A DNA stretch of 14,304 bases. Source: a virus (taxonomy: Duplodnaviria; Heunggongvirae; Uroviricota; Caudoviricetes). The stretch spans positions 1 through 14,304 of the IMG/VR virus record IMGVR_UViG_3300032291_002057. One strand, 5' to 3'. This document shows positions 1-14,304 of this stretch, one piece after another. The notes beneath the pieces were generated by a model. It was not told the DNA's origin. It made no database searches and saw only the letters and a list, made by a program, of their open reading frames with translations. Within the stretch, counting starts at the first letter, position 1. Every line of letters starts with the position of its first letter. The position numbers and the translations under genes were made by a program.

Positions 1-1
1 C

Positions 2-688
2 GATTTTAGATTGTTCTTTAGTAACATTCCAGGTACAGGTCGTTACAGTGAATATGGTCCTATGGATCCAAAAACTGTACAAATTATATTTGGTGATGCA
101 GGGAATCAAATTGTTGCTGGACATGAAGATGCAATCACTATTGTGTTTGTTGGCAACAAAGGTGATAGCAAAGTAATGATGACGCCGTGGATTATGGCAC
201 ATAGATTTGGACATGCTATCCAAGCCGGGTATCGCAATTTTAGTAATAGGGCAGGTGCATGGACAGAAGCAGAAAAACATTTTTTCAGCACAATCAATAA
301 TACACTTGAAGAATACTATGGCAAGGCAAACAGAGGAACTAACACATCTAATACTTCGGTAAAATGGGACTTAACTCCTGAATATAATGCACTATTCAAT
401 GCTATTGGCACTCAGCGTAGTAGTCGCAGTAATGAAATCAAACGTCCATATGAATTCTTATATGAAATTTTTGCACAGTATCTAGGTACCGGCAATGTAA
501 CATTCAACCCACTACCAAGCAACTTAGGATATGGTCGTAAAGTATGGGGTAATCCTACTAAGTATATGAACATCAAACCTCAAATGCGTGACGATGCTGC
601 CGATGCCGCACAAACTTTAGCCAATGATATGCAGTATATGTTTAATGATGTGCTGTCTAGCTCAGTTGGACAAATTTTTGTGATGTAA
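2..688 (+). CDS. Hypothetical phage protein, 5'-truncated by the window edge; zincin-like motif variant HRFGH
   Basis: Frame is open from position 2 (DFRLFFSN...) to TAA at 686-688, so the TTG at 11 is probably not the true start. WIMAHRFGHAI and YEFLYEIFAQY resemble HExxH and ExxxE.F..Y zincin motifs, with the catalytic E replaced by R. Confidence 0.6.
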   Translation, partial: DFRLFFSNIPGTGRYSEYGPMDPKTVQIIFGDAGNQIVAGHEDAITIVFVGNKGDSKVMMTPWIMAHRFGHAIQAGYRNFSNRAGAWTEAEKHFFSTINNTLEEYYGKANRGTNTSNTSVKWDLTPEYNALFNAIGTQRSSRSNEIKRPYEFLYEIFAQYLGTGNVTFNPLPSNLGYGRKVWGNPTKYMNIKPQMRDDAADAAQTLANDMQYMFNDVLSSSVGQIFVM

Positions 689-705
689 TAAATTTTAAAA
701 ATTAT

Positions 706-1515
706 ATGAAAAAAATAATAACATTAGTTGCAATATTTTTTGTAACATCAACTTATGCATGGACTCAGCGTCCGCCTAATCCAATACAACAATGTCAAGT
801 TCATAGTCCATATGGATTTGCACAAACACAAAGACCAGTACAACCTATATGCCGTGAAGGTTATTTAGTTGCATATGATGCACCAGTTAAGATTCCTGTC
901 TATGTAGCATATACATTAAAGCCGGAGAATGCATTAGGTTGCTTTCCAAGAACAAATGCTTTTGTCGCTGACCAATCAATACAAAATGGAGCACGTCCTG
1001 ATGACTATATAGGCACAGGATATGACAAGGGTCATGCTGCACCAGACGGCGATCAAACTTGGTCACAAATGACAAGCTACGAAAGTTTTTTGATGACTAA
1101 CATGTATCCACAACACGGAAGTTTAAATCGTGGCATTTGGAAATTGTTAGAAACATCAGTGCGTGGCTGGGCAGTACAATTAAATCAACCTTATACAATA
1201 TATGTAGGAGCTATGTATGGCGCTGGTGATGAGTCATTCAAGGGCATTATTGTGCCACATGCATACTACAAGATTGTTATCAATAATAGTACAGGGCAAG
1301 TTGCTGGATGGAAATTTCCACACACTAAACCATACGTTAATTTAGGCAATGATTTGACTAAGTTTCGTGCTCCTATAGCACAGATACAAGAATACGCGGG
1401 GGTTAAATATCATTTCCCTGCAAATGCAAAAGAATTACCATCGGGTCAAGAATGGCCTGTAAACTTTGGAGCGTTAACAAATGCTAAAAGAACTAAGTGC
1501 GGCAGAGCCGAGTAA
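706..1515 (+). CDS. DNA/RNA non-specific endonuclease (Serratia NucA/EndoG family, His-Me finger) with N-terminal signal peptide
   Basis: YDKGHAAP (DRGH-type active site) and ESFLMTNMYPQHGSLNRGIWKLLE are family-typical. MKKIITLVAIFFVTSTYA|W looks like a Sec signal peptide. Confidence 0.9.
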   Translation: MKKIITLVAIFFVTSTYAWTQRPPNPIQQCQVHSPYGFAQTQRPVQPICREGYLVAYDAPVKIPVYVAYTLKPENALGCFPRTNAFVADQSIQNGARPDDYIGTGYDKGHAAPDGDQTWSQMTSYESFLMTNMYPQHGSLNRGIWKLLETSVRGWAVQLNQPYTIYVGAMYGAGDESFKGIIVPHAYYKIVINNSTGQVAGWKFPHTKPYVNLGNDLTKFRAPIAQIQEYAGVKYHFPANAKELPSGQEWPVNFGALTNAKRTKCGRAE

Positions 1516-1591
1516 TAATCCTAATGAATACCCAGTCTATCCCGAAGATGACGGATATGATAGACCTAAAAACCCGTATAGTCCGGTTTAA
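1481..1591 (+). CDS. Small ORF, 36 aa (MLKELSAAEPSNNPNEYPVYPEDDGYDRPKNPYSPV), not in the ORF track
   Basis: ATG at 1481 with GGAG at 1468-1471 (9-nt spacing) and TAA at 1589-1591. It exactly fills the gap between the nuclease and the convergent methyltransferase. Confidence 0.5.
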   Translation: MLKELSAAEPSNNPNEYPVYPEDDGYDRPKNPYSPV

Positions 1592-2316
1592 AGTTTTGTG
1601 TAAACAAAATACAATCTATTATTTGCGTCTTTCTTAAACGTATCAAGTTTAAGATTATACTTCTCGGCAAACTCATTTACGATTTCAAAACTCCAGGGAA
1701 ATATGTCAACATATGGTCCTGTTTTATGAGTGATGCCTGGATTAGCACGTAAATAGAATTTACCACCCTTCTTTAACAAGTTAACGCAATGTGCAAATCT
1801 TGCTTCAATTTCATCTTTGCTATTAAAATTGATTGAACCTAACGCCAGAATTACATCATGTGATTCTGGTTTTACTTTGTATTCTAGTATATCAACTTCA
1901 TAATCAGCTTGATTATTGTACGGATCTATTCCAATTAAATTCTGAATACGACCTTTGAATGGATGATAACCACATCCAACATCAAGTACTTTTTCTGGAT
2001 TTAACTTATTAACCTCATCGGCAAGTTCCCATCCAGTATGTTCATAGTCACCTGTGCGTGGTTTCCAAATTTCACTGAAAAATCTAAGAATATATCGTTC
2101 ACTTAAATCATCTACTATATTACGTAAAGTCCCTACATAATCACATGGTAAACTTAATTCTAATTCTACTGCATCTTTGAACTTGCGATAACGTGCAGGA
2201 GTCCAAGGTAAGTCTTGCACAATAGTGTTTTCATCAATAGAAATTTTAGAGTACTTGGGTAAATTAAACGCAAGTTGTAAATTTTCTTTGACTACCTTAA
2301 AAATTTTTGTATTCAT
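1588..2316 (-). CDS. Class I SAM-dependent methyltransferase with a small N-terminal helical (ACP-like) domain
   Basis: Motif I VLDVGCG, acidic motif II IGIDPY, DVILALGSINF and LLKKGGKFY(L)R are Rossmann MTase hallmarks. Confidence 0.85.
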   Translation of the reverse strand: MNTKIFKVVKENLQLAFNLPKYSKISIDENTIVQDLPWTPARYRKFKDAVELELSLPCDYVGTLRNIVDDLSERYILRFFSEIWKPRTGDYEHTGWELADEVNKLNPEKVLDVGCGYHPFKGRIQNLIGIDPYNNQADYEVDILEYKVKPESHDVILALGSINFNSKDEIEARFAHCVNLLKKGGKFYLRANPGITHKTGPYVDIFPWSFEIVNEFAEKYNLKLDTFKKDANNRLYFVYTKL

Positions 2317-2357
2317 GTAATTTTTTCTAGATTTTATGAAATTTTATTCAAAATGGA

Positions 2358-2382
2358 ATAAATATTCTGTCATCATATTTAT
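2358..2382. promoter_or_regulatory. Face-to-face pair of T4-like late-promoter boxes (ATAAATA on each strand)
   Basis: ATAAATAT at 2358-2365 and ATATTTAT at 2375-2382 form a perfect 8-bp inverted repeat with a 9-nt spacer between divergent genes. The core resembles the T4 late promoter TATAAATA. Confidence 0.6.
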
Positions 2383-2395
2383 ATTAGGAGAAACG

Positions 2396-3352
2396 ATGAA
2401 GAAACTTTTATGCATACTAGCACTTATTCCTGCACTATCATTTGCATGGCAACCAACAAAACCTATCACTGTTATATTCCCAAATGGTCCGGGGGCGGGC
2501 AATGAGATATCATTCTTTTTTGTTGCTGATATTGTAGAAAAGAAAACAGGTGTTACCTTTACAAGAGAACATAGACCTGGCGCAGACGGTAATATCGCAA
2601 TGAATCATTTTGCTACAGTTCCTAATGATGGACATACTATTGCAGTTCCTGCTTGTAATAGTCAATGGATTACTGCTGATGTATGGTACTCACAGATGTT
2701 AAAATACAATGTATATGATTTTGAACCAGTAGCAAACATAGCACGTAGTCCATTAGCATTTTGGGCACATCCCGAAAGTAAAGTCAACACTCCTGAAGAT
2801 TTGATTAGAGAAATACGTGAAAAGAAACGTCCTATTAATTTTGCTATCGGTGGAGGTGGACATAAATTAGCAGTAGAATATTTAACTACAAAACTAAATG
2901 TACCCGGTGGTGATAGAGTTCAGACAATTATGTACAAAGGTCCTGCACAAGCATTGATGGACACAATGGGAGGTCATACTGAGTTTTCTGTTACACCAGT
3001 GGGAGTAGGATATCCCCACGTTAAAGCAGGCAAGTTAAAATTGATTGGATTAGCAAGCGAAGTACCACTAAAAGGTTTAGAGTCTGCTCCATTAATGAGT
3101 AAGTATGCCCCAGGATTAAATTTATATGGTTGCTGGAACTTAGTACTACCTAAAGGAACATCCGCTGAGATACAAAAATGGTACCATGATAATTTTGTAC
3201 CTGCTATTCGTAGTAAAGAAGCAAAAGAAAAATTTGACGAGAACTTAATGTTCATAACTACTAAAGAACATTCTCCAGAAGGTGTCCGTGCTAGTATGGT
3301 ACTATTAAGTAGAGATTGGATTAACATAGCAAAGAAGATTAAACCTGAATGA
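2396..3352 (+). CDS. tctC: Tripartite tricarboxylate transporter substrate-binding protein (TctC/Bug family)
   Basis: Start reassigned to ATG 2396 (AGGAG at 2386-2390). Signal peptide MKKLLCILALIPALSFA|W; WQPTKPITVIFPNGPGAGNE, HRPGADGNIA, DGHTI, MYKGPAQAL, GKLKLIGL and W-LVLPKGT match the Bug/TctC pattern. Confidence 0.85.
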   Translation: MKKLLCILALIPALSFAWQPTKPITVIFPNGPGAGNEISFFFVADIVEKKTGVTFTREHRPGADGNIAMNHFATVPNDGHTIAVPACNSQWITADVWYSQMLKYNVYDFEPVANIARSPLAFWAHPESKVNTPEDLIREIREKKRPINFAIGGGGHKLAVEYLTTKLNVPGGDRVQTIMYKGPAQALMDTMGGHTEFSVTPVGVGYPHVKAGKLKLIGLASEVPLKGLESAPLMSKYAPGLNLYGCWNLVLPKGTSAEIQKWYHDNFVPAIRSKEAKEKFDENLMFITTKEHSPEGVRASMVLLSRDWINIAKKIKPE

Positions 3353-3969
3353 AATATATTTTTGTAGCCGGAGCTCCGGGTAGTAAGTGGAGCAGTGTAG
3401 TAAAGAACATTTATTATAGTCCCAATATTGATCGTAGTGATTACAGTGACAATAGAACATATTACCATGATGCTAGTGGTGAAATGGATTTGATGCATTT
3501 AGGTGCATACTTTGACCCTGGTATGGAGTTTGGAAAATACTTTCACAGATTGTCTATGTACGATCATTATGAATGCGAAACAGATTTTGATGCGCCGTTT
3601 TCAGGGGAAGGAGTTCGTATTATAAAAAGTCATGTATTTGCTAATCATATTGACTATATTAAGCAAACATGGCCTGATTGTCCTATCATTTTAGTACATC
3701 GACCTGATGATGCCTGTTTAGGTTGGTGGGTTAAATGTGGTCATTTTAATATAACATACCCTGATTACTCTGAATACTATCAGAACTTAAAAGTTATGTC
3801 TGAAAAGATTAAAGAACAAAATCAGGGCATTATTAAAGCAATGTATAAGTATTCGGGACGCACTCCAATAACTAATCAGGTGCTGTGTAACATGCTAAAT
3901 ATAGAATTGCCACCTAGTGAGTATTACCAAGACTACGGTGCATCAGATATAAGGGTAACAGTAATATGA
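3349..3969 (+). CDS. Sulfotransferase-like P-loop-fold protein
   Basis: N-terminal IFVAGAPGSKWSSV (divergent 5'-PSB loop), IIKSH and IILVHRP (3'-PB-like). ATGA overlap with the upstream gene. Confidence 0.55.
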   Translation: MKYIFVAGAPGSKWSSVVKNIYYSPNIDRSDYSDNRTYYHDASGEMDLMHLGAYFDPGMEFGKYFHRLSMYDHYECETDFDAPFSGEGVRIIKSHVFANHIDYIKQTWPDCPIILVHRPDDACLGWWVKCGHFNITYPDYSEYYQNLKVMSEKIKEQNQGIIKAMYKYSGRTPITNQVLCNMLNIELPPSEYYQDYGASDIRVTVI

Positions 3970-4655
3970 TAAGCAGTTGGGATGAGACAAAAACAAAAAG
4001 TAAATATCACTTTAATGTTGATAAAATTGACCCTAATTATGATACAGTAGTTAAGATGGGAAAATTTACATATGACTTTAGTGAAGAAGTTGCAAAGATT
4101 GTTAAAAATGCAAAGCCTGCAACATGGGCAACTAGAGGATATAAAGGTAAAGGAGTTGAAATTCCCAATGACGATTTAAAAGCAGAAGAATATGATTTAG
4201 TTAGATCAGGTGTTAATCCTAACATGGTCATTACACATCTTAACTGGGACTTGCCACCGATGTTACAACAGATAAGTGATTTGTTTGGATTAAAAGATTG
4301 CATGAATCGTGTACATGTACAGATGCCCGGAGAAGTATGGAATCTTCATTTAGATAAACTACATAAATGGAATCCAGATAATCCTTATACAGTTAAAAGA
4401 ATAATGGTACATTTAACTGATTGGCAACCGGGACACTTTTGGAGTTATGGAAACTATACACACCAGGGCTGGAAAGCAGGTGAAATAACTACATTTGATT
4501 GGCACAATGTACCTCATAGTACAGCAAATGCTGGACACACTCCCAGAGTTACATTTCAAATGACCGGAGTAGTGACAGAAAAATATAATGATTTTACTGC
4601 TAGACTAAAAAGATTCGGAACTCATGTATTAAAATATGATGATTCTGTAATTTAA
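3966..4655 (+). CDS. 2OG-Fe(II) dioxygenase, Asp/Asn beta-hydroxylase-like cupin
   Basis: HxD (WNLHLD) ... distal H (VPHSTANAG) ... R (TPRVTFQMTG); WKAGEITTFD strand pattern. ATGA overlap. Confidence 0.75.
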   Translation: MISSWDETKTKSKYHFNVDKIDPNYDTVVKMGKFTYDFSEEVAKIVKNAKPATWATRGYKGKGVEIPNDDLKAEEYDLVRSGVNPNMVITHLNWDLPPMLQQISDLFGLKDCMNRVHVQMPGEVWNLHLDKLHKWNPDNPYTVKRIMVHLTDWQPGHFWSYGNYTHQGWKAGEITTFDWHNVPHSTANAGHTPRVTFQMTGVVTEKYNDFTARLKRFGTHVLKYDDSVI

Positions 4656-4658
4656 TAT

Positions 4659-4749
4659 CACCTTAGGACCGCAATTCGTTGCGTAGGTGGGCCGGCTGCT
4701 GGCCTGACGTACCAATTCGCTACTGGGAAATCTAAAGTGAGCATTTTTT
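4659..4749 (+). ncRNA. Candidate structured non-coding RNA of unassigned family
   Basis: Intergenic, about 56% GC (47 of 84 nt, hand count) in an AT-rich window. CGCAA-TTCG-TTGCG hairpin, CACCT/AGGTG helix, GGCCGG-CTG-CTGGCC hairpin, possible pseudoknot TTCGCT/AGTGAG, and a terminal T6 run. Confidence 0.6.
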
Positions 4750-4750
4750 G

Positions 4751-4757
4751 ATAAATA
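4751..4757 (+). promoter_or_regulatory. T4-like late-promoter box ATAAATA
   Basis: ATAAATA is followed by SD AAAGGA (4764-4769) and ATG 4778. Confidence 0.55.
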
Positions 4758-4777
4758 GTACATAAAGGACATTTATT

Positions 4778-5011
4778 ATGCAACAACATATCTATACATC
4801 ATCAAAAGGCGAGAATTTTCTTTCATGGCACGAATGGGCCTTAACAACGTTAAATGAAGAAGATTTAGCAGTTTATATTGAACCTATCCCTGAAGGTGAA
4901 ATAATGTCAGAAGGCAAATTAGCACTATACAGTCGTTGGGTACAAGAAGAAAAAATTATCTCCCATAATGTTATGGAAGACGGTGTTTTGGTAATGGAAC
5001 ATGATATCTAA
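4778..5011 (+). CDS. Hypothetical protein, 77 aa, acidic
   Basis: ORF with SD AAAGGA; overlaps the next start by 11 nt. No recognised motif. Confidence 0.7.
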   Translation: MQQHIYTSSKGENFLSWHEWALTTLNEEDLAVYIEPIPEGEIMSEGKLALYSRWVQEEKIISHNVMEDGVLVMEHDI

Positions 5012-5579
5012 ACAGTTCATTACAGAATCAGCCGCATTAGACTTAGCAAAGAAGTTACCTTCTTTAGAAAAACACGACTATGATACCATTGATAGATTAA
5101 TGCGAAACATTGCAAGTAAGCATAGAATCAAGGCTGACGCACTACATGATCTATTTGTAAAAAAATATCACAAAACACCAGATAACTGGATCAAAAGTAA
5201 ACTAGATGAAGATGACCGAGAAGATTTGAATGATAATCCAATCATGCAAAAATTTATCAAATGGTCAGCCGATAAACTTAATTTAGAAACATTTCCAGAA
5301 ATTGAATTTAGTTATAGTACTGAAGAGGCACAAGCTGGACATCATACTGGTAGACATACAGTAGGTGAAAATAAGATTTGGGTTTATGTAAGAAATAGAA
5401 ATATGGTTGATATTATGCGTACCGTATTCCATGAATTAGTCCATTGCCGTCAAGGTGAAAAAGATATGATTAAGCCCGGAGACAGCTATCCAGGTAGCCC
5501 AATTGAGATGGAAGCAGATCAACTTGCGGGCAAATACATAAAAATATTTGGCAAAGAACATCCAGAAATCTTTGAATAA
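5001..5579 (+). CDS. Putative zinc metallopeptidase (HExxH zincin) with N-terminal helical domain
   Basis: RTVFHELVHCRQ with a downstream third ligand in SPIEMEADQLA. Confidence 0.7.
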   Translation: MISKQFITESAALDLAKKLPSLEKHDYDTIDRLMRNIASKHRIKADALHDLFVKKYHKTPDNWIKSKLDEDDREDLNDNPIMQKFIKWSADKLNLETFPEIEFSYSTEEAQAGHHTGRHTVGENKIWVYVRNRNMVDIMRTVFHELVHCRQGEKDMIKPGDSYPGSPIEMEADQLAGKYIKIFGKEHPEIFE

Positions 5580-5599
5580 ATAACATTCTGTGTTATCAT
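5572..5599 (+). promoter_or_regulatory. sigma70-type promoter of tilS (TTGAAT-16-TATCAT, extended -10 TGn)
   Basis: TTGAAT 5572-5577, TG 5591-5592, TATCAT 5594-5599. The ATG lies 7 nt downstream with no SD. Confidence 0.55.
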
Positions 5600-5605
5600 A
5601 CACAG

Positions 5606-6214
5606 ATGATTCATCTACTTTTTCCGTTACCAAAAGAGTTAATTGTCGCATTTAGCGGCGGTGTGGATAGTACCGCTATCGTAGATTTTTTAAGTAACAA
5701 ACACAAAGTAACATGTGCCTTCTTTCATCACGGCACTGAAAATAGCGAACGTGCATTTGAATTTGTTGCAAGGTTTTGCACTGAACGTGAATTACCTCTA
5801 ATAGTAGGCTTTATTAAAAACAGTAAATCAAAAGAATTAAGTACCGAAGAACATTGGCGTAATGAACGCTATGAATTTTTAAATAGCTTTGGTGATGGTC
5901 TAGGTCCTATTGTAACAGGACATCATTTAGATGATTGTGTTGAAACATATATCTGGTCAGCATTGCACGGTAAACCCAAAGTAATCCCTTGCGCTAGAAA
6001 TAATGTTATCCGACCATTTTTAACTACAACTAAACATGAATTTGTTAATTGGTGTGAGCGTAAAAATATTGAATGGTGCCATGATAACAGCAACGATGAC
6101 GACCATTACACTAGAAATTATGTTCGAAAACATTTAGTGCCACATGCATTACATGTTAACCCAGGGTTACGTACAACGGTTAAAAAGATTGTTGAACGTC
6201 AGCAAAATGTTTGA
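5606..6214 (+). CDS. tilS: tRNA(Ile)-lysidine synthetase, catalytic domain only (202 aa)
   Basis: PP-loop AFSGGVDS, HHG, RNERY, TGHHLDDCVET, IRPFL and DNSNDDDHYTRNYVR are TilS signature motifs. The C-terminal TilS domains are absent. Confidence 0.9.
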   Translation: MIHLLFPLPKELIVAFSGGVDSTAIVDFLSNKHKVTCAFFHHGTENSERAFEFVARFCTERELPLIVGFIKNSKSKELSTEEHWRNERYEFLNSFGDGLGPIVTGHHLDDCVETYIWSALHGKPKVIPCARNNVIRPFLTTTKHEFVNWCERKNIEWCHDNSNDDDHYTRNYVRKHLVPHALHVNPGLRTTVKKIVERQQNV

Positions 6215-6239
6215 CTTTTCTACACAGTCAATATATACT
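6211..6239 (+). promoter_or_regulatory. sigma70-type promoter of the DsbA-like / DNA polymerase operon (TTGACT-17-TATACT)
   Basis: TTGACT 6211-6216 (contains the tilS TGA stop), 17-nt spacer, TATACT 6234-6239. Confidence 0.85.
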
Positions 6240-6261
6240 AACTACTTTACAAGGAGAATCT

Positions 6262-6528
6262 ATGTCTGATTATAATCGCACCTTTAATGGTGATGCAAAA
6301 ATTAAGTTAACACAACTCATCAATGAGGGTATGTCAACATTACATGAAATTGATACGTTGAACGGTGGATTGAATGATACCATCAAAGCAATCGCAGAAG
6401 AATTGGAAATCAAGGCTTCAACATTGAAGAAAGCAATTAAGATTGCACACAAAGCAAGTTTAGGTCAGGCTAATAGAGACCATGACGAACTCAATACTAT
6501 TTTGGAAACTGTGGGTAAAACACTTTGA
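6262..6528 (+). CDS. Small dsDNA-binding protein, T4 DsbA / GapR (DUF2312)-like, 88 aa
   Basis: Start reassigned to ATG 6262 (AAGGAG at 6251-6256; the TTG at 6211 is the -35 box). Helical pattern LTQLINEG..EIDTL...LNDTIKAIAEELEIKASTLKKAIKIAHK resembles DsbA/GapR. Confidence 0.65.
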   Translation: MSDYNRTFNGDAKIKLTQLINEGMSTLHEIDTLNGGLNDTIKAIAEELEIKASTLKKAIKIAHKASLGQANRDHDELNTILETVGKTL

Positions 6529-9242
6529 GTTATGTAGATGCTATTCATAGCAGGGATGAGGATCGCATCTTTGTAGTTGAACGTGACAAAAATGGGTTGC
6601 GTCAATACAAAGAATATCCTGCTAATTACGTTTTATATTATCCTGACGTAAAGGGTAAGTATCGTAGTATCTATGGCAATCCTGTCAGTCGTTTTAGTAC
6701 TCGCAAACGTGCTGAGTTTGAAAAAGAAAAACGTATACAATCAGGTAAAAATCTGTTTGAGAGCGATATCAATCCTGTCTTCCGATGCCTGAGTGAAAAC
6801 TATTTAGGTGTTGATGCACCTAAACTACACACTTGTTTCTTTGACATTGAAGTAGACTTTGATCCAGAAAAAGGTTTCAGTCCTACTAGTGATCCATTCA
6901 ATCCAGTAACTGCAATCAGTATGTATTTGGATTGGCAAGATACACTAGTAACATTGTGTATTGCGCCAAAGCACATGACCACAGATACAGCATGGGAAAT
7001 CACTAAAGAGTTTGAGAACTGTTTGCTTTTCAATAACGAAAAGGAAATGTTTGATACATTCTTTGAATTGATTGAAGATGCTGATGTATTAACTGGTTGG
7101 AACTCAGAAGGATATGATATACCATATATGGTTAATCGTGTCACCCGTGTAATGAGTAAAGACGATACACGCAAATTCTGTTTAATGGGTCAACTACCCA
7201 AGCCAAGAGAATATGAACGATTTGGTAAGTCAGAACAGACTTATGATTTGGTTGGTCGTATTCACATGGACTATCTTCAACTCTATAAGAAGTACAATTA
7301 TGAAAGTCGCCATAGCTATAAACTAGATGCTATTGGTGAGTTGGAGGTTGGTGAGAACAAAACACAATATGAAGGTACTCTTGACCAATTGTATAACAAG
7401 GACTTTAAGAGGTTCATTGAATACAATCGACAAGATACCATGTTGTTGGTAAAGATTCACAACAAATTAAAATTCTTAGAGTTAGCTAATCAACTAGCAC
7501 ATGAAAACACAGTACTGCTTCCAACAGTAATGGGTTCAGTGGCTATGATTGAAATGGCTATATTTAATGAAGCCCACGAACGTGGTTTAGTTGTCCCTGA
7601 TAAAAAACGAAGGAAAGAAAATGCAGAAGATGTCCAACAAGCGGCAGGTGCCTATGTTGCTACGCCCAAAAGAGGTATGCACGAATACGTCGGAGCAGTT
7701 GATATCAACTCGCTCTACCCCTCGGTTATTAGAGCCCTTAATATGGCGGGAGAAACAATCGTCGGGCAAGTCAGACAAACAATAACTGACCAGTATATGG
7801 CTGATAAAGGTCAAAGACTTGCATCAGAAAAGAAACGTCACAAAGAGGGTGATGATGCAGTTACTGGTAGTATTCTATGGGAAAATTTGTTTGGTGCATT
7901 AGAGTACACTGCAATTATGAATCAAGAACGTGGCACTATGCTTACAATTGATTATGAAGATGGTCGTAGTGAAGAACTGAGTGCGGCAGAAATATGGAAA
8001 CTGGTCTTTGATAGTCATAAGCCTTGGATGCTTAGTGCAAATGGTACAATCTTTACGTATGAAAAAGAAGGTGTTGTTCCTGGATTACTATCTCGCTGGT
8101 ATAGTGACCGTAAAGAAATGCAGAAAAAACTAAAAGAAGCAACGACCCAAACTGATAGAGAGTATTGGGATAAGCGACAACTGGTACGCAAGATTTTGCT
8201 TAACTCTGCATACGGCGCACTATTGAATGAGCATTGCAGGTTCTATGATAAACGTATTGGTCAATCAGTAACATTGAGTGGTCGGCAGATTGTTCGTCAT
8301 ATGATGAGCCAAATCAATGAATGTGTTACTGGTGAATATAATCACGAAGGTAGCGCAATTGTTTATGGTGATACTGACAGTTGTTATTTTAGTGCATATC
8401 CTGTTCTCTATTCGCAAATACAGAATGGTGAATTACAATGGGATAAAGACTTGTGCATCTCATTGTATGATAACATTGCTGACCAAACGAATGATAGTTT
8501 TCCTGGATTCATGGAAAAAGCATTTCACTCACCTCGAAAGAATGGCGAGATTATTAAAGCTGGTCGTGAACTGATCGGTGATCGTAGTATCTTTATTACA
8601 AAGAAACGTTATGCTATCAATATCTTTGATAAAGAAGGCAAGCGTAAAGACAGTGAAGGTAAAGCAGGAGATATTAAGGCTATGGGTCTTGATTTGAAAC
8701 GTGCAGATACTCCTAAACAAGTACAAGAGTTCTTAATGTCTATTCTTAGTATGGTAATTCAAGAAGGTAAAGGTCGTGATGAAGTCATTGACAAAGTGAA
8801 AGAATTCAAACGTGTGTTATCTCAACAAGACAGTTGGACTAAGGGTTCTCCTAAAGGTGTTAATAAGTTAACAAGCTATGGAGAACTTGAAGCTAACAGT
8901 AAAACAGGTCGTGCTAACATGCCCGGTCACGTTCGTGCGGCACTTAACTATAATTATTTGCGTAAAGTTCACGGAGATAACTACAGTCAAAAAATTGTTG
9001 ATGGAATGAAAATTGTAGTATGCAAACTCAAGCCCAATCCATTAGGATTTACAAGTGTTGCATATCCAGTAGATGAATTACGTTTACCGCAATGGTTCTG
9101 TGACTTGCCATTTGACGATGATGCTATGGAGCAAACACTTGTTGATGAAAAGATTGACAACTTGCTTGGAGTATTAGATTGGGACATTCGCAGTAACACA
9201 GATGTAAAATCAACATTTGATGAATTGTTTACATTCGGTTAA
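6525..9242 (+). CDS. gp43: Family B DNA polymerase, T4 gp43-like, uninterrupted
   Basis: ExoI FFDIEVD, ExoII WNSEGYDIPY, ExoIII YNRQDT, motif A VDINSLYPS, motif B KILLNSAYG, motif C YGDTDS, and C-terminal clamp-binding-like STFDELFTFG. TTG start overlaps the upstream TGA. Confidence 0.97.
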   Translation: MSYVDAIHSRDEDRIFVVERDKNGLRQYKEYPANYVLYYPDVKGKYRSIYGNPVSRFSTRKRAEFEKEKRIQSGKNLFESDINPVFRCLSENYLGVDAPKLHTCFFDIEVDFDPEKGFSPTSDPFNPVTAISMYLDWQDTLVTLCIAPKHMTTDTAWEITKEFENCLLFNNEKEMFDTFFELIEDADVLTGWNSEGYDIPYMVNRVTRVMSKDDTRKFCLMGQLPKPREYERFGKSEQTYDLVGRIHMDYLQLYKKYNYESRHSYKLDAIGELEVGENKTQYEGTLDQLYNKDFKRFIEYNRQDTMLLVKIHNKLKFLELANQLAHENTVLLPTVMGSVAMIEMAIFNEAHERGLVVPDKKRRKENAEDVQQAAGAYVATPKRGMHEYVGAVDINSLYPSVIRALNMAGETIVGQVRQTITDQYMADKGQRLASEKKRHKEGDDAVTGSILWENLFGALEYTAIMNQERGTMLTIDYEDGRSEELSAAEIWKLVFDSHKPWMLSANGTIFTYEKEGVVPGLLSRWYSDRKEMQKKLKEATTQTDREYWDKRQLVRKILLNSAYGALLNEHCRFYDKRIGQSVTLSGRQIVRHMMSQINECVTGEYNHEGSAIVYGDTDSCYFSAYPVLYSQIQNGELQWDKDLCISLYDNIADQTNDSFPGFMEKAFHSPRKNGEIIKAGRELIGDRSIFITKKRYAINIFDKEGKRKDSEGKAGDIKAMGLDLKRADTPKQVQEFLMSILSMVIQEGKGRDEVIDKVKEFKRVLSQQDSWTKGSPKGVNKLTSYGELEANSKTGRANMPGHVRAALNYNYLRKVHGDNYSQKIVDGMKIVVCKLKPNPLGFTSVAYPVDELRLPQWFCDLPFDDDAMEQTLVDEKIDNLLGVLDWDIRSNTDVKSTFDELFTFG

Positions 9243-9249
9243 ATTGATG

Positions 9250-9278
9250 TTGACTTTCGCAATATATTCCATCATAAT
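9250..9278 (+). promoter_or_regulatory. sigma70-type promoter of the clamp / TGT-like operon (TTGACT-17-CATAAT)
   Basis: TTGACT 9250-9255, CATAAT 9273-9278. Confidence 0.8.
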
Positions 9279-9294
9279 ACACAACATAACTACC

Positions 9295-9300
9295 TAAATA
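9295..9300 (+). promoter_or_regulatory. Possible late-promoter box TAAATA upstream of the clamp gene
   Basis: CCTAAATAG lies upstream of SD AAAGGA (9313-9318) and ATG 9324. Confidence 0.4.
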
Positions 9301-9323
9301 GTAGTAACACTTAAAGGAAAAAC

Positions 9324-10055
9324 ATGAAAGATTATTTGAAAGATTTGATTGACCATACACATGGTCTAGGTAATATTGACTTGATTAAAGTCACGGGTTC
9401 AGCAACTGAAACTACTATCAATGCAATTGCAGAAGATAAGGCAGTTATTGTTAGTGGAACATTTAAGACTCCCATCGCTGACTTCATTGGTGTGTTTGGT
9501 ATGCCAAATTTGAGCAAGTTAAAAACTATTGTTGGCTTTGAAGAATATGATGAACATGCTAAAATTAATGTTGTTAGTACACAGCGAGATGGTATGGATG
9601 TTCCTAGTACTATTCACTTTCAAACTAAGAACGGCGACTTTATCAATGACTATCGTTTGATGTCCAAAGGTATTGTTGAAGAAAAGGTAAAAAGTGTAAC
9701 GTTCAAGGGTGCTTCATGGAATATAGATTTTGAACCAACTATTGCAGGCATCTTGCGTTTAAAGAAGCAATCAAGTGCTAATAGTGAAGAAAAAACTTTT
9801 ACAACTAAAACTGAAAATAGTGATTTAAAAATCTATTTTGGTGATCCATCTACTCACAGTGGTAACTTTGTATTTCATACAGGTATCACAGGTTCTTTAT
9901 CAAAAGCATGGGCGTGGCCTGTAAAAGAATTTATGAGTATCATGGATCTAGTTGGTGACAAGGTTGTTCGCATTAGCGATCAGGGTGCTACTGAAATCAC
10001 TGTAGATAGCGGGATTGCAGTATATCGTTATCTATTGCCTGCACAACAAAAATGA
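9324..10055 (+). CDS. Putative DNA polymerase sliding clamp (T4 gp45/PCNA-like)
   Basis: 243 aa, alternating strand/helix pattern consistent with a two-domain clamp (FGMPNLSKLKTIV, DFINDYRLM, FVFH, WAWPVKEFMSIM, EITVDSGIAVYRYLLPA). Sits immediately after the polymerase. Call rests on size, pattern and context. Confidence 0.65.
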   Translation: MKDYLKDLIDHTHGLGNIDLIKVTGSATETTINAIAEDKAVIVSGTFKTPIADFIGVFGMPNLSKLKTIVGFEEYDEHAKINVVSTQRDGMDVPSTIHFQTKNGDFINDYRLMSKGIVEEKVKSVTFKGASWNIDFEPTIAGILRLKKQSSANSEEKTFTTKTENSDLKIYFGDPSTHSGNFVFHTGITGSLSKAWAWPVKEFMSIMDLVGDKVVRISDQGATEITVDSGIAVYRYLLPAQQK

Positions 10056-10444
10056 TTAACAACATAACACCAATCGGCAAATACATACAGGTTTCTGGCA
10101 GCGGTTCTACCTACGTGTCTAGGAGTTATAACTCAAATGCCAAGATGGTCGGTGACATGATGTATGATGTTGATGCTCAATGTATCAAAGTGTTTGATGG
10201 CAATAGTTGGACAATATTGGCAAGTCCCTCAGTTTCTGTTGGGTTAAATCACGAAGCAGAAAGTTTATTAGATTGGGCAAGAAAGAAGCGTAACGAAGAA
10301 TTAGAATATGAACAACTTGCCGAAACTAATCCTGCCATCAAAGATTTGTTAAGTCAAATCAAAACAAAAGAAGAACAAATACAAATGGTAATGACTTTAC
10401 TTAAAAGTCCAGGAAATGAGCCAGTAGAATTAATGGGAAGTTAA
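10052..10444 (+). CDS. Hypothetical protein, 130 aa, C-terminal coiled coil
   Basis: ATGA overlap upstream and TAATG overlap downstream. No recognised catalytic motif. Confidence 0.75.
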   Translation: MINNITPIGKYIQVSGSGSTYVSRSYNSNAKMVGDMMYDVDAQCIKVFDGNSWTILASPSVSVGLNHEAESLLDWARKKRNEELEYEQLAETNPAIKDLLSQIKTKEEQIQMVMTLLKSPGNEPVELMGS

Positions 10445-12000
10445 TGGAACAAGATAACTTATCACAAAAACAAAATCCAGACTGGGCATTGTTTTTACCC
10501 GCAGTTAGTAGTTTTTATATTGCTGGTTTAGGCAAACAACGTAAGGGTGAAGACTACTTTGATAAAGCAAGAATCCCTGCAGGCTTTAATGGTGATGTAG
10601 AGAAACTAAACTTTCTTAATAGCAAAGAAGGTCTTTACTATTATAAATGGGGTCTATATTCAGCAGGTCATGCAAACTTGGATACAACAGTTGATGACCA
10701 TAATGAAAGCATCATACGTGAACGTGAACAAGGTACGTTTATGTTAGGTGATAGTGGTGGTTTTCAGATATTAAAGGCTCAATGGCCTGCTGACTGGAAA
10801 GATCCTAATTGCCCACGTGCTATGAAAAAGCGTAAACAAGTATTGACATGGATGGATACATACATGGACTATGGTATGTGTTTAGATATCCCAAGTCAGT
10901 CATTGACTACGTTTCATATTCAAGACCCAAAGACTAAAACATCTGCTCACGGTATCAGTACTATTGAAGAAGCTATCACAGCAACACATATCAACAATGA
11001 GTACTTTATTAAGAATCGCAATGGTAAATGCAAGTTTTTGAATGTACTTCAAGGTCGCAATCATACTCAATCACAAGATTGGTATAATGAAATGAAGAAG
11101 TATTGTGACCCTAATGTATATCCAGACAATCATTTTAATGGTTGGGCGTTTGGTGGACAAAATAAGATTGATGTTCATTTGATGTTAACACGTATGATTG
11201 ATATCATATATGATGGATTGTTACAAGAAGGTAAACATGATTTGATTCATTGCTTGGGTACAAGTATTTTAGAATATGCAGTATTGTTTACTGATATTCA
11301 AAAAGCTATTCGTAAGTATCATAATCCTAAACTACAAATTACATTTGACTGTGCAAGTCCTTTCTTTAGTGCGGCTAAAGGTTTAGCATATTTCAATACT
11401 AGTATTGAGCATAATAAAAAGTGGTCATACAGTATGGAAAAGACTGCGGAGAAAAAGTCTTATGCAAATGACACACGTAAGTTCAGTACTGCTGTTCTTG
11501 CTGAGGGTGTTCATAAACTGTTCACTGATAGTCCGGTAACTGATAAATTAATTCTTAAAGACCTGTGCTATCGTGGTGTAGGTTTCATTGGTCAACACGG
11601 TAAAGAAACAAAAACAAGCTGGGATACATTGAGTTATACACTAATTCAGTCACACAATGTTTGGATGCATATGAATGCAGTCCAAGAAGCAAACCGTAGA
11701 TATGAACAAGGAATAGTTCCTAAAATGTTAATGAATGAAACATTTGAAAGTGTTTTATTTAAAGACATTATAGATGAAGTATTCAGTAAAAAAACTAAAC
11801 AAGAAGCCATTGATTTAATAGATAGTCATTCAAGACTATGGATGCAATTTCAATCAGGTAGTCAAGGTATTAGTGGTAAAAAAACTGTTAATGCTATGAC
11901 AATGTTTGACCAGTTATTTGAACAGGAAGAAAATGATTCAGAAGTTGAAGAAATTATTGAAGATAGTGATGATGAAATGGCGCAAATTTTGGAGGCGTAA
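10444..12000 (+). CDS. tRNA-guanine transglycosylase-fold protein, probably a DpdA-like DNA guanine transglycosylase
   Basis: TGT barrel motifs in order: MLGDSGGFQ (10750-10767 for DSGGFQ), MCLDIPS, LNVLQG, GWAFGG, IHCLG, ITFDCASP and SHNVW. The CxCxxC zinc motif is absent. Acidic C-terminal tail. Confidence 0.8.
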   Translation: MEQDNLSQKQNPDWALFLPAVSSFYIAGLGKQRKGEDYFDKARIPAGFNGDVEKLNFLNSKEGLYYYKWGLYSAGHANLDTTVDDHNESIIREREQGTFMLGDSGGFQILKAQWPADWKDPNCPRAMKKRKQVLTWMDTYMDYGMCLDIPSQSLTTFHIQDPKTKTSAHGISTIEEAITATHINNEYFIKNRNGKCKFLNVLQGRNHTQSQDWYNEMKKYCDPNVYPDNHFNGWAFGGQNKIDVHLMLTRMIDIIYDGLLQEGKHDLIHCLGTSILEYAVLFTDIQKAIRKYHNPKLQITFDCASPFFSAAKGLAYFNTSIEHNKKWSYSMEKTAEKKSYANDTRKFSTAVLAEGVHKLFTDSPVTDKLILKDLCYRGVGFIGQHGKETKTSWDTLSYTLIQSHNVWMHMNAVQEANRRYEQGIVPKMLMNETFESVLFKDIIDEVFSKKTKQEAIDLIDSHSRLWMQFQSGSQGISGKKTVNAMTMFDQLFEQEENDSEVEEIIEDSDDEMAQILEA

Positions 12001-12001
12001 A

Positions 12002-12211
12002 ATGTACGAAAATCAAATTGATAAATTACAACAACAATTTAATAATCTTGATACACAAATAAGTGTTACTAAACAAAATCCTAACTATGATTCTCTTGTA
12101 CTACAAAACATGGAGAGCCAGAGGCACCTGATTTATTATGAAATTCAACGATTAAAACGTAAACAGTGGGAAGAAGATAACGAACGAGTTGAGTTCGATG
12201 ATGACCGTTAA
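12002..12211 (+). CDS. Small coiled-coil hypothetical protein, 69 aa (DUF465/YdcH-like pattern, weak)
   Basis: Start reassigned to ATG 12002 with GGAGG at 11991-11995; LDTQI...EIQRL heptad pattern. Confidence 0.65.
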   Translation: MYENQIDKLQQQFNNLDTQISVTKQNPNYDSLVLQNMESQRHLIYYEIQRLKRKQWEEDNERVEFDDDR

Positions 12212-12212
12212 T

Positions 12213-12767
12213 ATGATACCAAACTTAGAAAAACCAATAATTAATTTTGATCCAAAAAGAAAAATATTCATTAAAGAGAATGTTTTGGATCCTGATATGT
12301 GTGACAGTATTATTGAGTTTGGAAAAACTAATGTAATCAAAGGAGTGAACAAATATACACACTTATTTGACATAAGTTTTCATTCTTGTATATTACCATT
12401 AAATCACGAATCACATGTTAAATTATCAGATACGTGGAATGAAATTAGTGAACATTTGAATATGCCGATTGATTTTGTAGAACCTTATGAATTAAAAAGG
12501 TATACTCCTACTGATTTTTTCGGGAAGCATACAGACAATTATTTTTGTCACAAAGATGGCATTGATAGGAAAATTACATTGAGTATACAACTTACTGATG
12601 AAACAGACTTCACTGGTGGAGATTTCTTAATCCTTAATCAACCTGGTCCAAAAGCAAAAGGTAGTATTGTAGCATTTCCCAGTTTCTTCCCACATGAAGT
12701 GAAACCAATTGATACTGGTGTTAGATGGTCATTAATAAGCTGGGCTTGGGGAAAAGATTTTACTTAA
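12213..12767 (+). CDS. 2OG-Fe(II) oxygenase, prolyl-4-hydroxylase/PKHD-type
   Basis: Start likely ATG 12213. KRY...KHTD (HxD), RKITLSIQL, DFTGGDF, GSIVAFPSFFPHEVKPI (distal H), GVRWSLISW (2OG-binding R). Confidence 0.85.
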   Translation: MIPNLEKPIINFDPKRKIFIKENVLDPDMCDSIIEFGKTNVIKGVNKYTHLFDISFHSCILPLNHESHVKLSDTWNEISEHLNMPIDFVEPYELKRYTPTDFFGKHTDNYFCHKDGIDRKITLSIQLTDETDFTGGDFLILNQPGPKAKGSIVAFPSFFPHEVKPIDTGVRWSLISWAWGKDFT

Positions 12768-12781
12768 ACTAACCAATAACA

Positions 12782-12810
12782 TTGTATTACTAACAAAACA
12801 ATGTTATACT
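12782..12810 (+). promoter_or_regulatory. sigma70-type promoter of the QueD-like / sugar-enzyme operon (TTGTAT-17-TATACT, extended -10)
   Basis: TTGTAT 12782-12787, TG 12802-12803, TATACT 12805-12810. Confidence 0.75.
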
Positions 12811-12838
12811 AATTTTATATTAACTAACTGTAATAACT

Positions 12839-13291
12839 ATGGAACAAAACATTCAAGCAATGACTGAAAAACGTGTACGCATTAAACATCACGCCAAACG
12901 TATGATTTTCGTAACATTTCAAAAAGAGGGTATTCATTTATACCCAGCGGCAGCAACAGATCCAGCACTCGCAACGGGTGATGAATATGATGTTAGCTTT
13001 TTAGGAACTCCACATCGTCACATCTTTCACTTTAATGTGGCGATTGAAGTATTTCACAACGACAGGGATATTGAATTCATTCAATTTAAACGCTGGTTAG
13101 AGAATCTCTATAAAGGCGGAACACTTGAATTGAATTACAAGAGTTGTGAAATGATTAGTGATGACCTCTACGAAGTTATTGCTACTAGATATCCCGAGCG
13201 TGACATTGAGATTACTGTCTCCGAAGACGGTGAGAACGGTGCTACGATTTATTACAACACAACAAAACCTTTCAACAACCTCGCTATTTAA
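12839..13291 (+). CDS. QueD/PTPS-like tunnelling-fold protein lacking the catalytic Cys
   Basis: Aligns by eye with QueD: FQKEGIHLYP ~ FTFEAAHRLP, PHRHIF ~ LHGHSF, IEFIQFK ~ IDFAELK, SCEMI ~ TSEVL, TVSEDGENGATIY ~ MVKETCTAGCIY. Start could be the ATG at 12860. Confidence 0.7.
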   Translation: MEQNIQAMTEKRVRIKHHAKRMIFVTFQKEGIHLYPAAATDPALATGDEYDVSFLGTPHRHIFHFNVAIEVFHNDRDIEFIQFKRWLENLYKGGTLELNYKSCEMISDDLYEVIATRYPERDIEITVSEDGENGATIYYNTTKPFNNLAI

Positions 13292-13302
13292 AGGAAAACA
13301 AA

Positions 13303-13509
13303 ATGGCAAAACCAACATTTCAAACTAATCCCCGTGTTACTCAACTATTTGAAGACTTAGAAAAATACAAAGAGTTTTGCGTAGACTTTGGGTATAAGTA
13401 TGATGAAGCAGATTTATATAACCAACGCAGTTATGTATATCGACAATATACTAAATTTGCTACAGGTAAAAATGCAAAAAATCAATGGTCGGAACACGCA
13501 CGTCCATGA
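13303..13509 (+). CDS. Hypothetical protein, 68 aa, aromatic-rich
   Basis: SD AAAGGA directly upstream; ATGA overlap with the next gene. Confidence 0.75.
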   Translation: MAKPTFQTNPRVTQLFEDLEKYKEFCVDFGYKYDEADLYNQRSYVYRQYTKFATGKNAKNQWSEHARP

Positions 13510-14261
13510 AAATAGTATTAGTCACTGGGGGATTTGATCCTCTACATAGTGGGCATATTGAATATTTTCGTGCCGCTAAACAATTAGGAGACTTACTAGT
13601 TGTAGGTCTAAACAGTGACGCATGGCTGACCCGTAAGAAAGGTCAGCCTTTTATGCCTCTGGAAGAACGTAGAGCCATTGTTGGTTCATTGAAAGATGTT
13701 CATGCTACTATGACATTCAATGATGATGACGGTTCTGCTAAAGATTTATTAGTAAAAATCAAACGTGAGTTTCCATATGCTAAGATTGTGTTTGCTAACG
13801 GCGGTGATAGAACACCGGATAACATTCCTGAAATGGATGTACCTAACATTGAATTTGCATTTGGCGTAGGTGGTGATAACAAAATGAACAGTAGTAGTTG
13901 GATACTACGTGAATGGAAGCAACCTAAAATATTGCGTCAATGGGGTTACTATCGTATACTGCATGATGTACCCGGGACTAAAGTAAAAGAATTAACAGTA
14001 GAGCCGGGTAAAAGTTTAAGTTTACAACGGCATAAACATAGAGCAGAATATTGGCATATATCAGAAGGAAGATGTGCTGTAGAACAAAGAATGCCAAATG
14101 GATATCAGTTACCTATAGTAGAATTAGATACACTAAGTCAGACAGTTATACCTATGCACGATTGGCATAGATTGTATAATCCGTTTGATGTTCCATGCAG
14201 AATAATAGAAATTCAATATGGTACGGAATGCAATGAAGAAGATATTGAGAGAAAAGAATGA
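13506..14261 (+). CDS. Fusion: cytidylyltransferase-family nucleotidyltransferase (RfaE/HldE/TagD-like) + mannose-6-phosphate-isomerase type II-like cupin
   Basis: Start reassigned to ATG 13506 (ATGA overlap). N-domain TGGFDPLHSGH (HxGH), GLNSD, RKKGQPF, FANGGDR. C-domain RQWGYYRIL, VKELTVEPGKSLSLQRHKHRAEYW, WHRLYNP, IIEIQYG, EEDIER. Confidence 0.85.
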   Translation: MKIVLVTGGFDPLHSGHIEYFRAAKQLGDLLVVGLNSDAWLTRKKGQPFMPLEERRAIVGSLKDVHATMTFNDDDGSAKDLLVKIKREFPYAKIVFANGGDRTPDNIPEMDVPNIEFAFGVGGDNKMNSSSWILREWKQPKILRQWGYYRILHDVPGTKVKELTVEPGKSLSLQRHKHRAEYWHISEGRCAVEQRMPNGYQLPIVELDTLSQTVIPMHDWHRLYNPFDVPCRIIEIQYGTECNEEDIERKE

Positions 14262-14304
14262 GAACACTATATTACATGGGTCTTGAACCTTATAAAGCAA
14301 GATA
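14258..14304 (+). CDS. 5' end of the next CDS (MRTLYYMGLEPYKAR...), possibly a GT-B glycosyltransferase
   Basis: ATGA overlap; frame open to the window edge. Only 15 codons are visible, so the glycosyltransferase call rests on my recollection of similar phage N-termini and on context. Confidence 0.4.
   Translation, partial: MRTLYYMGLEPYKAR

Follow-up and report, generated by a model that had tools for sequence, protein, structure and literature searches.

Positions 4659-4742 of the virus DNA analysed here hold a structured RNA of a family that is widespread in jumbo phages, and two conserved segments of it complement adjoining stretches of 23S rRNA at helix 69-70. This complementarity, the main feature of the element, is missing from the initial annotation of the same DNA. 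We propose, with a probability of roughly 0.6, that the element is an RNA domain at the 3' end of an mRNA, behind the stop codon, that would base-pair with helix 69-70 of the host 23S rRNA on free 50S subunits. Physical pairing with 23S, when a guide-type variant is included, appears at least as probable on the sequence evidence; a specific capture-and-hold effect on the 50S is doubtful.

Genomic setting and parts of the element

The window, meaning the whole 14,304-nucleotide stretch that was analysed, forms the first part of a virus record of 114 kb. This contig has 16 tRNAs and a DNA polymerase closest to those of jumbo myoviruses such as Phosso, Atu_ph07 and RaK2 (43-49% identity). The RNA element is placed between an ORF ending at 4655 and an ORF starting at 4778, with DUF7653 and polymerase genes ~1.5 kb downstream. 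It occurs once in the 114-kb contig, and two related genomes have two clear copies each. Its parts and immediate flanks are as follows:

3966-4655, plus strand: upstream ORF of 229 amino acids, with no Pfam or PHROG match, ending in a stop codon 3 nt ahead of P1
4659-4742, plus strand: whole structured RNA (84 nt; long form, loop class I), from the family alignment and covariation, with the strand from G-U versus A-C counts
4659-4689, plus strand: P1 (4659-63 with 4685-89), closing the loop that bears segment A and P2; its register varies in homologs and it is outside the covariation count
4660-4671, plus strand: segment A, ACCUUAGGACCG, which matches E. coli 23S 1920-1931 as a perfect reverse complement; its target is the 3' side of helix 69 plus the turn at 1925-1929
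4670-4683, plus strand: P2, an optional hairpin, missing in many homologs
4690-4704, plus strand: P3 hairpin with a 4-bp stem and the 7-nt loop GGCUGCU (4694-4700); 99% paired, three pairs changed on both sides
4705-4733, plus strand: P4, closing the P5 arm; 79% paired, double changes at all 3 scored pairs
4712-4726, plus strand: P5 hairpin, whose loop is segment B (4716-4723, UUCGCUAC), exact complement of 23S 1930-1937
4736-4742, plus strand: 3' tail AGUGAGC, in a predicted pseudoknot with the P3 loop (covarying pair C4696-G4741)
4750-4757, plus strand: GATAAATA, resembling a T4-like late promoter, outside the RNA; a putative promoter

The helices of the initial annotation are all where it placed them (CACCT 4659-63 with AGGTG 4685-89, CGCAA-TTCG-TTGCG 4670-83, GGCCGG-CTG-CTGGCC 4690-4704 and CCA-loop-TGG 4712-26), as are AGTGAG (4736-41), GCTGCT (4695-4700) and T6 (4744-49). 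Its third hairpin, drawn with a longer stem, is conserved in the 4-bp form given above. P4 is weak in the window copy (G4706-C4732, A4707-U4731).

Several other features of the window were observed. A divergent methyltransferase-like gene and a coupled cassette of TctC, sulfotransferase-like and unassigned 229-aa genes occupy 1588-4655 and are unlinked to the RNA in most homologs. A gene for a PP-loop (TilS-like) ATPase lies at 5606-6214, and one of the two tRNA-Met(CAT) genes of the contig could be its substrate. At 10444-13291, after a clamp-like gene, ORFs of 518 and 150 aa resemble by eye tRNA-guanine transglycosylase and a QueD-like protein, with no family match naming them, which suggests possible 7-deazaguanine modification. 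A weak preQ1-like Rfam match (E 4.7) at 7576-7617, inside the DNA polymerase ORF, is probably due to chance.

A conserved pseudoknotted fold

Taken by themselves, the composition and folding energy of the window copy are ordinary. The GC content, announced as about 56% for the island at 4659-4749, is 56% over 4659-4742 and 52% over that full span, against 36% in the genome; since ~30 other 90-nt windows of the contig have a GC of at least 53%, GC alone is unremarkable. This copy folds with no greater stability than shuffled sequences (z -0.32), and its computed minimum-energy fold differs from the conserved one (-26.4 versus -16.3, pseudoknot left out). The evidence for a real RNA comes from comparison.

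Homologs were collected by a three-anchor pattern search of viral contigs, with at least 120 contigs per search and hundreds of homologs in all. Among 89 distinct sequences, 95% of the cells of P3, P4, P5 and the pseudoknot are paired and 9 of 14 pairs change on both sides, with a covariation score of 0.52; shuffling gives 0.15 and slid controls no more than 0.11. On the plus strand, G-U pairs are commoner than A-C pairs (32 versus 2 in P5, 10 versus 0 in P3), which identifies it as the folding strand.

The 3' tail had previously been assigned to the P5 loop, as an H-type pseudoknot between UUCGCU and AGUGAG. With the P3 loop left free in the search, the tail AGUGACC accompanies the loop GGGUGCU in 27 of 27 cases, the tail being AGUGAGC in all 156 others, and distant members swap P3 loop and tail together in several ways (L288, L315, L552, L577, L579, L662 and L664). 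These compensatory and joint changes place the predicted pseudoknot between the P3 loop (4694-4700) and the tail (4736-4742). Pairing of the P5 loop (4715-23) with the tail has zero double changes, is broken at one pair in 12 of the 89 sequences and fails in the compensatory variants. The proposed switch, with two loops competing for the tail, is likewise unsupported, given that the P3 loop covaries with the tail and the P5 loop does not.

An Rfam scan, also suggested in the initial annotation, gave zero matches over 4659-4749 even with E up to 10; the Rfam 15 families, which include SAM/SAH, preQ1, hammerhead, HDV, twister and pistol, matched neither this segment nor the short-form elements described below. 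The earlier dismissal of SAM/SAH and hammerhead likenesses stands, the CUGA and GAAA hammerhead words of the window copy falling in variable alignment columns, and nothing points specifically to the ribozyme or riboswitch that had been entertained. A riboswitch in a 5' leader was rejected because the downstream genes vary and promoter-like motifs often follow the element. Likenesses to SRP, ykkC, HDV/theta, twister and pistol RNAs were dropped, their cores being absent.

Position behind the upstream gene

A same-strand stop codon lies -4 to 20 nt from segment A in 142 of 177 homologs, and in 28 the UAG within segment A is itself the stop codon of the upstream ORF. The corresponding figure for random positions is 3.7%; these were not matched for being intergenic, so all that the proximity demonstrates is a lack of space for a promoter of the element's own. 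On the other side, TAAATA occurs at most 45 nt downstream in 70 of 177 homologs and a TTGAC-like word in 65. With a stop codon just upstream and promoter-like words downstream, the element is best read as the putative 3' end of the upstream mRNA and not as the leader of the next gene. In the window, GATAAATA probably serves the downstream ORF at 4778-5011. In three contigs (L016, L057, L091) the sequence directly upstream of the element includes a word similar to the complement of 16S around 1492; it is probably the coding end of the upstream gene.

These observations agree with the earlier description of an unassigned, pseudoknotted phage ncRNA at an operon 3' end: a pseudoknot covaries, Rfam has no match and the element sits behind a stop codon. 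They sever its link to the tailoring operon, as the genes upstream and downstream vary widely and freely among homologs. Both the U6 and the late-promoter-like word are present; the U-run is unconserved (U5 in 25 of 177) and no plus-strand terminator is predicted, and we rejected an intrinsic terminator for the long form on the same grounds. Short-form relatives do qualify as intrinsic terminators.

An element located directly after a stop codon and ending in a 3' pseudoknot could be a mere 3'-end stabiliser or processing signal, that is, an exonuclease-blocking pseudoknot between late and replication operons, and in relatives loop B is indeed a terminator loop. Such a signal would be expected at many operon ends rather than in one or two copies per genome, and it would have no need of invariant loops complementary to rRNA, so that we hold this explanation to be very unlikely.

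Complementarity to 23S helix 69-70

Compared with E. coli rRNA, 4660-4671 is the exact reverse complement of 23S 1920-1931 and 4716-4723 that of 1930-1937. The two segments overlap and jointly span 18 contiguous bases, 1920-1937, with their order swapped; in the Rfam consensus these bases make up part of the 3' side of helix 69 and of the multiloop next to it, a target that belongs to intersubunit bridge B2a. Both complements occurred within 30 nt with a frequency of 1.7e-5 in composition-preserving shuffles, which rises to roughly 2e-4 when ~12 possible word pairs are allowed for.

Segment A is constant while the stems, P2, the neighbours and the pseudoknot sequence vary. In 48 homologs searched without requiring it, it is intact or one substitution off in every case; of its 12 changes, 4 are A-to-G and each of these gives a G-U pair with the rRNA, and a U-to-C change mismatching A1928 is present in 7 of the 48. 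For the segment B loop, 23S 1930-1937 is the best site in either rRNA. The complementarity can be longer, as a CUACC extension to 23S 1933 is seen in 28 of 178 class I and 36 of 95 class II elements, and the 3' arm of P2 often reads GUURY, loosely complementary to 23S 1910-1914 (130 of 183 homologs, and 144 of 183 with a P2-sized insert).

Cofolding of naked RNA fragments, with pseudoknots left out and the unfolding cost paid, ranks the helix 69-70 window 1-4 among 174 rRNA windows for 11 of 11 plus strands (-13 to -22 kcal/mol), and 10 or worse for minus strands. We also weighed a product of the minus strand that mimics helix 69-70 and acts as a decoy for ribosome-directed toxins or factors. 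The rRNA words are in sense on that strand, which folds comparably, but the G-U pairs of the plus strand far exceed its A-C pairs, forms lacking P2 retain only one strand of helix 69, and terminators and flanking genes lie on plus; a decoy of this kind is therefore extremely improbable.

A guide RNA acting at the same site would direct an enzyme, either of the phage (nuclease, methyltransferase) or of the host (an RNase), to modify or cleave 23S around 1929-1931, or would trigger rRNA decay that releases nucleotides. The two complementary arms meet and overlap at 1930-1931, like those of bipartite guides, and the contig has a nuclease and a methyltransferase-like gene nearby. Yet no protein gene travels with the element, the arm order is opposite to that of H/ACA pockets and of the intron guide discussed below, and an 18-bp split duplex is short for RNase III, which makes a guide quite unlikely.

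Most sampled bacteria share one and the same target core. Actinobacteria and Patescibacteria have variants of the stem; elements matching these variants of helix 69 were sought and only chance matches were found. With the target nearly invariant elsewhere and no element found for the variant hosts, no covariation between the RNA and its target emerged.

Nucleotides of the P3 loop are complementary to 16S 519-527 and also, if two G-U pairs are counted, to 23S 1902-1910 on the other strand of helix 69. For 13 P3 loop variants, which are related to one another, the 23S 1897-1916 window falls in the top 5% in 10 cases and the 16S window in 8. This is at most suggestive of a third pairing site through the P3 loop, itself occupied by the tail. 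A requirement for the 11-nt match between the P3 loop and the 530 loop of 16S was rejected, since PA5oct and several lineages have exchanged loop and tail jointly. The 7-nt matches to 23S 1070-76 and 1099-1105 were discounted as probably due to chance.

Relatives and carriers

A class II subclass, found in at least 120 contigs (L546-L664, L298:680-784, L305:5734-5829), keeps segment A, P3 and the tail and has GAGUCGUGCCC as its P5 loop. This loop resembles segment B, from which it differs by one deletion and two substitutions; it matches rRNA weakly (-9.4 at 1923-1942 and -9.5 at 1964-1969), outside the best sites. Its UCGUGC is complementary, over 6 bp only, to 23S 1964-1969, which belongs to the multiloop that also contains 1930-1937.

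A terminator-type short form is carried by other phages, again in at least 120 contigs (L423-L534, for example L442:5988-6049, and L332 with two copies 0.8 kb apart). It consists of segment A, a hairpin and then a terminator whose loop is segment B. At positions that the search did not constrain, 57-76% of 94 short-form sequences complement the helix 69 loop (1916-1919).

These relatives bear on a self-contained tertiary fold, namely an aptamer, ribozyme or protein-binding RNA in which A kisses B and the rRNA match reflects a captured rRNA- or intron-derived origin instead of a present function. By sequence inspection, A and B are partly self-complementary and able to pair together in both loop classes, no convincing rRNA complement is seen for the class II loop, and the ~30 invariant nucleotides of the family alignment are typical of aptamers and ribozymes. 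What a self-contained fold leaves unexplained is the unforced helix 69 loop extension of the terminator class and the CUACC extension to 1933; moreover, there is no common downstream gene, the downstream genes often have promoter-like motifs of their own, and Rfam offers no match. We consider it unlikely.

The full long form is present in cultured phages, in PA5oct (MK797984:115465-115562, plus strand) and Paride (E 2.2e-5), and is 99-100% identical across 11 Pseudomonas phage records. The PA5oct copy comes directly after the EST35_0189 stop codon and precedes an intrinsic terminator; it is absent from the four ncRNAs reported by RNA-seq for that phage (PMC7318152). In KVP40 and ~50 Vibrio phage records, segment A sits in a hairpin loop within a tRNA cluster, followed by a GUCGUG hairpin and a U-run (L711:1445-1525, minus strand, about 178220-178300 in KVP40; z -3.56), a probable relative.

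Two divergent copies were also observed. The second copy in one genome (G004, L543:342-418) has lost half of segment A with P3, B and the tail intact, possibly as a specialised or decaying paralogue. A complete 364-kb genome (L289:7205-7310) has a variant of segment A and P2, and then a different 3' domain.

Other searches were negative. BLAST of the element against cultured phages gave zero matches, as did model and pattern searches of Phosso, Atu_ph07, Vibrio 2.275.O, XaC1 and RaK2; one complete relative had no clear match, and the segment-A word was not found in T4, PTm1 or HTVC008M. A match in PAU looked incidental. A loose pattern search of genome contigs returned at least 120 chance matches, zero of them with segment A, and neither the 401 genomes searched from the class of a Zwartia MAG nor the 401 from the Hymenobacter phylum contained a match to targeted patterns.

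Proposed mechanism

Returning to pairing with helix 69-70 on the 50S, the P3-tail pseudoknot and P4 would form a rigid frame with a protected 3' end. Loop B would serve as the toehold on 23S 1930-1937, after which segment A would invade the 3' strand of helix 69 (1920-1929), displacing P1 and P2. The subunit interface is buried in the 70S ribosome. Both sites lie on this interface, which makes a free or immature 50S, and not the 70S, the expected partner. The position behind the stop codon suggests that a terminating ribosome may unwind P1 and free a 50S beside the RNA. In the least certain step, the RNA would capture the 50S subunits released at termination and hold them unjoined, keeping or protecting them for phage translation.

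More generally, the element may be an RNA-only factor of ribosome control, a pseudoknotted jumbo-phage RNA whose base pairing, possibly with three adjoining sites (1902-1910, 1920-1931 and 1930-1937), opens helix 69 of the host 50S and thereby lets it capture, store or redirect large subunits. We put this forward tentatively, as a prospect just short of even.

Comparison with known systems and significance

To our knowledge, the ribosome control described for phages relies on proteins, tRNAs and RNAs acting at the mRNA level. Like loop-presenting antisense RNAs, the element displays a conserved target complement in loops. CopA/CopT of plasmid R1 and RNA I/RNA II of ColE1 do so with YUNR-type words (here UUCG and UUAG), and their route of kissing followed by strand invasion is a likely one for the phage RNA too. 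Unlike them, the phage RNA would target host rRNA and not a cis-encoded plasmid RNA, its complement is split and swapped in order, its frame is pseudoknotted and there is no overlapping antisense gene. With box H/ACA and C/D guide RNAs and the rRNA chaperones U3 and U8 it shares bipartite pairing with conserved rRNA, but it has no boxes and no bacterial partner proteins, its arm order is reversed and it is encoded by a phage.

A group I intron (RF00028) at 23S position 1931 of an Acidobacteriaceae MAG (L687:1545-1883, no long insertion) grips the same site with the same two 23S complements (UCGCU and CCUUAG) in its guide sequence. There the complements are joined and in the opposite order, whereas the phage RNA lacks the P3-P7 catalytic core and a fixed G opposite U1931. 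A group I intron or trans-splicing ribozyme was rejected for the element itself, with no RF00028 match and mostly A opposite U1931 (G in ~16%). Helix 69 binds aminoglycosides, and a synthetic PNA directed against it inhibits E. coli growth (PMC7038079), a base-pairing attack on helix 69 in cells to which the phage RNA would be the natural counterpart. The intron guide and the PNA together indicate that the helix 69-70 site is reachable by base pairing. The protein phiKZ014 (bioRxiv 10.1101/2023.02.26.530069) is likewise a jumbo-phage factor aimed at the host 50S; it binds 5S rRNA, whereas the phage RNA would base-pair with 23S.

In the literature searched, which stopped short of subscription papers and of the supplement of PMC10690425 (a screen of 10,000 candidate phage RNAs), we found no report of a phage RNA pairing with rRNA. 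The element is an RNA family of an undescribed kind, present neither in Rfam nor in that literature, and its rRNA-pairing function is probable. As the full form is carried by cultured Pseudomonas phages (PA5oct, Paride and relatives), the proposal is directly testable. If true, it would reveal an antisense RNA that occurs in nature and targets an intersubunit bridge of the ribosome itself. Helix 69 forms a central subunit bridge, and a natural RNA ligand for it would show a new route of host takeover and provide a probe of 50S assembly and recycling.

Follow-up and report, generated by a model that had tools for sequence, protein, structure and literature searches.

The product of the gene at 10444-12000 is probably a DpdA-type enzyme that modifies DNA behind the replication fork, docked by a short tail motif on the phage's own sliding clamp; this is the best overall explanation of what was found in the window, that is, the whole stretch of 14,304 nucleotides analysed. 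The genes come from an uncultured jumbo phage (giant phage), about 30% of whose genome is covered by 114 kb of sequence. In the proposed mechanism, the enzyme would be a divergent DpdA-type DNA guanine transglycosylase, with a TGT barrel and, behind it, some 45 residues of disordered tail. The tail motif, which has the consensus [ST]-x-F-[DNE]-x-L-F and is akin to the end of the polymerase, would enter the hydrophobic pocket of the PCNA-like clamp encoded immediately upstream. Clamps remaining on the newly made duplex would keep the enzyme at high local concentration behind the fork, and there it would swap guanine for a 7-deazaguanine derived from the phage FolE, QueD and QueE-like enzymes; we infer both the link with replication and which base is inserted. 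The features concerned are:

6525..9242, + strand: family-B DNA polymerase, T4 gp43-like, 905 aa (Pfam DNA_pol_B, E 4.9e-42, and DNA_pol_B_exo1, E 5.2e-23; phrog_262 DNA polymerase, E 1.5e-197)
9210..9239, + strand: C-terminal peptide of the polymerase, STFDELFTFG, a putative clamp-binding motif (from the translation)
9250..9278, + strand: sigma-70-like promoter match TTGACT-17-CATAAT (10 of 12 positions; a consensus match only, with no evidence of function)
9324..10055, + strand: predicted sliding clamp subunit, PCNA/gp45-like, two domains, 243 aa (AF2 model and structure searches)
10052..10444, + strand: small ORF, 130 aa, overlapping both neighbours by stop/start codons
10444..12000, + strand: TGT-fold, DpdA-like transglycosylase, 518 aa, predicted barrel at about residues 10-431 (AF2, VIA, hhalign)
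11863..11997, + strand: enzyme tail, residues 474-518, predicted disordered (pLDDT < 50)
11899..11919, + strand: TMFDQLF, the shared motif within the tail, residues 486-492 (from the translation)
11920..11997, + strand: acidic stretch and terminal amphipathic helix (DSDDEMAQILEA), a second conserved tail element without known partner

Clamp gene and its neighbours

The genes follow one another in the order polymerase, clamp, small ORF and enzyme, and the earlier note proved accurate both in placing a putative clamp ORF between the polymerase and TGT-like genes and in the positions and letters of the two motifs. The 81-bp gap between the polymerase and clamp genes contains the sigma-70-like match. 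The clamp stop codon overlaps the start of the small ORF, the end of which overlaps the enzyme start, and no terminator-like site was found on the + strand between these three genes. The small ORF has no detectable homology to the ORFs at the same position in other lineages, which are of 45-132 aa where present. In each of the eight phage lineages with sufficient upstream sequence, the enzyme gene has the clamp gene directly upstream. Genes for FolE, QueD and a QueE-like radical-SAM protein are located 5-10 kb downstream in the same genome, placing the enzyme gene between the replication genes and the modification cluster, and enzyme homologues elsewhere adjoin FolE, QueC, QueD and QueE.

The assignment of 9324-10055 as a clamp was upheld by its predicted fold. 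The AF2 model (pLDDT 91.3) was used in a wide PDB structure search, in which the top 38 matches were all sliding clamps aligned over the full length, followed by matches with Z below 6. The model was superimposed on A. fulgidus PCNA with Z 18.1 (rmsd 3.2, 221 residues aligned) and on T4 gp45 with bound ligase peptide (6drt) with Z 16.2 (rmsd 3.2, 211 aligned), and Foldseek matched it to PCNA with E 3e-10. No Pfam match was found, and the PHROG match, phrog_12062, is a family without an assigned function. Judged by the model, the product is a PCNA/gp45-type sliding clamp, which shares with gp45 the two-domain, trimer-type fold but no detectable sequence similarity (BLASTP E 0.28), its fold being nearest to archaeal and eukaryotic PCNA rather than to T4 gp45. 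As seen here the clamp system is incomplete, since a search of the 114 kb, about 30% of the genome, revealed no clamp loader.

Tail peptides and their probable docking partner

The polymerase ORF ends in KSTFDELFTFG, with STFDELF at 9210-9230, and the enzyme carries TMFDQLF, so that the motif reported earlier for both tails is indeed shared. In the enzyme it lies within the tail predicted to be disordered: the motif is followed by EQEENDSEVEEIIEDSDDEMAQILEA and the stop codon, and in the enzyme model DSSP assigned a short helix at 508-517. A DSDDAMxExLGE block can be aligned in distant members (EFDTELLDKLE, REDDALDSLEA, MNDEKIVALEK), and the acidic/helical element is missing in lineages with the motif at the C-terminus; where it stands behind an internal motif, the acidic tail could bind something else or alter the use of the motif. 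In about 80 related loci the polymerase terminates in S-T-F-D-[DES]-L-F-x-F-G; more distant lineages have the variants KFESLFD, HFDSLFGW, AMKLFNY or LSTFFEF at this end. Polymerase and enzyme tails are paired per lineage: FDELF/FDQLF in the present phage, FESLF/FDGLF in L083, FDSLF/FNSLF in PA5oct, KLFNY/SLFEF in L117 and TFFEF/SLFEF in L119.

In T4 and RB69, gp43, gp55 and gp33, as well as T4 ligase, bind gp45 via a short hydrophobic C-terminal peptide. T4 gp43 ends in EEKASLDFLFG, and the resemblance pointed out in the earlier note is evident: a family-B polymerase has a hydrophobic end in both cases (KASLDFLFG in T4, KSTFDELFTFG here), and one peptide is common to several unrelated proteins. 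The consensus is F-[DN]-x-L-F here and L-D-F-L-F in T4, and the enzyme motif is often internal here, with an acidic tail after it. The most likely docking site of the motif is the clamp, by analogy with T4/RB69 gp43 and with PCNA clients that carry a PIP box.

Prediction of the complex between the clamp trimer and the enzyme tail, proposed earlier as a check, gave a pass which supports docking weakly. With tail residues 471-518, the score was 0.43 compared with 0.02 for the best control (no interface was output), and it was 0.00 when the clamp was swapped for an unrelated protein; at least 59% of the contacts agreed between runs, and the partner pLDDT was at least 43. Of 80 solved complexes, 58 passed the mark, as did 2 of 110 mismatched pairs; among those passing, only seven of the solved complexes but both mismatches had scores of 0.60 or less. 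Structures of PCNA-PIP and gp45-peptide complexes already exist, and resemblance to these may account for the pass.

The motif could instead be a docking peptide for another hub of the replisome (SSB, helicase/primase, clamp loader or a scaffold), which would recruit the enzyme to replication without clamp riding. We consider this unlikely, though not negligibly so: a conserved motif common to the polymerase implies a shared partner without naming it, the complex prediction with the clamp is weak, and the second conserved tail element implies at least one further interaction. However, the polymerase end is closely similar to that of T4 gp43, for which gp45 is the established partner in T4/RB69, eight lineages without exception have the clamp gene as the upstream neighbour of the enzyme gene, and the tail scored with the clamp but not with the unrelated protein. 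Still less probable is an action of the tail in cis, in which the acidic stretch and the motif would mimic DNA and inhibit the enzyme by folding onto the barrel surface that binds DNA, the similarity to the polymerase tail being convergent. The tail is strongly acidic with a conserved terminal helix, and acidic DNA-mimicking tails are known in other DNA-binding proteins, but in many lineages the acidic tail is absent and the motif stands alone at the C-terminus, as in the polymerase (FNELFTFE, NNLFTFG). Moreover, AF2 left the tail undocked from the barrel (pLDDT < 50), and cis action leaves the lineage-matched polymerase tails unexplained.

Docking on the clamp would have parallels among other DNA-processing enzymes. 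Eukaryotic DNMT1 and UNG2 bind PCNA through PIP boxes, and to our knowledge no base-exchange enzyme is among the T4 clamp clients. T4 alpha-glucosyltransferase binds gp45 (Sommer et al. 2004; re-tested in PMC13216743), although the latter report found this binding not to be the main determinant of the modification level. The enzyme considered here would resemble all three as a DNA-modifying or base-processing enzyme on a clamp, with modification following the fork, but its chemistry would be base exchange rather than glucosyl or methyl transfer, and a shared tail peptide of the F-[DN]-x-L-F kind is not described for the glucosyltransferase in the part of PMC13216743 available. The earlier note had regarded clamp tethering as new for DpdA proteins; a literature search found no such case for DpdA, yet the principle itself is not new because of the alpha-glucosyltransferase/gp45 precedent (PMC13216743), only its DpdA-like use. 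Since gp45 binding in T4 is not decisive for the modification level (PMC13216743), the effect of tethering here may be small, even if real.

Fold and probable substrate of the enzyme

The 518-aa protein had been called TGT-like, which agrees with its predicted fold and with its remote homology to DpdA2 of Vibrio phage nt-1. In a VIA structure search the AF2 model (pLDDT 89.5) matched TGTs over about 300 residues with Z 17-18.6 (18.1 for ArcTGT, 18.6 for T. maritima TGT), and it matched bacterial DpdA (7ui4), which inserts preQ0 into DNA in the Dpd system, with Z 15.2 (rmsd 4.6, 308 aligned). With tRNA TGTs ranging from 15.8 to 18.6, the modelled fold does not lie nearer to DpdA than to these and does not separate a DNA from a tRNA substrate. 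The clamp-riding interpretation of the earlier note is partly supported, by the clamp fold, the TGT fold and DpdA2 homology, the conserved tail motif and the likeness of this motif to the gp43 end, and nothing that the note named as speaking against it was observed. The TIM-barrel of about 300 residues and the Asp of the DSGGFQ and FDC-type motifs are common to the enzyme, 7ui4 and TGTs (bacterial, ArcTGT, QTRT1/2), whereas the large insertions and the motif-bearing disordered tail are additional here, and a PUA or other RNA-binding domain is lacking.

The motifs DSGGFQ, LDxP and FDCAS are retained, and S73, D103, S104, G106, D148, P150, H269 and D302, including the catalytic-type Asp, are invariant among 64 diverse homologues. 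No Pfam, PHROG or NCBIfam model matches the family, and no profile-level sequence match to any PDB chain was found. hhalign, however, related the enzyme to nt-1 DpdA2 (probability 94.1%, E 1.2e-7, 171 columns), aligning the motifs DSGG[FL]Q, [LF]D-x-IP, H-x-LG and [FY]D-[CS]-[AS]S. DpdA2 (VPFG_00171) is a proven DNA 7-deazaguanine transglycosylase that inserts preQ0 into DNA (PMC10516641). It is similar in length and also sited beside FolE, QueD and QueC genes, but very distant (genome-wide HMM match of 19.6 bits, no BLAST-level similarity), and its tail (TAEYPDFKS) is without the F-D-x-L-F motif. From the homology to DpdA2 and the gene context, since the fold does not decide, we infer a divergent DpdA-type DNA guanine transglycosylase.

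An orthologue of the enzyme (EST35_0316, 34% identity, E 1e-65) and one of the clamp (EST35_0314) are encoded by the cultured Pseudomonas jumbo phage PA5oct, in the record of which they are labelled 'hypothetical protein' and 'structural protein', respectively, without function names. The order of polymerase, clamp, small ORF and enzyme is the same, the polymerase gene being split there by a homing endonuclease, and both tails contain the motif (HFDSLFGW in the polymerase, SFNSLFDV in the enzyme). A deazaguanine synthesis and incorporation system has been reported for PA5oct (PMC7824862), and its DNA resists restriction in a manner suggesting modified G (PMC12191111); neither report mentions a link to the clamp.

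That the enzyme is instead a phage tRNA-guanine transglycosylase, with a motif unrelated to DNA modification, seems to us highly improbable. Its modelled fold resembles tRNA TGTs no less than DpdA, but the model has no domain beyond the barrel, only the disordered tail, and at the sequence level the one characterised protein to which it can be linked is a DNA insertase. The gene position between replication and modification genes, the restriction-resistant DNA of the relative PA5oct (PMC12191111) and a clamp-type motif without obvious use on tRNA also speak against it.

Conservation of the tail motif

Conservation of the motif in homologue C-termini, the other check named earlier, was borne out. 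The motif in its broader definition occurs in 46 of 108 distant homologues (8.2 ± 2.6 with shuffled tails), and about half have no recognisable motif; the strict motif is present in 23 of them within the last 90 aa (expectation from 1000 tail shuffles 2.4, highest count 8) and is about 20 times denser in tails than in cores. Two members without the motif were examined, one from a bacterial island and the other from a phage contig of about 33 kb, and no clamp gene was found in the DNA fetched for either. An alignment of 29 sequences (down to 28% identity) has F488 invariant, F492 nearly so and the flanks variable. Likewise, nearly all of about 80 close loci (72-89% identity) keep the motif while the flanks vary, and those with a decayed first copy have a second copy at the very C-terminus. 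Retention amid drifting flanks, regain after decay and the excess over shuffled tails argue that the motif is under selection, and it behaves as a short linear motif.

A chance or compositional likeness without function, conceivable for a motif of five defined positions given how frequent Phe, Asp and Leu are in the proteomes of AT-rich phages, is already very unlikely on these conservation data and on the confinement of the tail motif to polymerase and enzyme in two genomes. Among the non-overlapping ORFs of at least 60 aa in the phage's own 114 kb, F-[DN]-x-[LM]-F occurs within the last 45 residues only in these two proteins, and in the complete PA5oct genome (408 ORFs) F-[DN]-x-L-F occurs within the last 60 residues only in the homologous polymerase and the TGT-like protein.

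The phage, its gene layout and the sliding clamp

The window makes up the opening 14.3 kb of an IMG/VR viral contig (114 kb; ~30% complete by CheckV). Because its close relatives sit on contigs of 345-483 kb, we regard the source as an uncultured jumbo phage. Among cultured phages, the enzyme gene has its nearest relatives in PA5oct, a Pseudomonas jumbo phage, and its kin (34% identity), and in Sinorhizobium phage Phosso and a Vibrio jumbo phage; a megablast search of the locus against 50,697 phage records returned no match. The features relevant to the analysis are as follows.

6525-9242, + strand: family-B DNA polymerase gene (905 aa)
9324-10055, + strand: predicted sliding clamp gene (243 aa)
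10052-10444: small ORF between the clamp and enzyme genes
10444-12000, + strand: gene of the TGT-fold, DpdA-like enzyme (518 aa)
11920-11997, within the enzyme gene (residues 493-518): acidic run followed by a short amphipathic helix, DSDD[AE]Mxx[IV]L[EG] (here DSDDAMxExLGE)
12189-14261, and G000:C1:14258-24668 of the phage's own genome (locus L094): dense modification cluster downstream of the enzyme gene

The ORF 6525-9242 matches Pfam DNA_pol_B and phrog_262, which identifies it as a family-B DNA polymerase. Translation reproduced the two peptides described in the earlier note: the polymerase ends in KSTFDELFTFG, with STFDELF encoded at 9210-9230, and TMFDQLF is encoded at 11899-11919 of the enzyme gene and is followed by an acidic tail of 26 residues. 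The ORF 9324-10055 is indeed located between the polymerase and enzyme genes. Stop/start codon overlaps join the three ORFs downstream of the polymerase (9324-10055, 10052-10444 and 10444-12000) and no + strand terminator-like site was found between them, so that co-transcription of the clamp, small ORF and enzyme genes appears plausible from the DNA; a promoter-like match lies within the 81-bp gap 3' of the polymerase gene. A conserved third component encoded between clamp and enzyme was considered and rejected, as the small ORFs of six lineages, when aligned, were not homologous.

The polymerase gene is intact in the window, unlike in the relative L117 (4955-9154), where an intein-type insertion (Intein_splicing match) and a 340-aa ORF split it, and in PA5oct (locus L002, 1-4831), where a Hef-like homing endonuclease gene parts the two polymerase halves. 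Positions 706-1515 and 2336-3352 of the window encode a non-specific DNA/RNA endonuclease (Endonuclease_NS, E 3e-36) and a TctC-like periplasmic tricarboxylate-binding protein (E 3e-21), the latter an unusual cargo for a phage.

The protein encoded by 9324-10055 has no Pfam match and nothing credible in the PDB by sequence, gives an E value of 0.28 against T4 gp45 in BLASTP, belongs by sequence to none of the Pfam clamp families (DNA_PPF, DNA_pol3_beta, PCNA), and falls in phrog_12062, a family without assigned function. Since sequence searches find no clamp family, it was assigned to the clamps by fold only. Its AF2 model, built from 21 homologues, three of them from distant loci at 26-36% identity, reached a pLDDT of 91.3 and consists of repeated H-E-E-E-E units. 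In an exhaustive structural search the top 38 matches were all sliding clamps aligned over the full length, after which Z dropped below 6. A. fulgidus PCNA (Z 18.1, rmsd 3.2 Å, 221 aligned residues) and T4 gp45 with the ligase peptide (6drt; Z 16.2, rmsd 3.2 Å, 211 aligned) were among them; other matches included beta clamps, the 9-1-1 complex and herpesvirus processivity factors, and Foldseek returned PCNA at E 3e-10. The model has two repeated beta-alpha-beta-beta-beta clamp domains and the protein is in the subunit size class of ~230-260 aa. As the earlier note had supposed, 9324-10055 is, judging by the model, a two-domain clamp subunit of the PCNA/gp45 type. Its conserved C-terminus, Y-x-Y-L-L-P-A, resembles YYLAPK, the segment that lines the PIP pocket of PCNA.

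More than 3900 homologues of this clamp are present in the metagenome protein collection. In the 114 kb of the genome PF02916 and PF00712 are absent and no second clamp was found. A search of the same sequence for a clamp loader (PF00004, PF13177; no DNA_pol3_delta2) found none, the sole strong AAA match lying at 51603-51920, which says little because the 114 kb are only ~30% of the genome. In L117, a 415-aa AAA protein encoded near the locus has only weak matches to clamp-loader PHROGs (E 7e-7). The PA5oct orthologue of the clamp (L002; MK797984.1 221902-222648; also L097) is annotated as a 'structural protein' from virion mass spectrometry; this label is probably misleading, as the modelled fold of the family is that of a sliding clamp.

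A DpdA-like enzyme encoded with 7-deazaguanine genes

The 518-aa enzyme was unmatched in Pfam, PHROGs, NCBIfam and the PDB (phmmer and a 64-sequence profile); its identification as a member of the TGT superfamily depends on fold, motifs and hhalign. The family is large, with more than 5800 homologues in a metagenome protein collection clustered at 90%; at 50% identity it has 849 representatives. In 64 diverse homologues S73, D103, S104 and G106 (GDSGGFQ), D148 and P150 (LDxP; LDIP here), H269 and D302 (FDCAS) are invariant; no Cys cluster of the kind that forms the structural zinc site of TGTs (CxCxxC...H) is invariant in them. We take these motifs to be signatures of tRNA-guanine transglycosylases, with D103, D148 and D302 presumably equivalent to D102, D156 and D280 of Z. 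mobilis TGT. The AF2 model (pLDDT 89.5, pTM 0.88) superimposes on bacterial, archaeal and human TGT with Z of 17-18.6 over ~300 residues. The top five matches of an exhaustive search all belong to the TGT superfamily (ArcTGT 18.1, QTRT2 17.0, TGT 15.8, DpdA 7ui4, which inserts preQ0 into DNA, 15.2, Cap10 14.0), and generic TIM barrels rank below them (Z ≤11.5). A viral structure library gave a 'tRNA guanine transglycosylase' of Motura, a protein of nt-1 and a protein of Cellulophaga phage phiST. In hhalign, VPFG_00171 of Vibrio phage nt-1 aligned with a probability of 94.1% (E 1.2e-7), including DSGGFQ, LDxP, HxLG and FDCAS, and the three aspartates align with the same motifs of this protein, which is a DpdA2 shown to insert preQ0 into DNA (PMC10516641). 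Fold and profile thus both confirm the TGT/DpdA-like identity proposed from the sequence. The relation to DpdA is remote, and therefore we assign the enzyme to no named DpdA subfamily; nor do we claim a link to DpdA1, because the family profile found no match in Enterobacteria phage 9g.

A tRNA substrate would be an alternative compatible with the model, though in our view an unlikely one, as the ranking of folds does not separate DNA from tRNA as the substrate, and archaeal and bacterial TGTs stand high in it. The genes encoded with the enzyme, and what is reported for PA5oct, bear on the same question. In the phage's own genome, 5-10 kb downstream, there are FolE (E 4e-63), QueD/PTPS (E 4e-16) and, matching only weakly (E 2e-5), a QueE-like radical-SAM gene, so the enzyme is encoded together with 7-deazaguanine precursor genes; the 114 kb yielded a TilS-like PP-loop protein but no clear QueC. 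Distant members of the enzyme family adjoin genes for FolE, a phosphoribosyltransferase, radical-SAM proteins (QueE), QueC and QueD, and QueE is encoded near the enzyme orthologue in PA5oct. A system for deazaguanine synthesis and incorporation has been attributed to PA5oct (PMC7824862), and several restriction enzymes fail on its DNA in a pattern that suggests modified G (PMC12191111). On account of the conserved residues, the fold, the homology to nt-1 DpdA2, the gene context and the PA5oct literature, we read the enzyme as a DpdA-type DNA transglycosylase of a subfamily that lies outside the current profile libraries.

The PP-loop protein is a 202-aa ATPase encoded at 5606-6214 of the window, just in front of the polymerase gene; its match covers the N-terminal domain of TilS alone (TIGR02432, E 4e-37), with a faint QueC signal. 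Since the search of the 114 kb gave no clear QueC, this ATPase may stand in for QueC-type chemistry.

The tail motif shared by the polymerase and the enzyme

Residues 474-518 of the enzyme are predicted to be disordered (pLDDT <50), and its FDxLF-type motif is therefore placed where short linear motifs usually occur. Its rarity in the genome, its upkeep in close relatives, its frequency in distant homologues, its likeness to the polymerase tail lineage by lineage and its gene context all speak for selection. In the 114 kb of the phage's own genome, F-[DN]-x-[LM]-F within the last 45 residues occurs in no protein other than the polymerase and the enzyme; for PA5oct, whose genome is complete, F-[DN]-x-L-F within the last 60 residues is confined to the orthologous pair (HFDSLFGW and SFNSLFDV). 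Conservation of the motif in the C-termini of homologues was borne out, since it is kept almost everywhere in ~80 loci at 72-89% identity, in which the residues after it vary or vanish altogether. Enzymes without the acidic tail end in ...TKFNELFTFE or ...FNELFSFA, close to the ...TFDDLFSFG of the polymerase. In six loci (L057, L061, L062, L066, L075 and L079) the first copy has decayed and a second is found at the extreme C-terminus, e.g. ...VLNNLFTFG, a turnover of copies that would be typical of a selected linear motif.

T4 gp43 ends in ...EEKASLDFLFG, and the tails of T4 gp43, gp55, gp33 and T4 ligase bind gp45 (for the ligase, 6drt). The polymerase tail ...KSTFDELFTFG is of the same kind as the gp43 end, and the clamp is therefore the obvious partner for both peptides. 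Modelling of the clamp trimer with enzyme residues 471-518 lent weak support to the proposal of the earlier note that the enzyme rides the clamp: the score was 0.43 in three runs against 0.02 for the best control. Of 80 solved complexes 58 attain this mark, as do 2 of 110 mismatched pairs; at scores of ≤0.60, however, only 7 of the 80 attain it, along with both mismatches. The runs agree in at least 59% of contacts, the partner has a pLDDT of at least 43, and the output gave no interface. As clamp-peptide complexes have already been solved, this pass may reflect likeness to them. That the enzyme motif binds the clamp is thus an inference, which we hold to be fairly probable.

With lower probability, another replisome hub could be the partner of the motif, an alternative which the resemblance to the polymerase tail would also accommodate. 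As a sign that the motif goes with a clamp gene, the gene neighbourhood is suggestive only: in each of the eight phage lineages with enough upstream DNA, the enzyme gene directly follows a clamp homologue, with 0-2 small non-homologous ORFs between, versus two placed members without the motif, for neither of which the fetched DNA contained a clamp gene. One of the two is in a bacterial island with QueC, QueD and QueE, and the other occurs on ~33-kb phage contigs, which bear integrase genes as well.

Alternatively, though with low probability, the tail might play an intramolecular role within the enzyme. The motif is common to polymerase and enzyme in at least five lineages, and the two tails are alike within a lineage: FESLFD and FDGLFD in L083, AMKLFNY and AKSLFEF in L117, LSTFFEF and NLSLFEF in L119. 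Chance likeness of the tails is the weakest alternative, as among 108 full-length distant representatives (≤50% identity) the strict motif occurs in the last 90 residues of 23, with 2.4 expected by shuffling (maximum 8), and a looser motif that also counts terminal [LMF]F in 46, compared with 8.2 ± 2.6 in shuffled tails, the regular expression missing several further variants. The tail peptide is, in sum, a short hydrophobic-aromatic motif at a disordered terminus, conserved well above shuffled tails, and we regard it, from these sequence comparisons, as a conserved linear motif shared with the polymerase.

Five enzyme-family proteins (P0293, P0306, P0319, P0355 and P0356) have no F-D-x-L-F and share a near-C-terminal W-[AN]-T-[TD]-D-L-E-[EP]-F instead; the P0293 gene (L087) is in a bacterial genomic island with QueD, QueE, QueC, a resolvase, an integrase and an NB-ARC protein. 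A looser motif scan of PA5oct brought up a 167-aa protein of phrog_11279, without assigned function (L108 9245-9748; PA5oct 142245-142748), which ends in ...PIDIAELFK and may be another PA5oct protein with a clamp-type tail.

The second element of the enzyme tail, the acidic run and helix, is recognisable in homologues at 30-50% identity (EFDTELLDKLE, REDDALDSLEA, MNDEKIVALEK) and is missing from the lineages with a C-terminal motif. Its conservation points to a further interaction.

Proposed replication-coupled base exchange and the modification cluster

From these results a mechanism may be proposed: the barrel of the enzyme would perform the guanine exchange, while the flexible tail would hook it onto clamps left by the replisome on the new duplex, raising the local concentration of enzyme on unmodified nascent DNA; polymerase and enzyme would either compete for the pockets of the trimeric ring or share them. 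Clamp docking with replication-coupled base exchange is the best-supported explanation, and we lean towards it with moderate confidence.

The principle of clamp tethering has precedents, and its application to a DpdA-like enzyme is what would be new. PCNA binds DNMT1 and UNG2. T4 alpha-glucosyltransferase co-purifies with gp45, an interaction judged not to be the main determinant of the glucosylation pattern (PMC13216743). A full-text literature search combining DpdA or deazaguanine with clamp terms found no paper proposing clamp tethering of DpdA. In the DpdA literature the modification counts as post-replicative and the large differences in efficiency among subfamilies go unexplained, and it is an open question how a base-exchange enzyme can reach enough guanines within one infection cycle when the genome measures several hundred kb (PMC10516641). 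A clamp-docking peptide on the transglycosylase would be a concrete answer, as the enzyme would be concentrated on newly replicated DNA. If this is true, a base-exchange enzyme joins the short list of clamp clients; if tethering is dispensable, as argued for the T4 glucosyltransferase, the finding shrinks to better annotation. The analysis assigns functions to two abundant families of 'hypothetical' proteins, those of the enzyme and the clamp, and PA5oct with its Pseudomonas host offers a culturable model.

A wider reading, which we offer tentatively and hold to be somewhat less likely than its negation, is that 7-deazaguanine insertion has become a function of the replisome in a very large, abundant clade of uncultured jumbo phages from freshwater and the sea, of which PA5oct is a cultured member: the DpdA-like enzyme would be hooked to the phage's own PCNA-like clamp by the docking peptide of the polymerase, every new duplex would be exchanged behind the fork, and the oxygenase, glycosyltransferases and sugar-nucleotide enzymes encoded nearby might then turn the base into an undescribed hypermodified, possibly glycosylated, 7-deazaguanine.

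The cluster downstream of the enzyme encodes a 2OG-Fe(II) oxygenase, a cytidylyltransferase-cupin fusion, two glycosyltransferases, an IMPDH/GMP-reductase-like protein, FolE, a second cytidylyltransferase, an APS-kinase-like P-loop kinase, QueD, the QueE-like radical-SAM protein and an NAD-dependent epimerase/dehydratase. Such content suggests that the 7-deazaguanine is elaborated further and may bear a sugar. Comparable genes are present in the marine relative L084 (glycosyltransferase, epimerase, FolE, IMPDH-like protein and PRTase). Positions 12839-13291 of the window encode a 150-aa protein of phrog_17812, a family without assigned function, with the motif HRHIFHFNVAIEVFHNDRDIEF; in the distant locus L088 a clear homologue (2288-2686: EHRHEFHFRVHLEVFHNDREVEF) is encoded immediately 5' of the enzyme gene, and the protein looks like a conserved member of the modification cluster.

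Follow-up and report, generated by a model that had tools for sequence, protein, structure and literature searches.

Enzymes of the FolE, QueD and QueE families convert GTP to 7-carboxy-7-deazaguanine (CDG), and bacterial DpdA and the phage enzymes DpdA1 and DpdA2, which retain a zinc site, insert preQ0 made with QueC. The DNA of Vibrio phage VP1 is fully dDG-substituted, as is that of phage phiST, in which the modification is made by a DpdL pathway (FolE, QueD, QueE, DpdL and DpdA3; Cui, Hutinet et al., NAR 2023, PMC10516641). Cui et al. report a transglycosylase in every deazaguanine phage and name no linked glycosyltransferase (PMC10516641). The DNA of phage PA5oct resists cleavage at G-containing restriction sites and is attacked by nucleases recognising modified G; its publication names no transglycosylase, DpdL or glycosyltransferase (PMC12191111).

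The window, which is the whole stretch of 14,304 nucleotides that we analysed, comes from an uncultured jumbo phage in which 7-deazaguanine genes lie directly 3' of the genes for a DNA polymerase and a clamp. We consider it probable that the locus represents the first part of a QueC-independent, DpdL-type 7-deazaguanine DNA-replacement module with linked glycosyltransferases. A 7-deazaguanine DNA-modification locus had been proposed here by an earlier sequence-only reading, and our analysis supports this: its open reading frames and motifs were all found where it placed them, and both ATGA overlaps (13506-13509 and 14258-14261) are real. Its gene list was present as described except that it omitted a variable, coiled-coil-like 69-aa ORF (12002-12211, 17/80 related loci) between the transglycosylase-like gene and the oxygenase gene. 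The genes of the window from polB onwards are all on the plus strand. A family B DNA polymerase (polB, 6525-9242; PF00136 5e-42, PF03104 5e-23, phrog_262 1.5e-197) is followed by a probable gp45/PCNA-type sliding clamp of 243 aa (9324-10055), which adjoins polB in 80/80 related loci. The clamp candidate had no Pfam match and falls in phrog_12062 (function unknown); its language-model neighbours, which we treat as a lead, were gp45 sliding-clamp and PCNA clusters (score 0.93-0.96), and modelled as a trimer it gave a confident fold (pLDDT 90). Between the clamp and the transglycosylase-like gene (10444-12000) lies a conserved 130-aa ORF (10052-10444) with a weak PHROG match only, found in 56/80 loci. 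A second conserved small ORF of 68 aa (orf68, 13303-13509), 3' of dpdL, is present in 61/80 loci and kept also where the transglycosylase-like protein is ~54% identical. The order polB, clamp, TGT-like, DpdL, orf68, glycosyltransferase, FolE, QueD, QueE was shared by 141 IMG/VR loci. A TilS-like tRNA enzyme is encoded at 5606-6214.

The route to the base is indicated by the 150-aa ORF at 12839-13291. This protein, previously called QueD-like, is indeed a QueD paralog and specifically DpdL: it had no Pfam PTPS match, carries the LxxxHRHxF signature of DpdL as FLGTPHRHIF, and is 54% identical to DpdL of phage ACP17 and 35% to that of phiST (pairwise E 5e-17), with a His/Glu set that is invariant in the DpdL alignment. 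As had been noted, folE and queE are outside the window, but the record carries them a short way downstream: folE, queD and queE were found 3-8 kb past the window, at ~17.6, 20.4 and 21.2 kb. FolE matched at 324 bits, QueD matched as PTPS, and the QueE-like radical SAM enzyme matched QueE models only, all far below curated cut-offs. No queC was found in the 114 kb searched of this ~30% complete record, nor in PA5oct, ACP17, BUCT-ZZ01 or phiST; in BUDD there was one 19-bit sub-threshold match elsewhere in the genome. With DpdL present and QueC not found in the 114 kb or these five cultured relatives, the preQ0/preQ1 route first suggested is unsupported, as is the argument for an archaeal preQ0 pocket from the LDIPS motif of the transglycosylase-like enzyme. 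The gene content instead argues for a QueC-independent, phiST-type pathway towards 7-deazaguanine. Since the 150-aa protein is a DpdL with the LxxxHRHxF signature, its likeliest product is unsubstituted 7-deazaguanine (DG), or else the base is CDG, and DpdL is predicted to decarboxylate CDG to DG. Counting against this core reading, dpdA and dpdL of ACP17 and phiST expressed together in E. coli made no dDG (PMC10516641).

The 518-aa protein had no match in Pfam, PHROG, NCBIfam, PADLOC or PDB sequences, and its TGT fold is visible only through a structure model and profile alignment. The AF2 model (pLDDT 88.4) is a TGT-superfamily barrel, and the best 50 Foldseek PDB matches listed were all bacterial TGT (E ~1e-7 to 1e-6). 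Structural alignment with VIA-align gave Z 18.1 for arcTGT (1iq8), 16.9 for QTRT2, 16.0 for TGT, 15.0 for DpdA (7ui4) and 14.1 for Cap10, with the next TIM barrel at 11.5. D103 (GDSGGFQ), D148 (LDIPS) and D302 (FDCASPF) are invariant across 53 family members, and all three align with E. coli Tgt in an hhalign profile comparison (87%, E 4e-6). Model and alignment thus agree with the original assignment of a divergent, DpdA-like TGT-superfamily enzyme with both catalytic Asp. The protein lacks the zinc site of TGT (CxCxxC...H), and the Pfam TGT model and all PADLOC models miss it, so the choice of DNA over other substrates rests on context and on a clamp motif. On these grounds we regard the enzyme as a candidate DNA guanine/7-deazaguanine transglycosylase.

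The clamp motif is found at the C-terminus of the enzyme, where MFDQLFE is followed by an acidic tail; polB ends in TFDELFTFG, also a clamp-docking type tail. An FxxLF-type motif was present in 129/140 related polB tails and 136/155 TGT-like tails, compared to 6/114 for the glycosyltransferase GT392 as a control, and GT392 of this phage has none. A second GT4-like enzyme of the same record (GT445, 22477-23814) has its own clamp-type tail. The tails co-vary phage by phage: polB and the TGT-like enzyme carry SLDDLFE and TLDELFE in ACP17, SLESLFG and SLEELFG in BUDD, and TLDDFFS and SLDSFFD in BUCT-ZZ01, where the GT445-like enzyme has SLEDFFND; the BUDD GT445-like enzyme is far from the module and without such a tail. 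Tail similarity within the same phage averaged 21.7 against 16.2 +/- 1.1 for permuted pairs, with 0/20,000 permutations as high, for lineages that were hand-picked and are partly non-independent. Complex prediction of the clamp trimer with the TGT-like tail scored 0.39 (best control 0.02); the pass mark was reached by 58/80 solved complexes and 2/110 mismatched pairs, with only 7 of those 80 solved complexes, plus both passing mismatches, at or below 0.60. Contacts agreed by at least 50% between runs and partner pLDDT was at least 39; as a whole the prediction lends weak support to binding of the tail by the clamp trimer. A polymerase-type motif on both the TGT-like enzyme and the second glycosyltransferase, co-varying with the polB tail, points to work on replicating DNA.

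These observations bear on two other roles for the enzyme. It could modify phage or host tRNA rather than DNA, as its membership of the tRNA-guanine transglycosylase superfamily and the nearby TilS-like gene would allow. We find this scarcely credible, given that nearly every relative has the gene in the operon of polB and clamp, that the docking motif co-varies with polB, and that both the restriction resistance of PA5oct (PMC12191111) and the dDG produced by the DpdL-type cluster of phiST (PMC10516641) point to modified G in DNA. Alternatively, the deazapurine could be salvaged before replication and turned into a dNTP that the polymerase incorporates, leaving the TGT-like protein another role. 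A xanthine-guanine phosphoribosyltransferase within the BUCT-ZZ01 cluster, a P-loop kinase-nucleotidyltransferase fusion inside the module and a GMP reductase that could lower the G-nucleotide pool fit this route. However, no phosphoribosyltransferase (PF00156) was found in the 114 kb searched, no module member is more constant than the TGT-like gene, which keeps all its catalytic residues, and a transglycosylase accompanies every deazaguanine phage (PMC10516641), making the pre-replicative route highly unlikely. The GMP reductase (GuaC) gene occurs in this record and 11/52 related loci.

Replacement of guanine in DNA by the transglycosylase remains our preferred reading, and to it we tentatively add a sugar. 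GT392 (392 aa) begins at 14258, with 14258-14304 in the window, and ends at base 15436 of the record. Its AF2 model (pLDDT 77.5) is a GT4-type GT-B fold, closest by VIA-align to BshA (Z 23.0), PimA (22.4) and a pterin glucosyltransferase (20.8), with T4 AGT at 19.6. The proposed check of its linkage to the TGT-like clade came out strongly positive: DpdL and a GT4-type GT-B enzyme occurred together in 70/73 related loci, and the remaining 3 were without both. By TGT-like cluster (60% identity) the two were co-present in 51/52, 8/8, 5/5, 4/4, 1/1 and 1/1 loci; two clusters had neither, and no locus among the 73 had one alone. The linkage extends to five cultured lineages, with the glycosyltransferase gene directly adjoining the TGT-like gene in PA5oct, ACP17, BUDD and BCSR5 and dpdL in BUCT-ZZ01, and is still seen at 32-37% DpdL identity. 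A tblastn search of 50,697 phage records gave five matches, all in DpdL-bearing phages. Because sugar-transferring enzymes co-travel so faithfully with deazaguanine genes, the modification may end in a purine that carries a sugar, a product to which we give slightly less than an even chance; if the sugar joins the inserted deazapurine, it would be a sugar-bearing purine not previously described in DNA.

Against the sugar step, DG carries no hydroxyl and we know of no GT4 enzymes that make C-glycosides, so it is hard to see where the sugar would attach; RHph_I1_18 and Ahp1 also count against it, having DpdL with no such glycosyltransferase gene found within 15 kb. The end product could be plain dDG, with the glycosyltransferases and sugar-nucleotide genes only syntenic and serving some other target, for instance virion proteins, a small molecule or the envelope of the host. 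The fully substituted DNA of phiST and VP1, the former made without a GT392-like gene, agrees with this, as do the lack of an obvious O-acceptor, the closest folds (the small-molecule GT4 enzymes BshA, MshA, PimA and pterin glucosyltransferase), the commonness of sugar genes in T4-like aquatic phages and the optional nature of the nucleotidyltransferase-cupin fusion, GuaC and oxygenase. It is harder to reconcile with the joint gain and loss of DpdL and glycosyltransferase across six clusters, the adjacency of the glycosyltransferase gene to that of the TGT-like enzyme or to dpdL in five cultured lineages, database matches confined to DpdL phages and the polymerase-type clamp tail on the second glycosyltransferase here and in BUCT-ZZ01, and we hold it to be rather doubtful. 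The sugar genes might otherwise glycosylate a different base, such as a T4-like hydroxymethyl pyrimidine, unrelated to deazaguanine; the structural matches include T4 alpha-glucosyltransferase (Z 19.6) and the clamp-type tail of the second enzyme suggests a DNA target. We judge this very improbable: the glycosyltransferase follows DpdL and no pyrimidine gene, and no thymidylate-synthase-family hydroxymethylase was found in the 114 kb searched of the incomplete record.

Two further genes of the window are optional. The 2OG-Fe(II) oxygenase gene is present as reported (P4H-type, 12198-12767; PF13640 E 2e-12, phrog_61 7e-26), with a 2OG-FeII_Oxy_3 domain found in 2/52 related loci by HMM (counted over loci with at least 6 kb of flank) and 6/80 by tblastn. 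Its position differs among loci; it is a passenger gene outside the pathway, and hydroxylation as a pathway step is unsupported. The fusion of a HIGH-motif, cytidylyltransferase-like nucleotidyltransferase and a mannose-6-P-isomerase-type cupin (13506-14261; PF01467 2e-12, PF01050 2e-21, TIGR02199 1e-20) is an optional sugar-nucleotide gene, present in 23/52 loci.

Taken together, FolE, QueD and QueE would convert GTP to CDG, which DpdL would decarboxylate to DG. The 518-aa enzyme would then swap guanine in duplex DNA for the deazaguanine base; by analogy with TGT, Asp302 would form a covalent intermediate with deoxyribose and Asp103 would act as general acid/base. Its FDxLF motif copies the polymerase tail, from which we infer that the enzyme travels on the sliding clamp in the wake of the fork; this would explain near-complete replacement. 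The GT4-type glycosyltransferases would probably, at about even odds, add a sugar to the inserted deazapurine, with donors supplied by linked nucleotidyltransferases, the kinase-nucleotidyltransferase fusion and a GalE-like epimerase. The module would serve to escape restriction and other defences that target DNA.

Among the closest known systems are the clusters of PA5oct/MIJ3 (Wroclawvirus, EST35_0316-0322), ACP17, BUDD/X1, BCSR5 and BUCT-ZZ01, which share the TGT-like enzyme, GT-B enzyme, DpdL and QueE and differ in accessory sugar genes; PA5oct also shares the order polB, clamp, small ORF, TGT-like (34% identity), and only BUCT-ZZ01 has a second glycosyltransferase within the cluster. Their module proteins are annotated 'hypothetical', except for a 'queuine tRNA-ribosyltransferase' in BUDD. 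Bacterial DpdA (Salmonella Montevideo, 7ui4; Z 15.0 over 309 residues) and phage DpdA1 and DpdA2 likewise perform DNA base exchange on a TGT fold, but the bacterial enzyme works with DpdB, whereas the enzyme here has no PADLOC match or zinc cluster. The T4 alpha- and beta-glucosyltransferases are GT-B enzymes of a phage too, and likewise add to a DNA base that has already been modified, but they act on a hydroxymethyl pyrimidine that is formed as a nucleotide (5-hydroxymethylcytosine DNA), whereas the folds nearest to the enzyme here belong to small-molecule enzymes of the GT4 type (Z 21-23); we know of no clamp-docking tail on the T4 enzymes. Shamoo and Steitz (1999) reportedly described C-terminal tails with which the T4/RB69 DNA polymerase binds its clamp. 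The short hydrophobic-acidic L/F-D-x-L/F-F type peptide recurs here on polB, the TGT-like enzyme and the second glycosyltransferase, though in many TGT-like members an acidic extension comes after the motif, which then does not end the protein, and clamp binding here is predicted. With phiST the locus shares FolE, QueD, QueE and DpdL without QueC, adjacent replication genes, a homologous DpdL with the same signature, a transglycosylase so divergent that Pfam TGT misses it, and an HxLG motif common to both transglycosylases. DpdA3 of phiST has 259 aa and gives a weak and partial profile match (74%, E 3e-5), whereas the enzyme here has 518 aa and, at its C-terminal end, an additional helical region as well as a clamp-type motif. 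Genes like those for GT392 and GT445 are absent from phiST, and its product is known to be dDG, whereas the product here is predicted. 7-Deazaguanine DNA modification is itself known; among the features that set this module apart from phiST are the linked glycosyltransferases and the clamp-type tail.

The window is the first 14.3 kb of a record of 114,406 bp that is ~30% complete by CheckV, which makes this a jumbo phage. A PolB gene (6525-9242) is followed by genes for a 243-aa clamp-like protein (9324-10055), a 130-aa ORF and a 518-aa protein (10444-12000), our candidate DNA transglycosylase. Behind these lie an extra 69-aa ORF (12002-12211) missing from the sequence-only reading, a 2OG-Fe(II) oxygenase (12198-12767), a 150-aa ORF (12839-13291), a 68-aa ORF, orf68 (13303-13509), a nucleotidyltransferase-cupin fusion (13506-14261) and a 392-aa glycosyltransferase, GT392, starting at 14258. 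All ORFs listed by that reading were found at its coordinates, and the two ATGA overlaps it claimed are both real. The region returned zero megablast matches against phage records. Two genes near the start of the window are rare among related loci: a DNA/RNA non-specific endonuclease (706-1515, + strand; PF01223, 3e-36; 4 of 80 loci) and a TctC-type tripartite tricarboxylate transporter receptor (2336-3352, + strand; PF03401, 3e-21; 3 of 80), an odd gene for a phage.

The 518-aa protein was not recognised by Pfam, PHROGs, NCBIfam, PADLOC or PDB (phmmer and family profile). PF01702, the Pfam model for tRNA-guanine transglycosylase (TGT), matched neither the protein nor anything in a six-frame search of the record and was reached by only 2 of 53 family members (E 0.011); no PADLOC family, the Dpd models included, was matched at E up to 1. 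An exhaustive HMMER search placed its relatives in 849 clusters at 50% identity. Drawing on 53 relatives, we obtained an AlphaFold2 model (mean pLDDT 88.4) and compared it with the PDB by Foldseek; the best 50 matches listed were bacterial TGT entries throughout. In a structural search of 48,161 chains, the five top matches were all members of the TGT superfamily: arcTGT (Z 18.1), QTRT2 (16.9), bacterial TGT (16.0), the DNA preQ0 insertase DpdA (15.0), and Cap10 (14.1). Generic TIM barrels came next at Z 11.5 or lower, and the lead of arcTGT over the other superfamily matches was about 1-3 Z units. Profile alignment to Escherichia coli Tgt with hhalign (87%, E 4e-6) paired D103 (GDSGGFQ) with the general acid/base D89, D148 (LDIPS) with the base-binding D143, and D302 (FDCASPF) with the nucleophile D264; all three residues are invariant in 53 of 53 family members. 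The TGT zinc site CxCxxC...H has no counterpart as a conserved Cys cluster in the family alignment, which holds only a scattered C375 (62%) and H404 (83%). Homology, read through the predicted model, shows a TGT-type (beta/alpha)8 barrel with an intact TGT-type active site. The initial call of a TGT-fold enzyme with both catalytic Asp was correct, and could be demonstrated only through structure.

Its nearest cultured homolog is EST35_0316 of phage PA5oct (34% identity), and the order polB, clamp, small ORF, TGT-like gene is common to both phages. The comparison with DpdA proteins covered DpdA3 of Cellulophaga phage phiST and DpdA of phage ACP17. The family profile matched the 424-aa ACP17 protein (96.8%, E 3e-10) and, weakly and partially, phiST DpdA3 (73.8%, E 3e-5, over 82 columns only). 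The best match of the family HMM was the gene adjoining dpdL in every DpdL phage examined, at weak E values (0.002-0.016), and no Pfam-detectable TGT was found in the genomes of PA5oct, ACP17, BUCT-ZZ01, BUDD or phiST. We take the TGT-like family to be a long branch of the DNA transglycosylases that resembles DpdA3 and may or may not belong to DpdA3 proper.

The nearby 150-aa ORF points to the base that would be inserted. It gave no PTPS match, and its residues 54-63 (FLGTPHRHIF) fit the LxxxHRHxF signature that replaces the CxxxHGH of QueD and defines DpdL, a QueD paralog predicted to decarboxylate 7-carboxy-7-deazaguanine (CDG) (Cui, Hutinet et al., NAR 2023, PMC10516641). H59, R60, H61 and F63 do not vary across 19 homologs, and the ORF is 54% identical to ACP17 DpdL (1e-38) and 35% to phiST DpdL (pairwise 5e-17). 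By sequence, the ORF is DpdL, a predicted CDG decarboxylase. The sequence-only reading had called it QueD-like. That reading had placed folE and queE outside the window, and both lie just past it in the same record: FolE (324 bits), a true PTPS/QueD and a QueE-like radical SAM enzyme. FolE, QueD, QueE and DpdL are encoded within 11 kb here, and likewise in nearly all related loci. Between the pathway genes are GT392, a GMP reductase (560 bits), an RfaE-domain-II-like nucleotidyltransferase, a fusion of a P-loop kinase with an NMNAT-like nucleotidyltransferase, a second, 445-aa glycosyltransferase (GT445) and a GalE-like epimerase.

QueC was found neither in the 114 kb of this ~30% complete record nor in the complete genomes of PA5oct, ACP17, BUCT-ZZ01 and phiST; the search of BUDD gave one sub-threshold match, elsewhere in the genome. 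DpdL together with FolE, QueD and QueE but without QueC indicates a QueC-independent, DpdL-type pathway, whose product in phiST is 2'-deoxy-7-deazaguanosine (dDG), replacing all dG (PMC10516641). The earlier framing in terms of preQ0/preQ1, and the argument from an archaeal-like pocket (LDIPS/LDIPT), are inapplicable to such a pathway. A 202-aa PP-loop protein (5606-6214, + strand) was considered as a substitute for QueC and rejected: it passes the cut-off for the TilS N-terminal domain (TIGR02432, 127.8 bits against 93.6), and its gene lies upstream of polB in only 24 of 80 loci (52 of the 80 have >1 kb there). It is probably the catalytic domain of a phage tRNA(Ile) lysidine synthetase lacking the C-terminal tRNA-binding domains.

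Three other genes in or near the pathway were observed. The GMP reductase GuaC (record 15436-16467; L003:1437-2468, L003 being the downstream stretch of the record) is full-length and above cut-off at 560 bits, sits inside the deazaguanine module, and during infection might shrink the pool of guanine nucleotides. Just 5' of folE, a 164-aa ORF (record 17031-17525; L003:3032-3526) encodes an extremely acidic protein (pI 4.05; 38 D+E against 13 K+R) that had no family match and may act as a DNA mimic or in anti-defence; by tblastn, just one of the 80 related loci has it. In the cultured cyanophage BUCT-ZZ01, a gene annotated as xanthine-guanine phosphoribosyltransferase lies between queE and queD (L088, record 71302-71763), which hints at salvage of a deazapurine base to the nucleotide.

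Conservation of the module was scored in 141 related IMG/VR loci, using HMMs based on this record as well as on cultured phages. The loci keep the order polB, clamp, TGT-like, DpdL, orf68, glycosyltransferase, FolE, QueD, QueE. The oxygenase, which the sequence-only reading had tied to the module, occurs in only 2 of the 52 loci with at least 6 kb of downstream flank and varies in position; it is a passenger gene. It matches only PF13640 (2OG-FeII_Oxy_3) and YbiX-like NCBIfam models, neither TET/JBP nor AlkB, and belongs to the P4H type. The sugar genes had likewise been tied to the module, and here the link holds for GT392; the nucleotidyltransferase-cupin fusion (23 of 52 loci) is optional, as is GuaC (11 of 52).

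Co-occurrence of the glycosyltransferase, proposed earlier as a check, was borne out, with pairing to DpdL. When the TGT-like proteins were grouped at 60% identity into ten clusters, DpdL and GT392 were both present in 51/52, 8/8, 5/5, 4/4, 1/1 and 1/1 loci of six of them and both missing in two, and one was never found without the other. The GT392 homolog directly adjoins the TGT-like gene in PA5oct, ACP17, BUDD and BCSR5 and adjoins dpdL in BUCT-ZZ01. A tblastn search with GT392 among 50,697 phage records gave five matches, all of them DpdL phages, and the pairing holds on MAG contigs at 32-37% DpdL identity. Bacterial chromosomal islands were considered and rejected: the species genome set gave 32 DpdL loci, every one of them on a MAG contig, from scattered taxa and mostly with polB and clamp, and we read them as binned phage DNA, not bacterial systems. 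phiST, which lacks GT392, carries plain dDG in its DNA (PMC10516641).

Whether the TGT-like enzyme would act on DNA or on tRNA is addressed by its C-terminus. PolB ends in TFDELFTFG, and the TGT-like protein carries MFDQLFE ~25 residues before its end. T4 and RB69 polymerases bind the gp45 clamp via just such a C-terminal peptide. An FxxLF-type motif was present in 129 of 140 polB tails and 136 of 155 TGT-like tails, compared with 6 of 114 control GT392 tails. The motifs of the two proteins resemble each other within a phage: SLDDLFE and TLDELFE in ACP17, SLESLFG and SLEELFG in BUDD, and TLDDFFS and SLDSFFD in BUCT-ZZ01 (polB and TGT-like, respectively). Across 15 lineages, hand-picked and not fully independent, same-phage similarity was 21.7 against 16.2 +/- 1.1 on permutation and exceeded all 20,000 permutations. 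Counted over the entire record, C-terminal motifs number 2, where shuffles lead one to expect 1.6, which is not significant alone; what counts is the identity of the proteins that bear the motif, together with how it is conserved and co-varies. Many TGT-like members carry a 20-40 residue acidic tail after FDxLF, often ending in a short amphipathic segment (here SDDEMAQILEA, within 11860-12000, residues ~473-518), and others stop at the motif itself, polymerase-style.

GT445 (record 22477-23814; L003:8478-9815), the second GT4-like glycosyltransferase, has the tail GLSLFEGL, and GT445 tails of the present clade are SLF-type in 11 of 12 distinct sequences. The GT445-like gene of BUCT-ZZ01 lies directly upstream of the TGT-like gene, and its tail SLEDFFND resembles the polB tail TLDDFFS. 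From these tails, GT445 could be a clamp-tethered DNA glycosyltransferase. The GT445-like enzyme of BUDD, considered likewise, was rejected: its gene lies away from the module, and the protein lacks the clamp tail.

The 243-aa partner is called clamp-like from gp45/PCNA-like language-model neighbours and from context; BLASTP against an annotated T4-type clamp gave zero matches. Its PA5oct homolog is annotated as a 'structural protein' on mass-spectrometry evidence, and a Hef-like homing endonuclease gene interrupts the DNA polymerase gene of that phage, leaving it as two CDSs (L004, record 216595-221821). Prediction of a clamp trimer with the TGT-like tail scored 0.39 (best control, 0.02) and weakly supports the complex, on a mark that 58 of the 80 solved complexes attained, as did 2 of 110 mismatches; at 0.60 or below, only 7 of those 80 attained it, along with both passing mismatches. 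Runs shared at least 50% of contacts, with a partner pLDDT of at least 39. We infer that the clamp on freshly synthesised DNA recruits the TGT-like enzyme and, in the present clade, one glycosyltransferase, which speaks for glycosylation of DNA and against a role in tRNA. Location within the polB-clamp operon and a motif co-varying with that of polB are indirect signs that the TGT-like enzyme would act on DNA, not tRNA. The DNA of PA5oct resists cleavage at restriction sites that contain G, and nucleases sensing modified G attack it; only QueE and a PTPS had been noticed in that genome (PMC12191111).

The model of GT392 (pLDDT 77.5) matched BshA best (Z 23.0 over 329 residues), followed by PimA (22.4), a pterin glucosyltransferase (20.8) and T4 AGT (19.6). 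MshA was matched as well (E 9e-12), and Pfam Glycos_transf_1 weakly and below cut-off (1e-4). In its predicted structure, GT392 is a GT4-type GT-B enzyme with a two-Rossmann fold. D292-x7-E300, read by eye against the GT4 EX7E-type motif, is invariant in the homolog alignment. T4-type DNA glucosyltransferases use a hydroxymethyl-pyrimidine acceptor; PF00303, which marks the pathway to such an acceptor, had no match in the 114 kb of this ~30% complete record. Because 7-deazaguanine (DG) has no hydroxyl, a sugar would need C7, N2 or O6, or an unforeseen intermediate. C7 is electron-rich and would be freed by the predicted decarboxylation, and the sugar might sit there, a GT4 C-glycosylation without precedent. 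In full-text searches, the literature described no glycosylated 7-deazaguanine in DNA and linked no glycosyltransferase to DpdL.

Taken together, the locus very probably encodes a DpdL-type 7-deazaguanine DNA module. By homology, FolE, QueD and QueE make CDG, which DpdL would convert to DG; behind the fork, the TGT-like enzyme would place this base in the DNA, and sugars would be added after insertion. That the end product is a glycosylated deazapurine in DNA is a tentative reading, to which we give somewhat less than an even chance. Likewise tentative is the full scheme, in which guanine is replaced by a glycosylated 7-deazapurine as a clamp-tethered TGT-like enzyme inserts DG and GT4-type enzymes then add one or two sugars; one of the latter would have a clamp tether of its own in the present clade and in BUCT-ZZ01. 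The original observation of a linked locus is confirmed and its interpretation partly supported.

If the full scheme is correct, the base would be the first purine in DNA to bear a sugar. A sugar on the deazapurine would establish another class of DNA base and a glycosyltransferase chemistry that is new as well, and would account for the failure of dpdA and dpdL of ACP17 or phiST, on their own, to produce anything in E. coli (PMC10516641). Clamp-tethered base exchange, if true, would supply a mechanism for complete post-replicative replacement, which Cui et al. noted without explanation (PMC10516641). The module is very abundant: more than 580 IMG/VR stretches encode it, and the linked glycosyltransferase has more than 8,000 clusters at 90% identity. 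Pseudomonas jumbo phages of therapeutic relevance, with a G modification, carry it too. Since cultured hosts exist (PAO1, Synechococcus PCC 7942, Xanthomonas and Acidovorax), the claim is directly testable. The DpdL-type dDG system itself is known; what seems new here is an unannotated long transglycosylase, seemingly tethered to the clamp, together with obligately linked glycosyltransferases.
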